A stretch of 64,000 nt of DNA from Escherichia coli (lineage in GTDB: Bacteria; Pseudomonadota; Gammaproteobacteria; Enterobacterales; Enterobacteriaceae). Positions 1 through 64,000 of the stretch are shown here, one piece after another. The notes beneath the pieces were generated by a model. The model ran no database searches, was not told the DNA's origin, and worked only from the letters and a program-made list of their open reading frames with translations. The position numbers and the translations under genes are program-made. The DNA is taken from the NCBI RefSeq assembly GCF_003334815.1, contig NZ_QOWO01000002.1. One strand, written 5' to 3'. Each line of letters begins with the position of its first letter. The stretch's first letter is position 1.

Positions 1-303
1 TCGAAACGTACTCTCAACAGTTCGCTTAGGCATGGAAGTTTTGCGGCATTCTGGCTACACAATAACAAGGGAAGACTCACTCGTGGCTGCAACCCTGCTT
101 ACTCAAAATCTATTCACACATGGTTACGTTTTGGGGAAATTATGAGGGGATCTCTCAGCACTTAACAAGTACCAGGTATAAAATATGCCTTATGGACGAG
201 CGGAAGCGTTTTCTGTATCCATAAATGCAAAAGTATTTTGTATGCGTGGTTTTAAATTTATTGATGGTGAATATTAATATTTTTTCTAAGGATAACTAAA
301 AGA

Positions 304-1017
304 ATGGAATCATACTCGCAAAACAGCAATAAATTAGATTTTCAGCACGAGGCCAGGATATTAAACGGTATATGGCTCATTACCGCTTTAGGTTTGGTGG
401 CAACCGCAGGACTAGCCTGGGGAGCTAAGTATCTCGAAATTACGGCAACCAAATATGATTCACCACCAATGTATGTCGCCATAGGGTTATTATTACTTTG
501 TATGTATGGCTTAAGTAAGGATATCAACAAGATAAATGCCGCCATCGCGGGCGTAATATATCTGTTTTTACTCTCTTTGGTGGCGATTGTCGTTGCAAGT
601 TTAGTTCCTGTATATGCCATTATCATCGTGTTCAGCACTGCGGGCGCGATGTTTTTAATCAGTATGCTGGCCGGTTTATTATTTAATGTTGATCCTGGTT
701 CTCACCGTTTTATCATTATGATGACGTTGACAGGGTTGGCCCTGGTAATCATCGTGAATGCGGCATTAATGAGTGAACGGCCCATTTGGGTAATAAGTTG
801 CTTAATGATTGTGTTATGGTCAGGCATTATCTCGCATGGACGAAATAAGCTCCTTGAATTGGCGGGGAAATGCCATAGTGAAGAGTTGTGGAGTCCGGTT
901 CGTTGCGCTTTTACAGGTGCATTAACACTCTATTACTATTTTATCGGCTTCTTTGGGATACTTGCCGCGATAGCTATAACGCTTGTCTGGCAAAGGCATA
1001 CGCGTTTTTTTCATTAG
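304..1017 (+). CDS. ybhM: Inner membrane protein YbhM (BAX-inhibitor-1/YccA-like multi-pass membrane protein)
   Basis: ORF track 237 aa, strongly hydrophobic multi-helix translation; size and position upstream of ybhN-clsB-ybhP match E. coli K-12 order (recalled). Confidence 0.8.
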   Translation: MESYSQNSNKLDFQHEARILNGIWLITALGLVATAGLAWGAKYLEITATKYDSPPMYVAIGLLLLCMYGLSKDINKINAAIAGVIYLFLLSLVAIVVASLVPVYAIIIVFSTAGAMFLISMLAGLLFNVDPGSHRFIIMMTLTGLALVIIVNAALMSERPIWVISCLMIVLWSGIISHGRNKLLELAGKCHSEELWSPVRCAFTGALTLYYYFIGFFGILAAIAITLVWQRHTRFFH

Positions 1018-1052
1018 CCGTAAATGCACATACTAAAGAACTTAACTAAACT

Positions 1053-2009
1053 TCACATCGCCGCTTCATTTTTCGCCCGTAGCTTCTTCGCCTGGCTTTC
1101 CAGCAACAGGTAACAGATCAGCGCCAGCAGCAGTGGGATAAAGTAATACAGCACACGGTAAGCGAGTAGGGCGGCGATAATTGTACCTTTGGAGGTATGC
1201 TCCCCAGCCAGTAGTGCGATAAACACCGCTTCCAGCACACCGATCCCCGCCGGAATATGCACGATGACGCCAGCAATACTACTAACCAGTAACACGCCCA
1301 GTACAAAGAAATAGTTCACGCTTTGACCAAGTAACAGCCAGATAATCGCCCCCATTACCATCCAGTTAACGCTGGAAATCAGCATCTGAGCGAGGGCGAA
1401 TTTCCATGAAGGCAGCACCAGCTTTTGCCCTTTGATGGTCATATGGCGGTGCTTCGCGAAAGCGCAAAACCACAAATAAACCGCGATAATCATCAGTAAG
1501 CCAATGCCGAGAATACGCAGCGTAGTTTGATCGACATACCAGTGATCCGGCAACTCCACCACGCCTGCGGTAAAGATAATCCCTGCCAGTAAAATGTAGC
1601 CCAGCCAGTTGGTGGTAATACTGAGCGAGAAAATCCGCGTAATAGTGCTACCGGGCAACCCCAGACGAGAGTACAAACGATAGCGCATACCAATGCCGCC
1701 GACCCAGGTACTGAGCGTCAGGTTGAAGGCGTAGCAGATAAACGACACCAGCATCACCTGGCGCTTCGCCAGTTTGTGACCGCAGTAAAAGCGGGCGAGC
1801 AGGTCATAGCAGCCGTAAATCAGATAGCTGACGACCACCAGCCCGACCGCACTAAGCAGCGCAACGCGATTGTAGTCGCGGATGACCTTCCAGACCTCTT
1901 CCCAGTCCACTTTTTTGGCGTAGACCACCAGCAACACAATCACCGCGATAAAAAACAGCCAGGTGAGGATCTTCTTTGCTAAGCGCCAGCGCGGGTGTGA
2001 TTTACTCAT
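1053..2009 (-). CDS. ybhN: UPF0104 inner membrane protein YbhN (LPG-synthase-TM-like domain)
   Basis: ORF track 318 aa, polytopic membrane protein; start codon shares 1 nt with clsB stop (TGATG). Confidence 0.85.
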   Translation of the reverse strand: MSKSHPRWRLAKKILTWLFFIAVIVLLVVYAKKVDWEEVWKVIRDYNRVALLSAVGLVVVSYLIYGCYDLLARFYCGHKLAKRQVMLVSFICYAFNLTLSTWVGGIGMRYRLYSRLGLPGSTITRIFSLSITTNWLGYILLAGIIFTAGVVELPDHWYVDQTTLRILGIGLLMIIAVYLWFCAFAKHRHMTIKGQKLVLPSWKFALAQMLISSVNWMVMGAIIWLLLGQSVNYFFVLGVLLVSSIAGVIVHIPAGIGVLEAVFIALLAGEHTSKGTIIAALLAYRVLYYFIPLLLALICYLLLESQAKKLRAKNEAAM

Positions 2010-3250
2010 CAGGGTTTTACCCCCGTGTTTTCAGTTTCTACCCGATCCTGCGTTTCCATTGTCGGTTGTGCGGGCGGATCAACCTGCGCCAGACGTGGCG
2101 TGTGTGCCGGAAGCCAGCCAACCAGCGCCGGGAAGTGGCGTAAAAAGTGGAACGCCAGCACGCTTTTGGTCAGGTTCCACCAGGTGCGTTTGGGCAGCAT
2201 GGTTTCATCCACCTGCTGACAATCTGCGGCAATAATGCCGTTCAGATTATCGCGCAGCGTCTGGTTAAAATGACGATCGTGGATGATGACATTTGCTTCG
2301 AGATTCAGTGACAAACTGAGCGGATCGAGATTACTGGACCCTACTGTCGCCCAGTGATCGTCCATCAATGCCACTTTGCCGTGGAGCGGGCGGCGGCGGT
2401 ACTCAAAAACCTGAACGCCGCCTTTAACCAGATAGTTATACAGCAAGCGCGCACCGACTCTGACAATCGGCATATCCGGTTCGCCCTGAATGATCAGTTT
2501 GATCCGCACCCCGCGCCGTGCCGCTTTACGCAAGGCGTGTAAAAATCGATAGCCGGGGAAGAAGTAGGCGTTGGCGATAATCACTTCCCGCCGCGCCTGA
2601 GTGAGCATTTTCAAATAATGGCGTTCAATATCATCGCGATGTTCTTCGTTATCGCGCCAGACCAGCAATACCTGCGCTTCTCCCGGCTGGCGGTTCTCTT
2701 CCGCTTTGTGATGACGTCGCCACCAGCGTCGTGCCGCGCTCTGTCCAGGCAGGTTTTCCAGCTCAAACTGGAGAATATCTTCGACAATCGGCCCTTCAAG
2801 GCGTACCGCGTAATCCTGTTTAGCCTCTGGACCGTAGCTGGACATATGCTCGGCGGAGTAATTCAGCCCGCCAATAAAGGCTATACGCGCGTCGATCACC
2901 ACAATTTTGCGATGCATCCGGCGAAACACATTGGTGCGCATACCAAAAAGGCGAGGGCGGGGATCGTAGTAGCGGAACACTACGCCAGCTGCCGTCAGTT
3001 CATTGACAAACTCATCGCTGAGATCCGGCGAACCGTAGCCATCCAGCAAGACTTCCGCTTTAACCCCGCGTTGCGCTGCTGCCAGTAGTGCCGCATGCAG
3101 TTGTTTGCCGACGTCATCCTCAAACCAGATAAACGTTTCAAGAATGATGCGTTCTTGTGCCTCGCCAATCGCCTTAAACACCGCGGGATAATATTGCTCG
3201 CCGTTTTCCAGCAACTGGATCTTATTGCCTTCGCGCCAGCTACATTTCAT
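2009..3250 (-). CDS. clsB: Cardiolipin synthase B (phospholipase D superfamily)
   Basis: ORF track 413 aa; two HKD motifs readable (HRKIVVID...; HGKVALMDD...SSNLD). Confidence 0.9.
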
Positions 3251-4008
3251 AAATGAATCTCCGCACTTAAAGGGGCATGATCAGAAAGGTGTCGCCATGT
3301 CCGCAGCGGCAACGCGGTTGGCGCGCTGGCGCTGGCATTTTTGACGTAGATCCTGTCCAGTCGTAGTAGAGGAAATTGCACCGGAAACGTGCGCGCCGGG
3401 CGTCCGTGGGCGCGGGTAAAAATCTCATCCAGTCCGGCCTGCACTTTTAACGGATGATTAGCTTTTTGCCGCCAGTCATTGAAATCACCCGCCACCAATA
3501 CCGGTTCGCCGTCCGGTAGCTCATTCACCCATTCGGCGAGCATCGCAAGCTGCGCCTGACGGTGCGCCTCACGCAGGCCCAGATGTACGCACATCACATG
3601 AATCGCTTTTCCGGTCATCGGCGGCACAATGCGGCAGTAGAGCACGCCGCGCTTTTCCGCACCATCGACCGAAACATCGCGATTCTCATAATGTTCAATG
3701 GGATAACGCGACAGTACGGCGTTGCCGTGATGCCCTTCCGGGTATACGGCATTGCGACCGTAGGCAAAATCGCTCCACATAGTGTCGGCGAGAAACTCGT
3801 AGTGCGAGGTATCGGGCCAGTTTTCCACATGCAGCGGATGAACTTCGTGCGCGCCCATCACTTCCTGCAGGCAAACAATATCGGCGCTGACGGTACGCAC
3901 GGCGTCGCGAAGTTCCGGCAAAATGAAGCGTCGGTTAAACGCGGTAAAGCCTTTGTGAATATTGATGGTGAGCACCTTGAACGAAAATTGTTGTGTTTGA
4001 TCGGGCAT
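3247..4008 (-). CDS. ybhP: Endonuclease/exonuclease/phosphatase-family protein YbhP
   Basis: ORF track 253 aa; stop overlaps clsB start; first gene of ybhP-clsB-ybhN unit. Confidence 0.85.
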
Positions 4009-4140
4009 AATTTTCCTGTCTTTGCCTCTTATCTCATTGAAATAGTGTAGTCGGCGTCACAAAAAGGTGCGGTCTTACGGAATTTTCCGTAAAGTTCGGT
4101 ACTCTGAGTAAGTAGAGATAAATTCTTCAGGAGAGAAGCC

Positions 4141-4551
4141 ATGAAGTGGCAACAACGTGTTCGTGTCGCAACGGGTCTAAGTTGCTGGCAGATTATGTTG
4201 CATTTACTGGTAGTGGCGCTGCTGGTGGTGGGCTGGATGAGTAAGACTCTGGTTCACGTCGGCGTGGGATTATGCGCACTGTATTGTGTCACGGTAGTGA
4301 TGATGCTGGTGTTTCAGCGCCACCCCGAGCAACGCTGGCGTGAGGTGGCAGACGTGCTGGAAGAGCTGACCACGACCTGGTATTTTGGCGCAGCGCTGAT
4401 TGTGCTGTGGCTGTTGTCCCGCGTTCTGGAAAACAACTTTTTGCTGGCAATTGCAGGGCTGGCAATCCTTGCCGGCCCGGCGGTAGTGTCTTTGCTGGCG
4501 AAAGATAAGAAGTTACATCACCTTACGTCTAAACATCGCGTACGCCGCTGA
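4141..4551 (+). CDS. ybhQ: Inner membrane protein YbhQ
   Basis: ORF track 136 aa, hydrophobic helices; 3' end overlaps the convergent ybhR 3' end. Confidence 0.8.
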
Positions 4552-5619
4552 CCCTGTCGTGGCCGTTATCACCAGTAGCGGCCACAAACTATTCCACACA
4601 ATATCCAGACTCGCATCCTTCAAATAAATCTGCTTGGTAATGTCCGTAAAGTGGCGAATAGGGTTAATCCACGTCAGGTTTTGCAGCCATACCGGCATGT
4701 TTTCCACCGGAGAAACGTAACCGGAAAGGAGAATGGCGGGCATCATAAAGACAAACACGCCGATAAACGCCTGCTGTTGTGTTGAACAGAGTGATGAAAT
4801 CAACAGACCGAATCCCACCAGCGATAAACCATAAATCACCATCGTAAAGTAGAACAGCGCCAGCGATCCGGCGAAGGGGATTTGATACGCCCAGATACCA
4901 ATCGCCAGCACAATGGTGGCCTGGAAGGTGGCGACAATTAACGCCGGTACGGCTTTGCCGATGAAGATCTGCCAGGTGGTGAGCGGCGAAACCAGTAGCT
5001 GATCGAGCGTACCTTGTTCACGTTCGCGGGCGACGGAAAGTGAAGTGACGATCATTACGCCGATAGTGGTGATCATGGCGATCAGTGACGGCACCACAAA
5101 CCATTTGTAGTCGAGATTCGGGTTATACCAGTTGCGTACCACCAGCTCGCTGTTGTTAGGTTTCGGTTTTCCTTCCAGCAGCTCCTGCTGATAATTTTTG
5201 ACGATCTGTTGCAGGTAGTTGGCGGCAATTTGCGCACTGTTGGAGTTACGCCCGTCGAGGATCAACTGCAAAGGCGCGGTCTGGAAGGTATCCAGTTTGC
5301 GCGAGAAGTCAGCCGGGAAACGCACCAGTAGTAACGCCTTTTGTGTGTCGATGGTTGGGCGGATCTCCTGTGGGCTTTTCAGCAGCAGCACATGAGTAAA
5401 GGCGCTGGCGCGGGCAAAACGTTGGGTCAGCTCCACCGAATGCTCGCCGTTATCTTCATCGTAGATGGCGATGGTGGCGTTAGTCACTTCCAGCGTGGCG
5501 GCGAACGGGAACAGGATCACCTGAATTAGCACGGGTAAAATCAGAATCGCGCGGGTTTGCGGTTCGCGCAGCAACGACTGCAACTCTTTGCGGATTAACG
5601 TCCATAAGCGATGAAACAT
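4513..5619 (-). CDS. ybhR: ABC-2 type transporter permease YbhR
   Basis: ORF track 368 aa; ABC-2 permease architecture (large N-terminal loop then TM bundle); in ybhGFSR operon. Confidence 0.9.
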
Positions 5620-5629
5620 GCTCTTCTCC

Positions 5630-6755
5630 CTAATCCAGCCGACGTTTGGTTTTCAGCCACGTCAGGCCGATAAACATCACCGCCGAAGCGATCAAAAACA
5701 GCACGTTTACCACCAGCACCACTGGAATATTCCCGGCGAGGAACAGGCTTTGCAGGGTGCTGACGAAATAACGAGCGGGAATAATGTACGTCACCGCGCG
5801 GATCACCGCGGGCATACTGTCGATCTGAAAAATAAAGCCGGAAAGCATAATCGACGGCAGAAAAGCGGCGTTCAGGGCGACCTGAGCGGCATTGAACTGG
5901 TTGCGGGTAATCGTGGAAATCAGCAGCCCCATCCCCAGGGTACTGAGTAAAAACAGGCTGGAGATAAAAAACAGAATCAGCAGCGACCCGCGATACGGCA
6001 CGCCGAGAATAAACACTGACACCAGCATACACAGCAACATCGCCAGCATCCCGAGAAAGTAATAAGTGATCAGCTTACACAGCAGCAGTTCCGTGCGGGT
6101 AATCTCCGTAGAGAGCAGAGCCTCCATGGTGCCGCGTTCCCATTCTCGCGCCACCACCAGCGAGGTGAGAATCGCGCCGATGACCGTCATGATAATGGTC
6201 ACCGCACCGGGGATAATGAAGTGCTGGCTAATCGCCGCCGGGTTAAACCAGTAGCGGGTTTGTACATCAATAAGCGGTTCAAAAGTCTGCCCGTTGTCCT
6301 CCGCTCGCTGCATTTGCCAGATCTGCCAGATCCCTTCGACATACCCCTGTACAAAGTTAGCGGTATTCGGCTCACTGCCGTCGGTGATCACCTGAATCGG
6401 TGCGGTGGCGTTGGCGCGCTCCATCTGTTCCGCAAAATCCACCGGAATAACCACCAGACCGCGAATTTTCCCCGCCTGCATTTTGGCGATCAGTTCCTGA
6501 CGGTTATCGCTGATGGTGGCGTCGATGTAGGGCGAACCGGTCATGGTGTGGGTGAAATCCAGCGCCGCTTCGCTACGCTGTTCCAGTAAAATCCCGACCC
6601 GCAGCTTGCTGGAGTCGAGGTTAATGCCGTAACCAAAAATAAACAGCAGTAGCAGCGGGATCACTACCGCAATCAGCCAGCTACTCGGATCGCGAACGAT
6701 CTGCCGCGTCTCTTTAACGCACAGCGCCCGTACGCGACGCCAGGACAGGATCGGG

Positions 6756-6763
<8 letters not shown>
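5630..6763 (-). CDS. ybhS: ABC-2 type transporter permease YbhS
   Basis: ORF track 377 aa; paralogous architecture to ybhR. Confidence 0.9.
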
Positions 6764-10154
<3,391 letters not shown>

Positions 10155-10382
10155 CGCACAGTCCATTCTTAATCAAATGATTGATTAAGATTATGACTCC
10201 ATAGGGGAGTTGTCCAGTATGGCTAAGAATTTTAGCAACGCCAGTCACAGGGATAATTTATGCGCTGCGTCACAAAAACTGCTACACTCCGCTCCCTCAT
10301 GACATTGTGGTTTTTGTCATTTTCCTTTTCAGTATCTCCCTGAAAACTACACCGGTAACGGTCGGGGCGGTTCGGAGTAGTT

Positions 10383-11747
10383 ATGTCTTTCGATTCTTTG
10401 GGTTTAAGCCCTGATATCCTGCGCGCCGTTGCCGAGCAGGGTTACCGTGAACCCACCCCTATTCAGCAGCAGGCGATCCCTGCGGTGCTGGAAGGCCGCG
10501 ACCTGATGGCTAGCGCCCAGACCGGCACCGGCAAAACAGCGGGCTTTACGCTGCCGCTGTTGCAACACCTGATCACTCGCCAGCCGCACGCCAAAGGGCG
10601 TCGTCCGGTACGTGCGCTCATTCTTACCCCGACCCGTGAACTGGCGGCGCAGATTGGCGAAAACGTCCGTGATTACAGCAAATACCTGAACATTCGTTCG
10701 CTGGTGGTGTTTGGTGGTGTGAGTATTAACCCGCAGATGATGAAACTGCGTGGCGGCGTTGATGTGCTGGTGGCAACCCCGGGACGTTTGCTGGACCTGG
10801 AACATCAGAATGCAGTGAAGCTGGATCAGGTTGAAATCCTCGTCCTCGATGAAGCTGACCGCATGCTCGACATGGGCTTTATCCACGATATCCGTCGCGT
10901 GTTAACAAAACTACCTGCGAAGCGCCAGAACCTGTTATTCTCCGCGACCTTCTCTGACGATATTAAAGCCCTGGCGGAAAAACTGTTGCACAACCCGCTG
11001 GAAATCGAAGTGGCACGCCGCAATACCGCGTCTGATCAGGTGACCCAGCACGTTCACTTTGTCGATAAGAAACGCAAACGCGAATTGCTGTCGCACATGA
11101 TTGGGAAAGGGAACTGGCAGCAGGTGCTGGTGTTTACCCGTACCAAACACGGCGCTAACCATCTGGCTGAACAGCTCAATAAAGATGGCATCCGTAGTGC
11201 GGCGATCCACGGCAATAAATCGCAAGGTGCGCGTACTCGTGCGCTGGCTGATTTTAAATCGGGCGATATTCGTGTACTGGTGGCAACTGACATCGCTGCG
11301 CGCGGCCTGGATATTGAAGAGCTGCCGCACGTCGTCAACTATGAACTGCCAAACGTACCTGAAGATTATGTCCACCGTATCGGGCGTACCGGTCGTGCGG
11401 CTGCTACCGGTGAAGCGTTGTCGCTGGTGTGTGTTGATGAACACAAACTGCTGCGTGATATCGAAAAACTGCTGAAAAAAGAGATCCCGCGCATTGCGAT
11501 TCCGGGCTATGAGCCGGACCCGTCAATCAAAGCCGAACCGATCCAGAACGGTCGCCAGCAACGTGGCGGCGGCGGTCGTGGGCAAGGTGGTGGTCGCGGT
11601 CAACAGCAACCACGCCGTGGGGAAGGTGGCGCAAAATCTGCAAGCGCGAAACCTGCAGAAAAACCGTCTCGCCGCCTCGGCGATGCCAAACCGGCAGGCG
11701 AACAACAACGTCGCCGCCGTCCGCGTAAACCTGCCGCTGCGCAGTAA
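10383..11747 (+). CDS. rhlE: ATP-dependent DEAD-box RNA helicase RhlE
   Basis: ORF track 454 aa; Walker [13 protein letters not shown] box (VLDEADRM), Arg/Gly-rich C-terminal tail. Confidence 0.95.
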
Positions 11748-11799
11748 TCTTTTATGCCGGGCTATGCCCGGCATCAGGCTGATGAACAAACGCAAAACT

Positions 11800-11900
<101 letters not shown>

Positions 11901-11978
11901 TCACAACAAGCACTTGTCAGCAATTTGAGAACACGGGAAAAAATTTATCTGTTTTACCGCCCATAAGCCACCGAGACG

Positions 11979-12461
11979 TTACTTCTCTATAGCCAATTGT
12001 TCGCGCAACTCCATTAAAAGGTAGCCCAGTCGATTCTTGCCCTTACCATGACCACCGTCTCCCCAGTAAGCATCGTTTTCCGTATGCTCAACCAGTTTTG
12101 CGGGCGCGGTTGCCAGCAAGAGCGCACGCAGTTCTGCATGCTGTTCGAATTTAGCGCGAAGTGCTTTTCGCATCACCTGTTCTTTGACCGACTCCCAGTT
12201 TTTACGCAGAGGCTTAGAACGATCGCGCCCCATGCGTGCGGCGACCATAGGGGAAGAAACCCGACGGATCTCTTCGCGGTATTTTTCATCAAGGAATTTT
12301 TGTGCCTGAAAATAGTGTTCTGAGGTGGGCCAGGTTTTCCCGTCAACCTTGATGGGCCAGGCGGCAAAGTTAGAAAAATCACCGTAGTCATCGCTGGTGC
12401 TGTAGAAATTTATGATGGTGTCTTGCATGACGTGTTGGATCCTTTGTGCTCGAACGGGCAT
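11979..12461 (-). CDS. ybiA: YbiA/NADAR-family N-glycosidase
   Basis: ORF track 160 aa; divergent from dinG. Confidence 0.85.
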   Translation of the reverse strand: MPVRAQRIQHVMQDTIINFYSTSDDYGDFSNFAAWPIKVDGKTWPTSEHYFQAQKFLDEKYREEIRRVSSPMVAARMGRDRSKPLRKNWESVKEQVMRKALRAKFEQHAELRALLLATAPAKLVEHTENDAYWGDGGHGKGKNRLGYLLMELREQLAIEK

Positions 12462-12546
12462 TAAACCGCATTATGTTGGTGGTTATTGCGAGCCGCTTTC
12501 CAGAAACAGAAAAACCATTACCCCTGAAAACCGAAAAATGCCACAA

Positions 12547-12566
12547 TATTGGCTGTTTATACAGTA
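12547..12566 (+). promoter_or_regulatory. LexA operator (SOS box) of dinG
   Basis: TATTGGCTGTTTATACAGTA with CTG-N10-CAG core, ~15 nt upstream of dinG ATG. Confidence 0.85.
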
Positions 12567-12580
12567 TTTCAGGTTTTCTC

Positions 12581-14731
12581 ATGGCATTAACCGCCGCGCT
12601 TAAAGCGCAAATTGCCGCCTGGTATAAGGCGCTTCAGGAACAGATCCCCGACTTTATTCCCCGTGCGCCGCAGCGGCAGATGATTGCGGACGTCGCCAAA
12701 ACGCTGGCCGGAGAAGAAGGGCGACATCTGGCGATTGAAGCCCCCACCGGCGTTGGGAAAACGCTCTCTTATTTGATTCCCGGCATCGCCATTGCCCGCG
12801 AAGAGCAAAAAACGCTGGTGGTGAGTACCGCCAACGTGGCATTGCAGGATCAGATTTACAGCAAAGATTTACCGCTGCTGAAAAAGATCATTCCCGATCT
12901 TAAATTCACTGCCGCTTTTGGGCGTGGGCGCTACGTTTGTCCGCGTAATCTGACGGCGCTCGCCAGTACTGAACCCACGCAACAGGATCTGCTGGCGTTT
13001 CTTGACGACGAACTGACGCCGAACAATCAGGAAGAGCAAAAACGTTGTGCGAAGCTGAAGGGCGATCTCGATACTTATAAATGGGATGGTCTGCGCGATC
13101 ATACTGATATCGCTATAGATGACGATCTCTGGCGTCGTTTAAGTACCGACAAAGCCAGCTGCCTCAACCGCAATTGTTACTACTATCGTGAATGCCCGTT
13201 TTTTGTCGCTCGTCGGGAGATTCAGGAAGCGGAAGTGGTGGTGGCAAACCATGCGCTGGTGATGGCGGCGATGGAAAGCGAAGCGGTATTGCCTGACCCG
13301 AAAAATTTACTGCTGGTGCTGGACGAAGGCCATCACCTGCCGGATGTGGCGCGGGATGCGCTTGAGATGAGCGCCGAAATCACCGCGCCGTGGTATCGGC
13401 TACAGCTGGACTTGTTCACGAAACTGGTCGCTACCTGCATGGAGCAGTTTCGCCCGAAGACCATCCCACCGCTGGCGATCCCTGAACGTTTGAATGCGCA
13501 TTGTGAAGAGTTGTATGAGCTTATCGCCTCGTTAAACAACATTCTCAATCTCTACATGCCTGCCGGGCAGGAGGCAGAGCACCGTTTTGCGATGGGCGAA
13601 CTGCCAGATGAAGTGCTGGAGATCTGCCAGCGGCTGGCAAAACTCACCGAGATGCTGCGTGGCCTGGCGGAGTTATTTCTTAACGATTTAAGTGAGAAAA
13701 CCGGCAGCCATGACATTGTACGTCTGCATCGGTTGATTTTGCAGATGAACCGCGCGTTGGGGATGTTCGAGGCGCAAAGCAAACTCTGGCGGCTGGCTTC
13801 GCTGGCGCAATCTTCCGGTGCACCGGTGACCAAATGGGCGACGCGGGAAGAGCGCGAAGGGCAGCTACACCTCTGGTTTCACTGCGTGGGAATACGTGTC
13901 AGCGATCAGCTGGAAAGGCTGCTGTGGCGCAGTATTCCGCACATTATTGTCACCTCCGCAACCTTGCGTTCGCTGAACAGTTTTTCGCGTTTGCAGGAGA
14001 TGAGTGGTCTGAAAGAGAAAGCGGGCGACCGTTTTGTGGCGCTGGATTCCCCCTTTAACCACTGCGAACAGGGCAAAATTGTTATTCCCCGGATGCGCGT
14101 TGAGCCTTCCATCGACAACGAAGAGCAGCATATTGCCGAAATGGCGGCCTTTTTCCGTAAGCAGGTGGAGAGCAAAAAACATCTCGGTATGTTGGTACTG
14201 TTTGCCAGCGGACGGGCGATGCAGCGCTTTCTCGACTATGTGACGGATTTACGTCTGATGTTGCTGGTTCAGGGCGATCAGCCGCGTTACCGTTTAGTTG
14301 AACTGCACCGCAAACGCGTCGCCAACGGTGAGCGCAGCGTGCTGGTGGGCTTACAGTCATTTGCCGAAGGGCTTGATTTGAAAGGTGATCTGCTCAGCCA
14401 GGTGCATATCCACAAAATCGCTTTTCCGCCCATCGACAGCCCGGTGGTGATCACCGAAGGGGAATGGCTGAAAAGCCTCAACCGCTATCCGTTTGAGGTG
14501 CAAAGCCTGCCGAGCGCCTCGTTTAACCTGATTCAGCAGGTTGGGCGACTGATTCGAAGCCACGGTTGCTGGGGCGAAGTGGTTATCTACGACAAACGCT
14601 TGCTGACCAAAAATTATGGCAAGCGACTACTGGATGCATTACCGGTATTTCCGATAGAGCAACCGGAAGTCCCTGAAGGTATAGTTAAAAAGAAAGAAAA
14701 AACGAAATCCCCACGCCGTCGGCGGCGTTAA
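12581..14731 (+). CDS. dinG: ATP-dependent DNA helicase DinG (SOS-inducible, Fe-S helicase)
   Basis: ORF track 761 aa; start trimmed to MALTAALKAQ (716 aa) downstream of the LexA box; Walker A EAPTGVGKT, DEGH box (VLDEGHHL), Cys cluster. Confidence 0.9.
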   Translation: MALTAALKAQIAAWYKALQEQIPDFIPRAPQRQMIADVAKTLAGEEGRHLAIEAPTGVGKTLSYLIPGIAIAREEQKTLVVSTANVALQDQIYSKDLPLLKKIIPDLKFTAAFGRGRYVCPRNLTALASTEPTQQDLLAFLDDELTPNNQEEQKRCAKLKGDLDTYKWDGLRDHTDIAIDDDLWRRLSTDKASCLNRNCYYYRECPFFVARREIQEAEVVVANHALVMAAMESEAVLPDPKNLLLVLDEGHHLPDVARDALEMSAEITAPWYRLQLDLFTKLVATCMEQFRPKTIPPLAIPERLNAHCEELYELIASLNNILNLYMPAGQEAEHRFAMGELPDEVLEICQRLAKLTEMLRGLAELFLNDLSEKTGSHDIVRLHRLILQMNRALGMFEAQSKLWRLASLAQSSGAPVTKWATREEREGQLHLWFHCVGIRVSDQLERLLWRSIPHIIVTSATLRSLNSFSRLQEMSGLKEKAGDRFVALDSPFNHCEQGKIVIPRMRVEPSIDNEEQHIAEMAAFFRKQVESKKHLGMLVLFASGRAMQRFLDYVTDLRLMLLVQGDQPRYRLVELHRKRVANGERSVLVGLQSFAEGLDLKGDLLSQVHIHKIAFPPIDSPVVITEGEWLKSLNRYPFEVQSLPSASFNLIQQVGRLIRSHGCWGEVVIYDKRLLTKNYGKRLLDALPVFPIEQPEVPEGIVKKKEKTKSPRRRRR

Positions 14732-14758
14732 TGATGTGAGTCAGGTAAGGAGTCGTAA

Positions 14759-15721
<963 letters not shown>

Positions 15722-15727
15722 TTCTTT

Positions 15728-15804
<77 letters not shown>

Positions 15805-15849
15805 ACGCCCGGCGTGCAGCATAAAAATACAACAAACACATAACATAAA

Positions 15850-16945
<1,096 letters not shown>

Positions 16946-16947
<2 letters not shown>

Positions 16948-16976
16948 AAAAAAGCCCGTCCAGTGGCGGACGGGCA
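16946..16976 (-). terminator. Intrinsic terminator (reverse strand, after ybiJ/REP cluster; may also act on hcxB)
   Basis: GCCCGTCC...GGACGGGC hairpin preceded on + strand by A8 (U8 on reverse strand). Confidence 0.65.
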
Positions 16977-17054
16977 AACAAGGGTAACATAGGATCAATG
17001 AGGGTTAGAGCATATGCGTCTGTCGGCAAACAGACAGGGAAATACTTGTGCTGG

Positions 17055-17172
17055 ACGTAGCGTAAACGCCTGATCCGTCCAACGGTTCGGATTTTGTAGG
17101 CCTGATAAGACGCGGTAGCGTCGCATCAGGCATCTGTTGCCGGATGCGGCGTAAACGCCTTATCCGTCCTAC
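17055..17172. repeat. REP (repetitive extragenic palindrome) cluster between hcxB and ybiJ
   Basis: Repeated GCCTGAT...CGCATCAGGC and TGCCGGATGCGGCGTAAACGCCTTATCCG units. Confidence 0.8.
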
Positions 17173-17175
17173 GAA

Positions 17176-17436
17176 TTACTTATAAATTACCGCAGTACCG
17201 CTTAATTTATTGTTGTTGGTGGCGGAAGTGATGCTGTATCCACTGGCACCGGCTGCCGCGGCTTTCTCAGCCAGTTTCGCTTCCAGGGCATCGAGGGTGG
17301 ATGCGCCATCGGCAGAAACCACGCCGATTTTATTCATGTTCTGTGCCTGGGATGCCGTTACCGGTTCCGCCGCGAACACGCCAAATGACAGAGTTGAAAG
17401 AGCCATAGCAGCAACAACAGTATTGATAGTTTTCAT
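17176..17436 (-). CDS. ybiJ: Small secreted DUF1471/YhcN-family protein YbiJ
   Basis: ORF track 86 aa; signal peptide; clear paralogue of mcbA in this window. Confidence 0.9.
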   Translation of the reverse strand: MKTINTVVAAMALSTLSFGVFAAEPVTASQAQNMNKIGVVSADGASTLDALEAKLAEKAAAAGASGYSITSATNNNKLSGTAVIYK

Positions 17437-17700
17437 AATTAATCTCTCGCAGGTGATTTTTGTATAAGTGACGTTGTTTCGTCGATGTGATGAGTATCAC
17501 GTTTTTTTACGAGAGATAAAATCGAAGAGAATTGACCGCCTTGTTCAAATAAATTGATTGATATCTAACCTACTGATAAACCATTTATTTGTTGTACTTA
17601 TGAACTTGTTTTATACCGCGTGGCAGTCACAGCAGCGTTAAAGGCACGGAATGACACGCAAAATACAAATTATACTCGCTATGCATCTCGCCAGTTGTAG

Positions 17701-17967
17701 TTAACGTAACTGGCTGTCTTTCGAACCTCTGCGATTATATCCTGTATAAGCTGGTTTTTGTAAATCTTTCTCCTGCTGACAATGAATACATAAGCGCACG
17801 CCAGGAATGGCTTCCCGACGGGCCTGCGGGATGGGGGCACCGCACTCTTCACATTCATCCAGGCTTTCGCCGCGCGGAATTTCACCCCGAGCGCGGGCAA
17901 TCGCATCTTCAATTGTACTGTTGATCTGTTCGTTGACGGCGTCATCGTTAGCCCAACCGGATGCCAT
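17701..17967 (-). CDS. ybiI: DksA/TraR-type C4 zinc-finger protein YbiI
   Basis: ORF track 88 aa; CxxC...CxxC (CEECG...CIHCQ). Confidence 0.85.
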   Translation of the reverse strand: MASGWANDDAVNEQINSTIEDAIARARGEIPRGESLDECEECGAPIPQARREAIPGVRLCIHCQQEKDLQKPAYTGYNRRGSKDSQLR

Positions 17968-18040
17968 ATCGACCTCCCCATATCAATACTTGTACAGTTA
18001 AGTGTAGCTAATCCAGGGACGAACTCGGGCAGTTCAAGCA

Positions 18041-18718
18041 TCAGATCTCCGACCATTCCCGCAGCAGATTATGATAAAGATTAAGCAGCGACAGGATCTC
18101 TTCACTTTCGCCGTAGCGGCTTTTCAGCGACTGAATATTGTTGTCCAGTTCAAACAGCATGGCGCGCTTTTTATCATCGCGGATCATCGACTGGATCCAC
18201 ATAAATGATGCCACTCGTACGCCGCGGGTTACGGGTGTCACGCAATGCAGGCTGCTGGAGGGATACAACACGAGATCGCCTGCCGGGAGTTTTACCCGAT
18301 GTTGTCCGAAGGTGTCATTAACGACCAGTTCGCCGCCGTCGTAGCTTTGTGGATCGCTTAAAAACAGCGTGGCAGAAAGGTCAGTACGCATCCAGCCGTT
18401 TTGTGGATGGCTGCGTACTGCGCCATCCACATGGAAACCATAGGTTTCATTGTTCTGATAGCGATTAAACAGCGGCGTGGAAAGGGTACGCGGCAAGGCC
18501 GCGGCAAAGAATAAAGCATGTTGGTTAACCGCGTTCAGCACCTCATTTTGCAGGGCGGCGTATAACGTGCTGTGGGTGTCGACCTGTTGATTGTTCTTAA
18601 CTTGCGCACCTTGTGCGCCGGTGGTGACGCGTCCATCCACCCATTCGGCTTGTTCCAGTTGTTCGCGAAAACGAGCGACGTCCTGTGGCGATAACACGCC
18701 GGGAATGTGGTACATCAT
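18041..18718 (-). CDS. ybiX: PKHD-type Fe(II)/2-oxoglutarate-dependent hydroxylase YbiX (PiuC-like)
   Basis: ORF track 237 aa; start trimmed to MMYHIPGV (225 aa); HxD motif (FHVDGA); 41 nt downstream of fiu. Confidence 0.85.
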
Positions 18719-18759
18719 ACAATTTCTCCAAAAAGTGGGGCCTGCGCCCCACATCTGAA

Positions 18760-21042
18760 TCAGAAATGCATATTGGCTGTGAGCAAGAAGGTTCTTGGCT
18801 CGCCCGGGTGATAACGGTAGCCGCTCTTGTTGATTGAGGCGACGTAATCGGTATCAAACAGGTTGTAAACGTTTAGCTGGAAGTCGAGATTGCGATTAAC
18901 TCGATACCCCAGTTTGGCATCGGCGACCCAGTAACCTTCGGTAAACGCTGGCGTTCCCACCGCGCCGTCTGAACCTTTATGCATACTGCCGATATAGCGT
19001 GCGCCCGCGCCAACAGAGATATCGTCGGTTGCCTGATATTGGCTCCATAAGGTGAAGGCGTGCTCCGGGGTATACGGCAGCGATGAGGAACCATCCTGGG
19101 CAACATCTTTGCCGTTTTTGATGGTTGCTTTTTGCTGGGTATAGCCGCCAATCACCTGCCACGCGGGAGTGATATTCCCGGCCACGGATATCTCATAGCC
19201 TTCGACGCGTTTCTTACCGTATTGCGAGTAAGTTCCGTCATCATTTTGCTCAACTTCATTTTCGATATCAGTGCGGAACAGCGCGGCGGTGAGCAACAGA
19301 CGTTTATCCAGAACCTGCCATTTGGTGCCAATCTCGCTGGTGTTGGCTTTTTGCGGTTTAAAATCGGTGCGGTTGGCACTGTTACCGCTGCCAGACTGCG
19401 CAAGGGCGAAGTTGTTGCCGCCCGGAGGCTGCTGGGAAACGGCATAGTTAATATAGACATTGCCGTTTTCCGTCAGGTGATACAGCGCCCCGGCTTTCCA
19501 GTTCATCAGATTGCCCGACTTGGCGGTGTCGACGGTGGTGACCGGAGAACCTTTTGCCACACCAGTTGGGCAGGTGATGGCACCGCGTCCGCTGCCGCCG
19601 CAGGCGGTGGCACTGTCATATTCAGTATGATAATTATCCAGACGGATCCCGCCGTTCAGCTCAAAATCACGGGTGATTTGCAGCGTATCAAAGGCGTAAA
19701 TTGCGAAGGTATCCGTCTGACCATTGGCGTTTGCGCCGTTGCGCGTCAGGCCGCCGGGATGAATGCTGCTGTCAGGATGATAAATATTTACCGCGGGTAA
19801 CGTCACCGGATTAACGCCGTAGTTAGTCTGCGTTTCACGGGTAAATTCCACGCCGGTACTGACATCATGACCGATAGAACCGGTATAGAACGTCGAGGTC
19901 AGGTTGGTCTGGTTGGTGAGAATTTTATTACTCACATCTTTGGTATTCGCCGTGCGTGACCAGGTCCAGCTATTCACATCGCTGGTGGGCTGAGTAATAT
20001 TCGACGCCCCGCCCATAATCGCCGTCATCAGGTAATCCTGCTTTACGCGCGACCAACGGGTAGTATTGCGAATGGTGGTGTTATCGTTGATGTCGTGCTC
20101 AAAACGCATGGTGGCGGTGTCGGTGGTCGAATCGTCGTAATCGGAATCCGTGCCGTAAAAGTTATGAGTATCAACTTTTCCGGAATGATTCAGGGCCGCC
20201 GTTCCCGCAGATGGGGCAGAATAGCCCGGCAAACCGATGGTCGGAATGCCGCCGTCTGGCGTGTTGTGCTGGGTGACATGCAGATAATTAAGATACAAAC
20301 GATTCGCTGTACCAAGGCCAAAAGCGACAGAAGGGGCGACGCCGTAACGCTCATTTTTGACTTTGTCGCGTCCGGCATCGTGCGTTTTTTCGCCCATTAC
20401 ATTCAGGCGCACCGCGGTGGTATCACCAATGACCTGATTGACGTCCAGCGTGCCGCGGCGGAACCAGGCGCTGCCAATACTGGCGGAGGCGTCAATGCCG
20501 GAATCATTGCGCGGCTGCTTGCTGATCATATTGATCGAGCCTGTCGGTGCGCTGCGCCCGTAGTCGGTGCCGGACGGCCCTTTAATCACTTCGACCTGCT
20601 CGGTATTGAAGGTGTCGCGCGAGACGCTGCCGATATCGCGAATGCCATCAATATAAATACTGTTAGAGGTATCGGCACCACGCATATAAATGGCGTCGCC
20701 AGTGGTGGAGTTACCGTTCTCACCCGCAAAAAACGCACCCACGCCGGGGACGTTTTTGAGCGCGTCGGTAAGGTTGGTTGCGCCCTGATCTTTAATCACT
20801 TGTTCAGAAATTACCGTCATCGTGCGGGTAGTATCCGCTACCGGACGCGAGAATTTCGGATCGGCAGATTGTTGTGGCGCATAAAGCGAAGGCGTTGATG
20901 CTTCGACAACCAGCGTGTCATCCGCGTTAGTTTGCCCTTCGGCGGCGAGTGCCTGAGCCACAGGCGTGATGCCAATACAAAGACCGGCAAAGAACGTGAG
21001 CGAATGAAATTGTCTGGCAGGGAAATTGCGATTGTTTTCCAT
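18760..21042 (-). CDS. fiu: TonB-dependent catecholate siderophore receptor Fiu
   Basis: ORF track 760 aa; signal peptide, TonB box (DTLVVEA), C-terminal aromatic residue (...NMHF); Fur box upstream. Confidence 0.95.
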
Positions 21043-21145
21043 TTTGCAGGTGACTTTTTCTTATATGTTGAAATTTTCACTGCCACGAGAAAGCCTCTCT
21101 GCGGATGCGATGCCACTGTTAATCCCGTGATAGTGCTCGTGAAAG

Positions 21146-21172
21146 TGATAATAATTTTGATAAGCATTATCA
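21146..21172 (-). promoter_or_regulatory. Fur box in fiu promoter
   Basis: TGATAATAATTTTGATAAGCATTATCA: GATAAT-type hexamer repeats ~100 nt upstream of fiu start. Confidence 0.75.
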
Positions 21173-21306
21173 CTTGGAGCGATTTTCTATCACCCATTGC
21201 GCGAAAAAGAAATACATTTATTTACATTGAGTTCATATTTGATGTTTTTTGATTACAAAACAGACGAAAACTGCATCCAGAGGCGAATGCAGTTACGTTG
21301 GTGGGG

Positions 21307-21567
21307 TTATTTGTAGATGGTTGCAGTACCGAACATCTGGTCATTTCCGCCTGCGGAATTAATGACATAACCTTTCGCGCCTTGTTCGCGCGCTTTTTCT
21401 GCCAGTTTATCCTCCAGATCGCTTAGGTTTGATGCGCCAGTTGCCGAAACGGTACCGGCGGGCCGTAGCTGACCGCTGTCCAGGTTACTCATCGGTTGCG
21501 CGGCATAAGCCGTGAGAGAGATTCCGCTCAGGACGGTGGCAATCAGTAGTGTGAGGCACTTTTTCAT
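21307..21567 (-). CDS. mcbA: Small secreted YhcN-family protein McbA (YbiM), colanic acid/biofilm related
   Basis: ORF track 134 aa; start trimmed to MKKCLTLLIA (86 aa, signal peptide); paralogue of ybiJ. Confidence 0.85.
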   Translation of the reverse strand: MKKCLTLLIATVLSGISLTAYAAQPMSNLDSGQLRPAGTVSATGASNLSDLEDKLAEKAREQGAKGYVINSAGGNDQMFGTATIYK

Positions 21568-21842
21568 AATGACATCCTCATAAATACAACGGGTAGTGCC
21601 TGATAAGTGTAGGTCGCCTGCGCGATGCAAATGACGCAAAAAATTGACAGAGATGTGCTTATTTTTTGAACGATATATTTTTACAAAATAAGACAAATCA
21701 ATGACATGCATAATGCTGATTTTTATGATGAATTGCCATAAACCATAGCCATGTTAAGGTTTTGGGGAATGATAAACGCAGCCAGATATTTACCCTGTCG
21801 CGTTATGCGGGTATCTTACGCCGCTGCTTAAAGGAGAATGCT

Positions 21843-22769
21843 ATGTCCGCCCAGAAACCGGGGTTGCATCCGCGCAACCGTCATCACAGCCGCTACGATC
21901 TCGCCACGCTTTGTCAGGTCAATCCTGAACTCAGGCAATTCCTCACGCTTACACCCGCCGGGGAGCAAAGCGTAGACTTTGCCAATCCGCTGGCGGTGAA
22001 GGCGCTCAATAAGGCGTTGCTGGCCCATTTTTACGCCGTAGCGAACTGGGATATCCCCGACGGTTTTCTCTGCCCACCAGTACCGGGCCGGGCGGATTAT
22101 ATTCATCACCTTGCCGATTTACTGGCAGAAGCAAGCGGAACAATTCCAGCGAATGCCAGCATTCTGGATATCGGCGTTGGTGCGAACTGTATTTATCCGC
22201 TGATTGGCGTACATGAATATGGCTGGCGTTTTACCGGTAGTGAAACCAGCAGCCAGGCGTTAAGCAGTGCGCAGGCGATTATCAGTTCTAATCCGGGGCT
22301 TAACCGCGCCATTCGTCTGCGTCGGCAAAAAGAGAGTGGGGCGATTTTTAACGGCATCATCCATAAAAACGAGCAATACGACGCGACCTTGTGTAACCCG
22401 CCATTCCACGATTCCGCCGCTGCGGCACGGGCAGGTAGTGAGCGTAAACGCCGTAACCTGGGGCTGAACAAAGACGATGCACTGAACTTTGGCGGCCAGC
22501 AACAGGAGTTGTGGTGTGAAGGCGGTGAAGTCACCTTTATCAAAAAGATGATTGAAGAGAGCAAAGGCTTCGCGAAGCAGGTGATGTGGTTTACATCACT
22601 GGTATCTCGTGGTGAAAACTTACCGCCGTTGTATCGTGCCCTGACGGACGTGGGCGCGGTGAAGGTGGTTAAAAAAGAGATGGCCCAGGGGCAAAAGCAG
22701 AGTCGCTTTATTGCCTGGACCTTTATGAACGACGAGCAGCGCCGCCGTTTTGTCAATCGCCAGCGTTAA
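21843..22769 (+). CDS. rlmF: 23S rRNA m6A1618 methyltransferase RlmF
   Basis: ORF track 335 aa; start trimmed to [10 protein letters not shown] (308 aa); SAM-MTase motifs ([15 protein letters not shown]). Confidence 0.9.
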
Positions 22770-24991
22770 AGCGTTGGTTCCCCCGGCGGTAACGGTTCAG
22801 CCGGGGTCGCGCCCGGAGCAGGCAGCACCTGATAAGTCTGCACTGGCGCGCGAACGCCCGCCAGGTCGAAATGTTTTTTCACCTGGCTGTCGAGGGCAAA
22901 GCGTACCGTCCACTGTTTGAGTGGCAGCGTGGTGAACGAAACACGCAGTGTAAACGCGGTATTGCTTAAGCCGACAATCCCGGCAAAATTCGGTTCACCA
23001 ATAATCAGCCCGCGAATTTCTTCGTTTTCCATTAATTCCGCTACCGCATCTTTCAGTGCCTGATTGGCTTTATCAGCATCTTCATGGCGATCAACATCAT
23101 AATTTGCCACCACCGAACCAATGCCGCGGACAAAGTTAGCAAAGGTGGTTATCGAAGACCACGGAATGATGTGATACGCCCCGGTATCCTGTCGTACGCC
23201 CACGGAGCGAATCGACATCCGTTCCACTGTGCCGGTCAACGGCCCGATAGTCACCAAATCTCCAGTGTTCATGCCGTTTTCAAACTGAATAAATACCCCG
23301 GTGATAATATCTTTCACCAGCGTTTGCGAACCAAACGAGATAGCCAGACCTAATGCCCCGGCACCTGCCAGCAATGGCGCGATATTGACGCCGATTTCCG
23401 ACAACACAATCATGATGGTGATGGTACTGATAATCACCGCCAGCGCGTTACGAAACAGCGTAAGCAGGGTACGCGTGCGGGCGCTGGGTAGCGGGCGGCC
23501 ATGAATATCCGAAGCCAGCCGGTTTTCGATCAAACTGGCGAGCACCGTCCAGCCAACCGCCGAGAAGAAAAGAATGAGTGCGATACGGATCAGGATATCT
23601 ACGGTTTTCTGCCCCGCGCCGTTTTGCAGCCAGTTCCAGAAATCGAACAATCCCCATGCGCTCAACAGCAACATTACCGCCACGCAGACTGTCAGAATAC
23701 GCGCCGTTTTCAGCGCCGCCGACAGCCAGCCATTCAACCGTTTTTGCAGCTCCGGATAGTTACGCTGAGTATGTGGCGAGAGAGTGATGGTTTTCGCCAG
23801 CCAGCGGGAAAACATACCGGAAACAAACGCTGCGATACCAATAATCGCCAGGCTGCGCACCGTTGCACCCATCATAAATTTCAGGCTGTTGCCCGGATCG
23901 AACAACGAAAAGAAAAACAGCACGATAAAATAGGCGCTTGCCAGCCAGTGCCACACCAGCGCAAAGGCGCGGATAAACAGGCTGAAAAAGGCCAGCGAAT
24001 GCTCCGCGAAGTTGAGCAAATGCTGGGTAATCTCTTTTTTATTACGAAAGATCAGGTACAACGCCCAGACGGTCATGCACAGCATAATGATGACGTTCGC
24101 CAGCGCACCTATCTGTACATTCACCTGATTAGAGATAATCGGCACGGCCACAATCAGGCCATAACCTATCAAACTGCTTAACCAGCTCAGGCGACGACTC
24201 CAGTAACGGGCGCTCTCGTCCTGAATCGTGAACGGGCGCAGCTCCGCCACGTTTGGGCAAAAAATCAGGCGTAGTACGGCTTTGAAAAATTCAATGAGGG
24301 CAAAGGCGTTGAGAAACAAACTTTGTTGGAAAGCGATGGTGCGACTGCCTGCATTCAGGTTGTCGCTTAATACCTGGCCGACAAATAATGTCAGGGCCAG
24401 TAACAGCAGGTCGATAATAAACGCCCCGATAATCATCGCCGGAAGCTGCAACCAGTTGCTGCGCTCACGATTTTTTTGCCGCGCCCACTGACCCATTTTG
24501 CGATACAGCGGCAGTGCGCACAGGCGAATCAGCCAGTAAAAACCAAACACTAATACCGCTAACATTGAAAAATGGGTCAGCGCATTGCTGAAGGTTTGTG
24601 GATTAAACGGCTTATGCGGGGAGCCGGTGATATTGCGATAAAGTTGCCCGAAGCGGGCGGAAAGGGCTTCACCATAATGGCGGCTGACTTCGGTGACCTT
24701 TTGCAGCACGGTTTGCTCTTCGACCAGCGTCGGCGGCACTATTTTTGGTACCGGTTCAGCAGGGGGCGTAGCGGCAACGGTGCGCAACTGGTCGATCAAC
24801 TCTTTACGCGAGGTGTCATTATCCAGCACATCCGCCAGTGCGCCATAGGCCGCTTTTTTTTGTTCGATATCCGGTTCCGGGGCCGGTTCAGTCGTTGAGT
24901 CCGTTGTCGTTGTGGTTGTAACGCCGGGTATGGATACCGCGTGGGCAGGTGCGCCCAGCAGGCAGAAGAGGATGAACAGGATCCACCGCAT
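22766..24991 (-). CDS. ybiO: MscS-family mechanosensitive channel YbiO
   Basis: ORF track 786 aa; start trimmed to MRWILFILF (741 aa, signal peptide); periplasmic domain, TM bundle, MscS-like C-terminal half. Confidence 0.85.
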
Positions 24992-25140
24992 GACTCCTCC
25001 AGTGAGAAAATAGAGCAAAAAGATAAGTATAGATGCTGGAGGAGGGGCGATTTTAAATGAGAGGAATCTGGTGTGCCTCCCTTTCGGGTGAAAGGGAGGA
25101 AGGGATATTAAGCAGGTTGCTGACAACGTGCGGGCTTTTT

Positions 25141-25243
25141 TGCCGGATGCGGCGTGAACGCCTTATCCGTCCTACAAGTTCATGCAATTTTAATAAGTTG
25201 CCAGATATCCTGTAGGCCTGATAAGCGTAGCGCATCAGGCAAT
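25141..25243. repeat. REP pair between glnQ and ybiO
   Basis: TGCCGGATGCGGCGTGAACGCCTTATCCGTCCTACA ... TGTAGGCCTGATAAGCGTAGCGCATCAGGCA. Confidence 0.8.
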
Positions 25244-25251
25244 GTGTCTTA

Positions 25252-25974
25252 TTAAGAGACGTGCTGCAAAAATTCCTGCAAGCGCTGGCTCGGCGGGTTC
25301 TTGATCAACACCTGCGGATTGCCATCTTCCGCAATCCGGCCTTTGTCGATAAAGATCAGCCGCGAAGCTACTTTCTCGGCAAAACCGATTTCGTGGGTCA
25401 CGATCACCATCGTCATCCCTTCTTCAGCCAGATCCTGCATAACCTTCAGCACTTCATGGCGCAGTTCCGGGTCAAGAGCGGAAGTCGGTTCATCAAACAG
25501 CATCATTTTCGGCTTCACCGCCAGCGCGCGGGCAATCGCCACACGCTGCTGTTGACCACCAGAAAGTTCGGAAGGGTAGTGATGTGCACGTTCTGCCAGA
25601 CCGACTTTCGCCAGCAGCTCACGTGCCAGTTTTTCCGCCTCTTCTTTGTTCGCGCCACGCACGCGTAGCGGGCCAAACATGACGTTTTCCAGCGCTGTCA
25701 GATGCGGGAAGAGGTAAAACTGCTGGAACACCATACCTGCTTCCTGGCGAATCAGGCGCTCGTCAACTTTCGGATCGTTAACCTTCAGGCCATCGACAAT
25801 CAGATCGCCGGAGGTGATTTCTTCCAGTTTGTTGATGCAGCGCAGCAGGGTCGATTTACCGGAACCGGACGGCCCGATAATCACCACGACTTCGCCCTGG
25901 GCAATGTTCAAATCGATATTGTGCAGCACCTGGGTTGGGCCAAAGTGCTTGGAGACGTTTTTAAATTCAATCAC
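25252..25974 (-). CDS. glnQ: Glutamine ABC transporter ATP-binding protein GlnQ
   Basis: ORF track 240 aa; Walker [10 protein letters not shown], signature LSGGQQQR. Confidence 0.95.
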
Positions 25975-26630
25975 AGGATTTTCATCCTTCTTTCCAGACG
26001 ACGCAGAATAAAGCTCAGCACCAGGGTAATAATCAGATAGAACACCGCCACGGCGCTCCAGATCTCAAGGGCGCGGAAGTTACCGGCAATAATTTCTTGC
26101 CCCTGACGGGTCAGTTCCGCCACGCCGATCACAATAAACAGCGAGGTGTCTTTAATGCTGATGATCCACTGGTTACCCAGCGGCGGCAGCATACGACGCA
26201 GTGCCAGCGGTAAAATGACGTAGCGAATGGTTTCCCAACGTGAAAGACCGAGCGCCAGTCCTGCTTCACGAAAACCTTTGTGGATAGACAGCACCGCACC
26301 ACGCGTGATTTCCGCAATATACGCGCCGGAGTTGATCATGATGGTGACCACCGCCGCAGTAAATGGGTCGATGCGTAAGTCGTTAAACGCCATCGGCAGG
26401 GCGAAATAAATAAACATCACCTGGACGACGATAGGTGTGCCGCGGATCACTTCAATAAAGACCAGCGCGACGTGGTTGGCTATCCAACCTCCGAAGGTGC
26501 GTGCAAAACCTGCCAGCAATCCGATTACCAGACCGCCTGCCAGACCGAGGACCGAAATCCACAGGGTCATTTTGGCACCTTCAATCAGAAGCGGAATGGC
26601 AGGCCAGATGGCACTCCAGTCAAACTGCAT
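25971..26630 (-). CDS. glnP: Glutamine ABC transporter permease GlnP
   Basis: ORF track 219 aa; overlaps glnQ start. Confidence 0.95.
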
Positions 26631-26688
26631 ATGTTGTTCCTGTTACCGTGGTGTAAATAATCAAATTCAGGGTAATTAATGGCCCCGG

Positions 26689-26745
26689 AGCGGGTTTGCG
26701 CCCCTCACCCTAATCCTCTCCCCATAGGGGAGAGGGAACTGCCAG
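26689..26745. repeat. boxC-like intergenic repeat in glnH-glnP spacer
   Basis: GCGCCCCTCACCCTAATCCTCTCCCCATAGGGGAGAGGGAA: CCTCTCCCC/GGGGAGAGG inverted repeat, recalled as boxC family. Confidence 0.5.
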
Positions 26746-26768
26746 TGCGTTTTACAGGTGTAGCGTTA

Positions 26769-27530
<762 letters not shown>

Positions 27531-27569
27531 CTATCCACGGGACGATCCCCTGCGTGACATTCACATATA

Positions 27570-27586
27570 TGAAAAAATCGTGCCAG
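27570..27586 (-). promoter_or_regulatory. sigma54 (-24/-12) promoter glnHp2
   Basis: Reverse strand reads TGGCACGATTTTTTCA (GG...N10...TTCA) ~55 nt upstream of glnH. Confidence 0.7.
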
Positions 27587-27658
27587 TTTTGCAACTCCTT
27601 GATTTTTCGAGATGCGGCAAAAACGTGATGCACGATTTATAGGGCAATACCCTGAAGA

Positions 27659-27688
27659 TGCACCATTCTGGGGCACCAATCTGGTGCG
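27659..27688 (-). promoter_or_regulatory. Tandem overlapping NtrC (NRI) enhancer sites for glnHp2
   Basis: TGCACCATTCTGGGGCACCAATCTGGTGCG: two TGCACC-N-GGTGC-like dyads ~100 nt upstream of the sigma54 promoter. Confidence 0.7.
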
Positions 27689-27845
27689 CTAAAATTGTGC
27701 ACTCAACACAGTGATTATTTAGCGTAAAACCTGATGAAAAAACAATCTTTATGTAACGATTGTGTGATGATGTGGATACAAAAAATTTACTTAATCAGCT
27801 GGAGATAGCAGATGGATGCACTAAATAAGTGCGTTGAGGTGGGCT

Positions 27846-27879
27846 GCAAAACAAAACGGCCTCCTGTCAGGAAGCCGCT
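27846..27879 (-). terminator. Intrinsic terminator after dps
   Basis: Hairpin CGGCCTCCTG/CAGGAAGCCG followed on reverse strand by TTTTGTTTTG; 40 nt downstream of dps stop. Confidence 0.7.
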
Positions 27880-27918
27880 TTTATCGGGTACTAAAGTTCT
27901 GCACCATCAGCGATGGAT

Positions 27919-28566
<648 letters not shown>

Positions 28567-28720
28567 TTAGATATATTGATAAGAACAATTCTTATTTATC
28601 TGCTCGCCAGGAATTTTCGGAATAAATATGCTTTTGCATAATTCGATATATAAAGACGGTGTAGAGGAAAAGTAGCGAGAAATTCTGCATGGTTATGCAT
28701 AACCATGCAGAAATGTAAAT

Positions 28721-29608
28721 TTAATTAATGTCTAATTCTTTTATTTTGCTCTCTTTGCGTACTGTCAGCGTAGACCCCATTGAAGCGGCGATGATAGCGC
28801 CGAGCGCCAGTAGCTGTATGGGTGTCAGTGTTTCTCCGAGGAAAATCATCCCGGAAACGGCAGCCAGCGCCGGTTCCATGCTCATCAGCGTACCAAATGT
28901 CCGTGTTGGCAAACGGGTGAGGGCAATCATTTCCAGCGAATAAGGCAGAGCGGTCGAGAGAATAGCGACAGCCAGACCCAATGGAATAACCGACCAGTGC
29001 CAGAGTGCTTCACCAGCCTGAAGCGCTCCAATTGGCACGAAAATTAACGCTGCAATCAACGAACCAATTGCCACCGTCGCAGGGCCATGTTCCGCTCCTG
29101 CGCGTTGCCCACTTAAAATGTAAATAGCCCAACAAGCCCCGGCCCCCAGTGCCAGCGCACAGCCGGTTAAATCGACATGGGAAACGTCTTGCCCCAGCGG
29201 TAGCAGGAACCACAGACCAAGAACCGCCAGCACAACCCAGACGAAATCTACCGGGCGACGAGAAGAGAACAGCGCCACCGCCAGTGGTCCGGTGAACTCC
29301 AGCGCCACCGCAATACCCAGCGGTACTGTCTGAATAGAAAGATAAAAAAGATAATTCATCCCACCCAGCGAAACGCCGTAAAACAACAGCGGTAACCGTT
29401 GCTCTTTGGCAAAGCGCAGTCGCCATGGCTTAAAGAACGCGATGAGGATCAGCGTTCCTAATGCCAGACGCAGCGCAGTGACACCCGGTGCGCCCACCAG
29501 AGGAAAAAGTGACTTAGCTAACGAGGCTCCACCCTGAATAGACGCCATGGCAACGAGCAATATGACTATTGGTAACCAGACCGGCATTTTACGTAATGAA
29601 CCAGGCAT
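28721..29608 (-). CDS. rhtA: Threonine/homoserine exporter RhtA (DMT/EamA family)
   Basis: ORF track 299 aa; start trimmed to MPGSLRKMPV (295 aa); 10-TM hydrophobic profile. Confidence 0.9.
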   Translation of the reverse strand: MPGSLRKMPVWLPIVILLVAMASIQGGASLAKSLFPLVGAPGVTALRLALGTLILIAFFKPWRLRFAKEQRLPLLFYGVSLGGMNYLFYLSIQTVPLGIAVALEFTGPLAVALFSSRRPVDFVWVVLAVLGLWFLLPLGQDVSHVDLTGCALALGAGACWAIYILSGQRAGAEHGPATVAIGSLIAALIFVPIGALQAGEALWHWSVIPLGLAVAILSTALPYSLEMIALTRLPTRTFGTLMSMEPALAAVSGMIFLGETLTPIQLLALGAIIAASMGSTLTVRKESKIKELDIN

Positions 29609-29960
29609 CCTTTCTCCCACAAATATCTAGACTTAAGTAAAGCGTGGAGTGTACTGGATATACCCAATGCTGGTTGAGCATTTGTTGAAAAAATTTTCCC
29701 CCGTTTTGACTAAAATGCGCCAGGATTGATGGAATCATTAGTCTGGTGATTAGGAATAATCTGGATGAATGACAGGGAAAACATGCGTAATACTTACGCA
29801 GTTCTCTGAAAAAGTGATTTAAATTTAGATGGATAGCGGTGTATGGAAACGTTCTGTTACATGAAATGGCCCGTTAGACATCACAAATCGCGAAGAGTTT
29901 CCCATTAATTTTTGATATATTTAAAACTTAGGACTTATTTGAATCACATTTGAGGTGGTT

Positions 29961-30476
29961 ATGAAAAAAATTGCATGTCTTTCAGCACTGGCCGCAGTTC
30001 TGGCTTTCACCGCAGGTACTTCCGTAGCTGCGACTTCTACTGTAACTGGCGGTTACGCACAGAGCGACGCTCAGGGCCAAATGAACAAAATGGGCGGTTT
30101 CAACCTGAAATACCGCTATGAAGAAGACAACAGCCCGCTGGGTGTGATCGGTTCTTTCACTTACACCGAGAAAAGCCGTACTGCAAGCTCTGGTGACTAC
30201 AACAAAAACCAGTACTACGGCATCACTGCTGGTCCGGCTTACCGCATTAACGACTGGGCAAGCATCTACGGTGTAGTGGGTGTGGGTTATGGTAAATTCC
30301 AGACCACTGAATACCCGACCTACAAACACGACACCAGCGACTACGGTTTCTCCTACGGTGCGGGTCTGCAGTTCAACCCGATGGAAAACGTTGCTCTGGA
30401 CTTCTCTTACGAGCAGAGCCGTATTCGTAGCGTTGACGTAGGCACCTGGATTGCCGGTGTTGGTTACCGCTTCTAA
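29961..30476 (+). CDS. ompX: Outer membrane protein X
   Basis: ORF track 173 aa; start at MKKIACLSAL (171 aa); signal peptide, C-terminal ...GVGYRF. Confidence 0.95.
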   Translation: MKKIACLSALAAVLAFTAGTSVAATSTVTGGYAQSDAQGQMNKMGGFNLKYRYEEDNSPLGVIGSFTYTEKSRTASSGDYNKNQYYGITAGPAYRINDWASIYGVVGVGYGKFQTTEYPTYKHDTSDYGFSYGAGLQFNPMENVALDFSYEQSRIRSVDVGTWIAGVGYRF

Positions 30477-30491
30477 TCACTTTGGTGATAT

Positions 30492-30526
30492 AAAAAATCC
30501 GCCTCTCGGGGCGGATTTTTGTTTTT
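30492..30526. terminator. Bidirectional intrinsic terminator between convergent ompX and opgE
   Basis: AAAAAATCCGCC-TCTCG-GGGCGGATTTTTGTTTTT: GC hairpin flanked by A-tract and T-tract. Confidence 0.85.
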
Positions 30527-32108
30527 AAGGTTTCGGGTCGAAAATATCGGTTCCGAGATGGTTGTAATCCACCTTCTGTAACTGGAAGTTGGTGATGTAT
30601 ATCGGCCCGGCTTTCTTCTCAGATATAAACGGGTATTTGATGTTAATTTCCTTCGCTTTAATCCCCGTCCACTGGGAGAAAAAGCCTAAGAAGTCATTGG
30701 CTGAGCGGCGGGCTTTAATCACACGATGCGCTTTATCGTCGCTGGAAATGACCATAAAAGGCACCTGGAAATTTTGCTGATATTTATCATCATGGGCAAG
30801 GTATTGCACGTCTTTACCGCGCTCTTTAAAGGCCAGACCGTGGTCAGAAAAGTAAACCAGCGAGAAGCTGCTGCCGCTGTTGCGTAACTGATCGTACAGC
30901 TTGCGCAGTAAATCGTCCGTTTGCGTCATGGTATAGAGATAGCACGACGTTTCTTTCGATTGCACAAAGGTTTCGTATTTTCCTTGTGTCCTGTCGCAGG
31001 CCTGCGGATGTGAGCCCATCAGATGTAGAACAATCAGCTGCGGTTGCGAGTGCTCTTGCGCCAGCACTTGAGCGGTCATATCCAGTAACGCTTCGTCTTT
31101 GGTGTTTTTATCTGCTTCAAAATTACCTTCTTTCAGGAAGTACACTTCATCTGCTCGTTTGGCGATGCTGGCGATAGCGGTATCGTATTCGCCGATTTGA
31201 CCCTGGTTGGAAAACCACCAGGTCTGGAAGCCCGCGCGATTTGCCAGGGTGACAAAGTTATCCTGAAACTGTGGTTTGCCATCGACAACGCGATTGAGCG
31301 TTAAGCCAAGCGATTTCTGCGTGGAGCCACTGGCGGCAATGTAGTCAGCAAATATCAAACCGTTAACGCTGCTGGCAAACGGGGTATTGTCCCAGTGACC
31401 GCCAAAGGCACCGAGGGCATCGCGACGCGCGCTTTCACCGATCACCACCACATAGGTCTGATACTTCGGCTTAACGGCAGTGACCGTCCAGGTATCTTTC
31501 ATTCCGGAAAGTTTTGCCATCCGTTCTTGCTCTTCAATCACCTCGTTATTATTGACGATGACATCCTTAGCAAAACGAAATACCGGATAGCCAGTATCTT
31601 TCAGTTTAAATACGCCACCCCAGGCCAGGTTTTGCACGGGAGCAACAAAAAATGTCGCCACACTGAATACCAGACACAGGCTGTCGAAGGTATTCCAGCG
31701 CGCTTTTTCATTCTCTTTTTTTCGCCTGATTGCTATTACGCCGAGCGCAAAAATAAATAAGCCGACCAGGTAGCTGTACCACGGAAAAATCGTCAGGATT
31801 TCGGTCGACTCTTCCATATTGGTGGAGTGCAATGCCAGCAATGTATTGAAATTAGGCGCGCCGTAGGCCTGAGCAAAAGGGAAATAACAAGCCGCCACCA
31901 GCGAACTGACACCGACCAGAACTTTTTGTACGCGAGGCAATGTTCGCCATAGCAAAAGCAAAATAGCCGTAAACGCAGCGGTGTAGAGCAAACTGAAGGG
32001 GTAACCTAAGCCGAGGTTAATTAATAGCGACTGTAAAAAGTAGAACGCAGTCCACGGGCTAAATACCCGGCTACGGGTAACAAGCGATTCTTTGAGGGTT
32101 AAATTCAT
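30525..32108 (-). CDS. opgE: Phosphoethanolamine transferase for osmoregulated periplasmic glucans OpgE (YbiP)
   Basis: ORF track 527 aa; N-terminal TM helices plus sulfatase-like periplasmic domain. Confidence 0.9.
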   Translation of the reverse strand: MNLTLKESLVTRSRVFSPWTAFYFLQSLLINLGLGYPFSLLYTAAFTAILLLLWRTLPRVQKVLVGVSSLVAACYFPFAQAYGAPNFNTLLALHSTNMEESTEILTIFPWYSYLVGLFIFALGVIAIRRKKENEKARWNTFDSLCLVFSVATFFVAPVQNLAWGGVFKLKDTGYPVFRFAKDVIVNNNEVIEEQERMAKLSGMKDTWTVTAVKPKYQTYVVVIGESARRDALGAFGGHWDNTPFASSVNGLIFADYIAASGSTQKSLGLTLNRVVDGKPQFQDNFVTLANRAGFQTWWFSNQGQIGEYDTAIASIAKRADEVYFLKEGNFEADKNTKDEALLDMTAQVLAQEHSQPQLIVLHLMGSHPQACDRTQGKYETFVQSKETSCYLYTMTQTDDLLRKLYDQLRNSGSSFSLVYFSDHGLAFKERGKDVQYLAHDDKYQQNFQVPFMVISSDDKAHRVIKARRSANDFLGFFSQWTGIKAKEINIKYPFISEKKAGPIYITNFQLQKVDYNHLGTDIFDPKP

Positions 32109-32379
32109 ATGCCACTATCGTAACAAACGCCATGTGCTTACCCTGGCGTCAAGGGTCAATACCTGCAAGAGTGCGTGAAGAGTGGAAAGGGGTCCGCATC
32201 CGCGAGCCGCAATATACGCAGGGCTGCAAGAAGATAGAGCGAGCCGCCGTTCAGGTCAACTACTGACGAACAAATCTTTTGCGAAGGGGATTGCAAATCC
32301 GACAAAAAGTGGGGTTTTTCAGACCAAAACGCGTTATGCCTGCATGAAAGCAGGAGTGAAGCGGCGTACCGCGACGCCG

Positions 32380-32508
32380 CTATTTATCGGAAGGTTTATC
32401 TTGCTGCGGTTTGTTGTTGACCATATCGCACAACATAGAGAGCAGCATTAACCGTACTTTAAAGGGAGAATGACTAAACACGCGCATACACCTCTTGAAC
32501 TCATTCAT
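32380..32508 (-). CDS. mntS: Small protein MntS (42 aa), manganese homeostasis; corresponds to rybA transcript
   Basis: Not in ORF track; manual reverse-strand translation gives MNEFKRCMRVFSHSPFKVRLMLLSMLCDMVNNKPQQDKPSDK*; MntR-type palindromes upstream. Confidence 0.85.
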   Translation of the reverse strand: MNEFKRCMRVFSHSPFKVRLMLLSMLCDMVNNKPQQDKPSDK

Positions 32509-32566
32509 AAGACCTCCTGACTTGCTAATCCCGTCGATCCTTGAGGGATGATTGCATTACATACAG

Positions 32567-32598
32567 ATATAGCACAGGCTATATTATATAGCTATTGC
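32567..32598 (-). promoter_or_regulatory. MntR operator(s) in mntS promoter
   Basis: ATATAGCACAGGCTATATTATATAGCTATTGC: ATAGC...GCTAT palindromes between divergent mntS and mntR. Confidence 0.65.
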
Positions 32599-32693
32599 TA
32601 AAACGTTAATTTTTTGTACCTTCGCAACTCTGGTTTACAATGTGCGCACGAAATGAGAACGCTATGTATGCGTCACCATAATGAGGAAGCACA

Positions 32694-33161
32694 ATGAGTC
32701 GTCGCGCAGGTACGCCAACAGCAAAAAAAGTGACGCAGTTAGTGAACGTGGAAGAGCACGTTGAAGGGTTCCGCCAGGTCAGAGAGGCGCATCGGCGCGA
32801 GCTTATTGATGATTACGTTGAGCTGATTTCTGACTTGATCAGGGAAGTGGGGGAAGCTCGTCAGGTGGACATGGCTGCTCGTCTGGGAGTTTCGCAACCG
32901 ACGGTGGCTAAAATGCTTAAGCGGCTGGCAACCATGGGGCTGATTGAAATGATCCCCTGGCGTGGCGTGTTTTTAACGGCAGAAGGAGAGAAGCTGGCGC
33001 AGGAAAGCCGCGAGCGACATCAGATAGTCGAAAATTTCTTGTTGGTGTTGGGCGTCAGTCCGGAAATCGCCCGTCGCGACGCGGAAGGCATGGAGCACCA
33101 TGTTAGTGAAGAGACGCTCGACGCTTTTCGTTTGTTTACCCAGAAACACGGTGCCAAATGA
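32694..33161 (+). CDS. mntR: Manganese-responsive transcriptional regulator MntR (DtxR family)
   Basis: ORF track 155 aa; stop overlaps ybiR start. Confidence 0.95.
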
Positions 33162-34276
33162 GCCTGCCTTTTTTACGCACGCTGCAAGGCGATCGTTTTT
33201 TTCAGTTATTAATTCTTGTTGGTATCGGATTAAGCTTTTTCGTGCCCTTTGCACCGAAATCCTGGCCTGCTGCTATCGACTGGCACACCATCATCACCTT
33301 AAGCGGCCTGATGCTGCTGACCAAAGGTGTGGAGTTAAGCGGTTATTTTGATGTGCTGGGGCGCAAAATGGTGCGCCGCTTTGCTACGGAGCGTCGGCTG
33401 GCGATGTTTATGGTGCTGGCGGCGGCGCTGCTTTCTACCTTTCTGACCAACGATGTCGCGCTGTTTATTGTTGTTCCGCTGACTATCACGCTAAAAAGAC
33501 TGTGTGAGATCCCGGTTAATCGGCTGATTATTTTTGAGGCGCTGGCAGTCAACGCTGGTTCGCTACTGACGCCAATTGGCAACCCGCAAAATATTCTTAT
33601 CTGGGGACGTTCTGGTCTTTCGTTTGCCGGATTTATTGCCCAAATGGCACCGCTGGCTGGCGCAATGATGCTGACGCTCCTGCTCCTGTGCTGGTGTTGT
33701 TTCCCTGGAAAGGCGATGCAATACCATACGGGGGTGCAAACACCGGAGTGGAAACCGCGGCTGGTGTGGAGTTGTCTGGGGCTGTATATCGTCTTTCTGA
33801 CGGCGCTGGAGTTCAAACAAGAGCTGTGGGGACTGGTGATTGTGGCGGCAGGCTTTGCGCTGCTGGCACGTCGCGTGGTGCTCAGTGTGGACTGGACGCT
33901 GCTGCTGGTGTTTATGGCGATGTTTATCGACGTCCATTTACTGACCCAGCTTCCAGCGTTGCAAGGCGTGTTGGGTAACGTGAGTCATCTATCTGAACCC
34001 GGGTTATGGTTAACGGCAATCGGTTTATCGCAGGTGATCAGTAACGTGCCGAGTACCATATTGTTGCTGAACTATGTGCCGCCGTCTTTATTACTGGTAT
34101 GGGCGGTAAACGTAGGTGGCTTTGGGTTATTACCCGGATCGCTGGCAAATTTGATTGCGCTACGTATGGCGAACGATCGCCGCATCTGGTGGCGTTTCCA
34201 TCTCTATTCAATACCGATGCTGTTGTGGGCGGCGTTGGTGGGATATGTTTTGTTAGTTATACTCCCGGCCAACTAG
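33158..34276 (+). CDS. ybiR: ArsB/NhaD-superfamily anion permease YbiR
   Basis: ORF track 372 aa; polytopic membrane protein; translationally coupled to mntR. Confidence 0.85.
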
Positions 34277-34287
34277 GGTCTGGCAAA

Positions 34288-34322
34288 TAAAAAAGGCGGA
34301 TTATGAGTCCGCCTTTTGCTTT
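34288..34322. terminator. Bidirectional intrinsic terminator between convergent ybiR and ldtB
   Basis: AAAAAAGGCGGA-TTATGAG-TCCGCCTTTTGCTTT. Confidence 0.85.
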
Positions 34323-34334
34323 AAGTTTTGAAGA

Positions 34335-35255
34335 TTAATTCAGACGAACCGGCATCCCGGAGCGGTTTTTAATCGCTTCATCAAGAACAACCTGATCAAC
34401 ATCTGGCTGACCGGTCACTGTCTGCACGCTCTTCGTCAGGGTAATTGGCACAATTTCCTGACCTTCAAACTGGGCTTCGGTGGTAGACAGCGGGTTATGG
34501 ACTTCAATATAACGGCTGCCGTCTGGCTCGGTGGTCGCTTTTACCGGCTCATCAATAAACTGTACGCGGGTACCGACCGGTACTTTCTCGAACAGGAATT
34601 TGATGTCTTCGTTACGCAGACGCACACAACCATGACTTACACGCAGGCCGATACCGAAGTTGGCGTTGGTGCCATGGATAGCATACAGGCGACCGATATA
34701 GAGTGCATACAGCCCCATCGGGTTATCCGGACCTGCCGGAACGACAGCCGGAAGCGGTTCGCCCGCAGCGCGGTACTCTGCGTGCATTTTGGCGGTCGGC
34801 GTCCAGGTCGGGCCTGCTTTTTTACGCTCAACTTTGGTGGTCCAGTTGATAGGCGTATCTTTGCCTAACTGACCAATGCCGATCGGCAGCACGATAACGG
34901 TGTTGGTCCCTTTCGGATAGTAATAAAGACGCATCTCAGCACTGTTAATGACGATGCCTTCATGAACGGTATCCGGCAGGATCAGCTGCTGCGGAATGTT
35001 CAGTACAGTACCGCCTTTCGGCAGGAAGGTATCCACACCCGGGTTCGCTTCCATCATATTGGAAAGCCCCATCTGGTACTCGGCGGCAAAATACTCCAGC
35101 GGCTGAGTGTTACCTTCAGGAATGGTGATCACCTGATTCTGACCAACCAGGCGACTCCCGTCGGTTGGCAGAGGATAAGTTACCGCAGAGGCGGTACTGC
35201 AAAAGCCGACAACAGCGAAGGCCGCTGCGAATAATGTTTTCAATTTCATATTCAT
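34335..35255 (-). CDS. ldtB: L,D-transpeptidase LdtB (YbiS), links Lpp to peptidoglycan
   Basis: ORF track 306 aa; signal peptide; YkuD catalytic motif (SHGCVRL). Confidence 0.9.
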
Positions 35256-35473
35256 GTTAAGCGAGATTTTGTGCCTGGCAGGCCATTGGGTTGAGAATAT
35301 TAGAGTATTGGAAGCGCATTATAAGTTCATTCCAGCTCACAGTGAAATCAGATGTGTACGAAATCACATTTTTTGCCTTTGGCTTGAGTGTAGACCTTAA
35401 GCGAGGAGCAGGATCTTCTTTCAGACTTATGGCATAATGCGCGGTTTGTCATATCTCTTTTCAGGATACGCCT

Positions 35474-37066
35474 GTGTTAGTTTCCAGTAACGTCACCATG
35501 CAGTTCGGCAGTAAGCCGTTGTTTGAAAACATTTCCGTCAAATTTGGCGGCGGCAACCGTTACGGCCTGATTGGCGCGAACGGTAGTGGTAAATCCACCT
35601 TTATGAAGATCCTCGGCGGCGACCTTGAGCCGACGCTGGGTAACGTTTCCCTCGATCCCAACGAGCGCATTGGTAAACTGCGTCAGGATCAGTTTGCCTT
35701 TGAAGAGTTCACTGTGCTGGATACGGTGATCATGGGGCATAAAGAGTTGTGGGAAGTGAAGCAGGAGCGCGACCGCATCTATGCTTTGCCGGAAATGAGT
35801 GAAGAAGACGGCTATAAAGTGGCCGATCTGGAAGTTAAATACGGCGAAATGGACGGTTACTCTGCGGAAGCTCGCGCCGGTGAACTGTTGCTTGGCGTGG
35901 GAATTCCAGTGGAACAGCACTACGGCCCGATGAGTGAAGTTGCTCCTGGCTGGAAGCTGCGTGTGCTTCTGGCGCAGGCGCTGTTTGCTGATCCGGATAT
36001 TCTCCTGCTCGACGAACCGACCAACAACCTCGACATCGACACCATTCGCTGGCTGGAACAGGTGCTGAACGAGCGTGACAGCACCATGATCATCATCTCG
36101 CACGACCGTCACTTCCTTAACATGGTCTGTACCCACATGGCGGATCTGGATTACGGCGAGCTGCGCGTTTATCCGGGTAACTACGATGAGTACATGACGG
36201 CGGCGACCCAGGCGCGTGAACGTCTGCTGGCCGATAACGCCAAGAAGAAAGCGCAGATTGCTGAGTTGCAATCTTTCGTTAGCCGCTTTAGCGCCAACGC
36301 CTCGAAATCTCGCCAGGCAACTTCGCGCGCGCGCCAGATTGATAAAATCAAACTGGAAGAGGTGAAAGCCTCCAGCCGTCAGAACCCGTTCATCCGTTTT
36401 GAACAGGATAAGAAACTGTTCCGTAACGCGCTGGAAGTGGAAGGTCTGACCAAAGGGTTTGATAACGGTCCGCTGTTTAAAAATCTCAACCTGCTGCTGG
36501 AAGTGGGTGAAAAACTGGCGGTACTGGGTACCAACGGCGTCGGTAAATCAACGCTGCTGAAAACGCTGGTGGGCGATCTGCAACCGGACAGCGGCACCGT
36601 AAAATGGTCTGAGAACGCGCGCATTGGTTACTATGCTCAGGACCACGAATATGAGTTTGAAAATGATCTGACCGTGTTCGAATGGATGAGCCAGTGGAAG
36701 CAGGAAGGCGATGACGAGCAGGCGGTACGCAGTATTCTCGGTCGTTTGCTGTTCAGCCAGGACGACATCAAAAAGCCAGCTAAAGTGCTTTCCGGTGGGG
36801 AAAAAGGGCGGATGCTGTTTGGTAAGTTAATGATGCAGAAGCCGAACATTCTGATCATGGACGAACCGACCAACCACCTGGATATGGAATCCATTGAGTC
36901 GCTGAACATGGCACTGGAACTGTATCAGGGCACGCTGATCTTTGTTTCACACGACCGTGAGTTCGTAAGCTCCCTGGCGACCCGCATTCTGGAAATCACC
37001 CCGGAACGCGTGATCGACTTTAGCGGTAATTACGAAGATTACCTGCGTAGTAAAGGGATCGAGTAA
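35474..37066 (+). CDS. ybiT: ABC-F family ATPase YbiT (two NBDs, no TM domain)
   Basis: ORF track 530 aa, GTG start; Walker A twice ([18 protein letters not shown]), two signature motifs, inter-domain linker. Confidence 0.9.
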
Positions 37067-37126
37067 GTGATTATCCGTCACCCCGATACTGTCGGGGTGA
37101 CGGCGGCTGATGACAAATGCAAAATA

Positions 37127-37227
37127 GCCTGATGCGCTACGCTTATCAGGCCTACGCAGTACCTGCAATATATTGAATCTGCAGGACTTTGTAGGCCGGA
37201 TAAGGCGTTAACGCCGCATCAGGCATT
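37127..37227. repeat. RIP/BIME-type element downstream of ybiT (direct-repeat partner of 11800-11900)
   Basis: Same REP-IHF-REP arrangement, same orientation as the rhlE copy. Confidence 0.8.
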
Positions 37228-37306
37228 AACAAAGCGCATTTGTCAGCAATCTGAGTAACGTCGAATCGATTTTCTTAATCCCACATCAATTCACTTCCAT
37301 TAATTC

Positions 37307-38572
37307 TCAAACATCCATGCCCAACGCTCGCTTACCGTGAATGTTGAGGTCGGCAAGCGTAAAGCGTCCTTCCCAGTTTGTTTCATAGTCCTCGCGCGGG
37401 AAGTCGCCCGGCGATGCGCCTTTTTCCAGTGCGGCCTTCACCTTGTGCGCGTAGGCAAGATTTTTCTCGCACATCGGTGCCGCAGGAATGTACATCACGT
37501 TGCCCCAACCTTGTTGATTTTCAACGGGGGCAACGGAATGGATGACGTCGCAGTGCCACCAGACGGAGTCTCCGGCTTCGAGTTTTGGAATGCTGGTTAA
37601 CGCCTCAATCAACAGTGGATGCCATTGCTCTGATACCGGCAATACTCTTCCGGGCGCTACGCCGCACAGTTCATCCTCCGGCACATCATCAAGCAGCGGA
37701 CGTAACAGTACGTACGCCATAGCTTCAGGAATGGGCACGACGTGCAGCAGCCCCTGACCAGGCAGCATATCAGAGAGCGCTGTCCAGCCCTGGAATGTCC
37801 GAAACACGGAACATTTGGTGGTGTTGTCCACCGTGTACTCTTCAACTTCCGTACGATGTGCCGCATGCCAGGGATCATATTGCGCCAGATTGCCATTAAA
37901 GACGTTGGCGAAAACGCGCTGATACGCTGGAAGCAGCCAGCGTTCCAGTGCCCCGGAGTCGGTATGCGCTCCAAGACCTTTGGAGGTCGTTCCGGGCGGA
38001 CGGCGGCGGATACGGTCAGGGTAGATGACGCTCACATCCGGGTTAAACCATTGCTTTCCATCACTTTCAAATGTCCACAGACGATTGAGAAACGACTGCG
38101 CATTCGCCATTTCTTCACTCTGGCGGGCCTGCATTTGCGCCTGCGACCAGTAGATGGGGTAAATCTCGGGACGTGAAGCGCTGAGCGTCCCGAAGAAATT
38201 ATCGCCGGGGCCTTTGTAGACCTCGTCAAAGCGGTTGCGGTCCAGATAGTCCAGCATCGACTGATCCCAGCCTAGCGCTTGTTCGCGGGGGAAATGGCCT
38301 TTTATCACCGCACAACCGCGACGTTTAATCTGTTCGCGCTGCTCTGCAGTAACATGACCTGCTTTGATATCGGCATAAGACAGCACCGGCCAGACGGCAT
38401 CGCCCTGTGCTTTGAGTGCGTTGATTTCAGCCACTCGCGTGGCAATGTCATCGCTTAGCTGATTAAAGATCTGCTGGACGTCGCCAAGCTGCGCCCGCAG
38501 CGCGTGCTTCATCTGACGGATAGCTGCTTTGTGATCGGCAGGCAATGTGTCGCTGGTAAAAGTAGAAGCCAT
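37307..38572 (-). CDS. ybiU: DUF1479 protein YbiU (possible Fe(II)/2OG-oxygenase-like fold)
   Basis: ORF track 423 aa; start trimmed to MASTFTSD (421 aa); HxD motif (GAHTDSG). Confidence 0.8.
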   Translation of the reverse strand: MASTFTSDTLPADHKAAIRQMKHALRAQLGDVQQIFNQLSDDIATRVAEINALKAQGDAVWPVLSYADIKAGHVTAEQREQIKRRGCAVIKGHFPREQALGWDQSMLDYLDRNRFDEVYKGPGDNFFGTLSASRPEIYPIYWSQAQMQARQSEEMANAQSFLNRLWTFESDGKQWFNPDVSVIYPDRIRRRPPGTTSKGLGAHTDSGALERWLLPAYQRVFANVFNGNLAQYDPWHAAHRTEVEEYTVDNTTKCSVFRTFQGWTALSDMLPGQGLLHVVPIPEAMAYVLLRPLLDDVPEDELCGVAPGRVLPVSEQWHPLLIEALTSIPKLEAGDSVWWHCDVIHSVAPVENQQGWGNVMYIPAAPMCEKNLAYAHKVKAALEKGASPGDFPREDYETNWEGRFTLADLNIHGKRALGMDV

Positions 38573-38723
38573 AACCACCTCTCATTAACTTTCATTCGAA
38601 ACCATTCTGATTTGCATGTGACAATATAAGTTATAAATAAGTTAATGCAAGTTTAATGATTTGATGTGATGTACAGGATGTAAAAAGAAGGGAAAACCGG
38701 AGCGCACGGCTCCGGTAGAGAGG

Positions 38724-39539
38724 TCAGCTGTTAAAAGGGGATGTGTTATCCAGCACCGCCTGAATCACATTCAGCGCGCCTTCATGATTATTATCATCGG
38801 TAGCGTAACGGGCGATTTGTTTAATGTTTTCCGCAGCATTGCCCATCGCAAAGGAATAACGCGCCATTTTCAGCATCTCCGCATCGTTACCGCTGTCGCC
38901 AATCGCTACCACATTTTGCGGTGACAGATCCCAGCGTTTCAGTAACCGCGAAATACCGTTTGCTTTATGTAGACCGGGAATAATCAGGTCGATAAAGCCA
39001 AAACCACTGGTAACGGGTTTCATAATGCCATCGAGCGCTACGTGCAGTTTGTCGATCACTAACGGGATTTGTTCATCCGGCAGGTTGAGCGAAAACTTGA
39101 ACAGTACGTCGTCAATCTCCTGATAATCTTTTACAGGTTTCAGGCGATGGTAGTGTTTTGCCATCAGTGCGACAAATGCTTCGGGGGCATTTTCGCTGAC
39201 ATATGCACTTTGCAGACCGCAGGCGACAAAATTGAGTTGCTTATCTTTTAGCAACTCGCCAATAACAATCCGCGATTCATGTCGGGTCAGTTCGCCGTGG
39301 AACAACTGCTTGCCATGTTCGTAAACCAGTGCGCCGTTTTCCGCGACAAAAGAGATCTCATCCTTTAGCTCAGGAAAGAATGAAATAAGCTGGTAATACT
39401 GATTACCGCTGGCAACAACGAACTTAATGCCGCGCTTTTTCAGTTCCTGATATTGCGCCATAAAACGTGGTTGGTTGTACGTTTTGGCGTCGTTAAGAAA
39501 AGTACCGTCCATGTCTGTGACGATAACTTTTACGCTCAT
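38724..39539 (-). CDS. ybiV: HAD-superfamily (Cof-type) sugar phosphatase YbiV
   Basis: ORF track 271 aa; HAD motif I (VTDMDGTFL), C-terminal GDSGND. Confidence 0.9.
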
Positions 39540-39684
39540 AGGTGTGCTCCTGGCTCGAAAATGAAACCGTAACAGTGTAATAACAATGTGACGCAGAGCA
39601 CAAATTATATTTCGAATGAAAGTAAGGATGAAATTGATGATGTGAATGATTTAGCCCGGCGACGACGCCGCCGGGCCGAGGAGA

Positions 39685-42117
39685 TTACAGCATATGTTCA
39701 GTACGGGCGATGATATCGTCCTGAGCGTCTGGAGAGAGCGCGGTGAAGAACGCGGAATAGCCCGCGACACGCACTACCAGATCGCGATACTGATCGGGAT
39801 GTTTTTTCGCATCCAGCAGCGTTTCGCGGGAAACGATGTTGTACTGAATATGCCAGCCTTTATGCACTTCAAAGAAGGTACGCAGCAGGATCATCAGTTT
39901 CTGCTTGTCAGATTCGTTCTCCAGCGTTGCCGGATTCAGTTTCTGGTTGAGCAACACGCCGCCGAGAATCGCTGCCGTAGGCAGTTTACCCACTGAGCCA
40001 ATGACCGCAGTAGGGCCAAGATGGTCAGTACCGGAGGCCGGGCTTGCGCCTTCTGCCAGCGGGGTGTGGGCTTTACGCCCGTCCGGTGTTGCCATAGTCT
40101 GCGCGCCAAACGGTACGTTAGCGGAGATTGATGACGTACCCGCGTAATAGTTGCCGCCAACCGGACCACGACCGTAGCGCGGATTATGGTACTGTTTCAG
40201 TTCGTCGATATAGGTCTGATAAGCGCGAGCCAGCAGCGTATCGACAGTATCATCGTCGTTGCCGTACTTCGGCGCACCGTTAATCAGCCGCTGACGCAGC
40301 TGCTCGTGAGTCAGGCCGTCGAAGTCATCTGCCAGTGCGGCAGCAAGCTGTTGCTGACCAATCGCACCTTGTTCAAACACCAGTTTCTTCACTGCCGCCA
40401 GGCTGTTGCCGAGGTTGGCAATGCCGACCTGCAGGCCAGAAACCCAGTCATATTTCGCGCCGCCTTGCTTGATACTTTTCGCTCGCTCAATACAGTCATC
40501 CACCAGCGCCGAGCAGAGAATATCGTGCACGTTCTCTTCCAGCATGGTGTCGACGACATATTCGATTTCGATTGATTTGCGGGTGTAGTAACGGATTTGC
40601 GTATCCCACGCGTCCATCACTTCATCGAAGTTGTTGAAGTTACCTGCCGACAACGCTTTTTCTTGTGGCAGGAACACTTTGCCGCTGGTGGCATCATGCC
40701 CGCCTTCCAGCGCCGCCAGCATCACGCGGGCGAAGTTGATAAAGCTCATGCCGGTACAGCGATAGCCCCATTTGCCACCGACGGCGGTTTCTATACAACC
40801 AATCGCTGCGTAGTCATAAGCGTCCTGCGGTTCAATACCGAGTTTAATAAATTCCGGGATCACGATTTCGTCGTTGTTGAACGCCGGCATCCCGAAGCCG
40901 CAACGGATCACCTGTACGCAGGCGTCGAGGAAATCGTTGCTCATTCCTGCATGGTAACGCACGCTGAGGTTAGGCTGAGTGGAACGCAGGCGACCGCAGG
41001 ATTCGAGGATCGCGTAAGAGAGTGGATTCACCGCGTCCATTGGTTGACCATCAACCAGATTTTGCCCGCCAATAGTGACGTTCTGATACAGCGGACTTCC
41101 CGCAGAGGCTTTTGAGTGTGAGCCGGAGCGGATCTTGTTCACTTCCAGCAGTTTCAGCCAGCAGCTATGCAGCATCTCGATGGCGTGTTCGCGATCCAGC
41201 GTCTGGTTGAGTTCAACGTCGCGGCGATAGTACGGGTAGAGATACTGGTCCATACGACCAAACGATACTGAGTGACCGTTAGATTCGATCTGCAAAATCA
41301 ACTGGATGAAGTAACACAGTTGCAGCGCCTGCCAGAAAGTCTGCGGCGGCTGGTGGGCGATAAGATCGCAGTTTTCTGCCATCGCCAGCAGTTCATCGCG
41401 ACGGCTTTCGCGGGTTTCGGTCGCGGCCATTTCACGCGCCAGGGCAGCGAAACGTTCAATGTGTTCACTGACTGCCACCAGCACGATATCAATCGCTTTC
41501 AGGAATTGCTCACCGTGTAAATCTTCCAGCACCGTCAGGTTGATGCGCGAGCGACGTTCCGCTACTTTCTCGCGCAGACCATCAAGCCCTTTTTCCAGCA
41601 GCAGCGGGAAATTCACCGCCAGGTGCGCATCGCCGGAGGTCATATTGCCTTCCGCTTTAATGATTCCGGTCGCCAGCAGACCTTTTTGCTCATCGGTAAA
41701 CATGCCGTAGCAGCGATCCTGTACGGTCTGACCGCGCCACCACGGGCACACTTCATGCAGAACGCGTTTGTTCTCTTCGCTCACCGCAAAGCCAGCACCG
41801 GGACGATCTGCCAGATCATCAATCTCTTTTTCGATCCACGAGACAGTATATTCCGGGAAGATCGGCGCGGCGCGAACTTCGCTTGCCTGGTTGCCAATGA
41901 TCAACTCATCGTGTTTGATCCAGATGGTGCGATTCGCCAGGTGATGCGCCAGTGCCAGCGCGCGACGTACCGGGATCGGCTTATCGAGATGTTGTTGATA
42001 CATCTCGGTATAGTGCTGCGCGCGCTCGGTACAGACTGGCGGTTTCACAATATGCACCAGCGCATTTTTGTGCGCTTTAATGCGGTCGCTGAGCGTGTCC
42101 AGTTTCAGTGTGGTCAT
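39685..42117 (-). CDS. ybiW: Glycyl-radical enzyme YbiW (PFL-like; eliminase/dehydratase-type active site)
   Basis: ORF track 810 aa; glycyl radical motif RVAGYSAFF near C-terminus; Cys-x-Glu loop (AAIGCIETA) rather than a PFL-type CC pair. Confidence 0.9.
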   Translation of the reverse strand: MTTLKLDTLSDRIKAHKNALVHIVKPPVCTERAQHYTEMYQQHLDKPIPVRRALALAHHLANRTIWIKHDELIIGNQASEVRAAPIFPEYTVSWIEKEIDDLADRPGAGFAVSEENKRVLHEVCPWWRGQTVQDRCYGMFTDEQKGLLATGIIKAEGNMTSGDAHLAVNFPLLLEKGLDGLREKVAERRSRINLTVLEDLHGEQFLKAIDIVLVAVSEHIERFAALAREMAATETRESRRDELLAMAENCDLIAHQPPQTFWQALQLCYFIQLILQIESNGHSVSFGRMDQYLYPYYRRDVELNQTLDREHAIEMLHSCWLKLLEVNKIRSGSHSKASAGSPLYQNVTIGGQNLVDGQPMDAVNPLSYAILESCGRLRSTQPNLSVRYHAGMSNDFLDACVQVIRCGFGMPAFNNDEIVIPEFIKLGIEPQDAYDYAAIGCIETAVGGKWGYRCTGMSFINFARVMLAALEGGHDATSGKVFLPQEKALSAGNFNNFDEVMDAWDTQIRYYTRKSIEIEYVVDTMLEENVHDILCSALVDDCIERAKSIKQGGAKYDWVSGLQVGIANLGNSLAAVKKLVFEQGAIGQQQLAAALADDFDGLTHEQLRQRLINGAPKYGNDDDTVDTLLARAYQTYIDELKQYHNPRYGRGPVGGNYYAGTSSISANVPFGAQTMATPDGRKAHTPLAEGASPASGTDHLGPTAVIGSVGKLPTAAILGGVLLNQKLNPATLENESDKQKLMILLRTFFEVHKGWHIQYNIVSRETLLDAKKHPDQYRDLVVRVAGYSAFFTALSPDAQDDIIARTEHML

Positions 42118-42122
42118 GGTTG

Positions 42123-43049
42123 TTATCCTCGTAAGGTCGCGGTTAACCCTTTCTGGCAGGCATACTGCTGGGCAAAGTCGAGCAGTTCTGGCGCATCAAG
42201 CGGTTTTTCCGGGGCGTCATAGGGCAGATTAAGTAAGTGATATTTGTTGATGCCCAGCGTGTGGTAGGGCAGAAAATGAATTTCGCCAACGTGCAGCTCG
42301 TCGGCGGCAAAATCGGTAATGGCTTTTACAGAGGTTTCGTCGGCATTAAAGCCCTGAATCAGCGGCACGCGGATAATGATTTTTTTGCCCGCTGCGGCGA
42401 GTTTTTTCAGGTTATCCAGCACTCTGGCGGCGTTACCGTCGGTCCACTGTTTAAACGGCGCGTCGGCAACGTGTTTTAAATCGGCAAGAAACAGATCGAT
42501 ATAGGGCAGAGAAGGGGCGATATATTTCCACGGCACATGCAGACAGGTTTCTACCGCAGTATGAATGCCTGCCTCGTGGCTGGCTTGCAGTAGCGCCATC
42601 GCCATTTCCGGCTGCATAAAGGGCTCACCACCCGAAAGCGTTAAACCGCCGCCGCTGCGATCGTAAAACGGTTTATCGCGCAGAACGGTCGTCATGATCT
42701 CCTCAACGCTTTTCACTTCACCACACACGGTTAATGCCTGTGTCGGACAGCAGTCGGTTAACGCCGTCAGATGCTCCGGGGTTAACTTTTCCCGATGAAT
42801 AAGCAAACCATTCAGCGCGCGCTCAATCACTTCCGGCGCGGCCTTAGCGCACAGCTCGCAGCCTTCCAGACACAGTCGTGCGTCATACAGCAGATCCTGC
42901 GTGCGGGCGCGGCTTTCCGGGTTCTGACACCAGCGGCAGCCCAGCGAACAGCCTTTAAGAAATACGACCGTGCGGATACCGGGGCCATCATGGGTCGAGT
43001 AGCGCTGAATATTGAAAATCATAGTTGCCTCTCTATTTCGTTCAAGCAT
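42123..43049 (-). CDS. ybiY: Glycyl-radical enzyme activase YbiY (radical SAM, with ferredoxin-like insert)
   Basis: ORF track 308 aa; CxxxCxxC (CSLGCRWC) plus extra Cys clusters ([18 protein letters not shown]); 5 nt upstream of ybiW; alternative start at MIFNIQ possible. Confidence 0.85.
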
Positions 43050-43152
43050 TAAAATACTTTCGAATGAAAGTTAGATTGATGTGCGTCAACTGTTCAGAGA
43101 GTTTTCCCGTGATAGTCTACATTCAGACAAAAAGTACATTTTGAGGATGGTT

Positions 43153-43815
43153 ATGGAACTGTATCTGGATACTTCAGACGTTGTTGCGGTGAAGGCGCTG
43201 TCACGTATTTTTCCGCTGGCGGGTGTGACCACTAACCCAAGCATTATCGCCGCGGGTAAAAAACCGCTGGATGTTGTGCTTCCGCAACTTCATGAAGCGA
43301 TGGGCGGTCAGGGGCGTCTGTTTGCCCAGGTAATGGCTACCACTGCCGAAGGGATGGTTAATGACGCGCTTAAGCTGCGTTCTATTATTGCGGATATCGT
43401 GGTGAAAGTTCCGGTGACCGCCGAGGGGCTGGCAGCTATTAAGATGTTAAAAGCGGAAGGGATTCCGACGCTGGGAACCGCGGTATATGGCGCAGCACAA
43501 GGGCTGCTGTCGGCGCTGGCAGGTGCGGAATATGTTGCGCCTTACGTTAATCGTATTGATGCTCAGGGCGGTAGCGGCATTCAGACTGTGACCGACTTAC
43601 ACCAGTTATTGAAAATGCATGCGCCGCAGGCGAAAGTGCTGGCAGCGAGTTTCAAAACCCCGCGTCAGGCGCTGGACTGCTTACTGGCAGGATGTGAATC
43701 AATTACTCTGCCACTGGATGTGGCACAACAGATGATTAGCTATCCGGCGGTTGATGCCGCTGTGGCGAAGTTTGAGCAGGACTGGCAGGGAGCGTTTGGC
43801 AGAACGTCGATTTAA
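43153..43815 (+). CDS. fsaA: Fructose-6-phosphate aldolase 1
   Basis: ORF track 244 aa; start trimmed to [10 protein letters not shown] (220 aa); transaldolase-like fold. Confidence 0.9.
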
Positions 43816-43890
43816 CCGGACGTTCTGCATCCTCATAAATTGCTGATGACGTGGCGGAGTGCCGCGTCTTATCAGGCCTGGAGGTGGCAA

Positions 43891-44640
43891 TTACTGCCCA
43901 CACACCTCACACCCCGGATTACGCATCAGTTTCATTTCGCGAAACTGACAGGTCATCGCATCGTACATGACGATTTTCCCGCTGGCCGGTTTGCCATAAC
44001 CTGCCAGCATTTTGATCGCTTCCATTGCCTGCAACGAACCAATTACGCCGATCAACGGTGCCATTACGCCTGCTTCCACGCAGGTTAATGCATTTTCACC
44101 AAACAAACGGCTAAGGCAGCGATAGCACGGTTCACCGTCCTGATAAGTAAAGACGGTGATTTGACCTTCCATACGAATTGCCGCGCCGGAAACCAGCGGT
44201 ACCTTCGCGGCAAAACAGCCTGCGTTCAGTTGATTACGTACCGCAACGTTATCCGTACAGTCGAGCACCAGATCGTGTTCAGCAATCAATGCTGCAAGTT
44301 CTGCGTCATCCAGCAGTGCATTGACTGGCGTAATCGCGATATGTGGGTTGATCCGCGTCAGGGCGTCACGGGCGGATTCCACCTTCGGTTGCCCGACCGT
44401 GGCATCACTGTGCAGTGTCTGGCGTTGCAGATTCGAGAGCGAAACCGTGTCGAAGTCGAGCAGCGTCAGGTTACCGACACCGGCGCTTGCCAGATACTGC
44501 GAGGCTGCACAGCCGAGGCCGCCCAGGCCCACTATCAGCACGCGAGAATCTTTCAGCGCCTCCTGGCCGTCAAAATCAAAGCCGCGCAGAATGATTTGCC
44601 GGTTGTAGCGCAGCATCTCCTGATCGCTGAGTTCCGCCAT
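43891..44640 (-). CDS. moeB: Molybdopterin-synthase adenylyltransferase MoeB
   Basis: ORF track 249 aa; ThiF/MoeB Gly-rich loop (GLGGLGCAAS), CxxC pairs. Confidence 0.95.
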   Translation of the reverse strand: MAELSDQEMLRYNRQIILRGFDFDGQEALKDSRVLIVGLGGLGCAASQYLASAGVGNLTLLDFDTVSLSNLQRQTLHSDATVGQPKVESARDALTRINPHIAITPVNALLDDAELAALIAEHDLVLDCTDNVAVRNQLNAGCFAAKVPLVSGAAIRMEGQITVFTYQDGEPCYRCLSRLFGENALTCVEAGVMAPLIGVIGSLQAMEAIKMLAGYGKPASGKIVMYDAMTCQFREMKLMRNPGCEVCGQ

Positions 44641-45875
44641 TACAGGCCTCCGAACAACGCGTTAAACGGTTCTACTTCCACCCATTCGCCCACTTCCACA
44701 TTGCCGCGATCGCGTTCCAGCACGATAAAGCAGTTGCCGAGGCTAAAGGAGCTAAATATATGTGAACCCTGATGTCCGGTGGTCGTCACTTCCAGTTCGC
44801 CATCGGCGTTGCGTTGCAGCACGCCGCGCTGGAAATCAAGACGTCCTGGCGTTTTTTTCAGGCGGGACGCTGTGCGTACGCGCTGGCGCGCGGGCAGGCC
44901 GCTGGCGGTGTTACCGCTTAGTTTTGCCAGCAAAGGCTGTACCAGTTGATAGAAGGTCAGCGTCGCTGAAACCGGGTTGCCCGGCAGGCCGCAGAACCAG
45001 CTATTGCTGAGTTTACCGAACGCGAACGGTTTACCTGGTTTAATCGCCAGCTTCCAGAAGGCGATCTCCCCCAGCTCTTCAAGAATCGTTTTGGTGTAAT
45101 CCGCCTCACCCACTGAAACACCGCCGGAACTGATCACCACATCCGCCTGGCTGTCGGCTTCAATAAATGCGGCGCGCAGGGCATGGGGATCGTCGCGGAT
45201 AATCCCTAAGTTAATTACCTCGCATCCCAACTGTTCTAACATCAGGTGTACGGCGAGACGGTTGGTATCGTAGATTTGGCCGTCGCCCAGCGGCTGACCG
45301 GGCAACTGGAGTTCATCACCGGTAGAAAAAAGCGCTACACGCACTTTACGAATCACCGGAACTTCGGCAATCCCCAGTGAAGCAATTACTGGCAGCTCTG
45401 CGGTAGTCAGGCGAGTTCCCGCCGGGAAAACAACCGCACCTGCAGAGATATCTTCACCGCGACGGCGAATATTTTGCCCGCTACGCACTTCAGCAGTAAA
45501 ACGCACGCCATTGTCCATTTGTTCAGTCTGCTCCTGCATCACCACCGCTTCGCAGCCTTCCGGCACCGGCGCACCGGTCATAATACGAATGCAGGTACCC
45601 GCAGGCCATTCACCATGGTATGGCTGACCGGCAAAGGATTTACCGGCAACGGGCAGCGGTTGCCCGGAGGCAATATCGGCTAAACGCACCGCGTAGCCGT
45701 CCATTGCGGAGTTATCAAACCCCGGAACATCAAGCGGCGAAACGACATCGCTCGCCAGAATACGACCAAAACACTGTACCAGTGGCAGCGTTTCCTGGGC
45801 GGTCAGTGGGGTGACGCGAGAAAGCATCTCATTAAGCGCGGTGTCGAGCGACATCAATCCGGTGGTAAATTCCAT
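44640..45875 (-). CDS. moeA: Molybdopterin molybdenumtransferase MoeA
   Basis: ORF track 411 aa; overlaps moeB start. Confidence 0.95.
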
Positions 45876-46078
45876 GAAAACACTCCTGCGGAGGCAAAAT
45901 CGAATTTGCCTATTATGTCAGAAAAACGCCACAGACTGTATGCCACCTCGGGCGTAGCGCTGGGTCCTGCCTTTACATGCCATATCCATCTTTCTATATT
46001 CAAAAATTGAATGAGTAATTCATAAAAATTCTGATATTTATAGCAAAAGTGGCGAACCACCCTTAATGGACGAATACT

Positions 46079-47044
46079 ATGGGCAAAGCAGTCATTGCAA
46101 TTCATGGTGGCGCAGGTGCAATTAGCCGCGCGCAGATGAGTCTGCAACAGGAATTACGCTACATCGAGGCGTTGTCTGCCATTGTTGAAACCGGGCAGAA
46201 AATGCTGGAAGCGGGCGAAAGTGCGCTGGATGTGGTGACGGAAGCGGTGCGTCTGCTGGAAGAGTGTCCACTGTTTAACGCCGGAATTGGCGCTGTCTTT
46301 ACGCGTGATGAAACCCATGAACTGGACGCCTGTGTGATGGATGGTAACACCCTGAAAGCCGGTGCGGTGGCGGGCGTTAGTCATCTGCGTAATCCGGTTC
46401 TTGCCGCCCGGCTGGTGATGGAGCAAAGCCCGCATGTGATGATGATTGGCGAAGGGGCAGAAAATTTTGCGTTTGCTCGTGGCATGGAGCGCGTCTCGCC
46501 GGAGATTTTCTCCACGCCTTTGCGTTATGAACAACTACTGGCAGCGCGCAAGGAAGGGGCAACCGTCCTCGACCATAGCGGTGCGCCACTGGATGAAAAA
46601 CAGAAAATGGGCACCGTGGGGGCCGTGGCGTTGGATTTAGACGGCAATTTGGCGGCAGCCACGTCCACAGGCGGAATGACCAATAAATTACCCGGACGAG
46701 TTGGCGATAGTCCCTTAGTGGGTGCCGGATGCTACGCCAATAACGCCAGTGTGGCGGTTTCTTGTACCGGCACGGGCGAAGTCTTCATCCGCGCGCTGGC
46801 GGCATATGACATCGCCGCGTTAATGGATTACGGCGGATTAAGTCTCGCGGAAGCCTGCGAGCGGGTAGTAATGGAAAAACTCCCTGCGCTTGGCGGTAGC
46901 GGTGGCTTAATCGCTATCGACCATGAAGGGAATGTCGCGCTACCGTTTAACACCGAAGGAATGTATCGCGCCTGGGGCTACGCAGGCGATACGCCAACCA
47001 CCGGTATCTACCGTGAAAAAGGGGACACCGTTGCCACACAGTGA
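46079..47044 (+). CDS. iaaA: Isoaspartyl dipeptidase / L-asparaginase (Ntn hydrolase) IaaA
   Basis: ORF track 321 aa; autoprocessing-site region (GTVGAVALD). Confidence 0.9.
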
Positions 47045-48902
47045 TGAACTTGATGCCGGTAATGTGCTGGCGGTTGAAAATCTGAATATTGCCTTTATGC
47101 AGGACCAGCAGAAAATAGCTGCGGTCCGCAATCTCTCTTTTAGTCTGCAACGCGGTGAGACGCTGGCAATTGTTGGCGAATCCGGCTCCGGTAAGTCAGT
47201 GACTGCGTTGGCATTGATGCGCCTGTTGGAACAGGCGGGCGGTTTAGTACAGTGCGATAAAATGCTGTTGCAGCGGCGCAGTCGCGAAGTGATTGAACTT
47301 AGCGAGCAGAACGCTGCACAAATGCGCCATGTTCGCGGTGCGGATATGGCGATGATATTTCAGGAGCCGATGACATCGCTGAACCCGGTATTTACTGTGG
47401 GTGAACAGATTGCCGAATCAATTCGTCTGCATCAGAACGCCAGTCGTGAAGAAGCGATGGTCGAGGCGAAGCGGATGCTGGATCAGGTACGCATTCCTGA
47501 GGCACAAACCATTCTTTCACGTTATCCGCATCAACTCTCTGGCGGGATGCGCCAGCGAGTGATGATTGCGATGGCGCTGTCATGCCGCCCGGCGGTGCTG
47601 ATTGCCGATGAGCCAACCACCGCGCTGGATGTCACTATTCAGGCGCAGATCCTGCAATTAATCAAAGTATTGCAAAAAGAGATGTCGATGGGCGTTATCT
47701 TTATCACTCACGATATGGGCGTGGTGGCAGAGATTGCCGATCGGGTACTGGTGATGTATCAGGGCGAGGCGGTGGAAACGGGTACCGTCGAACAGATTTT
47801 TCATGCACCGCAACATCCTTACACCCGTGCGCTGTTAGCTGCTGTTCCGCAACTTGGTGCGATGAAAGGGTTAGATTATCCCCGACGTTTCCCGTTGATA
47901 TCGCTTGAACATCCAGCGAAACAGGCCCCCCCCATCGAGCAGAAAACGGTGGTGGATGGCGAACCTGTTTTACGAGTGCGTAATCTTGTCACCCGTTTCC
48001 CTTTGCGCAGCGGTTTGTTGAATCGCGTAACGCGGGAAGTGCATGCCGTTGAGAAAGTCAGTTTTGATCTCTGGTCTGGCGAAACGCTATCGCTGGTGGG
48101 CGAGTCTGGCAGCGGTAAATCCACTACCGGGCGGGCGTTGCTGCGCCTGGTCGAATCGCAGGGCGGCGAAATTATCTTTAACGGTCAGCGAATCGATACC
48201 TTGTCACCCGGCAAACTTCAGGCATTACGCCGGGATATTCAGTTTATTTTTCAGGACCCTTACGCTTCGCTGGACCCACGTCAGACCATCGGTGATTCGA
48301 TTATCGAACCGCTGCGTGTACACGGTTTATTGCCAGGTAAAGACGCGGCTGCACGCGTTGCGTGGTTGCTGGAGCGCGTGGGCCTGTTACCTGAACATGC
48401 CTGGCGTTACCCGCATGAGTTTTCCGGCGGTCAGCGCCAGCGCATCTGCATTGCTCGCGCGTTGGCATTGAATCCAAAAGTGATCATTGCCGACGAAGCC
48501 GTTTCGGCGCTGGATGTTTCTATTCGCGGGCAGATTATCAACTTGTTGCTCGATCTCCAGCGTGATTTCGGCATTGCGTATCTGTTTATCTCCCACGATA
48601 TGGCGGTGGTAGAGCGGATTAGTCATCGTGTGGCGGTGATGTATCTCGGGCAAATTGTTGAAATTGGTCCACGGCGCGCGGTCTTCGAAAACCCGCAGCA
48701 TCCTTATACGCGTAAATTACTGGCGGCAGTTCCGGTCGCTGAACCGTCCCGACAACGACCGCAGCGTGTACTGCTGTCGGACGATCTTCCCAGCAATATT
48801 CATCTGCGTGGCGAAGAGGTGGCAGCCGTCTCGTTGCAATGCGTCGGGCCGGGGCATTACGTCGCACAACCACAATCAGAATACGCATTCATGCGTAGAT
48901 AA
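47031..48902 (+). CDS. gsiA: Glutathione ABC importer ATPase GsiA (two fused NBDs)
   Basis: ORF track 659 aa from 46923; start trimmed to TTG at 47031 (protein ...[10 protein letters not shown], 623 aa by recollection); Walker A GESGSGKS twice. Confidence 0.8.
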
Positions 48903-48921
48903 CATTCAGGCGGAGAATAAA

Positions 48922-50460
48922 ATGGCAAGAGCTGTACACCGTAGTGGGTTAGTGGCGCTGGGCATTGCGACAGCGTTGATGGCATCTTGTGCATTCGCTG
49001 CCAAAGATGTGGTGGTGGCGGTAGGATCGAATTTCACCACGCTCGATCCGTATGACGCAAATGACACGTTATCTCAGGCCGTAGCGAAATCGTTTTACCA
49101 GGGGCTGTTCGGTCTGGATAAAGAGATGAAACTGAAAAACGTGCTGGCGGAGAGTTATACCGTTTCCGATGACGGCATTACTTACACCGTGAAATTGCGG
49201 GAAGGCATTAAATTCCAGGATGGCACCGATTTCAACGCCGCGGCGGTGAAAGCGAATCTGGACCGGGCCAGCGATCCGGCGAATCATCTTAAACGCTATA
49301 ACCTGTATAAGAATATTGCTAAAACGGAAGCGATCGATCCGACAACGGTAAAGATTACCCTCAAACAGCCGTTCTCAGCGTTTATTAATATTCTTGCCCA
49401 TCCGGCGACCGCGATGATTTCACCGGCAGCGCTGGAAAAATATGGCAAGGAGATTGGTTTTTATCCGGTGGGAACCGGACCGTATGAACTGGATACCTGG
49501 AATCAGACCGATTTTGTGAAGGTGAAAAAATTCGCGGGTTACTGGCAGCCAGGATTGCCCAAACTGGACAGCATAACCTGGCGTCCGGTGGCGGATAACA
49601 ACACCCGCGCGGCAATGCTGCAAACCGGTGAAGCGCAGTTTGCTTTCCCCATTCCTTACGAGCAGGCCACACTGCTGGAGAAAAACAAAAATATCGAGTT
49701 GATGGCCAGTCCGTCAATTATGCAGCGTTATATCAGTATGAACGTGACGCAAAAGCCGTTCGATAACCCGAAGGTCCGTGAGGCGCTGAATTACGCCATT
49801 AACCGTCCGGCGCTGGTGAAAGTTGCCTTTGCGGGCTATGCAACGCCAGCTACTGGTGTGGTACCGCCAAGTATCGCCTACGCGCAAAGTTATAAACCGT
49901 GGCCTTACGATCCAGTGAAAGCGCGCGAATTACTGAAAGAGGCGGGATATCCCAACGGTTTCAGTACCACGCTGTGGTCGTCACATAACCACAGCACCGC
50001 GCAGAAAGTGCTGCAATTTACCCAGCAGCAGTTAGCGCAGGTCGGGATTAAAGCCCAGGTGACTGCGATGGATGCCGGACAGCGGGCGGCAGAAGTTGAA
50101 GGTAAAGGGCAAAAAGAGAGCGGCGTGCGGATGTTCTACACTGGCTGGTCGGCTTCAACCGGCGAAGCGGACTGGGCACTATCGCCGCTGTTTGCCTCGC
50201 AGAACTGGCCACCGACGCTGTTTAATACCGCGTTTTACAGCAATAAACAGGTGGATGACTTCCTGGCTCAGGCACTGAAAACTAATGATCCGGCGGAAAA
50301 GACCCGCTTATATAAGGCGGCGCAGGATATCATCTGGCAAGAATCGCCGTGGATCCCGCTGGTGGTAGAAAAACTGGTGTCGGCACACAGTAAAAACCTG
50401 ACCGGTTTTTGGATCATGCCAGACACCGGCTTCAGCTTTGAAGACTCGGATTTGCAATAA
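48922..50460 (+). CDS. gsiB: Glutathione-binding periplasmic protein GsiB (SBP family 5)
   Basis: ORF track 601 aa; start trimmed to [10 protein letters not shown] (512 aa, signal peptide). Confidence 0.9.
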
Positions 50461-50477
50461 GCAACGCAGGGAGTGGA

Positions 50478-51398
50478 ATGCTTAATTACGTTATCAAACG
50501 CTTACTGGGGTTGATTCCGACGCTGTTTATCGTCTCGGTGCTGGTGTTTTTATTTGTCCATATGCTGCCCGGCGATCCGGCGCGATTGATTGCCGGGCCC
50601 GAAGCTGATGCGCAGGTTATAGAACTGGTGCGTCAGCAGCTGGGGTTGGATCAGCCGCTGTATCACCAGTTCTGGCACTATATCAGCAATGCTGTGCAGG
50701 GGGATTTTGGCCTGTCGATGGTGTCGCGTCGTCCGGTTGCCGATGAGATTGCCAGCCGCTTTATGCCAACGCTGTGGCTGACCATAACCAGTATGGTCTG
50801 GGCGGTTATATTTGGTATGGCGGCGGGAATTATCGCCGCCGTCTGGCGTAACCGTTGGCCGGATCGATTGAGTATGACCATTGCGGTGTCGGGGATCTCG
50901 TTTCCGGCATTTGCTCTGGGGATGCTTTTAATTCAGGTATTCTCCGTTGAACTGGGCTGGCTGCCTACCGTGGGAGCAGACAGTTGGCAGCACTACATTT
51001 TACCCTCCCTGACGCTCGGCGCGGCAGTGGCCGCCGTGATGGCGCGCTTTACCCGCGCGTCGTTTGTCGATGTTTTAAGCGAAGATTATATGCGTACCGC
51101 GAGGGCGAAAGGGGTGAGCGAAACCTGGGTTGTCCTCAAACACGGGCTACGTAACGCGATGATCCCGGTAGTGACCATGATGGGCTTACAGTTTGGCTTT
51201 TTGCTCGGTGGTTCCATCGTTGTGGAGAAAGTTTTCAACTGGCCGGGACTTGGACGCTTACTCGTTGACTCCGTAGAAATGCGTGATTACCCGGTGATTC
51301 AGGCGGAAATTCTGCTTTTCTCGCTGGAATTTATTCTTATCAACTTAGTGGTGGATGTGCTTTACGCCGCCATTAACCCGGCTATCAGGTACAAGTAA
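50478..51398 (+). CDS. gsiC: Glutathione ABC importer permease GsiC
   Basis: ORF track 306 aa. Confidence 0.9.
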
Positions 51399-51400
51399 GG

Positions 51401-52312
51401 ATGCGACTATTTAACTGGCGACGTCAGGCGGTGTTAAACGCCATGCCACTGGTCAAACCTGACCAGGTACGTACACCGTGGCATGAATTCTGGCGACGAT
51501 TTCGCCGTCAGCATATGGCGATGACCGCCGCATTATTCGTTATTTTATTGATTGTGGTGGCCATTTTTGCACGCTGGATCGCTCCCTATGACGCCGAAAA
51601 TTATTTTGATTATGACAATCTGAATAACGGACCTTCTTTGCAGCACTGGTTTGGCGTCGATTCACTGGGGCGTGACATTTTCAGCCGTGTCCTGGTTGGT
51701 GCGCAAATCTCGCTGGCGGCGGGCGTGTTTGCCGTGTTTATCGGTGCGGCGATCGGGACGTTGCTGGGCTTGCTCGCTGGATATTATGAAGGCTGGTGGG
51801 ATCGGCTGATCATGCGCATTTGCGATGTGCTGTTTGCCTTCCCGGGTATTTTACTGGCGATCGCTGTTGTTGCGGTGTTGGGAAGCGGCATTGCTAACGT
51901 GATTATTGCAGTCGCCATTTTTTCCATCCCCGCGTTTGCCCGCCTGGTGCGCGGCAACACGCTGGTGTTGAAACAGCAAACCTTTATTGAGTCAGCACGC
52001 AGTATTGGTGCCAGCGATATGACCGTTTTGTTGCGTCATATCCTGCCTGGGACCGTCTCTTCTATCGTGGTGTTTTTCACCATGCGCATTGGTACCTCGA
52101 TTATCTCTGCCGCCAGCCTCTCATTTCTCGGCCTCGGTGCGCAGCCGCCGACACCAGAGTGGGGAGCAATGCTCAATGAGGCTCGAGCGGATATGGTTAT
52201 CGCGCCGCATGTCGCTGTTTTTCCGGCCCTGGCTATTTTTCTGACCGTACTGGCGTTCAATTTGTTGGGCGATGGTTTACGCGATGCGCTGGATCCGAAA
52301 ATTAAAGGATAG
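51401..52312 (+). CDS. gsiD: Glutathione ABC importer permease GsiD
   Basis: ORF track 303 aa. Confidence 0.9.
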
Positions 52313-52489
52313 TTACGTTTGAATATTGCTTGAAAGGGTAATCACCTCACAGGAAATTATTGCCCTAAGCAAGTGTTGTAACTTTCTGCTGATTTTGTAG
52401 AATCGGGTAATTTGGTTAAAAAGCCGCAGCAAGGGACAATTTTTGCAGCGGCACAGCGTTCAGATAGTTATTTTGTTAAATGTATTAAC

Positions 52490-54838
52490 ATGCTGAGTTT
52501 ATACGAAAAGATAAAGATAAGGCTGATAATTTTATTTTTATTGGCAGCACTGTCATTTATTGGTCTTTTTTTCATCATTAACTATCAACTGGTATCGGAG
52601 CGCGCGGTAAAACGTGCCGATAGCCGCTTTGAACTTATTCAGAAAAACGTTGGCTATTTCTTTAAAGATATTGAACGTTCGGCCCTGACATTAAAGGACT
52701 CACTGTATTTATTAAAAAATACAGAGGAGATTCAACGCGCCGTGATTCTTAAAATGGAAATGATGCCATTTTTAGACTCGGTGGGACTGGTACTTGATGA
52801 TAATAAATATTATCTTTTTTCGCGGAGGGCGAATGATAAAATCGTTGTTTATCATCAGGAACAAGTAAATGGACCGCTTGTCGACGAGTCAGGGCGGGTT
52901 ATTTTTGCCGATTTTAACCCATCGAAACGACCGTGGTCGGTGGCTTCAGATGACTCTAACAACAGCTGGAATCCGGCATACAATTGCTTTGATCGTCCGG
53001 GTAAAAAATGTATCTCTTTTACGCTACACATCAACGGCAAAGATCACGATTTGTTAGCGGTGGATAAAATTCATGTCGATTTAAACTGGCGATATCTGAA
53101 CGAGTATCTTGATCAAATCAGCGCTAATGATGAAGTTCTATTTTTGAAACAAGGCCATGAGATCATTGCCAAGAATCAACTCGCTCGTGAAAAACTGATT
53201 ATTTATAATAGCGAAGGTAATTATAATATTATTGATTCTGTCGATACTGAATATATCGAAAAAACATCAGCGGTGCCAAACAACGCATTATTCGAAATCT
53301 ATTTTTATTATCCTGGCGGTAATTTATTGAACGCATCAGATAAACTTTTTTATCTGCCGTTTGCGTTCATTATTATCGTATTGCTGGTGGTTTATTTAAT
53401 GACCACTCGTGTGTTCCGTCGGCAATTTTCTGAAATGACAGAGCTGGTTAATACGCTGGCGTTTTTGCCTGACTCAACGGATCAAATCGAGGCTCTGAAA
53501 ATTCGTGAAGGCGATGCGAAAGAGATTATCAGCATCAAAAATTCGATCGCGGAAATGAAAGATGCCGAAATTGAACGGTCAAATAAATTGCTCTCACTGA
53601 TCTCTTACGATCAGGAAAGTGGTTTTATTAAAAATATGGCGATTATTGAGTCTAACAATAATCAGTATCTGGCTGTGGGGATCATCAAACTGTGTGGTCT
53701 GGAAGCCGTGGAAGCGGTGTTTGGTGTTGATGAGCGCAATAAAATCGTCAGGAAATTGTGTCAGCGAATTGCCGAGAAATATGCGCAATGCTGCGATATC
53801 GTGACATTCAATGCCGATCTCTATTTACTTCTGTGTCGGGAAAATGTACAGACATTTACCCGTAAAATAGCGATGGTAAACGATTTTGACAGCAGCTTTG
53901 GCTACCGCAATCTGCGCATCCATAAGTCTGCCATTTGTGAACCTTTGCAGGGGGAAAACGCCTGGAGTTACGCAGAAAAACTGAAACTGGCGATTTCCAG
54001 TATCCGTGACCATATGTTCTCAGAGTTTATTTTCTGTGATGACGCGAAACTCAACGAAATAGAAGAGAATATCTGGATTGCGCGTAATATTCGCCATGCA
54101 ATGGAAATTGGCGAACTATTCCTCGTCTATCAACCGATCGTTGATATTAACACCCGCGCCATTCTGGGCGCGGAGGCGTTGTGCCGTTGGGTGTCTGCGG
54201 AGCGGGGGATCATTTCACCGCTGAAGTTCATTACCATTGCTGAAGATATCGGGTTTATCAATGAGCTGGGTTATCAGATTATTAAAACGGCAATGGGTGA
54301 ATTCAGACATTTTAGTCAGCGTGCGTCGCTGAAGGATGATTTCTTACTGCATATTAATGTTTCGCCCTGGCAGTTAAACGAACCACACTTTCATGAGCGT
54401 TTTACCACCATCATGAAAGAAAATGGCCTGAAGGCGAACAGCCTCTGTGTTGAGATCACTGAAACCGTGATCGAGCGAATTAATGAACATTTTTATCTCA
54501 ATATTGAACAACTGCGTAAACAAGGGGTACGGATATCGATTGATGACTTTGGCACCGGTTTGTCAAACCTGAAACGTTTTTATGAAATTAATCCAGACAG
54601 CATAAAGGTGGACTCGCAATTCACCGGCGATATTTTCGGTACTGCGGGAAAAATTGTGCGCATTATTTTCGACCTGGCACGCTATAACCGGATCCCGGTG
54701 ATTGCGGAAGGCGTAGAGAGCGAAGACGTTGCGCGCGAATTAATCAAATTAGGATGTGTTCAGGCTCAGGGGTATCTGTACCAGAAACCCATGCCATTCT
54801 CCGCCTGGGATAAAAGTGGAAAATTAGTAAAAGAGTAG
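52490..54838 (+). CDS. pdeI: c-di-GMP phosphodiesterase PdeI (YliE): periplasmic sensor domain + EAL domain
   Basis: ORF track 808 aa; start trimmed to [10 protein letters not shown] (782 aa); EAL motif (GAEALCRW); AT-rich. Confidence 0.85.
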
Positions 54839-54845
54839 TTTACGT

Positions 54846-56174
54846 ATGTCCAGAATCAATAAGTTCGTACTTACAGTCAGTCTGCTGATTTTTATCATGA
54901 TTTCAGCAGTTGCCTGCGGGATCTACACTCAAATGGTAAAGGAACGGGTGTATAGCCTGAAACAGTCCGTTATTGATACTGCTTTTGCGGTGGCAAATAT
55001 TGCTGAATATCGGCGTAGCGTGGCAATTGATCTTATCAACACGCTAAATCCCACGGAGGAACAGCTGTTGGTTGGTTTGCGCACAGCTTACGCCGACTCG
55101 GTTTCCCCCTCTTATTTGTACGATGTCGGTCCTTATCTGATTTCCAGTGACGAATGTATTCAGGTAAAGGAGTTCGAGAAAAATTATTGTGCAGATATTA
55201 TGCAGGTTGTGAAGTATCGACATGTCAAAAATACAGGGTTTATCTCTTTTGACGGTAAAACCTTCGTCTATTACCTCTATCCGGTAACTCACAATCGTAG
55301 TCTGATATTTTTGCTTGGTCTGGAGCGTTTTTCTTTACTGTCAAAATCGCTGGCGATGGACAGCGAGAACCTGATGTTCTCTCTATTTAAGAACGGTAAA
55401 CCGGTGACCGGTGATGAATATAATGCTAAAAACGCCATCTTCACCGTTTCGGAAGCGATGGAGCACTTCGCCTATTTGCCGACCGGATTGTATGTATTTG
55501 CGTATAAAAAAGATGTTTATTTGCGGGTTTGTACATTGATTATTTTCTTTGCCGCATTGGTGGCAGTGATATCGGGTGCCAGTTGCCTCTATCTGGTACG
55601 CAGAGTGATTAATCGTGGTATTGTGGAGAAAGAAGCCATCATTAATAACCATTTTGAACGCGTACTGGATGGCGGGCTTTTCTTTTCGGCTGCCGATGTC
55701 AAAAAACTCTACAGTATGTATAACTCGGCGTTCCTGGACGACCTGACCAAAGCAATGGGCAGAAAATCCTTTGACGAAGATTTAAAAGCGCTGCCGGAAA
55801 AAGGCGGTTATTTGTGCCTGTTTGACGTCGATAAATTCAAAAACATTAACGACACCTTCGGTCATTTGCTGGGCGATGAAGTGTTGATGAAAGTGGTGAA
55901 AATCCTTAAATCACAGATCCCGGTAGATAAAGGTAAAGTCTACCGCTTCGGCGGTGACGAATTTGCGGTGATTTATACGGGTGGAACGCTGGAAGAGTTG
56001 CTATCGATTCTAAAAGAAATCGTTCATTTCCAGGTGGGAAGCATTAATTTAAGTACCAGTATCGGTGTAGCACATTCAAATGAATGTCCTACCGTCGAAC
56101 GCTTGAAAATGCTGGCGGATGAGCGGCTGTATAAGAGTAAGAAAAACGGCAGGGCACAGATTAGCTGGCAGTAA
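54846..56174 (+). CDS. dgcI: Diguanylate cyclase DgcI (YliF): periplasmic domain + GGDEF domain
   Basis: ORF track 442 aa; GGDEF motif ([10 protein letters not shown]); two TM segments; AT-rich. Confidence 0.9.
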
Positions 56175-56220
56175 TCATTATTCGCAGGCCGGACAAATGA
56201 TTTTGCCCGGCCTGAATTAA

Positions 56221-57546
56221 TTAAACCCGGCTACCCCACAAATCGTACTCATCGGCGTGCTCGACTTTCACACGCAGGATATCACCCGGCTTAACGTTGG
56301 TTTCACCATTGAGATAAACCGCGCCGTCGATTTCCGGTGCATCTGCCATGCTGCGACCAATCGCGCCTTCTTCGTCCACTTCGTCGATAATCACCAGAAT
56401 TTCACGGCCCACTTTCTCTTGCAGGCGCTCGGCGGAAATCTGCTGCTGCAGCTGCATGAAACGGTTCCAGCGTTCTTCTTTAACTTCTTCCGGAACCTGG
56501 TCAGGCAGGGCATTGGCGTCTGCACCTTCAACCGGGCTGTATTTAAAGCAGCCAACGCGATCCAGACGCGCTTCTTTCAGGAAGTCGAGTAGCATCTGGA
56601 AATCTTCTTCTGTCTCGCCAGGGAAGCCGACAATAAAGGTTGAGCGTAGGGTCAGTTCCGGGCAGATTTCGCGCCACTGTTTGATGCGCGCCAGTTGGCG
56701 ATCTACAGAACCCGGACGCTTCATCAGTTTGAGAATGCGCGGGCTGGCGTGCTGCAACGGAATGTCCAGATACGGCAGGATTTTGCCTTCTGCCATCAGT
56801 GGGATGACGTCGTCCACATGCGGATAAGGGTAAACGTAGTGCAGACGTGTCCAGATCCCCAGTTTCGATAACTGTTCGCACAGGCTGACCATGCTGGTTT
56901 TTACCGGCTCGCCGTTGTGGAAGCCAGTACGATGTTTAACATCAACGCCATAGGCGGAAGTATCCTGCGAGATCACCAGAATCTCTTTAACGCCCGCATC
57001 TACCAGACGTTTCGCTTCACTTAACACTTCGCCAATCGGACGGCTCACCAGGTCGCCGCGCATAGACGGAATAATGCAGAAGGTGCAGCGGTGATTACAG
57101 CCTTCAGAAATTTTCAGATAGGCATAATGACGCGGCGTCAGTTTCACACCTTGTTCTGGCACCAGGCTCAGGAATGGGTTGTGTTTCGGTTTTGGCACGT
57201 AGTGATGAACGTGCTCCAGAACCTGCTCATAGCTATGAGGCCCGGTGATTTCCAGCACTTTCGGGTGGACTTCGCGGATCTGATCTTCTTTTGCCCCCAG
57301 ACAACCGGTCACAATAACCTTGCCGTTTTCATTCAACGCTTCACCAATGGCTTCCAGTGATTCTTGTACCGCGCTGTCAATAAAGCCGCAGGTGTTGACG
57401 ATCACCATGTCCGCATCGTCATAGCTCGGTACCACGTCATAACCTTCAGTGCGGAGTTCGGTGAGAATACGCTCTGAATCAACAAGGTTTTTCGGACAGC
57501 CAAGGGAAACAAAGCCGATTTTCGGCTGGGGAGTTACTTTGCTCAT
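56221..57546 (-). CDS. rimO: Ribosomal protein S12 methylthiotransferase RimO (radical SAM)
   Basis: ORF track 441 aa; CxxxCxxC (CNHRCTFC), TRAM domain. Confidence 0.95.
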
Positions 57547-57758
57547 AGCTTAAAAAATATTCAGTTACAGGAAAGGTCAGGGCAGGGATTCTACAGAGTT
57601 CTGGATAAAATTTGTATCGCAATCTCATTCGCTGGCGGAGGCGAAGGAAATGTAAATTTTGTTAATTCGGCGTGAAGAATTGATCCTGGACAGCATTTTG
57701 CTCAAAAAATAGCCATACTATTTAATTGCAACAAGGCTGGGAAGAGGAGGATCGAAGT

Positions 57759-58142
57759 ATGTTCGTTGACAGACAGCGAATCGATCTGCTGAACCGGTTG
57801 ATCGACGCACGCGTTGACCTCGCCGCATACGTGCAACTGAGGAAGGCAAAAGGATACATGTCCGTCAGCGAAAGCAATCATCTACGAGATAACTTTTTTA
57901 AACTGAATCGCGAACTGCACGATAAATCGCTGCGGTTGAATCTTCATCTGGATCAGGAAGAGTGGAGTGCTCTTCATCATGCTGAAGAAGCATTAGCGAC
58001 AGCCGCAGTATGTTTGATGAGTGGGCACCATGATTGCCCGACTGTTATTACCGTCAACGCCGATAAGCTTGAAAATTGTCTGATGAGCTTAACGCTGAGT
58101 ATCCAGAGCCTGCAGAAGCACGCCATGCTTGAGAAGGCCTGA
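57759..58142 (+). CDS. bssR: Biofilm regulator BssR (YliH)
   Basis: ORF track 138 aa; start trimmed to MFVDRQRIDL (127 aa). Confidence 0.85.
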   Translation: MFVDRQRIDLLNRLIDARVDLAAYVQLRKAKGYMSVSESNHLRDNFFKLNRELHDKSLRLNLHLDQEEWSALHHAEEALATAAVCLMSGHHDCPTVITVNADKLENCLMSLTLSIQSLQKHAMLEKA

Positions 58143-58148
58143 AAACTA

Positions 58149-58185
58149 AGGGGGAGAAAGCGTCTCCCCCTTCATGTTTAAGTTT
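58149..58185 (+). terminator. Intrinsic terminator after bssR
   Basis: GGGGGAGA-AAGCG-TCTCCCCC hairpin followed by T-rich run. Confidence 0.75.
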
Positions 58186-58252
58186 TTGTAAAAATGAATT
58201 TGTTATCTCCTCCACTGACTACGCTTTAAGCCAGAGTCAATCCGGAGGCGTT

Positions 58253-59368
58253 ATGCATCGACAATCCTTTTTCCTTGTGCCCCTTATTTGTCTTTCTTCC
58301 GCTCTCTGGGCGGCTCCTGCAACGGTAAATGTCGAAGTACTGCAAGACAAACTCGACCATCCCTGGGCACTGGCCTTTTTACCCGATAATCACGGTATGT
58401 TAATCACTCTGCGCGGCGGCGAGTTGCGTCACTGGCAAGCAGGAAAAGGATTATCTGCGCCGCTTTCCGGAGTTCCGGACGTTTGGGCGCACGGGCAGGG
58501 CGGCCTGCTGGACGTGGTTTTAGCGCCTGATTTTGCTCAGTCTCGCCGCATCTGGTTAAGTTATTCCGAAGTTGGCGATGATGGCAAAGCCGGAACTGCT
58601 GTGGGTTATGGCCGCTTAAGTGATGATCTCTCAAAAGTGACCGACTTCCGCACCGTCTTTCGCCAGATGCCAAAACTGTCTACCGGCAACCATTTTGGCG
58701 GGCGGCTGGTATTCGACGGTAAAGGTTATCTTTTTATTGCTCTGGGCGAAAACAATCAGCGCCCGACGGCGCAGGATCTGGATAAATTACAGGGCAAACT
58801 GGTGCGTCTGACCGACCAGGGCGAAATCCCGGATGATAATCCTTTTATAAAGGAATCCGGTGCGCGCGCCGAGATCTGGTCTTATGGCATTCGTAATCCG
58901 CAAGGAATGGCGATGAATCCGTGGAGTAATGCACTGTGGCTGAATGAACATGGCCCGCGCGGTGGTGATGAAATTAATATCCCGCAAAAAGGCAAAAACT
59001 ACGGCTGGCCGCTGGCAACCTGGGGAATCAACTATTCAGGCTTTAAGATACCGGAAGCGAAAGGGGAGATCGTCGCCGGGACCGAGCAACCTGTTTTTTA
59101 CTGGAAAGATTCGCCCGCTGTGAGCGGCATGGCCTTCTATAACAGCGATAAATTCCCCCAGTGGCAGCAAAAATTATTTATTGGCGCGCTGAAAGATAAA
59201 GATGTCATTGTGATGAGCGTCAACGGCGACAAAGTGACAGAAGATGGCCGTATTTTAACGGACAGAGGGCAGCGAATTCGTGATGTTCGCACTGGACCCG
59301 ACGGTTATTTATACGTTCTCACCGACGAGTCCAGTGGGGAATTACTTAAAGTTAGCCCACGCAATTAG
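58253..59368 (+). CDS. yliI: PQQ-dependent soluble aldose sugar dehydrogenase YliI
   Basis: ORF track 371 aa; signal peptide. Confidence 0.9.
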
Positions 59369-59991
59369 CTAACGGGAATCATCACCACTTTGCGCACTGC
59401 GGGGCGTTCAGTGAGTTGCTGATACCAGCGTTGCAGATTTGGACGCGGTGTCCAGGTCAGGCCAACGTTAAACAAATTGTAGATGAACGGTGCGATAGCG
59501 ATATCGCCCACACCAAACTCGTCGCCAGAGAACCATTTTACTTTTGCCAGTTCCGCATCGAGCAGGGCAAACAGGGCGTCGCACTCTTTGCAACTGGCAT
59601 CAATGGCGGCCTGATCGCGCTCTTCCGGTGGTGTTCTGACTAATCCCATCAGGATCCCGCGATGAGCATTACTGAGCGTCTGGTTTGCCCAGTCCATCCA
59701 TTTTTCCGCTTCCGCACGACGTGCCGGTGAGTCGATCCACAGGCGTTTTTGCCCGTACTGTGCCGCCAGATAGCGGACAATGGCGTTTGATTCCCAAAGA
59801 ATGAGATCACTTTCGTCGTCACGCAACAACGGCACCAGCCCGTTAGGGTTCATCGCCAGAAAATCAGCATCGTGATTTATCCCAAACTCACGGCCCGCGA
59901 GAATTTGCTCATAAGGTAGTTCCAGTTCTTCGAGCGTCAGCAATACTTTTTTTACGTTAGTTGAATTATTCCGACCCCACAGCGTAATCAT
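59365..59991 (-). CDS. gstB: Glutathione S-transferase GstB (YliJ)
   Basis: ORF track 210 aa; start trimmed to [10 protein letters not shown] (208 aa). Confidence 0.9.
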
Positions 59992-60236
59992 ACTCACCCC
60001 TTTTCCGACAGGCAGCCACAGGCTGAACAGGACTCCGATGGTGAAGTAAAGTTAACTTTTAAGCAACAGCTGGCAAAAAAATGACACCAGAAGCAGCGAA
60101 GCGGCAGGATATTGCATAAACTTTAAAAACTTTACCAACTTACGGTTTCTTTAAGTTTGTGTGTGCGTTATTAATCACCAAACTTATCATACGGCGATAT
60201 AACGTATTTTTTTGAATGGATACTCGGGTGGCATTT

Positions 60237-61439
60237 ATGACGCAATACTCCTCTCTCCTTCGTGGTCTTGCAGCGGGTTCTGCATTTTTATTCCTTTTTG
60301 CCCCAACGGCATTCGCGGCGGAACAAACCGTTGAAGCGCCGAGCGTGGATGCGCGTGCATGGATTTTAATGGATTACGCCAGCGGTAAAGTGCTGGCAGA
60401 AGGCAATGCGGATGAGAAACTGGATCCCGCGAGCCTGACTAAAATCATGACCAGCTATGTGGTTGGGCAGGCGCTTAAGGCCGATAAGATTAAACTCACC
60501 GATATGGTGACGGTCGGTAAAGATGCCTGGGCGACGGGAAATCCGGCACTGCGTGGTTCATCGGTAATGTTCCTCAAACCGGGCGATCAGGTTTCGGTGG
60601 CAGACTTGAACAAAGGTGTGATTATCCAGTCCGGTAATGACGCCTGTATTGCGCTGGCTGATTACGTTGCCGGGAGCCAGGAGTCATTTATTGGTCTGAT
60701 GAATGGTTATGCCAAAAAACTGGGTCTGACCAACACTACCTTCCAGACGGTGCACGGCCTGGATGCGCCGGGGCAGTTCAGCACCGCGCGCGATATGGCA
60801 TTGCTGGGTAAAGCATTGATCCACGATGTGCCGGAAGAGTACGCCATTCATAAAGAGAAAGAGTTCACCTTCAACAAAATTCGTCAGCCTAACCGTAACC
60901 GTCTGCTGTGGAGCAGCAATCTGAATGTTGATGGCATGAAGACAGGAACCACGGCAGGCGCGGGATATAATCTGGTTGCTTCGGCTACCCAGGGCGATAT
61001 GCGTTTAATCTCCGTAGTGTTGGGGGCGAAAACCGACCGTATCCGTTTTAATGAGTCTGAGAAATTATTGACCTGGGGTTTCCGCTTCTTTGAAACCGTG
61101 ACGCCAATTAAACCTGATGCCACCTTTGTGACTCAGCGCGTCTGGTTTGGTGATAAGAGCGAAGTGAATCTCGGGGCAGGTGAAGCGGGCTCAGTGACCA
61201 TACCGCGTGGGCAGCTGAAAAACCTGAAAGCGAGTTATACGTTAACGGAACCGCAGCTTACCGCACCGCTGAAAAAAGGTCAGGTTGTCGGGACCATTGA
61301 TTTCCAGCTTAACGGTAAATCCATTGAGCAGCGTCCGCTGATCGTGATGGAAAATGTGGAAGAGGGCGGATTCTTTGGTCGGGTGTGGGATTTCGTGATG
61401 ATGAAATTCCATCAGTGGTTCGGCAGCTGGTTCTCTTAA
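60237..61439 (+). CDS. dacC: D-alanyl-D-alanine carboxypeptidase DacC (PBP6)
   Basis: ORF track 407 aa; start trimmed to [10 protein letters not shown] (400 aa); SxxK (SLTK), SGN, KTG motifs. Confidence 0.95.
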
Positions 61440-61485
61440 TCTTCTGATAACCGGATGGCGCGAAACGTCATCCGGTTATACGTCA

Positions 61486-62244
61486 TTAATACATCAACTT
61501 AATGCGCTGCGTCTGCGCGTACTTCACATACTCATCTTCCGGGCAACAATCGCTCACCACAATATCAAAGCGTTTCAGGTCACCCATGCGCGCCGGACGC
61601 ACCTTGCCAAATTTACTGTGGTCGACAACCAGCACATGCTTTTGCGCCATCGACATGGCCCAGTGTTTTACCGGCAACTCTTCAAGATTAAAACAGGTAG
61701 CGCCTTTACTGACATGCACGCCCGCCGCAGAATAAAAAGCGATATCCGGGCAAAAATTATTCAGCGTTTGCTGAAAATCGATGGGTTTGAAAATGGCGTT
61801 GCTGGCGTGAAATTCACCACCGCAAAGAAACGCGCGGCAATGGGGTTTCTCTTTCAGCGCCAGAAAGGTATTTAGCGAATAACAAACGGCGGTAAAAGGG
61901 ATTTCATTATCAATCGCTTCAATAATCCACGGCGTGGTGGTGCCACAGTCAAAAAAGAGGGTCTGATCGGGTTCTACCAGCGTCGCAGCCAGTTTTGCCG
62001 CCCGGCGTTTTTCTTCCACCAGGCGGGATTTTTGATCGCTTAACAGGTAATGGCTGGCACTGCGCGGTTCCAGAACAATATAGCCGCCGAGCAAAACGAC
62101 GGGCGCACTGTGGTTGTTCAGATCGCGACGAATCGTCATCTCCGAAACCCCAAGCAGGGCGGCGGCGTCTTTAAGATGTAACTTATCGCTGCGTTTTAAT
62201 TCTTGCAGCAGCTGCCCGATACGCTCTTCGCGACGTGTTTCCAT
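61486..62244 (-). CDS. deoR: DeoR transcriptional repressor of deoxyribonucleoside catabolism
   Basis: ORF track 252 aa; N-terminal HTH plus DeoR C-terminal domain. Confidence 0.9.
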   Translation of the reverse strand: METRREERIGQLLQELKRSDKLHLKDAAALLGVSEMTIRRDLNNHSAPVVLLGGYIVLEPRSASHYLLSDQKSRLVEEKRRAAKLAATLVEPDQTLFFDCGTTTPWIIEAIDNEIPFTAVCYSLNTFLALKEKPHCRAFLCGGEFHASNAIFKPIDFQQTLNNFCPDIAFYSAAGVHVSKGATCFNLEELPVKHWAMSMAQKHVLVVDHSKFGKVRPARMGDLKRFDIVVSDCCPEDEYVKYAQTQRIKLMY

Positions 62245-62301
62245 AATCCCTCTGAATAGTTATTGAAGCGAGCCGCTCAATACTACACTTTTTAGCAGAG
62301 A

Positions 62302-62898
62302 TCAGTCACGCACCCAGCCTTTGCGGATCGGTAATGCAAAACAGACGCGATACCACGATTGCAGACGTTGATAGAGTTTATGCCCCATCGCTTGCCAGAT
62401 AATCTGGGCACTAAGGCAGCCAATCATACCTGCCAGCAATCCACCGAGCATATCCAGCGGCCAGTGGACGCCAAGATAAACGCGCGACCAGGCAATGACG
62501 ACGGCCAGCACCATTAAAAGTGAGCCGGACCACAGGCGATGCCAGCATAAAAATGCCAGTGCAAAGGTGAAAATCACCGTACCGTGATCGCTTGGGAATG
62601 AGTCATCCGCCGCATGATGCAGGAAGTTATAGCCGATATTTTCGACAAAGGGTCGGTCGTGCGGAAAAAGATGTCCCATCGTCCAGGACACAAACAGGCT
62701 GACCGCCAGCGCGATAGCGATTTTTATCACCAGTTGCCGTTGTGCTGTAAGCCCCCACAACCAAAGTACCACGGCCAGCAACGGCACCACGGTAATCAAA
62801 TCTTTAGCAATAAAAATCGCCAACGAGATCATCCACGGAGCCGAGTCTGGCGTCGCGTTAATAAGAGAGAATAGAGAGAGATTCAAATTTTCCAGCAT
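62302..62898 (-). CDS. ybjG: Undecaprenyl-diphosphate phosphatase YbjG (PAP2 family)
   Basis: ORF track 203 aa; start trimmed to MLENLNLSLF (198 aa); PAP2 motifs (PSDH, SRVYLGVHWP). Confidence 0.9.
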   Translation of the reverse strand: MLENLNLSLFSLINATPDSAPWMISLAIFIAKDLITVVPLLAVVLWLWGLTAQRQLVIKIAIALAVSLFVSWTMGHLFPHDRPFVENIGYNFLHHAADDSFPSDHGTVIFTFALAFLCWHRLWSGSLLMVLAVVIAWSRVYLGVHWPLDMLGGLLAGMIGCLSAQIIWQAMGHKLYQRLQSWYRVCFALPIRKGWVRD

Positions 62899-63182
62899 AA
62901 CTTCCCGACGCAAAGTGATTAAAAGGGAGCCAATACAGGCAAGTCGTTGAGAATAAAGTGCAGGTTAAACTGGGTAAAGCGGCATCGTCTTATTTCCCTC
63001 AAGCGGCCTGTTTACGGTGGGTGATTGTAACGGGCATAGGTTAAATAAAACTTAAAGAAAGCGTAGCTATACTCGTAATAATGTAAGAATGTGCTTAACC
63101 GTGGTTTCAGCTACAAAATTCGCTTTCTCGTTAGCTGCGCTTTTATTAAACTCTGCGCGATTATTATTGGCGAAGAAATTGC

Positions 63183-64000
63183 ATGCAAAATAAATTAGCT
63201 TCCGGTGCCAGGCTTGGACGTCAGGCGTTACTTTTCCCTCTCTGTCTGGTGCTTTACGAATTTTCAACCTATATCGGCAACGATATGATTCAACCCGGTA
63301 TGTTGGCCGTGGTGGAACAATATCAGGCGGGCATTGATTGGGTTCCTACTTCGATGACCGCGTATCTGGCGGGCGGGATGTTTTTACAATGGCTGCTGGG
63401 GCCGCTGTCGGATCGTATTGGTCGCCGTCCGGTGATGCTGGCGGGAGTGGTGTGGTTTATCGTCACCTGTCTGGCAATATTGCTGGCGCAAAACATTGAA
63501 CAATTCACCCTGTTGCGCTTCTTGCAGGGCATAAGCCTCTGTTTCATTGGCGCTGTGGGATACGCCGCAATTCAGGAATCCTTCGAAGAGGCGGTTTGTA
63601 TCAAGATCACCGCGCTGATGGCGAACGTGGCGCTGATTGCTCCGCTACTTGGTCCGCTGGTGGGCGCGGCGTGGATCCATGTGCTGCCCTGGGAGGGGAT
63701 GTTTGTTTTGTTTGCCGCATTGGCAGCGATCTCCTTTTTCGGTCTGCAACGAGCCATGCCTGAAACCGCCACGCGTATAGGCGAGAAACTGTCACTGAAA
63801 GAACTCGGTCGTGACTATAAGCTGGTGCTGAAGAACGGCCGCTTTGTGGCGGGGGCGCTGGCGCTGGGATTCGTTAGTCTGCCGTTGCTGGCGTGGATCG
63901 CCCAGTCGCCGATTATCATCATTACCGGCGAGCAGTTGAGCAGCTATGAATATGGCTTGCTGCAAGTGCCTATTTTCGGGGCGTTAATTGCGGGTAACTT
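63183..64000 (+). CDS. mdfA: MFS multidrug efflux pump MdfA (Cmr), 3' end truncated by window
   Basis: Manual translation from ATG at 63183: [40 protein letters not shown]...; continues to window end. Confidence 0.9.

Follow-up and report, generated by a model that had tools for sequence, protein, structure and literature searches.

How phospholipids cross the bacterial inner membrane, and what the cardiolipin synthase ClsB really makes and for what purpose, are two questions on which the ybhP-clsB-ybhN operon of Escherichia coli bears; it ties a promiscuous phosphatidyl transferase to a free-standing version of the one phospholipid flippase/scramblase domain that has been well studied in bacteria. 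The window analysed here is a 64,000-nucleotide stretch of E. coli DNA, and a first-pass annotation, made from the sequence alone, had placed the three genes at its positions 1053-4008. Three minus-strand open reading frames lie at exactly these coordinates. Their DNA is 100% identical to that of E. coli K-12 MG1655, where the same three gene names are annotated, and the region is carried by 5423 of 5426 complete E. coli genomes; an Rfam scan of positions 800-4400 returned no match. The region is the K-12 ybhP-clsB-ybhN locus, a stress-induced operon that is already annotated, real but not new. With a probability of about 0.65, we read the whole as a stress-induced operon whose proteins synthesise minor membrane phospholipids and probably redistribute them.

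Features of the ybhP-clsB-ybhN region, in coordinates of the 64,000-nucleotide window
Feature	Position	Strand	Description
ybhP	4008..3247	minus	253 aa; cytoplasmic EEP-fold phosphoesterase
clsB (ybhO)	3250..2009	minus	413 aa; phospholipase-D-type transphosphatidylase, no transmembrane helix
ybhN (pplT)	2009..1053	minus	318 aa; polytopic inner-membrane protein, equivalent to MprF transmembrane domain 1
ybhP stop/clsB start overlap, ATGA	3247..3250	minus	4 nt; sequence reading CAT TTA TGA with ATG AAA
GGAG Shine-Dalgarno sequence for clsB	3259..3262	minus	Within the 3' end of ybhP; 8 nt between GGAG and ATG
clsB stop/ybhN start overlap, TGATG	2007..2011	minus	1 nt, shared base 2009; CCC TGA with ATG AGT
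ClsB first HKD motif, H113-R-K115-IVVI-D120	2891..2914	minus	Regular expression on the translation; Pfam PLDc residues 109-132
ClsB second HKD motif, H290-G-K292-VALM-D297	2360..2383	minus	Regular expression on the translation
ClsB conserved C-terminal helix, residues ~357-378	2117..2182	minus	Helix predicted at positions 620-641 in the linked model
Conserved upstream block TTTTTGTGAC-N5-CTACACT	4044..4065	minus	Near-invariant in 10 of 11 Enterobacterales upstream regions; likely core promoter
Inverted repeat TTACGGAA-AA-TTCCGTAA	4075..4092		ybhQ-ybhP intergenic; kept in 9 of the 11 Enterobacterales sequences aligned; candidate site for regulator binding

The annotation had further stated that stop and start codons overlap at both junctions, and had taken this as an argument for stoichiometric co-expression. 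The overlaps, of 4 nt (ATGA) and 1 nt (TGATG), can be read directly in the sequence, and a GGGGG run (2020-2024) lies near the clsB/ybhN junction. Such overlaps of 4 or 1 nt are also present in 4 of the 27 other same-strand neighbour pairs of the window; they are ordinary in themselves, and it is their conservation that exceeds the base rate. An in-frame NTG start overlaps the TGA stop of ybhP in 62 of the 70 beta- and gamma-proteobacterial loci, and a clsB/ybhN overlap of -4 or -1 is found in 38 of 67. A sigma-70 promoter scan gave no promoter-like site on the operon strand, whether inside the genes or upstream, and terminator-like matches stayed at chance level (6 found against 4.3 +/- 2.4 expected). 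The genes thus lie on one strand without gaps, with overlaps and a Shine-Dalgarno sequence and with neither a terminator nor a promoter between them, as in an operon with translational coupling. That ybhP, clsB and ybhN form one operon is supported by the common strand, the overlaps, the lack of an internal promoter-like site, the co-induction of the genes and their conserved order. Overlapping stop and start codons would allow translational coupling, and neither a fixed ratio nor an obligate complex need follow from them. RNA-seq has shown co-induction of all three genes (PMC5105897, PMC10100675), with fold-changes that drop along the operon from 17.6 to 12.3 and 4.4 (PMC5105897), and the RpoS dependence is 251 for ybhP against 7 for ybhO (PMC2907692). 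Because overlaps, common as they are in the window, do not fix ratios, and because the expression changes differ from gene to gene, stoichiometric co-expression is left unsupported.

The core promoter of the operon is likely to be the conserved upstream block TTTTTGTGAC-N5-CTACACT, a placement made because of its conservation and not because of the sigma-70 scan. Its CTACACT part resembles a sigma-S extended -10 element. The intergenic inverted repeat may serve as the binding site of a regulator. Published SELEX data contain one minor sigma factor peak between ybhO and ybhP. Under a published Salmonella ChIP peak, a search by eye for sigma-E -35 and -10 elements yielded a GAACTT -35-like element alone, with nothing convincing as a -10. 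The corresponding Salmonella region has been cloned under the name 'the clsB operon' (PMC9241728).

The identity of ClsB is clear: the NCBIfam equivalog model NF008427 matches residues 1-408 of 413 at 751 bits (cut-off 281), and the protein has two PLDc_2 domains. Both HKD motifs that had been ascribed to it were recovered as HxKxxxxD, at H113-K115-D120 and H290-K292-D297, and an H290A version of the Salmonella orthologue has no catalytic activity (PMC9241728). A PDB sequence search with ClsB found no solved relative at E <= 0.001. Missing N-terminal transmembrane helices set ClsB and ClsC apart from ClsA. No segment of ClsB exceeded a 19-residue Kyte-Doolittle hydropathy of 1.6, the maximum being 1.16, and this absence of transmembrane helices agrees with a published account (PMC11698083). 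Residues F367, R371, P374 and P381 of the C-terminal region are invariant across 19 orthologues, and a natural fusion protein (P0220) has a hydrophobic C-terminal segment in place of the predicted helix. This helix may anchor ClsB at the membrane or serve as a docking element. ClsB alone reportedly makes cardiolipin in vitro, a finding that is said to go back to Guo and Tropp in 2000. The best-documented in vivo role of ClsB, which the first-pass annotation had passed over, is synthesis of the trehalose phospholipids phosphatidyltrehalose (PT) and diphosphatidyltrehalose (diPT): a 2019 paper showed that they require ClsB and that clsB alone on a plasmid restores them in a clsB mutant (PMC6446866). 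The trehalose phospholipids of Salmonella that activate Mincle depend on ClsB. Also in Salmonella, cardiolipin was restored and overproduced by the plasmid-borne clsB operon (PMC9241728). Since clsB alone complements and ClsB alone reportedly suffices in vitro, the enzyme is not strictly in need of partners.

YbhN had been assigned to the domain family of the MprF flippase region, and this assignment stands. Pfam LPG_synthase_TM (PF03706) matches it at 4.6e-15, with residues 21-295 covering model positions 5-301 of 302; the protein aligns to residues 40-342 of the solved Pseudomonas aeruginosa MprF (PaMprF, 9goe), with E 3e-22 to the PDB MprF chains, and hydropathy peaks run over its entire length. 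The NCBIfam MprF model matches YbhN at 164 bits (cut-off 600). A full bifunctional MprF was rejected as an identity for this protein of 318 aa, in which only positions 3-301 of the 841-position model are represented, and so was membership in the flippase-like subfamily TIGR00374 (27.3 bits, cut-off 43.2). Residues E260, R285 and P292, invariant in 19 orthologues, align with PaMprF E295 and R319, which form the TM7-TM8 salt bridge, and with P326, the hinge proline of TM8 (PMC11980842). YbhN is the MprF flippase/scramblase domain (TM1-8) in stand-alone form, and homology suggests that it translocates lipids. In a 2022 preprint, Hauser et al. gave YbhN the new name "PplT", described its operon and reported that it interacts with ClsB in a bacterial two-hybrid assay; the two-hybrid partners were broad, with PgpA, PgpB and PgpC among them, and deletion of ybhN left the TLC phospholipid pattern unchanged, with a mild fitness defect only (bioRxiv 10.1101/2022.03.11.483950; still a preprint). 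This last result, together with the restoration of trehalose phospholipids by clsB alone (PMC6446866), leaves unsupported the earlier suggestion of a complex 'rather than ClsB acting alone'.

YbhP, as had been proposed, has the endonuclease/exonuclease/phosphatase (EEP) fold: Pfam Exo_endo_phos (PF03372) matches it at 3e-23, and the fold search agrees. Its residues N16, E49, D175, N177, D218, D243 and H244 do not vary among 45 family members, and we take them to be the metal-binding and catalytic set of EEP enzymes (Asn, Glu, Asp, Asn, Asp, Asp-His), which is present in full. The structural neighbours of YbhP are nucleases, TDP2, nocturnin and sphingomyelinases alike, and nucleases and other non-lipid EEP enzymes score at least as high as the sphingomyelinases. 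Given such neighbours, the fold does not tell lipid, sugar-phosphate and nucleic-acid substrates apart and does not single out a lipid substrate. YbhP has no hydrophobic segment and no evident membrane-insertion loop. An exonuclease III or AP endonuclease (xth) identity was also rejected: the TIGR00633 score of 21.4 bits is far under the cut-off of 99, which makes orthology of YbhP with exonuclease III untenable, and PDB exonuclease III matches only at E 0.0056. An old annotation calls the protein a 'predicted DNase'. The published literature, searched for YbhP function, trehalose phospholipid synthesis and the Pseudomonas trehalose cluster with cardiolipin synthase, assigns no function to YbhP.

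Evidence on whether the three proteins work together comes from other genomes. Among 80 loci collected with a YbhP-family profile, clsB lies immediately downstream of ybhP in 70 and is followed by ybhN in 67, and the loci with all three genes span Enterobacterales, Pseudomonas/Stutzerimonas, Cellvibrio, Halomonadaceae and Burkholderiales. In P. aeruginosa, PA2154-PA2156 are presumably the ybhP-clsB-ybhN genes. Some genomes, such as that of Dickeya (locus L012), keep ybhP-clsB without ybhN, and the Pseudomonas paralogue loci have ybhP without clsB. No part of the module is more conserved than the link between YbhP and the PLD enzyme: three natural fusion proteins (P0220, P0271 and P0272) join an EEP domain to PLDc_2 domains, two others (P0274 and P0284) look like pieces of proteins built in this way, and a PLD gene adjoins distant YbhP relatives in three loci (L082, L089 and L090). 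At a further locus (L085), the YbhP homologue overlaps a gene whose product resembles neither ClsB nor YbhN and looks by eye like an MFS transporter; the contig ends there. A gene for a DedA/VTT membrane protein adjoins the EEP-PLD pair in L081 and L089, where there is no YbhN. A DedA-family protein may thus take the place of YbhN in two other lineages, judging from two metagenomic contigs only, and the transport domains of DedA and MprF have been described as interchangeable (PMC11980842).

The YbhN-ClsB two-hybrid interaction, the natural EEP-PLD fusions and the exchange of the membrane partner for DedA support a functional link among YbhP, ClsB and YbhN. For structure prediction, AlphaFold2 was given YbhP-GS10-ClsB-GS20-YbhN as a single chain with 19 paired rows; a mixed MAFFT alignment of the linked trio with unpaired YbhP, ClsB and YbhN sequences was misaligned (1911 columns, with the YbhP rows at 13-16% identity) and was discarded. 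This crude linked trio reached a pTM of 0.44 and a mean pLDDT of 73.5, and its YbhP part was degraded relative to YbhP alone (95.9). The proteins were not placed confidently relative to one another; the model lends no support to a defined complex, and it does not count as evidence against one. Against a module speak the sufficiency of ClsB alone, the unchanged TLC pattern of the ybhN deletion, the broad two-hybrid partners, the lack of the second MprF transmembrane domain in YbhN, a YbhP fold that does not point to a lipid substrate and the loci that miss ybhN or clsB. A loose operon of independent stress functions, with ClsB acting alone, YbhP a stationary-phase nuclease or nucleic-acid phosphodiesterase, YbhN a housekeeping scramblase and mere co-transcription between them, is favoured by complementation by ClsB alone, the absence of a TLC lipid change on ybhN deletion, the weak YbhP matches to the xth model and PDB exonuclease III, the low pTM of the linked trio and the commonness of stop/start overlaps. 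Yet EEP and PLD genes stay paired over very distant lineages, whether separate, overlapping or fused, and a shared pathway is needed to explain this easily; 62 of 70 loci retain the NTGA overlap, the xth score (21 bits) lies well under its cut-off of 99, and membrane partners of scramblase type have come from two unrelated families (YbhN and DedA). We consider such a loose arrangement quite improbable. Even less credible, and in our estimate very improbable, is antagonistic turnover, with YbhP as a phospholipase-C-type lipid phosphodiesterase comparable to the neutral sphingomyelinases of EEP fold. It would control the steady-state level of the ClsB products (cardiolipin, PT, diPT) by degrading or remodelling them, or by clearing a by-product. 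The intact catalytic residues and the tight genetic coupling to a lipid synthase are consistent with it, but YbhP lacks a hydrophobic segment or evident membrane-insertion loop, non-lipid EEP enzymes match or exceed the sphingomyelinases in the fold search, and a synthase fused to its own antagonist, as P0220 and P0271 would then be, would be unusual.

Under the preferred reading of a phospholipid-making operon, general stress and envelope stress would induce the genes, and the products would be minor membrane phospholipids. ClsB, peripheral and facing the cytoplasm, transfers a phosphatidyl group from PG or PE to an alcohol acceptor, as shown in the literature; in published work the acceptors are PG, which yields cardiolipin, glycerol, which yields PG, and in vivo trehalose, which yields PT and diPT. 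YbhN, which binds ClsB in the two-hybrid assay, most likely carries these bulky lipids across to the outer leaflet of the inner membrane, as homology and gene context suggest. YbhP, with its catalytic residues intact, most likely cleaves a phosphoester in the headgroup part of a ClsB substrate or product, and might for example remove phosphate from a phosphorylated acceptor or intermediate.

A narrower possibility is that the operon is a dedicated trehalose-phospholipid pathway, making and exporting PT and diPT and not cardiolipin, with YbhP as a sugar-phosphate or headgroup phosphatase and YbhN flipping the glycolipid. YbhP might then dephosphorylate phosphatidyl-trehalose-phosphate or trehalose-6-phosphate, in the way of PGP phosphatases and inositol 5-phosphatases. 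The three genes indeed lie between glgX and glgB-treS, in a trehalose/alpha-glucan cluster, in seven Pseudomonas, Stutzerimonas and Cellvibrio loci, and nine other Pseudomonas loci have a ybhP paralogue alone at this place; in L082 an IMPase-family gene comes before the PLD-EEP pair, and the operon is co-induced with otsBA, its expression being RpoS- and ppGpp-dependent as for trehalose synthesis (PMC10100675, PMC2907692). However, the cluster adjacency is confined to one related genome group and may therefore reflect a single ancestral arrangement, and no such linkage was seen in the Enterobacterales or Burkholderiales loci. PT and diPT persist in single otsA or otsB knockouts (PMC6446866), the plasmid-borne clsB operon overproduces cardiolipin in Salmonella (PMC9241728), and a phosphorylated intermediate has not been reported in the literature. 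A pathway dedicated to trehalose lipids thus seems doubtful. It is similarly speculative, and rather unlikely, that the conserved unit consists of an EEP phosphoesterase and a PLD transphosphatidylase, whose genes may be separate, overlapping or fused, and that recruit a scramblase-type membrane protein (YbhN in beta- and gamma-proteobacteria, DedA in other lineages), forming a two-step 'attach headgroup, then trim phosphate' pathway to bulky glyco-phospholipids such as PT and diPT, followed by inner-membrane export. If this were true, YbhP would be the first bacterial EEP-family lipid-headgroup phosphatase, and the name 'ClsB' would be wrong.

That the proteins of this operon act jointly on membrane lipids is a reasonable idea and an already known one. 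As both genes and idea are published, the value of the present work is limited to sharpening experiments. What it adds is the spread of the trio over beta- and gamma-proteobacteria, the conserved 4-nt overlap, the EEP-PLD fusions, the putative DedA substitution and the trehalose-cluster setting in Pseudomonas. The fusions and the overlap point to YbhP as the conserved partner, and trehalose-linked substrates are suggested as its first candidates.

The closest precedent is the PplT/YbhN proposal of Hauser et al., which concerns the same gene and operon and holds the same idea of a phospholipid translocase working with ClsB (bioRxiv 10.1101/2022.03.11.483950). It differs in giving the operon in Enterobacteriaceae only and in leaving what YbhP does as 'unknown', and it is without trehalose phospholipids, EEP-PLD fusions, DedA replacement or the Pseudomonas trehalose-cluster context. 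In MprF, too, a lipid-headgroup-modifying enzyme is coupled to the same TM1-8 membrane domain, of which YbhN keeps the E-R salt bridge and the hinge proline. Yet MprF holds both functions in one polypeptide, its synthase uses aminoacyl-tRNA and not PLD chemistry, and its second transmembrane domain (TM9-14), half of the proposed lipid groove (PMC11980842), is absent from YbhN. The DedA/VTT scramblases (PetA, TMEM41B, VMP1) resemble YbhN in the position that a DedA gene holds beside the EEP-PLD pair in L081 and L089; the family is unrelated to YbhN and absent from the E. coli operon, and the replacement is suggested by those two metagenomic contigs only. Neutral sphingomyelinases and inositol polyphosphate 5-phosphatases share no sequence-level family membership with YbhP, a minimal 253-aa domain without their membrane-binding and accessory elements, and nucleic-acid-directed EEP enzymes match it as well as the lipid-headgroup ones do. 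E. coli itself offers another parallel in ClsC-YmdB, where a PLD-type cardiolipin synthase without transmembrane helices is encoded downstream of a small soluble partner of hydrolase fold and is induced in stationary phase. ClsB is likewise a PLD enzyme without transmembrane helices, encoded just downstream of a soluble hydrolase-fold gene in one operon, whereas YmdB is a macrodomain protein and not an EEP enzyme, and ClsC-YmdB has no flippase-like third gene. In that system, stimulation of ClsC by YmdB is said to have been shown experimentally by Tan et al. in 2012.

The ybhP-clsB-ybhN stretch (1053-4008) is 100% identical at the DNA level to E. coli K-12 MG1655, whose annotation names the same three genes, and it was found, as a match over at least 80% of its length, in 5,423 of 5,426 complete E. 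coli genomes. A few E. coli genomes carry two copies of the operon, and 2 of the 5,430 matching places in the E. coli collection lie on plasmids. The stop/start overlaps reported by the first-pass annotation at both junctions can be read in the sequence (4 nt for ybhP/clsB, 1 nt for clsB/ybhN), and a purine-rich, Shine-Dalgarno-like element precedes the clsB and ybhN starts, each within the preceding gene. These overlaps had been taken to argue for stoichiometric co-expression, a view that we do not uphold: overlaps of 4 or 1 nt also occur in 4 of the 27 other same-strand neighbour pairs of the window, so they are routine and alone provide no argument for fixed stoichiometry, and published fold changes of the three genes are unequal. 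A LolCDE inhibitor induced ybhP 17.6-, clsB 12.3- and ybhN 4.4-fold (PMC5105897), and RpoS dependence was 251-fold for ybhP versus 7-fold for ybhO, the older name of clsB (PMC2907692). How common such junctions are in the window is illustrated by the ABC-transporter-like neighbours on the minus strand (4513-10166; ORFs 4513-5619, 5630-6763, 6756-8507 and onward), with short overlaps of -8, -23 and -1 nt.

Features of the ybhP-clsB-ybhN operon and of related loci (L handles are loci or contigs with a YbhP-family gene; other positions are those of the window)
Feature	Position	Strand	Description
ybhP	4008..3247	minus	ORF, 253 aa
clsB	3250..2009	minus	ORF, 413 aa
ybhN	2009..1053	minus	ORF, 318 aa
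ybhP stop/clsB start	3247-3250	minus	...CAT TTA TGA; clsB ATG within TTATGA
clsB stop/ybhN start	2009	minus	...CCC TGA; ybhN ATG within TGATG
Conserved block	4044-4065		TTTTTGTGAC-N5-CTACACT; ~40 nt upstream of ybhP start
Inverted repeat, 8+2+8	4075-4092		TTACGGAA-AA-TTCCGTAA; kept in 9/11 aligned Enterobacterales sequences
Trio inside trehalose/alpha-glucan cluster	L020, L050, L057, L058, L067, L071, L079, ~750-12700		
Lone ybhP paralogue in glgX...glgB-treS cluster	L064, L066, L069, L072, L073, L074, L077, L078, L080		

ClsB clearly exceeds the cut-off of the curated ClsB model (751 bits versus 281) and contains two PLDc_2 domains, with the two HxKxxxxD (HKD) motifs noted earlier located at H113 and H290. 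The assignment of YbhP to the endonuclease/exonuclease/phosphatase (EEP) fold was confirmed by a Pfam match of 3e-23; its AlphaFold2 model is of very high confidence, with a pLDDT of 95.9, and the nearest solved structures in a fold search are EEP enzymes without exception. No hydrophobic segment was seen in either protein. Residues N16, E49, D175, N177, D218, D243 and H244 of YbhP, which we take to be the canonical EEP catalytic set, are invariant across 45 aligned family members with identity down to 35%, and YbhP is therefore very probably an active enzyme. No function has been assigned to it in the literature searched.

Both the operon and the hypothesis of a functional link have already been published. 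Hauser et al. (bioRxiv 10.1101/2022.03.11.483950), who drew the ybhP-clsB-ybhN operon for Enterobacteriaceae and renamed YbhN 'PplT' (work cited as such in PMC11980842), found by two-hybrid analysis that YbhN interacts with ClsB, as well as with PgpA, PgpB and PgpC; deletion of ybhN had no effect on the lipid pattern seen by TLC and caused a mild, temperature-dependent fitness defect. In Salmonella, the three genes were cloned together as 'the clsB operon', which restored and overproduced cardiolipin in a triple cls mutant (PMC9241728). Reinink et al. reported that Salmonella and some E. coli strains need ClsB for 6-phosphatidyltrehalose and 6,6'-diphosphatidyltrehalose, that cardiolipin levels do not require it, and that plasmid-borne clsB alone restores both trehalose lipids (PMC6446866). 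The earlier proposal was a lipid-modifying or lipid-translocating complex, rather than ClsB acting alone. A functional link finds support in the published YbhN-ClsB interaction. Against an obligate complex speak the ClsB-alone complementation, the ybhN deletion without gross lipid phenotype and Dickeya undicola (L012), where no ybhN homologue follows ybhP-clsB. AlphaFold2 on the linked trio, using 19 paired sequences, gave a model of limited quality (pTM 0.44). Taken together, the observation of the trio is borne out in full, and its interpretation is partly supported.

A YbhP-family profile was built and scanned against one genome per species. Among the 80 best loci, a clsB homologue lies directly downstream on the same strand in 70, and ybhN takes the third place as well in 67; these loci span Enterobacterales, Pseudomonas/Stutzerimonas, Cellvibrio, Halomonadaceae and many Burkholderiales. 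In 62 of the 70 one can read an NTG start, in frame with clsB, that overlaps the ybhP TGA stop; a clsB/ybhN overlap of -4 or -1 is readable in 38 of the 67. It is this conservation that stands out, not the overlap itself. A Cellvibrio MAG (L071:6737-11311) shows an apparent tandem duplication, ybhP-clsB-ybhN-clsB-ybhN, with two ClsB and two YbhN matches in series. Directly 5' of ybhP, on the same strand, a DUF72 gene (PF01904, 3.9e-68) is found at L050:5018-5944 and in 16 other Pseudomonas/Cellvibrio loci, which suggests a four-gene operon in those genomes.

From gene content and order, the pair of EEP and phospholipase-D type (PLD) proteins is the conserved core of the module. P0220 (L081:3180-5126), a natural fusion protein of 648 aa, has a YbhP-like domain at its N-terminus, two HKD motifs and, C-terminally, a hydrophobic segment; P0271 (645 aa; L086:5001-6938) and P0272 (710 aa) have the same EEP-plus-PLD content in a single chain, and P0274 (L088) and P0284 (L087) are apparent fragments of such a fusion. 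Distant YbhP relatives (37-39% identity) adjoin a two-HKD PLD in reversed (L082), convergent (L089) or overlapping (L090) arrangement. In all, a PLD is fused or adjacent at seven of the nine distant places sampled; at one of the other two, the EEP gene is the last on its contig, and at the second, a 3.8-kb contig, no PLD was seen. In L082:2947-5753 an IMPase-family (Inositol_P) gene is followed by PLD and then YbhP-like EEP genes, and a membrane partner is missing. Two contigs carry a NUDIX hydrolase gene upstream of their EEP-PLD fusion (L087:4561-4917 and L088:3073-3663), and in protein P0276 the EEP domain is itself fused to NUDIX. A loose operon in which YbhP is unrelated to its neighbours sits poorly with these fusions, and we consider it improbable. 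An antagonistic phospholipase-C role for YbhP would suit its intact catalytic set; set beside its recurrent joining to PLD, we give this idea hardly any credence.

Besides MprF-type proteins, the DedA family has been put forward to explain phospholipid scrambling in bacteria. On two metagenomic contigs, both devoid of YbhN, a DedA/VTT gene overlaps the start of the YbhP homologue by 4 nt (L089:4411-5004), and a DedA-domain fusion gene, its VTT domain joined to a pyridine-nucleotide-disulfide oxidoreductase, adjoins the EEP-PLD fusion (L081:5136-7268). The membrane partner of the EEP-PLD pair can, on the gene content of these two contigs, apparently switch family, and scramblase-type partners from two unrelated families support a 'make, then move' reading.

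In seven loci of Pseudomonas, Stutzerimonas and Cellvibrio, the trio has glgX on one side and the divergent glgB-treS/maltokinase genes on the other; in nine further Pseudomonas loci, this position is occupied by a ybhP paralogue that has neither clsB nor ybhN beside it. Six of these nine include a PIG-L/LmbE-like deacetylase gene (L066, 5038-5814; L073, L074, L077, L078 and L080), and at least three of the paralogue genomes, sp. Root562, P. izuensis and sp. GM21, have the complete trio elsewhere in the genome (L036, L042 and L021). Outside the glycogen/trehalose cluster, an MscS-type channel gene is often found alongside the trio. The placement inside that cluster fits the trehalose-lipid role of ClsB, and a trehalose-pathway version of the module could be drawn from it; yet the linkage is confined to one related clade and absent in Enterobacterales and Burkholderiales, and we regard that version as rather unlikely. 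Our literature search found no link between these Pseudomonas clusters and the trio.

The ybhQ-ybhP intergenic region, 132 bp between divergent genes, contains two blocks conserved across Enterobacterales. CTACACT in the 4044-4065 block resembles a sigma-S type extended -10, and a sigma-70 scan missed this block; the inverted repeat is a candidate regulator binding site. The operon is up in stationary phase (PMC12846801) and is induced jointly with otsBA by ppGpp-linked stress (PMC10100675), and the Salmonella ybhP-ybhQ intergenic region has a sigma-E ChIP peak (PMC4577112). The literature also describes an H-NS-repressed transcript antisense to ybhN (~1053-2009, plus strand), whose termination is due to a Rho-dependent RNA-polymerase-binding aptamer that the paper mostly names iRAP#2751 (PMC6847712).

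We favour the trio as a functional module, with a probability of about 0.65. ClsB is a PLD-type transphosphatidylase whose products in the cell, as shown in the literature, include cardiolipin and trehalose phospholipids, and the operon, as also shown there, is turned on by stress. Since ClsB lacks transmembrane helices and trehalose synthesis is cytoplasmic, the enzyme probably works on the inner leaflet. YbhN would then let the bulky four-chain or glyco-lipid products of ClsB equilibrate with the outer leaflet, and YbhP, cytoplasmic, catalytically intact and genetically welded to the PLD, may hydrolyse a headgroup-side phosphoester of the pathway. The value of these observations is modest and rests on the unexplained YbhP and the question of bacterial phospholipid flipping, both of which the comparative data make somewhat easier to test.

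The suggested kinship of YbhN with the flippase region of MprF holds: it matches Pfam LPG_synthase_TM, and its alignment with the solved P. aeruginosa MprF covers residues 40-342 of the latter, the flippase/scramblase domain known as transmembrane domain 1 (PMC11980842). The transport domains of DedA and MprF have been called 'somewhat interchangeable' (PMC11980842). E260, R285 and P292 of YbhN, invariant in 19 orthologues, align with the E295-R319 salt bridge and the hinge proline P326 of P. aeruginosa MprF. Unlike MprF, YbhN has neither the second transmembrane domain nor the synthase domain, and for this reason it falls below the cut-off of the full-length MprF model (164 bits versus 600).

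Follow-up and report, generated by a model that had tools for sequence, protein, structure and literature searches.

The 39-nucleotide convergent coding overlap of ybhQ and ybhR: conservation among Enterobacteriaceae and ends of the overlapping transcripts

The window analyzed here is a stretch of 64,000 nucleotides from the chromosome of Escherichia coli; a 1.7-kb region of it is shared by 5424 of the 5426 complete genomes of this species. Between positions 2009 and 8507 of the window, ybhQ is the sole gene on the + strand and lies between two units on the - strand, cecR-ybhGFSR and ybhP-clsB-ybhN, a geometry resembling that of a noncontiguous operon. The gene ybhQ (4141-4551, +) encodes an inner-membrane protein of 136 aa belonging to PF11076, a small family with 817 homologs and 66 representatives at 50% identity. 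Its convergent neighbor ybhR (4513-5619, -) encodes an ABC-2 permease of 368 aa and is the last gene of cecR-ybhGFSR, an operon that has been linked to CecR (Yamanaka 2016, as cited in PMC7190983).

According to the ORF list and the sequence, the two genes have 39 nt in common (4513-4551, both strands), which corresponds to 13 codons per gene, namely 12 sense codons and the stop codon. The overlap thus encodes residues 125-136 of YbhQ on one strand and residues 357-368 of YbhR on the other, each followed by the respective stop. The two frames are codon-aligned, with ybhR positions 3, 2, and 1 opposite ybhQ positions 1, 2, and 3. As a result, the TAA stop of ybhR (4513-4515, -) is at the same time codon 125 of ybhQ (TTA, Leu), and the TGA stop of ybhQ (4549-4551, +) is Ser357 of ybhR (TCA). 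The geometry is tail-to-tail, with ORFs on opposite strands sharing their 3' ends, and both partners are genuine conserved coding genes. The first-pass annotation, made from the sequence letters, had named these genes and placed their 3'-end overlap at 4513-4551. It was right in both respects, as the ORFs, the RefSeq annotation of E. coli strain 300709 with identical overlap coordinates, and the annotation of K-12 MG1655 (ybhQ 824630-825040, ybhR 825002-826108; same 39-nt overlap) agree.

Many long convergent overlaps have been attributed to misannotated 3' extensions (Pallejà et al.), and the overlap might accordingly be an artefact, with one stop position misassigned or ybhQ a spurious gene. 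Both stop codons are unambiguous in the sequence, however, and the lengths of YbhQ and YbhR are conserved across genera. Moreover, the part of ybhQ flanking the overlap, which is read in the ybhQ frame only, shows a coding pattern of substitution, with a conservation of 0.58 at codon position 3 vs 0.79 and 0.85 at positions 1 and 2. This variable third position indicates purifying selection on a real gene. Together with the membership in PF11076 and the detectable selection on the ybhQ stop codon itself (see below), this effectively refutes an annotation artefact.

The length of the overlap as such requires no special explanation. In the register of the overlap, antisense stop codons arise from the triplets TTA, CTA, and TCA, which together make up 2.6% of the ybhR codons. 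The probability of 12 consecutive codons without a stop is 0.73, and a length of 39 nt alone is therefore not beyond chance. The conservation of this exact length is beyond chance. In E. coli, about 75 convergent overlaps of coding sequences have been counted among 663 overlapping adjacent gene pairs (PMC4161906).

Conservation was assessed in a set of 80 Enterobacteriaceae loci with one genome per species, in which the YbhR orthologs are 83-100% identical. ybhR is convergent with and adjoins ybhQ in all 80 loci. In 65 of these species-representative loci the overlap is exactly 39 nt long, with YbhQ identities down to 63%. The genera concerned include Escherichia, Citrobacter, Salmonella, Leclercia, Enterobacter, Kluyvera, and Yokenella as well as Atlantibacter, Mangrovibacter, Cedecea, Siccibacter, Superficieibacter, Trabulsiella, and Pseudocitrobacter. 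The remaining 15 loci comprise 13 with a gap, one with an overlap of 48 nt (Kosakonia cowanii), and one with a ybhQ pseudogene. In the 13 gap loci, which belong to other Kosakonia, Phytobacter, Raoultella, Pluralibacter, and a few others, ybhQ and ybhR are separated by a spacer of 2-206 nt. YbhQ has a different tail there, such as ...PKAFGLHQGGxAANPxKHR, and a hairpin lies within the spacer in several loci.

The pseudogene was found in Escherichia albertii NBRC 107761, where codon 16 of ybhQ is changed from TGG to TAG, resulting in a premature stop (locus L006, 529-576). Downstream of the nonsense codon, the 39-nt overlap geometry and ybhR are intact, and the defect is probably specific to this strain. 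In E. coli UTAK-1 (NZ_CP157165.1, locus L002), where the matching region is 87.8% identical, ybhR, ybhS, and ybhF are annotated as frameshifted pseudogenes, which points to errors in the assembly or to decay of the efflux operon. Two Raoultella spacers (L068, 3384-3620; L070, 3481-3646) contain a tandem duplication of about 122 nt between ybhQ and ybhR, which includes another, divergent copy of the 3' end of ybhQ; the copies are 84-94% identical.

The common ending ...KHR prompted the idea that the longer YbhQ tail of genera without the overlap had originated from a tandem duplication of the overlap. This origin was rejected, as tail and spacer showed no significant similarity when aligned locally with the antisense strand of the 3' part of ybhR (p >= 0.04, uncorrected, in the 13 loci). 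Among more distant YbhQ homologs (33-50% identity, 121-130 aa; L083, L084, L086, L087, and L090), none has ybhR adjoining ybhQ. Because no outgroup with ybhR beside ybhQ was thus available, overlap and gap are not polarized with respect to each other. Three of the distant ybhQ genes (L083, L084, and L087) are located at or near the same moa/ybhL neighborhood, with genome or replicon sizes of 0.59-3.5 Mb. The contigs of L086 and L090 are <1 kb long and offer no context, and at least in these two cases the distant ybhQ ends in a hairpin of its own. A further member of the outgroup set, L089, is a frameshift-ridden assembly.

Within the YbhQ family alignment, the conserved core ends at about residue 123 with ...SLLxK[DE]K and is followed by a short, variable, basic tail in every lineage. 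The overlap therefore falls where YbhQ is least constrained. At ybhR positions 3, 2, and 1, the columns of the overlap have conservation values of 0.735, 0.904, and 0.88, respectively, compared to 0.779, 0.977, and 0.925 in the flank that is read in the ybhR frame only. Judged by this pattern, the shared segment appears to evolve mainly as ybhR coding sequence. Across genera, the ybhR stop reads TTA, CTA, or TCA on the + strand, meaning that all three ybhR stop codons are used. Residue 125 of YbhQ is correspondingly Leu or Ser and tracks the change among TAA, TAG, and TGA at a fixed position. The stop codon of ybhQ is TGA in 64 and TAG in two of the 66 loci with an overlap.

Codon diversity was determined for 313 informative ybhR codons in 61 species with the 39-nt overlap and in 14 species without it, the latter consisting of the 13 with a gap and K. 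cowanii with its 48-nt overlap. A general excess of synonymous constraint over the whole overlap was not found, as indicated by the third-position values given above, and the windows of lowest diversity in ybhR are located elsewhere. The constraint is instead confined to specific codons of the overlap. Codon 357 is TCA in 59 of the 61 overlap species and CTA (Leu) in the other two, and CTA still provides ybhQ with a TAG stop. Of the 18 conserved Ser positions, Ser357 alone shows no synonymous diversity, although TCA accounts for just 15.5% of the Ser codons in ybhR. Ala359 is encoded by GCG in 58 of 61 species, which sets Arg135 of YbhQ, and Phe363 is encoded by TTT in 57 of 61 species, which sets Lys131 of YbhQ rather than Glu. 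Among the 14 species without the 39-nt overlap, codon 357 is TCA in eight, TCG in three, and ACC, ACA, and GCA in one each, and Phe363 is encoded by TTC in nine and by TTT in five. Comparison of both groups at codons 357, 359, and 363 yields p = 1.5e-5, 0.02, and 8.5e-6, respectively (Fisher), in tests that ignore phylogenetic relatedness and with non-overlap species that may amount to one or two clades. The sequences thus suggest that freezing affects three ybhR codons, those that determine the ybhQ stop and two basic residues of the YbhQ tail, and that these codons are relaxed in species without the overlap.

The first-pass annotation had further considered convergent transcription through the overlap, and it named transcripts ending before the overlap on both strands as the outcome that would refute its idea. 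Published data for E. coli K-12 contradict this outcome and show that convergent transcription through the overlap does take place. By Term-seq, a 3' end at K-12 position 825080 (+) has been mapped under two growth conditions and classified as primary for ybhQ and antisense to ybhR (PMC7815308, Adams 2021). This steady-state 3' end of the ybhQ mRNA corresponds to window position 4591 and thus lies 40 nt beyond the overlap. Conversion of K-12 into window positions was based on the MG1655 gene coordinates and the layout of the sequence column in the Term-seq table, which was checked on the sgrS terminator. In addition, peaks of Rho termination regions have been reported inside both partner genes, at 4693 (K-12 825182, +) antisense to ybhR and at 4440 (K-12 824929, -) antisense to ybhQ (PMC7815308). 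At 4693, 73 reads upstream and 20 reads downstream were counted without bicyclomycin (BCM), and 110 and 119 reads with it (Rho score 3.95, p = 5e-7). For the transcript of the ybhR operon at 4440, the respective counts were 99 and 23 without BCM and 105 and 94 with it (Rho score 3.85, p = 2e-7). The resolution of these peaks is coarse, as they stem from a published table with 800-nt windows and low read counts. The pair ybhQ-ybhR is also listed among 165 convergent excludons, detected in >=50% of 58 MG1655 RNA-seq samples (ExcludonFinder 2025, PMC12288877). According to these data both transcripts cross the overlap, as interference would presuppose, and the RNAs are complementary over at least ~4440-4591.

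There is no intergenic DNA that could hold a bidirectional intrinsic terminator between the two genes, and the tails AAACUAUU (+) and GACAGGGU (-) gave no match in the terminator scan. In this consensus scan for intrinsic terminators, no terminator-like site was detected after the stop codon of either ybhQ or ybhR. A search of positions 3900-5000 with Rfam covariance models gave no match at E <= 1. The 3' UTR of ybhQ can, however, form a stem-loop at 4559-4585 (+), which was not flagged by the scan. It begins 8 nt past the ybhQ stop, contains an 11-bp stem in both the MFE and the centroid fold, and is followed by AAACUAUUCC, which is not a U-tract. The mapped 3' end at 4591 is located 6 nt past the stem. 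From 4552 to ~4640 (+), the ybhQ 3' UTR is rut-like, being rich in C and poor in G, with C/G values of 2.0-3.6 in 60-nt windows; over the entire 64-kb window, the 99th percentile is 2.16.

This stem-loop is embedded in codons 345-354 of ybhR. Over 75 distinct sequences, 92% of the alignment cells in the stem are paired, and 55 of 61 overlap sequences form every pair of the core stem, compared to 8 of 14 non-overlap sequences. Synonymous diversity of stem codons is 0.03 for Pro347, 0.11 for Ala352, and 0.0 for Ala353, each the lowest or near the lowest for its amino acid in ybhR. The codons of the loop (0.29-0.51) and the adjacent Thr354 (0.56) are not frozen. Compensatory changes occur at two pairs, in six cells vs 1.0 in shuffled alignments (0 of 500 shuffles reached the observed value), and wobble variants favor the RNA of the + strand (22 vs 10). 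The consensus from RNAalifold retains the inner 4 bp only, with a weak covariation term of -0.25. The hairpin is therefore supported by thermodynamics, by synonymous constraint, and by the mapped 3' end, not by covariation. A further point against it is that its arms also specify conserved W-P and A-A residues of YbhR with preferred codons.

On the opposite strand, a weak stem-loop of uncertain significance is present past the ybhR stop in the centroid structure (4453-4481, -). The sequence past this stop folds no better than shuffled sequences do (z = -0.13), and a structured element was rejected here. The unremarkable fold agrees with the Term-seq table, which has no entry of a stable 3' end for ybhR or at this stem-loop (PMC7815308). 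The consensus scan reported one terminator-like hairpin within ybhQ itself (4469-4486, +), consisting of TTGCCGGCCCGGCGG followed by TAGTGTCTTT, about 65 nt ahead of the ybhQ stop. The codons for the invariant G-P-A motif of YbhQ lie in this hairpin, which coincides with the weak stem-loop of the - strand, just upstream of the Rho peak on that strand.

The overlapping transcripts raise the question of a regulatory function, and the first-pass annotation had suggested that mutual interference between ybhQ and the CecR-regulated efflux operon could result. In a functional excludon, convergent transcription and/or RNase III cleavage of a duplex of ~150+ nt would make ybhQ and the CecR-controlled ybhGFSR antagonistic, and the overlap and the hairpin would be under selection for this purpose. 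This would be in line with both transcripts crossing the overlap, with the entry in the excludon catalogue, and with the strong conservation of the hairpin and of gene adjacency in all 80 loci. The catalogue entry, however, follows almost automatically from the gene arrangement: since the coding sequences overlap, full-length mRNAs must overlap as well, and an excludon is called as soon as both genes are expressed. Coverage by DirectRNA-seq is low, with the 73 (+) and 99 (-) reads per 800-nt window mentioned above, and the low abundance of both transcripts argues for rare encounters of polymerases. Furthermore, a spacer separates ybhQ and ybhR in several genera, and coding lock-in accounts for the conservation equally well. 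In the literature, neither a demonstration of mutual interference nor a report of reciprocal expression, dsRNA, or RNase III processing was found for ybhQ-ybhR. A functional excludon is thus possible but unlikely, and to judge from the read counts, interference is probably weak at the observed low expression.

A second regulatory explanation is based on the position of ybhQ as a lone + strand gene between two - strand operons. If Rho were inefficient under certain conditions, transcripts of cecR-ybhGFSR could read through antisense to ybhQ into ybhP-clsB-ybhN, which would connect efflux with cardiolipin and membrane genes and silence ybhQ in the process. With bicyclomycin, the number of downstream reads on the - strand increases from 23 to 94, which fits such a conditional noncontiguous operon (PMC7815308). 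In untreated cells, however, Rho stops these transcripts within the ybhQ antisense region (PMC7815308), and the three noncontiguous operons listed for E. coli by ExcludonFinder do not include the ybhQ locus (PMC12288877). The locus therefore has the geometry of a noncontiguous operon but does not qualify as one, and this explanation is highly improbable. It is also doubtful that the terminator-free junction as a whole is a selected device, in which hairpin and frozen overlap would guarantee the ~150+ nt duplex and antagonism between ybhQ and the YbhFSR pump, or in which reduced Rho activity would allow readthrough of the efflux operon into ybhP-clsB-ybhN.

The best explanation, to which a probability of about 0.7 can be assigned, is an ancient dual-coding overlap that is kept mostly by lock-in and doubles as a terminator-free junction, with Rho ending each mRNA inside the partner gene. 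The short basic tail of YbhQ would be encoded opposite the final 12 codons of ybhR, in a codon-aligned register with few stops. Constraints on YbhR would dominate the segment, with added selection retaining the ybhQ stop as well as Lys131 and Arg135. Either stop could be moved only if the partner gene had certain Leu or Ser codons, and for this reason the length of 39 nt is presumably frozen. Past each stop codon, the untranslated RNA would be open to Rho. The ybhQ mRNA ends 6 nt past the hairpin without U-tract that is embedded in ybhR, with the C-rich stretch and the Rho region located just downstream, and Rho halts the transcript of the ybhR operon about 70 nt into the ybhQ antisense region. 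When both genes are expressed, the RNAs of ybhQ and ybhR consequently overlap by at least ~150 nt. Most likely, this overlap is a by-product with weak or no regulatory consequence.

Rho and NusG suppress antisense transcription, and Rho reportedly terminates untranslated antisense RNA within a gene after ~100-200 nt (Peters et al. 2012). Unlike the spurious transcripts of that system, the antisense RNAs at ybhQ and ybhR are 3' extensions of genuine mRNAs. For Rho-dependent 3' ends, Dar and Sorek 2018 (PMC6061677) describe a stem-loop lacking a U-tract, a precise end after it, and a rut-like stretch with Rho-dependent termination closely downstream. ybhQ resembles this type in its stable stem-loop without a U run, the precise 3' end directly after the stem, and the C-rich stretch with bicyclomycin-sensitive termination directly downstream. 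The end 6 nt after the stem, the Rho score of 3.95, and the excess of C over G agree with such ends. It differs from the type described there in that the module lies inside a convergent coding sequence and its arms also encode L-W-P and A-A-T of YbhR.

Like other convergent excludons (PMC12288877), ybhQ and ybhR are neighboring genes whose transcripts overlap at their 3' ends; unlike in this group in general, the coding sequences overlap and not only the 3' UTRs. The pair also resembles conserved convergent overlaps of coding sequences (Rogozin 2002, as cited in PMC2478687; Huvet and Stumpf 2014, PMC4161906), which are tail-to-tail and set by the position of the stop codons, and it has the orientation in which true longer overlaps occur. 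It differs from them in that the exact length is conserved over many genera and the dual-coding signal is measurable in both frames. Possibly real convergent overlaps of >60 bp were found to be mostly conserved in very close species only (Pallejà et al.).

The overlap is thus well conserved and of an ordinary, known kind. It is annotated in every E. coli genome, and the overlapping transcription is already contained in published tables and in the excludon catalogue. Although not surprising to a specialist, the comparative details provide a clean small example of two genes that have both sequence and signals for termination in common. They comprise the exact length of 39 nt across genera, the rare Ser codon that ybhR holds only where it doubles as the ybhQ stop, and a Rho-type hairpin in the synonymous sites of the partner gene. 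The idea of interference could be probed with synonymous mutations that leave both proteins unchanged.

Some minor observations concern the 5' part of ybhQ. The Term-seq table contains an ORF-internal 3' end at window position 4201 (K-12 824690, +), 60 nt into ybhQ, in LB at OD 0.4, with a Rho score of 0.6 and Rho dependence marked as 'No' (PMC7815308). This end could represent premature termination or a processing site early in ybhQ. A sigma70 scan of positions 3800-5800 revealed no promoter-like site. The divergent intergenic region between ybhP and ybhQ extends from 4009 to 4140. In Salmonella, a sigmaE ChIP-seq peak has been found between ybhP and ybhQ (PMC4577112), and the E. coli start site 'ybhQ2' responds to induction of sigmaE, though it is not known as sigmaE-transcribed (PMC7075262). 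Expression of ybhQ is possibly responsive to envelope stress and sigmaE.

Follow-up and report, generated by a model that had tools for sequence, protein, structure and literature searches.

Disordered C-terminal extensions of RhlE helicases, and their probable roles, are already in the literature, and the tail of Escherichia coli RhlE is a typical member. The Pseudomonas aeruginosa proteins RhlE1 and RhlE2 belong to the same family, and their extensions likewise lie directly after the RecA2 domain and a conserved linker. These tails raise RNA binding and promote phase separation, and the intrinsically disordered region (IDR) of RhlE2 in addition boosts unwinding and provides a contact with RNase E (Hausmann et al., 2021 and 2024; PMC8266600 and PMC11260450). 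The RhlE1 tail has ~70 residues and is Lys rich and that of RhlE2 has 255 (PMC11260450), whereas the E. coli tail has 64 and is rich in Arg, Gly, and Gln; the tails share no sequence similarity.

Within E. coli, RhlB resembles RhlE in having a short, Arg-rich, unstructured extension after the DEAD-box core (residues 397 to 421 or 398 to 421; PMC7611231, PMC3814787), and RhlB lacking this basic tail binds RNA more weakly and loses all RNA stimulation of its ATPase (PMC7611231). Unlike the RhlE tail, however, that of RhlB is only ~25 residues long and has no Gly-rich block. Furthermore, RhlB requires RNase E for activity and binds residues 696 to 762 of RNase E through its core, whereas RhlE is active alone and uses a different site on RNase E (PMC1616957). 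Full-length E. coli RhlE interacts in vitro with RNase E as well as with poly(A) polymerase, it can substitute for RhlB in a degradosome assay, and in multicopy it is reported to suppress the cold sensitivity of a csdA deletion (PMC1616957). It also forms foci (PMC7414142, PMC13106914). The DEAD-box paralogues DeaD/CsdA and SrmB likewise have disordered C-terminal extensions, form foci, and colocalize with RhlE (PMC7414142, PMC12758526), although their tails differ from that of RhlE in sequence and length. DeaD and SrmB have clear cold-sensitive ribosome assembly phenotypes, whereas E. coli lacking rhlE grows without any noticeable phenotype (PMC1616957), such that any contribution of the tail to fitness must be subtle.

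The gene studied here lies in a 64-kb stretch of E. coli DNA (the window), and its identification as rhlE in an earlier note based on the sequence was borne out. The 454-residue product scored 981.6 bits against the NCBIfam RhlE equivalog model NF007882 (PRK10590; cut-off, 743), and the match ran from end to end (residues 1 to 454 against profile positions 1 to 456 of 456), so that the profile covers the tail as well. The rhlE DNA of the window is 100% identical in nucleotide sequence to annotated rhlE of E. coli chromosomes, a match annotated as rhlE was found in 5424 of the 5426 complete E. coli genomes, and the flanking genes are those expected in E. coli, with cecR (ybiH) upstream on the opposite strand and ybiA and dinG downstream. 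The scores against the RhlE1-type model NF053711 (559.4 versus a cut-off of 750 bits, with a match to residues 1 to 382 only) and the RhlE2-type model NF053710 (622.9 versus 925 bits) both fell below the cut-off, which makes the dissected Pseudomonas tails analogues of the E. coli tail and not its orthologues. The gene and the parts of its product are as follows (window coordinates).

10383 to 11747, plus strand: rhlE coding sequence from the open reading frame list, 454 codons plus a TAA stop codon at 11745 to 11747.
10383 to 11507, plus strand: DEAD-box helicase core, residues 1 to 375 (RecA1 and RecA2), from Pfam, PDB matches, and the AF2 model.
11508 to 11552, plus strand: conserved linker, residues 376 to 390, part of the folded unit, from AF2 pLDDT and conservation among homologues.
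11553 to 11621, plus strand: Gly/Arg/Gln block of the tail, residues 391 to 413, with a tri-RG pattern at residues 394 to 406, from entropy, the AF2 model, and indels.
11622 to 11708, plus strand: variable Ala/Lys/Pro/Ser middle of the tail, residues 414 to 442, with short repeat units (e.g., AKPAGE).
11709 to 11732, plus strand: conserved terminal basic motif RRRRPRKP, residues 443 to 450, followed by AAAQ at 11733 to 11744.

RhlE is a DEAD-box RNA helicase of superfamily SF2: Pfam assigned a DEAD domain (PF00270) to residues 25 to 196 (5e-49) and a Helicase_C domain (PF00271) to residues 232 to 339 (4e-30), and the GxGKT and DEAD residues were invariant in both alignments (A1 and A2). In a PDB search, whose hits included no RhlE structure, solved DEAD-box structures aligned only up to residue ~365 to 378. 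The tail alone gave no match in a sequence search of the PDB with E values of up to 10, and Pfam placed no domain in it. An AF2 model built on an alignment of 102 diverse sequences was informative (pTM 0.80), with pLDDT values mostly between 86 and 98 in the core, 97 for residues 371 to 380, and 86 for residues 381 to 390, whereas residues 391 to 454 had a pLDDT of ~50 and were modeled as coil, to which DSSP assigned no secondary structure. A shallow alignment of 30 near-identical enterobacterial sequences yielded a model that was poor throughout (mean pLDDT, 46.7). Because pLDDT falls after residue 390, we place the linker in the folded unit and the start of the predicted disordered tail at R391 (nucleotide 11553).

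In the Enterobacteriaceae the linker is strongly conserved, and 118 of 120 close homologues have the pattern EPI.NGR. Distant RhlE relatives retain the linker in part (G-F/Y-E-P ... P ... R); G375, F/Y376, P386, and R391 were still the commonest residues at their positions in relatives of ~50% identity. It looks like an RhlE-specific addition to the folded core and not a part of the disordered tail. In P. aeruginosa, RhlE1 cut at residue 379 is poorly soluble, whereas RhlE1 cut at residue 392 is stable (PMC11260450). This result would fit the E. coli boundary if the two segments are equivalent. The earlier note had set the tail at 11560 to 11747. The tail itself stood, but its start did not, as position 11560 is one base out of frame and translates to an unrelated peptide: codon 393 starts at 11559, the quoted QQRGGGG begins with Q392 at 11556, and the natural boundary is R391 at 11553.

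The description of the C terminus as Arg/Gly rich and of low complexity was correct, and the C-terminal residues quoted for it agree exactly with the translation of the 454-residue open reading frame. Residues 391 to 454 (64 residues; nucleotides 11553 to 11744) comprise 14 Gly, 13 Arg, 9 Gln, 9 Ala, 6 Pro, and 5 Lys residues, among others, and carry a net charge of +14, with 18 Arg or Lys residues and a single hydrophobic residue. With the core of the same protein as the reference composition, the numbers of Gly (14 of 64; P = 1e-4), Arg (13 of 64; P = 1.4e-3), and hydrophobic residues (1 of 64; P = 6e-10) make it clear that the composition of the tail is not a chance effect. Among the 78 stop-free stretches of at least 150 residues in the window, the minimum of the 25-residue entropy fell in the tail (1.84 bits, versus 2.47 for the runner-up). 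Together with the pLDDT of ~50 and the near absence of hydrophobic residues, this entropy upholds the disorder proposed in the earlier note, as a prediction, and on these predictive grounds residues 391 to 454 qualify as an IDR. The middle of the tail contains a 15-nucleotide tandem repeat of 1.9 copies at 11629 to 11657. We conclude that the tail is a genuinely Gly/Arg-rich, positively charged, and predicted disordered segment of the kind already described for the RhlE family.

In eukaryotic RGG/RG boxes, such as those of FUS, nucleolin, and several DEAD-box proteins, Arg residues sit amid runs of Gly in a disordered region, as they do in RhlE. These boxes are linked to degenerate RNA binding and to condensates. 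Arginine methylation regulates the eukaryotic RGG boxes and is not expected in E. coli. In the classification reportedly set out by Thandapani et al. in 2013, tri- and di-RGG boxes are defined as RGG-x(0-4)-RGG(-x(0-4)-RGG), and tri-RG boxes are defined as RG-x(0-4)-RG-x(0-4)-RG. We rejected membership in the strict RGG-box class because the tail contains a single RGG, at residues 394 to 396, and matches neither the di-RGG nor the tri-RGG pattern. The tri-RG pattern is present as RG-x3-RG-x4-RG at residues 394 to 406 and was found only in the rhlE tail among the 78 stop-free stretches of the window. Compared with the eukaryotic boxes, however, this RG block spans only 13 residues and has no aromatic residues nearby, and the tri-RG pattern is kept in just 20 of the 120 close homologues. 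It is also broken within E. coli, by one extra Gly in the O157:H7 allele. The label "RGG-type" that had been given to the tail therefore overstates what is there, one RGG triplet, although it correctly drew attention to an RG-rich block that includes a tri-RG.

Beyond the stop codon, outside the protein tail, the window contains further structured elements.

11754 to 11774, plus strand: 9-bp perfect GC-rich hairpin, ATGCCGGGC-tat-GCCCGGCAT, 7 nucleotides after the rhlE stop codon.
11821 to 11863 and 37148 to 37190, minus strand: matches to Rfam ES036/CssrF.
17099 to 17169, minus strand: match to Rfam naRNA4/CssrE.

The hairpin has a predicted RNA folding energy of -19.6 kcal/mol (z = -2.8). 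Because its stem is not followed by a run of T residues, it falls outside the canonical intrinsic terminators, and it was not among the sites called by the terminator scan; it may stabilize the 3' end or act as a terminator stem. The scan did return a terminator-like site on the minus strand inside the coding sequence (11683 to 11669), which we discarded as being at chance level (three sites found versus 2.4 expected). REP-like palindromic repeats occupy positions 11815 to 11877 in the rhlE-ybiA intergenic region, and we tentatively read the ES036/CssrF and naRNA4/CssrE matches as REP-derived families. Among E. coli strains, ybiA downstream of rhlE varies: strain 20KM2300 (L005; NZ_CP151059.1) has an IS621-family transposase downstream of rhlE, and isolate 30821_1#274 (L003; NZ_OZ040963.1) has a truncated NADAR-family pseudogene there. 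Farther downstream, a short basic run (...KKKEKTKSPRRRRR; 14690 to 14731, plus strand, at the end of dinG) likewise forms the C terminus of the DinG helicase. The dinG start codon is GTG at 12446 in the open reading frame list (761 residues), versus 716 residues in the RefSeq annotation.

The 120 close homologues, from Escherichia, Salmonella, Citrobacter, Klebsiella, Enterobacter, Kosakonia, Cronobacter, and other genera, share a common layout of a Gly/Arg/Gln block, a variable Ala/Lys/Pro/Ser middle, and a terminal RRRRPRKP-like motif. The middle is built of units such as AKPAGE or PRR, contains from zero to five [KR]P[AST]G units per tail, and is expanded in Kosakonia, Cronobacter, and Franconibacter. 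The pattern RR..PR[KR] lay within the last 16 residues in 111 of the 120 close homologues, versus 2 of 144 distant representatives, the latter drawn from RhlE-like clusters at ~50% identity. In this distant set, tails vary in length (median, ~150 residues), sequence, and the balance of Arg to Lys, and since an alignment of them is meaningful for composition only, we relied on composition statistics. A net-positive tail of at least 30 residues was present in 137 of 143 distant representatives; the net charge was at least +8 in 122 of the 143, and hydrophobic residues made up less than 15% of the tail in 105. Charge is thus kept while sequence and length vary, and what is conserved across the family is a basic disordered tail rather than any particular motif.

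Sequence variation near and within E. coli bears on whether the tail peptide is maintained at all. By the method of Nei and Gojobori, applied separately to the tail and core for each comparison sequence, dN/dS for the tail was 0.10 in the comparison with E. marmotae and 0.17 in that with Salmonella, versus 0.02 for the core in each case (core range, 0.01 to 0.02), and the tail has evolved at 5 to 10 times the rate of the core. Judged by these ratios, the tail is under purifying selection, though it evolves faster than the core. It is the most polymorphic portion of rhlE within E. coli: matches of 90 to 95% identity were seen for the tail in 1976 E. coli genomes and for the whole gene in 13. 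All length variants among the sampled E. coli alleles were in frame and fell in the Gly/Arg block, within 11565 to 11600. Seen in loci L001, L003, L008, L009, and L010, they comprised one Gly fewer, one Gly more, and the loss of a GRGQGG unit, the last being a six-codon deletion that leaves an RhlE of 448 residues, and slippage in GGN/CGN repeats could account for them. Outside the block the tail of these strains was invariant, and so was RRRRPRKP in all of the E. coli alleles inspected.

One might suppose that the tail is neutral low-complexity sequence, generated by slippage in GGN/CGN repeats and tolerated as harmless, and its fast evolution, the indels found within a single species, the differing numbers of repeat units between genera, and the lack of a noticeable growth phenotype of the rhlE deletion all favor such an origin. 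We nevertheless consider it very unlikely. The dN/dS ratios are far below 1, and in one E. coli allele that is 6% divergent in DNA, the changes in the tail were 15 synonymous and 0 nonsynonymous. None of the sampled E. coli alleles had a frameshift or truncation in the tail, the tail DNA was covered in 5424 of the 5426 complete genomes, and both the terminal motif and, despite complete sequence turnover, the net positive charge in 137 of 143 distant relatives have been conserved. It is scarcely conceivable that the conservation instead reflects a nucleic acid element or an overlapping gene in 11553 to 11747 and not the RhlE peptide. There are alternative-frame open reading frames at 11494 to 11805 (plus strand, 103 residues) and 11523 to 11795 (minus strand, 90 residues), and weak inverted repeats pair 11558 to 11574 with 11670 to 11686, but long alternative-frame open reading frames are expected in GC-rich, stop-poor sequence, and Rfam gave no hit inside the coding sequence. 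Moreover, dS in the tail was at least as high as in the core in all three comparisons (0.30 versus 0.27, 0.54 versus 0.45, and 1.63 versus 1.00), and since synonymous rates in the tail are not reduced, an overlapping gene or nucleic acid element is excluded as the cause of the conservation.

We think it reasonably probable, and the most likely of the mechanisms considered, that residues 391 to 454 act as a flexible, sequence-nonspecific electrostatic RNA tether on a standard DEAD-box core, a role that would also confer multivalency. With Gly, Gln, Pro, and Ala between them, the 18 Arg and Lys residues would make contacts along the RNA backbone and thereby raise the local concentration of RNA at the helicase core, leading to higher RNA affinity, RNA-stimulated ATPase activity, and unwinding. 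Because such a tail would be multivalent, it would also favor the RNA-dependent gathering of RhlE into foci or condensates, as well as contacts bridged by RNA with RNase E and other partners. We infer this mechanism from the published truncations of homologous and paralogous tails, whereas the anatomy, predicted disorder, composition, purifying selection, and family-wide basic tail come from the present analysis. RNA binding and association with the degradosome or with condensates, the roles suggested in the earlier note, likewise agree with the published work on RhlE, RhlE1/RhlE2, and RhlB. Our search of the literature turned up no mutated or truncated form of the E. coli RhlE tail and no report of which part of E. 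coli RhlE contacts RNase E, of any partner mapped to the tail, or of foci that depend on it.

The conserved RRRRPRKP end suggests that there is more to the tail than bulk charge, which argues against a pure tether. An alternative, in our estimation rather unlikely, is that the tail serves mainly for protein docking, with RRRRPRKP and perhaps the PRR or KPAG units acting as short linear motifs (SLiMs) and RNA binding being secondary. The RNase E scaffold, RraA, poly(A) polymerase, the ribosome, and other helicases could be considered as partners, each only tentatively. In favor of docking, 111 of the 120 enterobacterial homologues and every inspected E. coli allele retain the terminal motif, whereas the middle of the tail is free to vary. 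[quoted passage not shown] However, that RhlE2-RNase E interaction is reported to be RNA dependent (PMC8266600), the motif is clade specific (2 of 144 distant representatives), the literature searched yielded no E. coli RhlE partner mapped to the tail, and RNA binding could just as well account for the conservation of a run of five Arg/Lys residues. The narrower proposal that RRRRPRKP (residues 443 to 450) is a dedicated SLiM for an acidic partner surface, such as that of RraA or the second helicase site of RNase E, seems to us doubtful to a similar degree. Still less likely is that the main selected role is RNA-dependent phase separation, bringing RhlE together with DeaD and SrmB in cytoplasmic condensates, with any effect on catalysis as a by-product. 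RhlE does colocalize with DeaD-marked condensates (PMC12758526), large cross-linked particles contain it at a 9.2-fold enrichment (PMC13106914), and the Arg/Gly/Gln composition of the tail is of the type common in condensate-prone regions. With 64 residues, however, the tail is short, and it has no aromatic residues; the foci were observed with tagged or overexpressed protein, and none of the sources consulted describes E. coli RhlE without its tail; in addition, the Pseudomonas IDRs also alter RNA binding and unwinding, so the roles are not separable. Partner docking, condensate formation, and the favored RNA tether are not mutually exclusive.

Since RhlE C-terminal extensions are already in the literature, the E. 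coli tail adds no new kind of element. What our analysis adds is the boundary at R391, a modular description of the tail, the recognition of the Gly/Arg block as a hot spot of in-frame indels, and the identification of RRRRPRKP as its most conserved part. These points could guide the design of truncation constructs. If the SLiM reading were true, the tail would have two separable functions, with the Gly/Arg block serving RNA binding and condensates and the terminal peptide serving to recruit partners.

Follow-up and report, generated by a model that had tools for sequence, protein, structure and literature searches.

Rudd and co-workers introduced the DUF1471 family (PF07338) in 1998, and Eletsky et al. 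gave a structural account in 2014 (PMC4092069). The DUF1471/YhcN/BhsA-McbA family is limited to enterobacteria, where there are several paralogs per genome, some of them adjoining; ten were retrieved from strain K-12. YbiJ and McbA conform to this family with no difference in kind, having in common a length of about 86 aa, a predicted Sec signal peptide, a single beta-alpha-beta-beta domain and the C-terminal G-T-A-x-I-Y-K. They are already annotated as DUF1471 paralogs in Pfam, NCBIfam and EcoCyc-type resources, and their paralogy is in print in two papers (Eletsky 2014; Sondervorst 2025), family and paralogy being covered in PMC4092069 and bioRxiv 10.1101/2025.02.11.637708. The kinship of the two proteins is therefore a correct but ordinary finding. 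Adjacent DUF1471 pairs listed in the published accounts are yjfN-yjfO and, in Salmonella, yhcN with a ycfR-like gene (PMC4092069). The mcbA-ybiJ pair and its adjacency in other genera are absent from these accounts as far as searched.

The closest paralog of both proteins is BhsA (YcfR), a multiple stress resistance protein with 43–47% identity to them and the same length and motifs. Its mRNA 3' end, like that of ybiJ, gives rise to an sRNA (BhsB) with UAACCCUCAUU. BhsA differs in its separate locus, comR-bhsA-ldtC, in its much higher conservation between genera (84–92%), and in being reported as outer-membrane associated and as lowering copper permeability (PMC12096828). The yjfN-bsmA (yjfO) and yjfY cluster of E. 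coli is likewise a local group of DUF1471 paralogs on one strand, although its copies are far more diverged, at about 29% identity, and BsmA has turned into a lipoprotein. This cluster shows that local duplication recurs as a mode of expansion in the DUF1471 family.

Published work describes induction of ybiJ by acid and by further stress conditions, and repression of mcbA by McbR/YncC. Derepression of mcbA leads to colanic-acid overproduction, seen as mucoidy, and to reduced biofilm (PMC4092069). A YbiJ-msfGFP fusion localised to the envelope (bioRxiv 10.1101/2025.02.11.637708). The fold of DUF1471 proteins resembles that of RcsF, and their interaction with outer-membrane proteins has been hypothesised (PMC12096828).

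The window analysed here is a 64-kb stretch of E. coli DNA, in which ybiJ and mcbA are the only DUF1471 ORFs found. Both are on the minus strand, with 4131 bp between their start codons and fiu, ybiX and ybiI inside, in agreement with the spacing of about 4 kb on one strand given in the initial annotation. The 86-aa frame of mcbA is that from the MKKCL start within a longer 134-aa ORF. The features of the locus are these:

16946..17042, minus strand: ZbiJ sRNA, from the 3' end of ybiJ mRNA (K-12 annotation b4814)
16954-16975, minus strand: ZbiJ terminator (terminator scan)
16997-17007, minus strand: conserved single-stranded motif of ZbiJ, UAACCCUCAUU (fold, alignment)
17099..17169, minus strand: REP-type element (Rfam naRNA4) in the ybiJ 3'UTR (Rfam RF02564, 78.4 bits)
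17176..17436, minus strand: ybiJ CDS, 86 aa, stop codon included (ORF list; identical to K-12 b0802)
17179-17337, minus strand: DUF1471 domain of ybiJ, residues 34-86 (Pfam PF07338, E 1.2e-17)
17371-17436, minus strand: predicted signal peptide of ybiJ, about residues 1-22
17701..17967, minus strand: ybiI, DksA/TraR-type C4 zinc-finger protein (NCBIfam NF008243, 160 bits)
18041..18718, minus strand: ybiX, Fe(II)-dependent PKHD-type hydroxylase (NCBIfam NF003972, 517 bits), which travels with fiu
18760..21042, minus strand: fiu, TonB-dependent catecholate siderophore receptor (ORF, K-12 annotation), intervening and outside the duplication
21140..21193, minus strand: promoter region of fiu, containing Fur-box-like repeats of GATAAT type, GTGATAATGCTTATCAAAATTATTATCAC (promoter-like site 21193-21166)
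21255..21294, minus strand: terminator-like hairpin (10 bp) with a U-rich tail, directly after mcbA (RNA fold)
21307..21567, minus strand: mcbA (ybiM) CDS, 86 aa (ORF list; identical to K-12 b0806)
21310-21468, minus strand: DUF1471 domain of mcbA, residues 34-86 (Pfam PF07338, E 3e-19)
21502-21567, minus strand: predicted signal peptide of mcbA, about residues 1-22

YbiJ and McbA align by BLASTP without gaps, with 40 of 86 positions identical (47%) and 52 positive (E 1e-22). The likeness resides mostly in the mature domain and is not limited to the signal peptide. Residues 23–86 are identical at 32 of 64 positions, with a local score of 144 against 26.8 ± 5.0 for shuffled sequences (z 23), and the signal peptides at 8 of 22 (z 3.5 against shuffles). 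The C-termini, GTAVIYK in YbiJ and GTATIYK in McbA, are as first described, and so is the richness in Ala and Gly, which make up 31% of mature YbiJ and 27% of mature McbA. Since both proteins are short and have this 27–31% Ala/Gly content, their likeness might be ascribed to a shared signal peptide and low-complexity composition, with no true homology. Composition-preserving shuffles of the mature part, however, peak at a score of 54 against the observed 144, and there are 22 positions with at least 90% conservation in both ortholog sets. These results, together with independent matches to Pfam and NCBIfam and a DUF1471 fold in the model, refute the compositional explanation and leave it with practically no probability.

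The PF07338 profile is covered fully (model positions 1–55) by residues 34–86 of both proteins. YbiJ scores 173.1 bits on NCBIfam NF007611 (cut-off 110) and 80.6 bits on the McbA model, while McbA scores 174.5 bits on NF040473 (cut-off 110) and 74.3 bits on the YbiJ model. Both exceed the BhsA cut-off of 90 (McbA 101.5, YbiJ 116.2), illustrating the closeness of the McbA/YbiJ/BhsA trio. Two paralogs of 86 aa had been reported, and the ORFs, the gapless 47% alignment and the family profiles bear this out; for their assignment to the YhcN/BhsA family, Pfam, NCBIfam, pairwise statistics and fold all agree.

Each sequence has an export pattern consisting of an MK(T/K) n-region, a hydrophobic core and a cleavage motif (VFA|A in YbiJ, AYA|A in McbA). 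Both are therefore predicted, on sequence grounds, to be precursors with a Sec-type signal peptide and a mature periplasmic domain of about 6.5 kDa. The AlphaFold model of McbA is unstructured over residues 1–23 (pLDDT <50) and has a beta-alpha-beta-beta arrangement (E36-45, H48-61, E66-73, E78-85) with pLDDT >90. Its top PDB matches by Foldseek are 2jna, 4evu, 2ma8, 2m2j and 2noc, with probability 1.00, and the YbiJ sequence matches structures 2noc and 2ma4. The McbA model thus shows the solved DUF1471 fold, as in SrfN, YahO and the YdgH domains.

Gene order was compared in 71 species loci plus Salmonella. This sample was picked by similarity to McbA and is of Enterobacteriaceae only, as are all 71 loci retrieved, members outside the order not being its aim; the single-copy ancestral state is therefore not seen in it. 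Both genes are present in 62 loci, with mcbA upstream of ybiJ on one strand, and the pair is housed in the rlmF-ybiB interval in 61 of these. Direct adjacency of mcbA and ybiJ is found in 10 of the 62. In nine of these the gap is 302–506 bp (Atlantibacter, Pluralibacter and relatives, Tenebrionibacter), and in LSJC7 it is 1041 bp. The most probable explanation, to which we give a probability of about 0.8, is that a single-domain DUF1471 gene was duplicated in tandem long ago, in an ancestor of the sampled Enterobacteriaceae, and that ybiJ and mcbA are the two copies still left. The local nature of the duplication is backed by this synteny, in the 10 head-to-tail pairs and the 61 of 62 loci between rlmF and ybiB, rather than by the tree.

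The DNA separating the two genes has been an indel hot spot, which by lineage is empty, holds ybiI, or holds ybiI and fiu-ybiX. The commonest intervening gene is ybiI, which 50 of the 62 loci have in this spacer; it is there alone in 29 and together with fiu-ybiX in 20. Three loci are odd cases (one scar, one contig end, one inverted order), and in Franconibacter the order is ybiI-mcbA-ybiJ. The fiu-ybiX genes are scattered on the marker tree with nested absences; whether the ybiI and fiu-ybiX indels are gains or losses is read from a midpoint-rooted NJ tree. Deletion scars are present in E. albertii, where the last 16 nt of ybiX remain, and in Citrobacter Awk4, where the fiu 3' end remains. 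In some E. coli an IS421 element separates fiu from ybiX. In Salmonella and Kosakonia mcbA is gone, and a family HMM run on six-frame ORFs of the single-copy loci found no decayed remnants. Its absence from Salmonella has been reported (PMC4092069).

The 'bracketing' of fiu by the two paralogs, as it was first described, holds as a position in E. coli but not as a conserved feature, since the insert is variable and about two thirds of the loci with both paralogs (about 40 of 62) lack fiu-ybiX. It could be supposed that the bracketing is functional, both DUF1471 proteins cooperating with either Fiu or YbiX, so that the five genes form one iron/envelope module. The RcsF-like DUF1471 fold and the proposed interaction with outer-membrane proteins (PMC12096828) would be in keeping with this, as would the neighbourhood of bhsA, which includes genes for TonB-dependent receptors, with fhuE 7.5 kb off in K-12 and, in Klebsiella, a receptor gene just past comR. 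However, simple deletion of fiu-ybiX leaves the paralogs intact, and the mcbA terminator precedes the fiu promoter. The hairpin after mcbA folds at −15.9 kcal/mol (z −4.0; none of 200 shuffles equally stable), and homology between E. coli and Citrobacter 3' of mcbA stops within it, at about 21266. The mcbA gene thus has its own terminator, and the hairpin sets it apart from the fiu promoter. According to the literature, regulation differs as well, with McbR acting on mcbA and Fur on fiu. The strict 19-mer Fur consensus has no match within 3 mismatches in the window, the fiu promoter having only looser GATAAT repeats. A functional module with fiu was rejected as very improbable, because in most genera the pair does without fiu-ybiX. 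The 4-kb separation and the bracketing in E. coli are instead secondary consequences of the indel hot spot, and not functional.

The duplication had been called old, which is supported, as synonymous sites are saturated and similarity in the flanks is gone. Third codon positions of ybiJ and mcbA are only 29.9% identical, which indicates saturation of dS, and NG86 dS is undefined. Neither the promoters nor the 3' flanks retain DNA homology between the two genes, blastn finding only a 67-nt stretch within the CDS. Both genes are under purifying selection, with dN/dS against five genera of 0.00–0.15 for ybiJ and 0.06–0.30 for mcbA. At least 80% of the 6-kb region is covered in 5417 of 5426 complete E. 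coli genomes.

In NJ trees of 64–86 aligned residues, each subfamily is monophyletic (84–100%) and the McbA/YbiJ/BhsA trio forms a clade (79–90%). Within the trio, bootstrap values are 29–31% for McbA+YbiJ, 51–55% for YbiJ+BhsA and 7–10% for McbA+BhsA, and BhsA is about as near to YbiJ and to McbA as these are to one another. Sequence trees thus cannot decide whether the closest relative of YbiJ is McbA or BhsA. As the protein tree does not pick out McbA and YbiJ as sisters, BhsA could be an offshoot of the YbiJ lineage that postdates the tandem event, or mcbA could have come by another route. In an early enterobacterial ancestor, a bhsA/yhcN-like copy, whether from another place in the genome or from another genome, could have landed by ybiJ, making the two genes family members with no duplication on site. 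The branching of the trio, with its slight lean to YbiJ+BhsA, is compatible with such an arrival. So are the faster evolution of McbA (within-subfamily distance 0.45, against 0.32 for YbiJ and 0.28 for BhsA) and the lack in mcbA of the UAACCCUCAU 3'UTR element of ybiJ, bhsA and yhcN. Against it, strand, order and intergenic interval are constant, with head-to-tail adjacency in 10 species, and no transposase or repeat scars were seen at the locus. Neighbouring DUF1471 pairs are also habitual, as in yjfN-bsmA of K-12 and yhcN with the ycfR-like gene of Salmonella (PMC4092069), and a ((YbiJ,BhsA),McbA) tree is also compatible with tandem duplication and later dispersal of a copy. A transplanted copy is therefore unlikely, and tandem duplication is preferred. 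Each copy has its own flanking signals, mcbA a terminator and ybiJ a long 3'UTR yielding ZbiJ.

The ZbiJ and BhsB sRNAs have both been verified, ZbiJ by northern (PMC8175672). ZbiJ folds at −28.5 kcal/mol (z −5.3) with its motif unpaired, and AACCCTCATT is invariant in an alignment of ZbiJ from 10 genera. The REP element lies between the ybiJ stop codon and ZbiJ; in Citrobacter, Enterobacter and Salmonella there is no REP there, and the ZbiJ core is 13–95 nt past the stop codon. The UAACCCUCAU motif is common to the 3'UTRs of ybiJ (ZbiJ), bhsA (BhsB) and yhcN. As it is single-stranded and just past the stop codon in all three, ZbiJ and BhsB would be paralogous, seed-sharing sRNAs. A statement of this paralogy was not found in the paper verifying both (PMC8175672). 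The mcbA 3' region is without the motif, and its similarity score to ZbiJ falls inside the shuffle range. It can be suggested, tentatively, that the ancestor of the YbiJ/BhsA/YhcN/McbA subgroup bore a 3'UTR regulatory RNA that was copied with its hosts. As the upstream copy, mcbA would have been severed from this element at the junction, or would have lost it, becoming RNA-less and McbR-controlled. Pairing of ZbiJ with the mcbA ribosome-binding site was also considered and dropped, mcbA ranking 34th of 43 window genes by duplex energy.

In the periplasm, YbiJ and McbA may modulate the outer-membrane or envelope state when induced by stress. RcsF, the outer-membrane lipoprotein sensor of the Rcs relay, has a fold similar to the McbA model (2y1b, E 7e-3, TM 0.52; also the RcsF chain of 9biy, by Foldseek), ranking after the best structural matches SrfN, YdgH and YahO, and the mucoidy on mcbA derepression is a classic Rcs output. 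The differences are an identity of about 13% and the lack in YbiJ and McbA of a lipobox or lipidated N-terminal linker. The mature proteins are cysteine-free, the sole Cys, residue 4 of McbA, falling within the signal-peptide n-region. By sequence criteria RcsF is not a homolog, and the resemblance is only a lead to how the proteins work. Judging from fold and phenotype, modulation could run through RcsF-like contacts with outer-membrane proteins or through the Rcs relay, and RcsF-like action would account for the McbA-driven mucoidy. The two copies have perhaps subfunctionalised mainly by regulation and surface residues.

What is added to the published relationship is the picture of a tandem pair parted by ybiI and a patchy fiu-ybiX, with mcbA lost from Salmonella and Kosakonia. 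It cautions that the gene order of E. coli implies no functional tie of YbiJ or McbA to Fiu. The shared 3'UTR motif could offer a modest and testable example of sRNAs whose duplication accompanied that of their host genes. With YbiJ, McbA and BhsA at nearly equal distances from one another and perhaps in part redundant, phenotypes may go unseen when just one of the genes is knocked out, which is a practical point for working out the role of the DUF1471 proteins.

The window is collinear with positions 820490–884489 of E. coli K-12 MG1655. The interval that begins with the ybiJ stop codon and ends with the mcbA start codon, together with the region 3' of ybiJ, has the following features:

16946–17042 (-): ZbiJ, an annotated sRNA with a strong terminator at its end
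17099–17169 (-): REP-type element, an Rfam naRNA4 match of 78 bits, separating the ybiJ stop codon from ZbiJ
17176–17436 (-): ybiJ, ORF of 86 aa, its stop codon at 17176
17701–17967 (-): ybiI, between ybiJ and mcbA on the same strand
18041–18718 (-): ybiX, likewise between them
18760–21042 (-): fiu, likewise between them
21307–21567 (-): mcbA (ybiM), ORF of 86 aa, its start codon at 21567

YbiJ and McbA are identical to their K-12 counterparts, both of 86 aa. The mcbA frame is open further upstream, generating a 134 aa ORF (21307–21711, -), and database entries for mcbA of 104–134 aa exist; the start at 21567 is backed by ortholog alignment. No DUF1471 ORF other than these two was found across the 64 kb window. 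At least 80% of the 6 kb region is covered in 5417 of 5426 complete E. coli genomes, and the arrangement is nearly universal in the species. In megablast the median number of places hit per E. coli genome is 11, owing to the REP repeat. There are 129 differences from MG1655 across the first 49.9 kb of the window, 116 of them within the first 2 kb; this dense patch (1–2000) covers ybhL-ybhM-ybhN and has the look of DNA acquired by recombination from a different E. coli lineage. The ybhL and ybhM genes are themselves adjacent Bax1-I family paralogs. Two intergenic matches to Rfam ES036 (CssrF), at 11821–11863 (-) after rhlE and 37148–37190 (-) after ybiT (43.3 and 41.6 bits), are probably REP-derived.

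YbiJ and McbA align end to end without gaps in BLASTP (40/86 identical, 52/86 positives, E 1e-22). Similarity extends well beyond the signal peptide, where there are 8 identities in 22 residues (z 3.5). The mature parts (residues 23–86) share 32 of 64 residues; they score 144 in local alignment, where 2000 composition-preserving shuffles give 26.8 ± 5.0 and at most 54. Ala plus Gly account for 31% and 27% of the mature proteins, and the C-termini, GTAVIYK and GTATIYK, are nearly identical, as had been noted. The paralogy described in the initial annotation is therefore confirmed.

Both proteins match PF07338 (YdgH/BhsA/McbA-like, formerly DUF1471) over all 55 model positions and score far over the curated cut-offs of their own NCBIfam models, YbiJ with 173 bits on NF007611 and McbA with 174.5 bits on NF040473. 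The solved YahO structures 2noc and 2ma4 are found by the YbiJ sequence. An AlphaFold model of McbA, made from an alignment of 50 sequences, has an unstructured N-terminus, in keeping with a signal peptide, and a beta-alpha-beta-beta domain at residues 36–85 with pLDDT above 90. Its best PDB matches are the DUF1471 domains of SrfN, YdgH and YahO. Together these matches establish membership of the DUF1471 family and bear out the earlier YhcN/BhsA-family assignment. RcsF comes next (2y1b, TM 0.52, 13% identity); however, the lipobox that defines RcsF is missing from YbiJ and McbA, and the likeness is therefore one of fold only.

The duplication is old, as had been supposed. The coding sequences are 49.8% identical, with 59.8% identity at codon positions 1 and 2 and an essentially random 29.9% at position 3. 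The NG86 dN is 0.62, dS is not computable, and the same codon encodes only 14 of the 40 identical residues. Blastn found no shared DNA except a 67 nt stretch encoding the LE-KLAEKA block. Both genes are kept by purifying selection between genera (dN/dS 0.00–0.15 for ybiJ and 0.06–0.30 for mcbA). McbA is the faster-evolving, with a mean within-subfamily distance of 0.45 (YbiJ 0.32, BhsA 0.28).

A GTDB scan, limited to one genome for each species, gave 71 loci, all from Enterobacteriaceae. These were mapped with the E. coli proteins, and one Salmonella locus was added.

Gene arrangements at the mcbA-ybiJ locus
mcbA-ybiJ, directly adjacent: 10 loci (Atlantibacter, Pluralibacter and relatives, Tenebrionibacter, two unnamed lineages)
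mcbA-ybiI-ybiJ: 29 loci (Enterobacter, Lelliottia, Leclercia, Trabulsiella, Yokenella, several Citrobacter, E. albertii)
mcbA-fiu-ybiX-ybiI-ybiJ: 20 loci (Escherichia, C. freundii complex, Pseudocitrobacter, Raoultella)
ybiI-mcbA-ybiJ: 1 locus (Franconibacter)
Oddities: 2 loci (mcbA-(fiu scar)-ybiX-ybiI-ybiJ in Citrobacter Awk4; mcbA-fiu, then contig end, in Citrobacter Res13)
ybiI-ybiJ without mcbA: 7 loci plus Salmonella (Kosakonia, Salmonella and relatives)
Single member: 2 loci (mcbA without ybiJ in UBA7338; ybiJ without mcbA in a Pluralibacter MAG)

In all 62 loci that hold both genes the strand is shared and mcbA is the upstream member. The pair is flanked by rlmF and ybiB in 61; in the remaining one, Citrobacter Res13, the contig stops within the interval and ybiJ was taken as present. 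Spacers in the adjacent pairs are 302–506 bp in nine loci and 1041 bp in LSJC7. We conclude that the sampled Enterobacteriaceae inherited the pair from their ancestor, and that the two genes were at first arranged head to tail in tandem, or very nearly so. The synteny comparison thus agrees with a local duplication.

The marker tree implies that mcbA was lost independently in Salmonella and Kosakonia (L064, L066, L068, L074 and L076 among our numbered comparison loci), and no mcbA remnant was detectable with the family HMM in the loci without it. The absence of McbA from Salmonella agrees with PMC4092069. In Salmonella enterica (L078, 9245–10261) rlmF and ybiI are just 205 bp apart, with both mcbA and fiu-ybiX absent. 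In Trabulsiella odontotermitis (L059, 10940–11161) a truncated ybiJ encodes 74 aa. A contig labelled Citrobacter freundii M-21 (L056) clusters with Atlantibacter by flanking markers. One 'uncultured Raoultella' MAG has both a C. braakii-identical and a Raoultella-type locus (L020, L062) and is therefore a mixed bin.

Among K-12 paralogs, YbiJ, McbA and BhsA are nearly equidistant, with mature-part identities of 50% (YbiJ-McbA), 43% (YbiJ-BhsA) and 44% (McbA-BhsA); YhcN is next. When McbA and YbiJ orthologs from nine genera and BhsA orthologs were added, each subfamily was monophyletic (bootstrap 84–100%) and the trio formed a clade against YhcN and YahO (79–90%). Within the trio, support was 51–55% for YbiJ+BhsA, 29–31% for McbA+YbiJ and 7–10% for McbA+BhsA. 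Sequence therefore cannot carry the claim that mcbA and ybiJ are mutual closest relatives. Three deep lineages, Tenebrionibacter, LSJC7 and 'bran7', have a gene at the ybiJ position whose branch falls between YbiJ and BhsA. A ((YbiJ,BhsA),McbA) order would still fit a tandem origin if a dispersed copy later gave rise to bhsA. Old local duplication is supported, with this caveat on the tree.

The reported bracketing of fiu holds in E. coli but is not general, the full arrangement with fiu-ybiX being present in 20 of the 62 loci. On a YbiO+RlmF+YbiB marker tree the fiu-ybiX state is scattered and its absences are nested. The last 16 nt of ybiX remain in E. albertii (L012, 6823–6909) and the 3' end of fiu in Citrobacter sp. 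Awk 4 (L013, 10369–11564); these remnants are deletion scars. In several E. coli strains IS421 lies in the 41 bp fiu-ybiX spacer (O157:H16, L085, 2305–3417). The module is unstable, and we conclude that the bracketing fiu insert is a passenger specific to certain lineages. The short spacer separating the end of fiu from the start of ybiX contains a GC-rich hairpin with a T-run (18735–18752, -); this looks like a terminator or attenuator within what is usually drawn as a single operon. TonB-dependent receptor genes also occur near bhsA, immediately past comR in Klebsiella pneumoniae (L081, 1–1758) and, as fhuE, 7.5 kb off in K-12 (L002, 1–9331). This recurring neighbourhood of receptor and DUF1471 genes may well be chance.

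The mcbA gene is followed by a 10 bp hairpin with a U-rich tract (-15.9 kcal/mol, z -4.0), after which comes an AT-rich fiu promoter with GATAAT repeats. The ybiJ gene has an upstream region of its own (264 bp) and a 3' UTR of about 230 nt containing the REP element and ZbiJ. The two genes are thus separate transcription units. Only Escherichia has the REP between ybiJ and ZbiJ; the distance from stop codon to ZbiJ core is 13–95 nt in Citrobacter, Enterobacter and Salmonella.

An exact 11-mer, TAACCCTCATT, is common to ZbiJ and BhsB, the sRNA from the bhsA 3' UTR, and none of 500 shuffles reaches the local alignment score of the two sRNAs. The ZbiJ copy (16997–17007, -) is the single occurrence in the window. 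Its core, AACCCTCATT, is predicted to be unpaired and is invariant in the ybiJ 3' UTR alignment of 10 genera, with conservation above that of the coding sequence. With up to one mismatch, the motif follows 48 of 69 ybiJ-type genes and none of 63 mcbA genes. It follows bhsA in E. coli, Salmonella and Leclercia and is absent there in Klebsiella and Buttiauxella. The K-12 yhcN stop codon passes directly into TAACCCTCATC and then a terminator. The exact sequence shared by ZbiJ (window 16946–17042) and BhsB (L002, 9304–9403) is UAACCCUCAUU, and at yhcN (L003, 10800–10860) UAACCCUCAUC begins at the stop codon. This hints that the ancestral gene bore a 3' UTR RNA element, kept by three of the four closest paralogs; ZbiJ and BhsB, with yhcN, may be paralogous seed-sharing 3' UTR sRNAs. 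Both sRNAs are verified in PMC8175672, the available passages of which draw no connection between them. The idea that ZbiJ pairs with the ribosome-binding site of mcbA was put to a test and abandoned.

The paralogy itself is already known, since expansion by duplication of the DUF1471 family, with its many paralogs, was described by Eletsky et al. 2014 (PMC4092069) and YbiJ is explicitly called a paralog of McbA by Sondervorst et al. 2025 (bioRxiv 10.1101/2025.02.11.637708). Modest additions, not found in the literature searched, are that the two genes are direct neighbours in other genera and that the fiu-ybiX insert is patchy. McbR/YncC represses mcbA, and derepression leads to colanic acid overproduction and reduced biofilm (cited in PMC4092069 and PMC12096828). 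Acid is among the stresses to which ybiJ responds, and YbiJ-msfGFP is enriched in the envelope (bioRxiv 10.1101/2025.02.11.637708). DUF1471 proteins have a fold like that of RcsF, and for them interaction with outer membrane proteins has been proposed as a common mode of action (bioRxiv 10.1101/2025.02.11.637708, PMC12096828). Between the YbiJ and McbA ortholog sets three positions are fixed differently and 22 are shared. Our best guess is that YbiJ and McbA are small periplasmic modulators of envelope state, which would feed into, or partly mimic, the RcsF/OMP/Rcs system, and that the paralogs may have diverged in regulation and at a few surface positions.

Follow-up and report, generated by a model that had tools for sequence, protein, structure and literature searches.

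In Caulobacter crescentus, the gene for a Fiu-like TonB-dependent transporter, CciT, is followed within one Fur-repressed operon by that for a YbiX-family dioxygenase, CciO (Hernandez-Ortiz et al. 2025, PMC12004947; bioRxiv 10.1101/2024.11.25.625226), and the function of CciT strictly depends on CciO (PMC12004947). The cciO mutant shows a greater loss of total iron than the cciT mutant (PMC12004947), which suggests that the role of the dioxygenase goes beyond the transporter. PiuA and PiuC of Pseudomonas aeruginosa are likewise among the closest known systems to fiu-ybiX of Escherichia coli. Catechol 'Trojan horse' antibiotics, of which cefiderocol is an example, enter cells through Fiu and through its relatives PiuA and CciT; CciT itself does not take up cefiderocol. 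According to the literature, loss of the dioxygenase encoded next to the receptor adds to resistance, and the role of this enzyme is therefore clinically relevant.

The window analyzed here, a stretch of 64,000 nucleotides of E. coli DNA, carries three genes of interest on its minus strand. fiu (18760-21042) encodes a TonB-dependent catecholate siderophore receptor of 760 residues, which matches the NCBIfam Fiu equivalog NF007349 over residues 1-760 with 1507.6 bits (cutoff 686). It is followed by ybiX (18041-18718), encoding a PiuC/CciO-family Fe(II)/2-oxoglutarate dioxygenase (225 residues, N-terminus MMYHIPG), and by ybiI (17701-17967), which codes for a DksA/TraR-family C4 zinc-finger protein of 88 residues. 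The MG1655 counterpart is the annotated K-12 locus b0803-b0805, and the locus was found in 5418 of 5426 complete E. coli genomes. This iron-repressed locus, fiu-ybiX-ybiI, has been described before; no Rfam family matched within it. A check of the sequence recovered, in place and on the minus strand, every feature that an earlier note on this DNA had named, and the distance of 41 nt that it had given between fiu and the start of ybiX is exact when counted from the fiu stop codon; the ybiX-ybiI gap measures 73 nt. The interpretation offered in that note holds nothing new with respect to the literature; it restates a known locus together with the standing hypothesis that a YbiX-type hydroxylase modifies the imported catecholate or senses iron, and no new testable claim arises from it.

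The order seen in CciT-CciO, with the receptor gene upstream of the dioxygenase gene on the same strand, was present in 78 of the 80 loci examined, with the two genes directly adjacent in 76; in the literature, adjacency of receptor and dioxygenase genes is given as 87.7%. The two operons differ in their other elements: the one in Caulobacter contains the sRNA gene CCNA_R0097 and no ybiI, whereas the E. coli locus has ybiI downstream and, between fiu and ybiX, a hairpin terminator. We consider it likely that this known iron-starvation locus functions in a graded manner and not as a flat operon.

Upstream of fiu, a tandem Fur box (GTGATAATGCTTATCAAAATTATTATCAC; 21146-21172, minus strand) is formed by two overlapping 7-1-7 sites, TGATAATGCTTATCA and TCAAAATTATTATCA. 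When scanned with the 7-1-7 consensus TGATAATnATTATCA, the site at 21158-21172 shows one mismatch and that at 21146-21160 shows two. The classical 19-mer consensus GATAATGATAATCATTATC gave no match at three or fewer mismatches and was dropped as a description of the site in favour of the 7-1-7 form, which fits; the term 'GATAAT-repeat', by which the box had been described earlier, is thus loose but fair. Across the 64-kb window, 7-1-7 matches numbered five, versus 0.25 expected, a count reached in no shuffle, and the region upstream of fiu is the only spot with two abutting sites. A consensus scan also revealed a sigma-70-like candidate promoter, GTGATA-16-GATAAT (21166-21193, minus strand; 9/12 matches), whose -10 element, GATAAT, falls within the Fur box and which may be that of fiu. 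Among the 45 Enterobacterales loci compared, almost all carry the pair of Fur sites at approximately -130/-118 relative to the fiu ATG, and at least one site with two or fewer mismatches is present in 45/45. Fur control of fiu is thus supported by the sequence, and published regulon work agrees, in that fiu belongs to the core Fur (pan-)regulon and is raised upon fur deletion. In the mechanism that we propose, Fe(II)-Fur would occupy the tandem box over the fiu -10 and block transcription when iron is present, and iron limitation would release it; the box is seen in the sequence, and Fur binding and derepression are taken from the literature.

The usual database view of the locus is that of a flat Fur-controlled operon, in which the fiu promoter would yield, in fixed proportions, three proteins that cooperate in catecholate iron uptake. 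This fits the shared strand and the short spacers, the common membership of fiu, ybiX and ybiI in the Fur-1 iModulon and the induction of all three by serum, both of which are published, as well as the use of the word operon for fiu-ybiX or fiu-ybiX-ybiI in several papers. In addition, no terminator was predicted in the ybiX-ybiI spacer of E. coli. We nevertheless regard the flat operon as unlikely, since it is at odds with an internal terminator, with an internal promoter, and with the distribution of ybiI. The claim of a single Fur-controlled unit, as made in the earlier note, thus stands as regards strand, spacing and co-variation of expression, and fails as regards internal signals.

The first of these signals is an intrinsic terminator between fiu and ybiX (18730-18752, minus strand), recognized by a hairpin scan and by published Term-seq data. 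It consists of a 7-bp stem with six GC pairs and a GCAG loop (GUGGGGC-GCAG-GCCCCAC), followed by UUUUU, and ends 11 nt ahead of the ybiX start codon. Its fold has an energy of -24.6 kcal/mol (z = -3.9), and none of 200 shuffles was equally stable. In minimal medium, Term-seq places the 'primary' 3' end of fiu at MG1655 position 839219, which corresponds to 18730 in the window, the fifth and last U of the tract. The main fiu 3' end thus lies at the hairpin, and ybiX is therefore made by read-through.

A GC hairpin was found at the same position of the spacer in all 45 Enterobacterales loci, 13-37 nt (mostly 15-22) upstream of the ybiX ATG, with energies between -8.9 and -28.8 kcal/mol that reached -15 kcal/mol or stronger in 41 of them. 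Hairpins were scored in each sequence separately, and their pairs are therefore standard by construction; the evidence lies in the recurrence of a strong hairpin in the same place with different sequences, of which there are at least eight for the stem. In Pseudocitrobacter, REP-like palindromes take the place of the hairpin. When 34 spacers between fiu and ybiX were aligned with MAFFT, RNAalifold returned no consensus structure, and it gave none for the trimmed hairpins either, because MAFFT aligned the differing stems by sequence and out of register. The U-tract after the hairpin is weak in several genera, with one to three U in Citrobacter and Leclercia, and the hairpin may therefore chiefly protect a processed 3' end instead of terminating transcription.

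Two other candidate structures were rejected. Translational coupling, through pairing of the last fiu codons with the ybiX ribosome-binding site, was predicted by the E. coli fold and seen in 24 of 37 sequences, but shuffling of the 5' 24 nt gave a pairing probability of 0.46 against 0.53, so that the pairing reflects composition and no specific structure. A hairpin within ybiX that coincides with a published 3' end (18374 in the window; -27.7 kcal/mol, z = -2.7) was set aside as lacking comparative support, because pairing at the two stem positions that vary is seen in no more than 21/38 and 24/38 relatives.

For a private ybiX promoter, the sole hint comes from the literature, which describes a weak SELEX peak for sigma-E within fiu. 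We count in favour of a reliance of ybiX on upstream transcription the published IS insertion in the fiu-ybiX spacer of a lab-evolved, cefiderocol-resistant mutant. Insertions in this 41-nt spacer are present in approximately 1.6% of complete E. coli genomes (89/5420); they would silence ybiX while leaving both genes intact. Expression of ybiX appears tied to read-through of a hairpin found throughout Enterobacterales. Many transcripts would end at the terminator, generating a fiu-only mRNA, and the remainder would continue into ybiX; such an arrangement could serve to provide much receptor and little enzyme. As no terminator is predicted after ybiX in E. coli, the read-through RNAs would go on into ybiI.

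ybiI is additionally transcribed from a sigma-S promoter of its own in the 73-nt spacer, which published work has validated. Here, GCTACACTTAA is a full match to the sigma-S motif KCTAYRCTTAA. This extended -10 (17998-18008, minus strand), whose -10 is GCTACACT, was located from the sequence and from sigma-S mapping in the literature, where ybiI is described as having a sigma-S ChIP-seq peak, rpoS-dependent expression by qRT-PCR and an open complex mapped by KMnO4 footprint; genomic SELEX also yielded an RpoS peak in the ybiX-ybiI spacer. A -10 of the CTAYAMT type is present in most genera that carry ybiI, with an identical element in Salmonella and divergent ones in Leclercia and Silvania. 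The 3' end region of the ybiI mRNA (17678-17714, minus strand) comprises an inverted repeat that forms a hairpin over the stop codon (17690-17714), the fold of which is no better than those of shuffles, and a mapped 3' end at 17678. Published Term-seq data list this 'primary' ybiI 3' end (838167) in LB at OD 0.4 and 2.0; it is abundant in LB samples for which no fiu 3' end is listed, a comparison that speaks against a flat operon. The table holds curated dominant peaks only, so that a peak missing from one condition is weak evidence. Independent, Fur-insensitive transcription of ybiX or ybiI, which the earlier note had named as evidence against its reading, was thus encountered in part: ybiI is transcribed independently, yet it is Fur-responsive in E. 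coli.

The distribution of ybiI also argues against a flat operon. In Salmonella, the corresponding region reads rlmF / ybiI-ybiJ, with mcbA-fiu-ybiX and the Fur box both absent. Conversely, Kluyvera retains fiu-ybiX and lacks ybiI, which is also absent from Pantoea, Serratia, Rouxiella and Tatumella and from all 34 non-enterobacterial loci. ybiI is thus separable from fiu-ybiX in evolution, in both directions; its membership in the uptake system should not be taken for granted, and we propose that it is a neighbour outside the core receptor-dioxygenase pair.

YbiX, the second member of this pair, carries the Pfam domains 2OG-FeII_Oxy_3 and PKHD_C, and its model matches PiuC, in agreement with its earlier description as PKHD/PiuC-like. 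The HxD motif noted before corresponds to H96-V-D98 and forms part of an HxD...H iron triad that, together with a 2OG-binding arginine, is invariant (H96, D98, H158, R168) in 29 homologs with identities down to 48%. Both the sequence and the fold thus place YbiX in this family, and on these grounds the enzyme looks catalytically competent. PiuC was crystallized in complex with the 2OG analogue 2,4-PDCA, as given in a PDB title; a literature search found no paper describing the PiuC structures 9GHL or 9QN0-9QN4.

A functional link between dioxygenase and receptor has genetic support from published work in E. coli, which includes cefiderocol MICs of a cirA ybiX double mutant and the phenotypes of a ybiX nonsense mutant; mutants of ybiX are resistant to cefiderocol and also to synthetic catechol conjugates supplied from outside. 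We propose that YbiX acts as a cytoplasmic, competent Fe(II)/2-oxoglutarate dioxygenase needed for Fiu-dependent uptake. Our leading suggestion for its action, held tentatively and at slightly less than an even chance, is that YbiX would oxidize a small catechol-type molecule whose removal would keep transport through Fiu productive; this molecule could be the ligand that was imported or a competitor of endogenous origin. Cefiderocol acts in the periplasm, and oxidation of a ligand in the cytoplasm alone therefore fails to explain the resistance of ybiX mutants.

The fold comparison bears on a different reading. After PiuC, the best solved folds for the YbiX model are protein prolyl hydroxylases, and this group (PHD/EGLN, Pseudomonas PPHD, OGFOD1/Tpa1/Ofd1) is among the closest known systems to YbiX. 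YbiX could be a protein hydroxylase whose target is a translation factor or else a component of the uptake machinery, namely the Fiu precursor, TonB or ExbBD, modified before or during export, in which case the levels of oxygen, Fe(II) and 2-oxoglutarate would gate the cognate receptor. Such an activity would suit the requirement in Caulobacter, which is limited to one receptor of four and leaves receptor protein still being produced when the enzyme is missing, and also the raised MIC of a periplasm-acting drug upon ybiX loss, which is hard to square with processing of the drug in the cytoplasm. However, the small-molecule oxygenases HygX, PolD and SnoK score almost as high in the same comparison, and in 14 loci a gene for an FMN alpha-hydroxy-acid oxidase lies in the operon, directly 3' of that for the YbiX homolog, which is a hint of small-molecule chemistry. 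In addition, we know of no modified residue in the structures of Fiu and PiuA. Moreover, a receptor neighbour is lacking for 12% of cciO genes, and picocyanobacteria are reported to have piuC. Protein hydroxylation is, in our estimation, a rather doubtful reading of YbiX.

In Model 1 of the Caulobacter study, the hydroxylation product would be an endogenous iron-binding ligand, subsequently imported by Fiu in the case of E. coli. Both cciT and cciO are indeed required in defined medium to which no siderophore was added, and total iron drops in the cciO mutant. The resistance of E. coli ybiX mutants is difficult to accommodate here, as neither the synthetic conjugates nor cefiderocol need an endogenous ligand, and a product that is secreted and shared would not leave the mutants less fit in a pooled transposon screen. 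We thus judge this model to be quite improbable. An equally improbable proposal is that YbiX, PiuC and CciO are not siderophore processors but a switch on the partner outer-membrane transporter that depends on oxygen, Fe(II) and 2-oxoglutarate, and that either hydroxylates an uptake component (the precursor of Fiu, or the TonB complex) or destroys a receptor-blocking catechol of endogenous origin. Were this so, it would explain why cells that lose an enzyme of the cytoplasm are protected from a periplasm-acting drug, and the leaky terminator would hold the amount of enzyme, compared with that of receptor, to catalytic levels.

With regard to the third gene, YbiI is assigned to equivalog NF008243 (160.5 bits versus a cutoff of 96) and to the Pfam family zf-dskA_traR (PF01258, E = 5e-12), and PDB entry 2KGO is YbiI itself. 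The C4 zinc finger attributed to it earlier is borne out by C39, C42, C60 and C63, all of which are invariant. YbiI shares this zinc finger and the preceding helix with TraR of the F plasmid and DksA, which regulate RNA polymerase through its secondary channel; identity is 40% and TraR is matched with E = 5e-10, while the score against the TraR subfamily model TIGR02419 (59.5) falls just below the cutoff of 59.7. The proteins differ at the acidic tip, a DxxDxA motif that extends to the active site of the polymerase: D3-x-x-D6-x-A8 of TraR is aligned with S3, A6 and D8 of YbiI, which thus lacks the motif in this register. YbiI instead has a conserved WANDDA stretch, and its C-terminal tail, GYNRRGSKDSQLR, is invariant and has no counterpart in TraR. 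Homology, together with a 'data not shown' remark in one paper that overproduced YbiI rescues dksA auxotrophy, suggests that YbiI probably binds to RNA polymerase in its secondary channel as TraR does.

The window matched the E. coli chromosome, and 5418 of 5426 complete E. coli genomes contained 80% or more of a 4-kb query taken from the region. The gene order was identical to that annotated in MG1655, with all genes on the minus strand of the window: mcbA (21307-21567), fiu (b0805; 18760-21042), ybiX (b0804; 18041-18718), ybiI (b0803; 17701-17967) and ybiJ (17176-17436). Curated models recognized Fiu (1507.6 bits versus a cutoff of 686), YbiX (517 versus 399) and YbiI (160.5 versus 96), and Pfam assigned 2OG-FeII_Oxy_3 and PKHD_C to YbiX and zf-dskA_traR to YbiI. 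The intergenic gaps measure 41 nt (fiu-ybiX) and 73 nt (ybiX-ybiI). The window coordinates thus bear out the earlier note in placing the ybiX start 41 nt past fiu, with the same strand continuing through ybiI; its PKHD/PiuC-like 2OG hydroxylase agrees with the YbiX domains and with invariant H96 and D98, and its DksA-type zinc-finger protein with the YbiI domain and model score. The features it described are real and its reading is broadly right, and it repeats what is already known of this locus.

The fiu-ybiX-ybiI block is flanked by two DUF1471 paralogs, YbiJ and McbA, which are 47% identical. Beyond ybiJ, on its 3' side, lies a REP-type element with an Rfam match to naRNA4 (78.4 versus a gathering score of 59.5 bits), adjoined by ZbiJ, an sRNA annotated in MG1655 (17099-17169 and 16946-17042 for the pair); the Rfam search gave no family match within the fiu-ybiX-ybiI unit.

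The 41-nt spacer between fiu and ybiX reads TGA-ttcagat-GTGGGGC-GCAG-GCCCCAC-TTTTT-GGAGAAATTGT-ATG, and its hairpin, with a 7-bp stem that includes 6 GC pairs, was flagged as terminator-like by a scan (18730-18752 with the U run). A 60-nt spacer fragment folded at -24.6 kcal/mol (z = -3.9), more stably than all 200 shuffles. In a published Term-seq table (Adams et al. 2021, supplementary file 1), fiu has a 'primary' 3' end at MG1655 839219, which, upon subtraction of the offset of 820489, falls on window position 18730, the final U of the spacer U run. We infer that this end comes from the M63 minimal medium sample, since its row is in the third block of a file that covers LB OD 0.4, LB OD 2.0 and M63; no fiu 3' end is listed for either LB sample. 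For minimal medium the same table also gives an internal fiu 3' end (window 20965 on the minus strand), in the signal-peptide region 77 nt inside the gene, around which the fold was no better than that of shuffles (z = 0.0).

The comparison set comprised 80 genome loci encoding YbiX relatives; in Enterobacterales the junction was intact in 45, to which the junction counts refer. The spacer hairpin was present in 45/45 (-8.9 to -28.8 kcal/mol, with 41 at -15 or stronger), at 13-37 nt, mostly 15-22 nt, from the ybiX start. Stems vary by lineage (GUGGGGC, CGGGGCG, GGGGGGC, GCCGCAG, CCGCAGC, CCACCUG) and are closed for the most part by stable tetraloops; in Pseudocitrobacter (loci among the L017, L024 and L025 spacers) a long REP-like palindrome replaces the short hairpin. 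The U-tract that follows varies from 1 to 7 U per 8 nt, and therefore the conserved element is the hairpin, at which partial termination, or 3' end protection in its stead, may occur in some genera. Hairpin and U-tract were also found in seven betaproteobacterial loci, and others showed gaps of 6-25 nt with neither. ybiX expression, we conclude, comes from read-through of the terminator that follows fiu, which would give a high receptor-to-enzyme ratio; this ratio may be the purpose of the arrangement. The leaky terminator is, beside the autonomous ybiI, the main architectural correction to the single fiu-ybiX-ybiI unit proposed earlier: the shared strand, the short gaps and common membership in the Fur-1 iModulon speak for such a unit, whereas the terminator after fiu and the autonomy of ybiI speak against it.

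The spacer is also a site of insertions. IS421 (IS4-like) lies exactly within it in E. coli O157:H16 98-3133 (L085:1519-2908; window equivalent 18719-18759) as well as in the other top megablast matches, and ISKpn8 has been reported there in a laboratory-evolved cefiderocol-resistant mutant. With a 300-nt junction probe, the contiguous junction was absent in 89/5420 E. coli genomes. In Escherichia sp. MOD1-EC7003 and E. whittamii, an insertion of approximately 170 nt with REP-like palindromes lies inside the terminator hairpin (L002:3786-4000 and L004:3786-4000).

Other RNA structures were considered. RNAalifold on MAFFT alignments of the spacer found no consensus structure, the differing stems being aligned out of register, and pairing of the last fiu codons with the ybiX ribosome-binding site was a composition effect (0.53 observed versus 0.46 shuffled). 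Within the ybiX frame, a hairpin at 18364-18434 (minus strand; -27.7 kcal/mol, z = -2.7) is followed by CUUUCU and coincides with a published 'internal' Term-seq 3' end at MG1655 838863 (window 18374). Comparative support for this hairpin was not found, and codon constraints may explain it, because pairing at the two stem positions that vary is kept in just 21/38 and 24/38 relatives.

The Fur box claimed upstream of fiu was recovered as GTGATAATGCTTATCAAAATTATTATCAC (21146-21172), two 7-1-7 Fur sites (one with 1 mismatch, one with 2) that overlap each other and a promoter-like GTGATA-16-GATAAT (21193-21166); the 19-mer Fur consensus had no matches at three or fewer mismatches. The window holds 5 matches to the 7-1-7 site versus 0.25 expected, and the pair upstream of fiu is the sole abutting one. 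Relative to the fiu start it lies at approximately -130/-118 in almost every one of the 45 Enterobacterales loci, each of which carries at least one Fur site with two or fewer mismatches. In the literature, the core Fur pan-regulon includes fiu, the Fur-1 iModulon includes fiu, ybiX and ybiI, all three genes increase in serum, and fiu-ybiX or fiu-ybiX-ybiI is termed a Fur-regulated operon.

The extended sigma-S -10 motif has the consensus KCTAYRCTTAA, to which GCTACACTTAA in the ybiX-ybiI spacer (18008-17998) is a full match. A -10 element of the CTAYAMT type is kept there in most ybiI-bearing genera, Leclercia and Silvania being divergent. Peano et al. (2015) reported a sigma-S ChIP-seq peak in this spacer, rpoS-dependent ybiI expression, and open complex formation preferentially by the sigma-S holoenzyme; genomic SELEX likewise gave a strong RpoS peak there, and an abundant ybiI 3' end appears in the Term-seq table for LB at both densities (score rising from 63,827 to 124,308). 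The order ybiX-ybiI is confined to Escherichia, Citrobacter, Klebsiella/Raoultella, Leclercia, Silvania, Pseudocitrobacter and Enterobacter. Kluyvera carries fiu-ybiX-ybiJ without ybiI, which is also absent from the Pantoea, Rouxiella, Serratia and Tatumella loci and from 34/34 non-enterobacterial loci. Salmonella (L082-L084) retains rlmF / ybiI-ybiJ and lacks mcbA, fiu and ybiX; its ybiI has a -10 element identical to that of E. coli, and no Fur site was found in the spacer upstream. ybiI is thus autonomous, evolutionarily separable and outside the core of the receptor-dioxygenase module. Since it is separable and has its own promoter, and since neither scan nor fold predicted a terminator after ybiX in E. 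coli, its Fur response there is best explained by read-through.

By sequence, YbiI is assigned to the DksA/TraR zinc-finger family. It aligns in register with F-plasmid TraR from V11 on; TraR D3, D6 and A8 align with YbiI S3, A6 and D8, placing the acidic tip motif out of register. Its orthologs conserve WANDDA, and all those examined carry an invariant basic C-terminal tail, GYNRRGSKDSQLR (17701-17742, minus strand; last 13 codons plus stop codon), that TraR and DksA lack. A 2009 paper pointed to YbiI as a TraR homolog encoded in 'an iron metabolism operon' and stated that its overproduction rescues dksA auxotrophy (data not shown); an NMR structure exists (2KGO), and a TraR-like activity is putative.

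H96, D98, H158 and R168 of YbiX are invariant in 29 homologs with identity down to 48%, and an N-terminal AQVKNNQQ and a C-terminal YHNLLR-W motif are also conserved. The structure model is confident (pLDDT 93.9), and homolog crystal structures are available (3DKQ; PiuC 9GHL, 9QN0-9QN4); the predicted fold does not discriminate between a protein and a small-molecule substrate. A same-strand receptor gene lies upstream of the YbiX homolog in 78/80 loci, directly adjacent in 76, and in a KEGG-wide survey a cciT homolog neighbours 87.7% of cciO homologs. The homologous Caulobacter pair cciT-cciO is Fur-regulated and operonic; there, the transporter CciT strictly and specifically requires the dioxygenase CciO, and CciT protein is still made without it (Hernandez-Ortiz et al. 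2025). E. coli carrying a ybiX nonsense mutation is resistant to a catechol-PNA conjugate, and the cefiderocol MIC rises from 0.12 mg/L in a cirA single mutant to 0.5 mg/L in a cirA ybiX double deletion, and to >32 mg/L when KPC variants are added. Siderophore modification and iron sensing, both suggested in the earlier note, are also listed as hypotheses by the authors of the ybiX/cciO papers.

In 14/34 non-enterobacterial loci (among them L050:4693-5793, L054:4685-5785 and L069:4669-5841, and also L051, L053, L058, L060, L061, L065, L067, L071 and L072), a gene of the FMN-dependent alpha-hydroxy-acid oxidase/dehydrogenase family lies immediately after the YbiX homolog in the same orientation, 0-15 nt away. 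Against the models for LldD, lactate oxidase and MftD its product gave matches of 1e-65 to 1e-81, short of their cutoffs; as it misses those of LldD and lactate oxidase, it represents a distinct subfamily. Neither Caulobacter CciT/CciO paper mentions this neighbour, which leans towards small-molecule chemistry for the YbiX family in a locus sample biased by the scan's picking. The locus observation brings the oxidation target of YbiX, and the need of an outer-membrane transporter for a cytoplasmic enzyme, no nearer to test.

Decay was seen in single genomes: fiu is reduced to its last 42 codons in Citrobacter sp. Awk 4 (L043:3827-3952) and broken into three frames in Kluyvera genomosp. 3 (L029:1674-3951), no Fiu match was found upstream of ybiX in Tatumella sp. 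JGM91 (L042), and ybiI is apparently frameshifted in Escherichia sp. MOD1-EC7003 (L002:4735-4997).

Follow-up and report, generated by a model that had tools for sequence, protein, structure and literature searches.

The 138-bp gap between glnH and glnP, in the glutamine ABC-transporter operon of Escherichia coli, contains a copy of the boxC repeat, and a steady-state RNA 3' end at position 26711 follows the hairpin of this copy. We consider it probable that the hairpin is a 3'-exonuclease barrier, which fixes a stable glnH-only mRNA end at 26711 and favours the glnH message over that of glnPQ. The repeat family has been known since 1992, and the mechanism we propose is the one usual for REPs. 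Three points are mildly new: the latest catalogue overlooks this copy, boxC hairpins can be linked through published 3'-end maps to defined RNA ends at several loci, and the gap behaves like a conserved slot for interchangeable hairpins beside an sRNA site. To our knowledge, the boxC family has so far been given no role at the RNA level; for about 30 years, it has been studied as a DNA triplex motif with no known function.

The boxC copy in the glnH-glnP gap

The window, that is, the whole 64-kb stretch of DNA analysed here, is 100% identical to E. coli K-12 strains in the segments queried, and, unless stated otherwise, its features described below lie on the minus strand. According to open reading frames and RefSeq annotation, glnH (26769-27515) encodes the periplasmic glutamine-binding protein, while the downstream cistron glnP (25971-26630) and glnQ (25252-25974) encode the permease and the ATPase, respectively; the gene order and the 138-bp gap (26631-26768) are thus as the preliminary description had them. 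Tandem in-frame stops, TAA TAA, are present at the end of glnH (26766-26771). Directly 3' of the glnQ stop, between glnQ and ybiO, there is a BIME of two inverted REPs (25142-25240), the first of which is GCCTGATGCGCTACGCTTATCAGGCCTACA, while the second starts with GTAGGACGGATAAGGCG and finishes with GCATCCGGC; a sub-threshold Rfam match to naRNA4 was also found here (36 bits, gathering score 59.5). The operon therefore closes with REPs, and boxC is used in its internal gap.

The TMECO triplex motif, BoxC (Bergler 1992), and the PIT element (Hoyne 2000) are the same repeat according to Holder et al. 2015 (PMC4666352), who published the strict pattern CCCTCNCCC-N3-6-GGGNGAGGG-N3-GGGNGAGGG and listed 23 MG1655 copies in their Table 1. 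We retrieved all 23 copies, every one of which is intergenic, and built a covariance model solely from them, excluding the glnH-glnP copy. In the 64-kb window, this model gave a single full-length match (model positions 1-76) at 26680-26756, with 48.8 bits and E = 4.9e-14. The match and the alignment with the 23 copies delimit a full boxC/PIT/TMECO unit, consisting of a 5' flank, a three-block core, and a 3' linker, and nearly coincide with the "boxC-like" repeat which had been proposed at 26683-26750. The flanks of the roughly 56-bp boxC unit were included in this comparison, which confirms the repeat as a genuine boxC copy, slightly degenerate and of type A. At the glnH-glnP junction, the copy is fixed in E. 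coli.

The core, CCCTCTCCCC-TAT-GGGGAGAGGA-TTA-GGGTGAGGGG, was located at 26701-26736 by a relaxed regular expression and by alignment to the Table 1 copies. It belongs to type A, which has TTA as its second loop, carries the G-rich strand in the mRNA sense, and differs from GGGNGAGGGNNNGGGNGAGGG by one mismatch. The glnH-glnP position (~847.2 kb in MG1655) is missing from the list of 23 copies, because block 2 reads GGGAGAGGA and the G-to-A change at its last base fails the strict pattern. At this base, Escherichia sp. E1V33 has the canonical G. Judged by sequence, eight of the nine triads are kept in the glnH-glnP copy, and one terminal triad is lost through the same change. Another boxC-like copy, CCCTCTCACCCTAACCCTCTCCCCGGTGGGGCGAGGGG, at MG1655 ~632050-632098 (plus), is also absent from the published list, indicating that the strict expression overlooks several degenerate copies, and BLAST with an 86-bp segment found a median of 13 places per E. 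coli genome. At permissive E-values, Rfam gave no meaningful match for the spacer, the only ones being chance matches (Antizyme_FSE and whalefall-1, E > 2). On the 3' side of the core, a 27-nt linker is followed by TTACCCT, where paired copies begin an inverted type-B unit. Compared by eye with five paired copies, the linker region is ~68% identical over 31 columns, which is suggestive only, and the glnH-glnP copy may be a truncated A+B composite.

The core contains a perfect 9-bp GC-rich hairpin with a 3-nt loop (26715-26735), formed by the inverted repeat CCTCTCCCC/GGGGAGAGG. In the RNA, the 5' arm occupies 26735-26727, the loop 26726-26724, and the 3' arm 26723-26715, while the mRNA strand of the whole core reads CCCUCUCCCC-UAU-GGGGAGAGGA-UUA-GGGUGAGGGG. 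No occurrence of the inverted-repeat pattern was found in 100 shuffles of the window. The hairpin RNA alone folds at -18.3 kcal/mol (z = -3.7) and accounts for 93% of the ensemble, none of 200 shuffles being as stable, and the entire 138-nt spacer has a fold z-score of -2.5. This energy is typical of the boxC family (-14.7 to -20.5 kcal/mol). The stem is followed by AUUAGGGUGAGGGG, and the tail in the folded RNA is AUUAGGGU, with no U tract. A GC-rich inverted repeat had been described as filling most of the gap; the inverted repeat is real, but of the 138 bp the repeat unit takes up ~77, and the palindrome itself is only 21 nt long. An RNA G-quadruplex of the G-rich strand was also considered and set aside: the hairpin ties up the first G-run, loops of 9, 3, and 14 nt would be needed, and the later G-runs lie beyond the end of the stable RNA.

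The RNA 3' end at the hairpin

In the Term-seq study by Adams et al. 2021 (PMC7815308, Supplementary file 1), the curated RNA 3' ends include one at MG1655 847200 (minus), with 30331.8 reads on the LB OD 0.4 sheet and 130459 on a second sheet. The position occurs three times in the file, as would be expected if it was recorded in each of the three growth conditions, and was seen on at least two condition sheets. Its flanking string is ACACCTGTAAAACGCACTGGCAGTTCCCTCTCCCCTATGGGGAGAGGATT-A-GGGTGAGGGG, in a format of 50 nt, the 3'-end base, and 10 nt, which we verified on the sgrS terminator row. With a window-to-MG1655 offset of +820489, derived from glnP coordinates, the end falls at 26711, so that the steady-state RNA finishes with ...GGGGAGAGGAUUA-3'. 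The assignment draws on the table of this one study. The end lies 4 nt beyond the last stem pair, 58 nt past the glnH stop, and ahead of block 3, and its peak is 34% and 19% of that of the neighbouring dps terminator on the two sheets. It was labelled "orphan" just because it is more than 50 nt from the stop codon (PMC7815308). Whether 3' ends map to the repeat had been posed as a check in the preliminary description, and the answer is yes. A stable hairpin with a mapped steady-state end a few nt downstream is what characterizes the class of 3'-end-protecting hairpins, and both are present here.

The same table links other boxC copies to RNA ends. Two other copies with perfect stems have Term-seq ends 4-5 nt past the stem, at 3781065(+) after lldD and 164636(+) after hrpB, respectively, and a copy with one stem mismatch has an end ~10 nt past the stem, at 632098(+). 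As well, boxC is housed between same-direction genes at MG1655 3908495-3908530 (pstA-pstB) and 4070452-4070487 (yihS-yihR), one of which is again an ABC-transporter operon; no Term-seq end is listed for these two copies in the conditions sampled.

Two further 3' ends from this table are close to the operon. One lies in the glnH 5' UTR at 27568 (MG1655 848057), 53 nt before the start codon, with 47250 reads on one condition sheet (Adams 2021), and is a possible premature-termination or processing site. The other is a strong end at the dps intrinsic terminator (a hairpin and GUUUUGUUUU) at 27851 (MG1655 848340), and a weak Rfam match to ctRNA_p42d at 27846-27881 is probably nothing but the hairpin of this terminator.

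A precise 3' end which adjoins a stable hairpin could also be produced by a partial terminator, which the preliminary description had suggested, or by an attenuator, working intrinsically or with Rho, NusA, or NusG, so that fewer polymerases would reach glnPQ. Many related genera carry in this spacer a hairpin and T-run resembling an intrinsic terminator, e.g., CAGGGGCGACCTTTCGCCCCTGTTGTTTTT, and REP325 has been reported to have partly Rho-dependent terminator activity (2026 preprint). However, an intrinsic terminator combines a GC-rich stem-loop with a U-rich tract within 0-2 nt, and the E. coli stem has no such tract behind it; a terminator scan of 25000-28000 found none on the mRNA strand in the spacer, the nearby matches being only plus-strand ones inside the 3' end of glnH. 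The distance of 4 nt between stem and end also differs from the ~8 nt (8th U) found at the sgrS intrinsic terminator in the same table. Moreover, the RNA just downstream is G-rich, not C-rich, and glnP translation starts 81 nt on, which leaves little room for Rho loading, and no Rho-termination region is listed near 846.7-847.2 kb (PMC7815308). In the summary given by PMC4666352, PIT elements were inactive as terminators in reporter assays (Hoyne & Maher 2002). In view of these points, the idea of a partial terminator does not hold up well, and we regard it as unlikely. A promoter scan of 25000-28000 found none, so an internal glnP promoter is unsupported.

Protection from exonucleases agrees better with the position of the end. 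Previous work described 3' ends directly after stable stem-loops without uridines as the signature of protection against PNPase and RNase II, which follows termination or cleavage further downstream (Dar & Sorek 2018). In our proposal of a 3'-exonuclease barrier, the perfect 9-bp GC hairpin would fold in the glnHPQ mRNA once the glnH stop codon has been passed by 58 nt, and would block 3'-to-5' exonucleases. Molecules could lose their downstream part as glnPQ decays, as the AU-rich distal spacer is cleaved, as GlnZ silences glnP, or as transcription occasionally terminates downstream; they would then be trimmed back and halted at the hairpin. The outcome would be a stable glnH-only mRNA ending at 26711, with more binding-protein message than permease/ATPase message. 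The end would accordingly come from exonuclease trimming rather than termination, and the hairpin would raise the glnH:glnPQ ratio. The genes glnH, glnP, and glnQ (b0809-b0811) are absent from the half-life supplements of Chen 2015, and a literature search on glnHPQ transcript structure returned nothing direct.

The glnA 3' UTR gives rise to the sRNA GlnZ, which pairs with the spacer immediately before the glnP Shine-Dalgarno sequence and so represses glnP (Miyakoshi 2022; Walling 2022). The pairing site, CACCACGGUAAC, is located at 26642-26653 according to these studies: to judge from the published mutagenesis primer glnPsal C-18G, the C that pairs lies within CACCACGGTAAC, and the complementary GUUGCCGUGG is present in the GlnZ 5' end. 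A computed duplex of GlnZ with the whole spacer was unrealistic and loop-filled and was discarded, the site being placed by the primer and direct complementarity. The glnP Shine-Dalgarno sequence, AGGA, can be read directly at 26638-26641. The GlnZ site and the glnP ribosome-binding site are about 60 nt further downstream and outside the repeat. About 50 nt separate the boxC core from the GlnZ site, and known regulation of glnP thus acts at a place distinct from the repeat. In Salmonella, a GlnZ pulse lowered glnP and glnQ by log2 2.25 and 2.14, respectively (>4-fold), and glnH was not in the list, a response that fits shielding of the upstream cistron by the spacer hairpin. The reading as an RNA-stability element, the other option of the preliminary description, thus agrees with the mapped 3' end, with the Salmonella response, and with the presence of a hairpin in every related species, which is described below.

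The gap among strains and species

Of 5426 complete E. coli genomes, 5402 carry the 86-bp segment at >=80% coverage. Both stem arms are invariant in seven divergent E. coli alleles and in Escherichia sp. E1V33 (eight sequences with little divergence), while the loop reads TAT, TCT, or GCC, and block 3 varies as well, with a G deleted in O157:H7, GAAGGG in EcPF18, and GGAG in E1V33. Small as the sample is, this variation fits selection on the Watson-Crick stem and not on a triplex. In about 20 of 5421 E. coli genomes, the locus is split at the repeat. In strain B2.3 (NZ_CM185023.1), the IS21-family element ISEc10 (istA, istB) is inserted inside the 5' arm of the boxC hairpin, corresponding to ~26723-26731 of the window, and parts glnH from glnPQ. 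It may be that boxC attracts IS elements or is fragile, which has been reported for REPs and suggested for TMECO.

The cassette that varies in the spacer corresponds to 26665-26761 and is exchanged for unrelated hairpins in other Escherichia clades and other genera. E. albertii and strain SCPM-O-B-8794 (NZ_JAATUR010000020.1), which is labelled E. coli, have a REP-like hairpin in the same gap, and the sequences of their hairpins are unrelated to that of the window. The three spacers have in common only TAACGCT at the 5' end and the last 34 nt, TTTGATTATTTACACCACGGTAACAGGAACAACAT, at the 3' end. In SCPM-O-B-8794, glnH shares 94.1% nucleotide identity with the window, and its 94-bp spacer with the REP-like hairpin was found in 0 of 5426 complete E. 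coli genomes; the strain probably belongs to a cryptic Escherichia clade filed under E. coli.

These rearrangements bear on a DNA-level explanation, according to which the three blocks fold, while the DNA is replicated or transcribed, as an intrastrand purine-motif triplex or H-DNA that affects replication, recombination, or local stability, the RNA hairpin being a by-product. In vitro, stable triplexes have been obtained with oligonucleotides of the family (CD, NMR, Tm 70-82 C), and rearrangement between strains is more frequent at TMECO loci. In the glnH-glnP gap, Escherichia clades differ by a swap of the cassette, and an IS element sits in the hairpin of strain B2.3. However, the triplex was not detected by in vivo DMS footprinting, the glnH-glnP copy has lost a terminal triad, and it is the Watson-Crick stem that is invariant while block 3 varies. 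Purine-motif triplexes do not form in RNA (introduction of Holder et al., PMC4666352), and the stable RNA stops before block 3. With a presence that is near-invariant over ~5400 genomes, the locus is not unstable here. A role as a DNA triplex is thus very unlikely for this copy.

Beyond Escherichia coli, a GlnH scan of one genome for each species yielded 80 Enterobacteriaceae loci. With the covariance model, boxC was detected in the glnH-glnP gap of only one of them, Escherichia sp. E1V33 (59.4 bits). A strong stem-loop is nevertheless present in the gap of all 80 species as well as in the window, with the best single hairpin at -13.7 to -38 kcal/mol, a count that overstates independence because the species are related. 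The spacers have a median MFE z-score of -2.6, with 57 of 81 below -2 and 79 below -1. Three 100-nt control segments from the same loci gave median z-scores of -0.50 upstream of glnH, 0.10 inside glnH, and 0.16 inside glnP, with 5%, 3%, and 1% below -2, respectively. The hairpins belong to several unrelated families: 39 of the 81 spacers have a REP-like hairpin, 22 a GGGGCG...CGCCCC hairpin (17 with a T-run), five a Klebsiella-type long hairpin and/or a CAGAGG hairpin with T-run, and two boxC, while 13 have others. Nearly all of the 80 species keep the GlnZ site with minor variation, and the motif ACAGGAAC recurs in most ortholog spacers, so that the last ~35-40 nt of the gap, with the GlnZ target and the ribosome-binding site, form a separate conserved segment. 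To judge from the spacers compared, what is conserved in the gap is having a hairpin, not the hairpin sequence, and the repeats beside the sRNA site appear to be interchangeable.

In Kluyvera, Lelliottia, Kosakonia, Klebsiella, and others, the T-run of the spacer hairpin stops a few nt before the GlnZ site, e.g., CAGGGGCGACCTTTCGCCCCTGTTGTTTTTGAACCACGGTAACAGGA. A hairpin and T-run which adjoin the GlnZ site look like an intra-operon intrinsic attenuator, and this may be the ancestral arrangement.

The repeat could also be a neutral or selfish copy in a permissive gap, with the 3' end as an incidental decay intermediate and the ratio set by translation efficiency, GlnZ, and general decay. Indeed, the 26711 end is no proof of an adaptive role, because any stable transcript hairpin stalls exonucleases. 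The boxC copies occur in all kinds of intergenic context without functional bias, the other 23 being mostly between convergent or unrelated genes, and the earlier tests of Holder et al. and of Hoyne & Maher gave no link between boxC elements and gene expression (PMC4666352). The hairpin energy is ordinary for the family, and the split loci, including the one caused by ISEc10, indicate that disruption is tolerated. REP-type repeats, too, may gather in such gaps by insertion bias and not by selection. On the other side stand the retention of the copy in nearly all complete E. coli genomes, the invariance of the stem arms next to variable bases, the strong hairpin in the same gap of every other species, unlike the control regions, and the abundance of the 3' end on at least two condition sheets. 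On this evidence, a purely neutral copy seems doubtful, though far from negligible.

Implications and comparison with known systems

If the 3'-exonuclease barrier is accepted, it would be the first concrete RNA-level activity for the boxC/TMECO family. It would also account for E. coli making more glutamine-binding protein than permease message from one operon, and suggest how GlnZ could silence glnPQ without destroying glnH mRNA. A broader reading, which we put forward as possible rather than probable, is that boxC copies, at least the transcribed ones with a perfect stem, form a second class of RNA 3'-end stabilisers like REPs, and that the gap is a selected "hairpin slot" refilled several times by terminator-like hairpins, REPs, boxC, or Klebsiella-type hairpins; the hairpin and the GlnZ site would together let glnPQ be silenced under nitrogen stress while glnH mRNA survives. 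As the gap keeps a hairpin and not a sequence, it is a clean natural case in which to ask whether interspersed repeats can be taken up as mRNA stabilisers and replace one another in that role. Otherwise, the biology is expected: a known repeat in the best-studied genome doing the usual job of stable transcript hairpins.

The glnH-glnP copy resembles the boxC family in its blocks (CCCTCNCCC-loop-GGGNGAGGG-TTA-GGGNGAGGG) with the type-A TTA loop, in its 5' flank (AAAAnGnGCnC...CAGT) and 3' linker, and in being intergenic and one of multiple copies in the genome. However, its stem is perfect, while a G/A mismatch is present in 13 of the 23 listed copies. Intrinsic terminators and attenuators likewise place a GC-rich hairpin in a short spacer, and the ortholog spacers of several genera add the T-run; the E. 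coli hairpin differs from them in lacking a U tract, in the end 4 nt after the stem, and in belonging to a family inactive in reporter assays. The ends described by Dar & Sorek 2018 share the stable stem-loop without following uridines and the 3' end immediately downstream. Unlike those, the glnH-glnP hairpin lies inside an operon, with no Rho-termination region reported downstream.

Single and not part of an inverted pair, the boxC hairpin is unrelated to REP/BIME sequences: the window spacer has no match to REP-like patterns or in Rfam, and the REP consensus palindrome (of the GCCGGATG...CATCCGGC type, usually with a GTAG/CTAC end) is absent from it. We know of no RAYT transposase and no IHF or gyrase association for boxC. 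REP elements between malE and malF reportedly stabilise the upstream mRNA, an observation ascribed to Newbury in 1987. The glnH-glnP gap shares with malE-malF and with the yjdMN operon an interspersed palindromic repeat just after the first, highly expressed cistron, a stable hairpin without U tract, and a transcript 3' end at the hairpin. In yjdMN, the cistron before REP325 is stabilised by it and the one after it attenuated (Harris 2026 preprint), and REP-like hairpins themselves occupy the glnH-glnP gap in nearly half of the spacers compared here (39/81).

Follow-up and report, generated by a model that had tools for sequence, protein, structure and literature searches.

The 64,000-nucleotide stretch of Escherichia coli DNA analysed here (hereafter, the window) carries a perfect 30-bp inverted repeat between the stop codon of rhtA and the dps promoter, and our preferred reading, to which we assign a probability of about 0.75, is that this dyad is the DNA template of an RNA-level hairpin at the 3' end of the rhtA mRNA. 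It is most likely an ordinary, unannotated gene-boundary element rather than the binding site of a regulator. A conserved, covarying and strand-specific hairpin stands at the rhtA stop, its tail is U-poor, and C exceeds G in the sequence downstream of it.

The dyad is an exact 15 + 15 inverted repeat with zero spacer, TTCTGCATGGTTATGCATAACCATGCAGAA, corresponding to K-12 849172-849201. The sequence and the gene annotation agreed with the original prediction of a perfect 30-bp palindrome between the rhtA stop and the dps promoter. The prediction had also placed its start 9 nt after the rhtA stop and its position ~260 bp upstream of dps. The dyad begins at the 9th nucleotide past the stop, with 8 nt intervening, and the distance to the dps ATG is 261 bp. 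Along the direction of transcription, the order is the rhtA stop, AUUUACAU, the dyad, UUUCUCGCUACUUUUCC and the sequence that follows it, and then the dps promoter; relative to the dps transcription start, the dyad occupies -222 to -251 (Table 1). The sense-strand RNA of the dyad folds into a 13-bp stem, five of whose 13 pairs are G-C, closed by a UGCA loop, with a dG of -18.7 kcal/mol (z = -6.7). RefSeq has nothing annotated at the dyad, and Rfam contained no family for it, permissive thresholds returning noise only.

Table 1 Features of the rhtA-dps region, with coordinates given as positions in the window.
Feature	Position	Strand	Basis
glnH	26769-27515	-	ORF and RefSeq annotation
dps	27919-28422	-	ORF and RefSeq annotation
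dps transcription start (K-12 848950)	28461	-	SMRT-Cappable-seq Supplementary Data 2 and coordinate offset
Candidate Rho-loading (rut-like) tract, 80 nt of RNA after the hairpin	28603-28682	-	C-rich, G-poor composition
Imperfect U-run UUUCUC directly 3' of the stem	28677-28682	-	Sequence
Dyad, putative template of the rhtA 3'-terminal stem-loop	28683-28712	-	Inverted repeat, RNA fold, covariation, wobble asymmetry
rhtA stop-to-hairpin gap, 8 nt	28713-28720	-	Sequence
rhtA CDS, threonine/homoserine exporter	28721-29608	-	ORF and RefSeq annotation
ompX	beyond rhtA	+	

Chance was ruled out as the origin of the palindrome by shuffled and simulated sequences. Besides the dyad, the 64-kb window contained no zero-spacer palindrome with arms of at least 8 nt, the longest arm encountered in 200 simulated 64-kb sequences was 11, and the shuffled sequences gave 0 matches to the dyad. 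BLAST located one dyad locus per E. coli genome, the two places reported in each genome being the two strands.

The surroundings of the dyad were compared across relatives. A Dps scan yielded 80 loci, in 77 of which (Enterobacteriaceae) a same-orientation rhtA was positioned upstream of dps. Fifty-eight distinct versions, drawn from ~20 genera, carried a strong hairpin past the rhtA stop. At the 66 orthologous loci, the gap between stop and hairpin was 2-15 nt (median 8, SD 2.4), whereas the distance from the hairpin to the dps ATG spanned 99 to 357 nt; because the former is tight and the latter variable, the element tracks the end of rhtA. Conservation of the dyad in related genomes, which the original prediction had put forward as a check, was of a particular kind: the hairpin is kept, and the palindromic centre is confined to Escherichia. 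Outside that genus, the loops are 3-11 nt long and non-palindromic, and the spacing between the conserved 9-mers ranges from 10 to 20 nt across orthologs.

The outer stem TTCTGCATG/CATGCAGAA is common to many genera, and the inner stems and loops differ. Both arms were altered jointly in E. albertii (TTTTGCATG/CATGCAAAA), Kosakonia (TTCAGCATG/CATGCTGAA) and Raoultella (TTCTGCACG/CGTGCAGAA), and unrelated stems occupy the same place in Buttiauxella, Cedecea and Klebsiella. RNAalifold, applied to 36 distinct sequences, recovered 11 pairs with compensatory double changes in six of them. By pair counting, 97.7% of cells were paired, compared with 28-43% when the partners were slid, and there were 29 double-change cells against 6.6 in shuffles (0/500). 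No strong hairpin followed the rhtA stop in Pseudocitrobacter (L019, L020), Trabulsiella (L051, L066) or Klebsiella indica (L012), where the rhtA-dps spacers are short (115-217 nt). The element is lost or replaced in these three lineages, and its absence from them indicates that it is dispensable.

A function exerted by duplex DNA, be it an operator or a cruciform, would constrain both strands equally, whereas with an RNA hairpin G·U pairs are permitted on one strand only, the transcribed one, so that an asymmetry in wobble pairs can tell the two apart. Using a symmetric dyad finder that treats all mismatches alike, read on the rhtA-sense strand, we counted 15 G·T/T·G juxtapositions vs 2 A·C/C·A among the orthologous hairpins, corresponding by lineage to roughly 10 vs 2 independent wobble events (binomial p = 0.001). 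The alignment gave the same picture: read as the sense strand it contains 14 wobble cells, read as the antisense strand only 1, and the share of paired cells drops from 97.7% to 94.4% between the two readings. This strand asymmetry points to an RNA made from the rhtA strand.

The kind of 3' end that such a hairpin may provide was approached through its tail and the tract downstream. The original prediction had remarked on the absence of a clean U-tract, and both the tail, UUUCUCGCU, and a terminator pattern scan that was blank at the site bear this out. The E. coli tail, UUUCUCGC, holds 4 U of 8, fewer than the five U that the terminator pattern requires in that length. A scan for consensus promoters and terminators gave no hit at the dyad, and the same terminator scan does pick up the ompX terminator (30493-30520) and a nearby bidirectional terminator. 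Counting T over the 8 nt past the stem, only 3 of the 66 distinct orthologous hairpins reached 5 and none (0/66) reached 6, and many Enterobacter and Raoultella versions have a tail with 0-1 T. On these counts, the weak U-tract is a conserved property and no accident. No A-tract precedes the stem, the upstream sequence being AUUUACAU. The dps-terminator control for the U-tract metric was unclean, as the dyad finder counts A-tract/U-tract pairs as part of the stem and REP-like elements after dps muddy the control further in some genera; we relied on the pattern scan and the raw tail counts. The dps terminator differs even inside E. coli (L007 vs L005), and a REP-like palindrome lies after dps in E. 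whittamii (L009).

Downstream of the hairpin, C was in excess of G. Over the 66 loci, the 80 nt after the hairpin had a mean content of 25% C and 11% G, compared with 19% and 16% in the rest of the spacer, and C exceeded G in these 80 nt at 64 of the 66 loci. The E. coli tract contains 19 C and 10 G in 80 nt, with 12 C and 3 G in its first 40 nt; this C-G excess is modest, ranking in the top 3-8% of all windows (top 2.8% for the first 40 nt). RNAfold pairs part of the E. coli downstream tract, which would be unfavourable to Rho loading.

These features resemble a class described by Dar & Sorek (2018, Nucleic Acids Res 46:6797, PMC6061677), in which Rho-dependent E. coli transcripts end just past stable stem-loops with reduced U content and no upstream A-tract, with C-over-G enrichment and rut sites directly downstream. 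In that study, the hairpins guard against PNPase and RNase II, and the genes that carry them are weakly expressed on average (PMC6061677). The rhtA stem-loop is likewise stable, located just past the gene, followed by a U-poor tail and not preceded by an A-tract; the C-over-G bias begins directly downstream of it, and rhtA is weakly expressed. It differs from the class in that the E. coli rhtA tail still opens with UUU, and it is a candidate member by its anatomy. The U-poor tail together with the downstream excess of C over G favours a protective hairpin of the Rho-associated kind over an intrinsic terminator of the classical type.

In the sequence of events that we propose, RNA polymerase would run beyond the rhtA stop, and the transcript, 8 nt further on, would fold into the 13-bp hairpin. 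The hairpin would be followed by ~80 nt of untranslated, C-rich, G-poor RNA in place of a proper U-tract. Rho, to judge from composition only, could load on this C-rich tract and terminate transcription ahead of the dps promoter, after which 3'-to-5' exonucleases may trim the RNA back to the hairpin and leave a stable rhtA 3' end. In E. coli, the UUUCUC or UUUUCUC tail probably contributes some intrinsic termination, driven directly by the hairpin. Overall, rhtA would have a defined, protected 3' end and the dps promoter would be insulated from upstream transcription. The participation of Rho, the trimming by exonucleases and the exact position of the rhtA 3' end are what we infer from the anatomy. 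Given an RNA hairpin, Rho-dependent termination with a protective hairpin is our leading candidate for the main route, at slightly less than even odds.

Termination that is mainly intrinsic, again given an RNA hairpin, is a weaker but serious contender. It amounts to a classical Rho-independent rhtA terminator, in which the hairpin and the UUUCUC tail release RNA polymerase without Rho, and we regard it as possible, with the odds clearly against it. A stable hairpin on the transcribed strand right after the stop codon, located between tandem units, is shared with canonical intrinsic terminators such as that of ompX (30493-30520); the tail opens with three U, ~21% of E. coli genomes have a UUUUCUC tail with 5 U in 8 nt, and monocistronic rhtA transcripts have been published. 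The rhtA stem is nevertheless AU-rich, with only five G-C pairs out of 13, and the allele in the window falls below the U-tract criterion, having 4 U of 8 vs the 6-8 of canonical terminators. A U-tract is missing in most rhtA orthologs, and the hairpin is nonetheless conserved in those lineages. The published tables also lack a 3' end at the tail, for which low rhtA expression is the likely reason. The E. coli rhtA element is borderline in this respect and may have weak intrinsic termination. Of the original suggestion that the palindrome could be the rhtA terminator, what stood was a covarying hairpin tied to the rhtA stop in ~20 genera with wobbles on the sense strand, and what lost favour was the classical intrinsic type, given the U-poor tails and the downstream excess of C over G.

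Published transcript maps treat rhtA and dps as separate units. In the SMRT-Cappable-seq data (Yan et al. 2018, PMC6131387), rhtA (b0813) starts at TSS 850130 and dps (b0812) at TSS 848950; each is a monocistronic unit of its own, in agreement with RegulonDB. A combined b0813|b0812 variant is absent from the listing, and rhtA has one transcriptional context in both M9 and rich medium. SMRT-Cappable-seq called no termination site in the rhtA-dps spacer (PMC6131387), and the Term-seq data of Adams et al. (2021) contain no minus-strand 3' end near K-12 849163-849171, low rhtA expression being the likely reason in both cases. Adams et al. do list minus-strand 3' ends at 848340, 848673 and 848852. 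The 3'-end tables of TERMITe (2025) list no rhtA 3' end, and a search of the literature on rhtA termination, bicyclomycin, ProQ/Hfq/RIL-seq and the dyad sequence returned no relevant report. On the other side of rhtA, the K-12 gene yliM (b4736), which encodes a 21-codon small protein, maps to ~29843-29908 (+) of the window, between rhtA and ompX, and the plus-strand 3' ends of Adams et al. at 850273 and 850293 fall just upstream of it, in the ompX leader.

The base of the stem is retained more than its neighbour. Taking the first 75 nt after the rhtA stop and the first 130 nt after the dps stop as the regions for comparison (L005-L084), the stem core TTCTGCATG/CATGCAGAA was kept in 44 of 77 loci and 14 of 21 genus groups, and the stem of the dps terminator was kept in only 3 of the same 77. 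Retention of 44/77 vs 3/77 is more sequence conservation than structure alone obviously needs, on the anecdotal footing of a single comparator. It is conceivable, though improbable, that a sequence-specific partner reads the hairpin base and might couple rhtA transcription or termination to far-upstream dps control: the basal sequence persists in those 14 genus groups, whereas the upper stem and the loop are variable and the adjacent terminator of dps has been exchanged repeatedly. Candidates for this role are an sRNA or RNA-binding protein with its target at the 3' end of rhtA, and a protein specific for the extruded form of the DNA.

Antipov et al. (2017, PLoS One 12:e0182800) had already remarked on the repeat and took it for a possible contact of Dps. 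They put a 30-bp inverted repeat, the same element as the dyad, in the middle of a region contacted by Dps, 216-281 bp upstream of Pdps, and suggested that loss of Dps contact could change promoter topology. Their account makes it a DNA target for Dps, whereas the comparative evidence presented here assigns it to the 3' end of the rhtA transcript. A DNA structural element (a cruciform or inverted repeat) that Dps contacts and that sets the topology of the dps promoter would agree with the central position of the repeat in that region, with the ability of each DNA strand to fold at ~-13 kcal/mol around an AT-rich centre (a predicted single-strand fold), and with the affinity of Dps for branched DNA in vitro. 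We consider it a long shot, as the dyad lies outside the Dps ChIP peaks of that paper: peaks 1095 (848722-848980) and 1096 (849459-849608) are consecutive, with a common site at 848882-848994 (Antipov et al. 2017), and 848981-849458 is empty.

The in vitro binding data were placed on the sequence by mapping the primers of Melekhov et al. (2015, PMC4433220). The 214-bp distal fragment F1-R1 contains the dyad, whereas primer F2 starts within its 3' arm and leaves F2-R2 without an intact copy; Dps bound F2-R2 better than F1-R1 in that study (PMC4433220), so the fragment with the dyad was the poorer binder. By the same mapping, the Dps-protected bands, ~175 and 113 bp from F1, flank the dyad and are not on it. 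The excess of sense-strand wobbles and the non-palindromic loops of other genera also indicate RNA and not a duplex-symmetric DNA element. The interpretation of the dyad as a Dps target thus has little support in its own data.

The original prediction had also pointed out that long perfect dyads are typical of operators for dimeric regulators. An operator through which a dimeric transcription factor controls dps or rhtA would account for the perfect dyad, for 9-nt outer half-sites conserved in 14 of 21 genus groups and for the location of the dyad in the far-upstream dps region, and it is nonetheless very unlikely. The 9-mers are at no fixed spacing (10-20 nt), the half-sites carry compensatory substitutions, for instance in Kosakonia, Raoultella and E. 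albertii, unrelated stems stand at the same place in Buttiauxella, Cedecea and Klebsiella, and the centre is non-palindromic outside Escherichia. The tolerance of G·U is strand-specific, the position follows the rhtA stop and not the dps start, and a second copy of the half-site dyad is absent from the window. According to the Dps papers, IHF, Fis, H-NS and MntR act on the dps promoter; the sites for IHF and Fis lie within ~120 bp upstream of that promoter, ~100 bp or more from the dyad. No report of protein binding to the dyad duplex was found in the literature. The variable spacing, the compensatory arms, the non-palindromic centres and the strand-asymmetric constraint speak against the operator suggestion.

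Other candidates were rejected more simply. A terminator for plus-strand transcription was discarded on the grounds that AUGUAAAU, the tail on that strand, is not rich in U and that no transcription unit is known on the plus strand at this place, and an RNase III site on the inference that a stem of merely 13-16 bp is too short. The element resembles REP/BIME in being an extragenic palindrome after a stop codon, of a type able to stabilise the upstream mRNA; it is single-copy, without a REP consensus or an Rfam match, and is therefore neither REP/BIME nor a dispersed repeat.

The 30-bp perfection is not fixed in E. coli. Among 5,426 complete E. coli genomes, ~75% have the exact 30-bp allele, and ~21% of complete genomes have a GAA>GAT change at the 3' end of the rhtA-sense arm (window 28683). 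In the GAT allele, the outermost pair is lost, which leaves a 28-bp palindrome and a UUUUCUC tail with a 4-U run; with 5 U in 8 nt, it marginally meets the simple terminator criterion. Among Escherichia species, the hairpin forms a conserved island: the adjoining downstream sequence is strongly divergent between species, and the dps core promoter is conserved again beyond the divergent stretch. The stem change of E. albertii is a compensated C>U/G>A, with flanks that diverge freely. The loop of Citrobacter, GGTT-TGCATAACC, differs by 1-2 nt from that of Escherichia, GGTTATGCATAACC. That the palindrome is perfect over 30 bp seems incidental. Perfect palindromes are known to arise by mutation when quasi-palindromes undergo template-switch correction, and the 30-bp repeat could have arisen in this way.

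Reading the dyad as the template of an rhtA 3'-end hairpin gives a role to a striking, unannotated palindrome within an intensively studied regulatory region, and its value is one of annotation. It cautions against including the palindrome in the control region of dps or among the targets of Dps. It also offers a clean comparative case of a protective hairpin of the Rho-associated class, in which strand-specific G·U distinguishes function in the RNA from function in the DNA. It implies no new mechanism.

Two observations made during the comparison concern other sequences. Short contigs assigned to Marinobacter sp. BW6 (L010, 703 bp) and Streptomyces polyasparticus (L081, 573 bp) encode Dps proteins 97% and 92% identical to E. 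coli Dps, respectively, and are almost certainly enterobacterial contamination of those assemblies. In the window itself, a small inverted repeat, TATGC-TTTT-GCATA, is located at 28627-28640, ~170 bp upstream of the dps start, and has the TTATGCA/TGCATAA motif in common with the apical portion of the dyad. This small repeat is kept in E. coli and partly in E. albertii, is not conserved in E. whittamii or Escherichia sp. E1V33, and could serve as a site for a protein in the distal region of dps.
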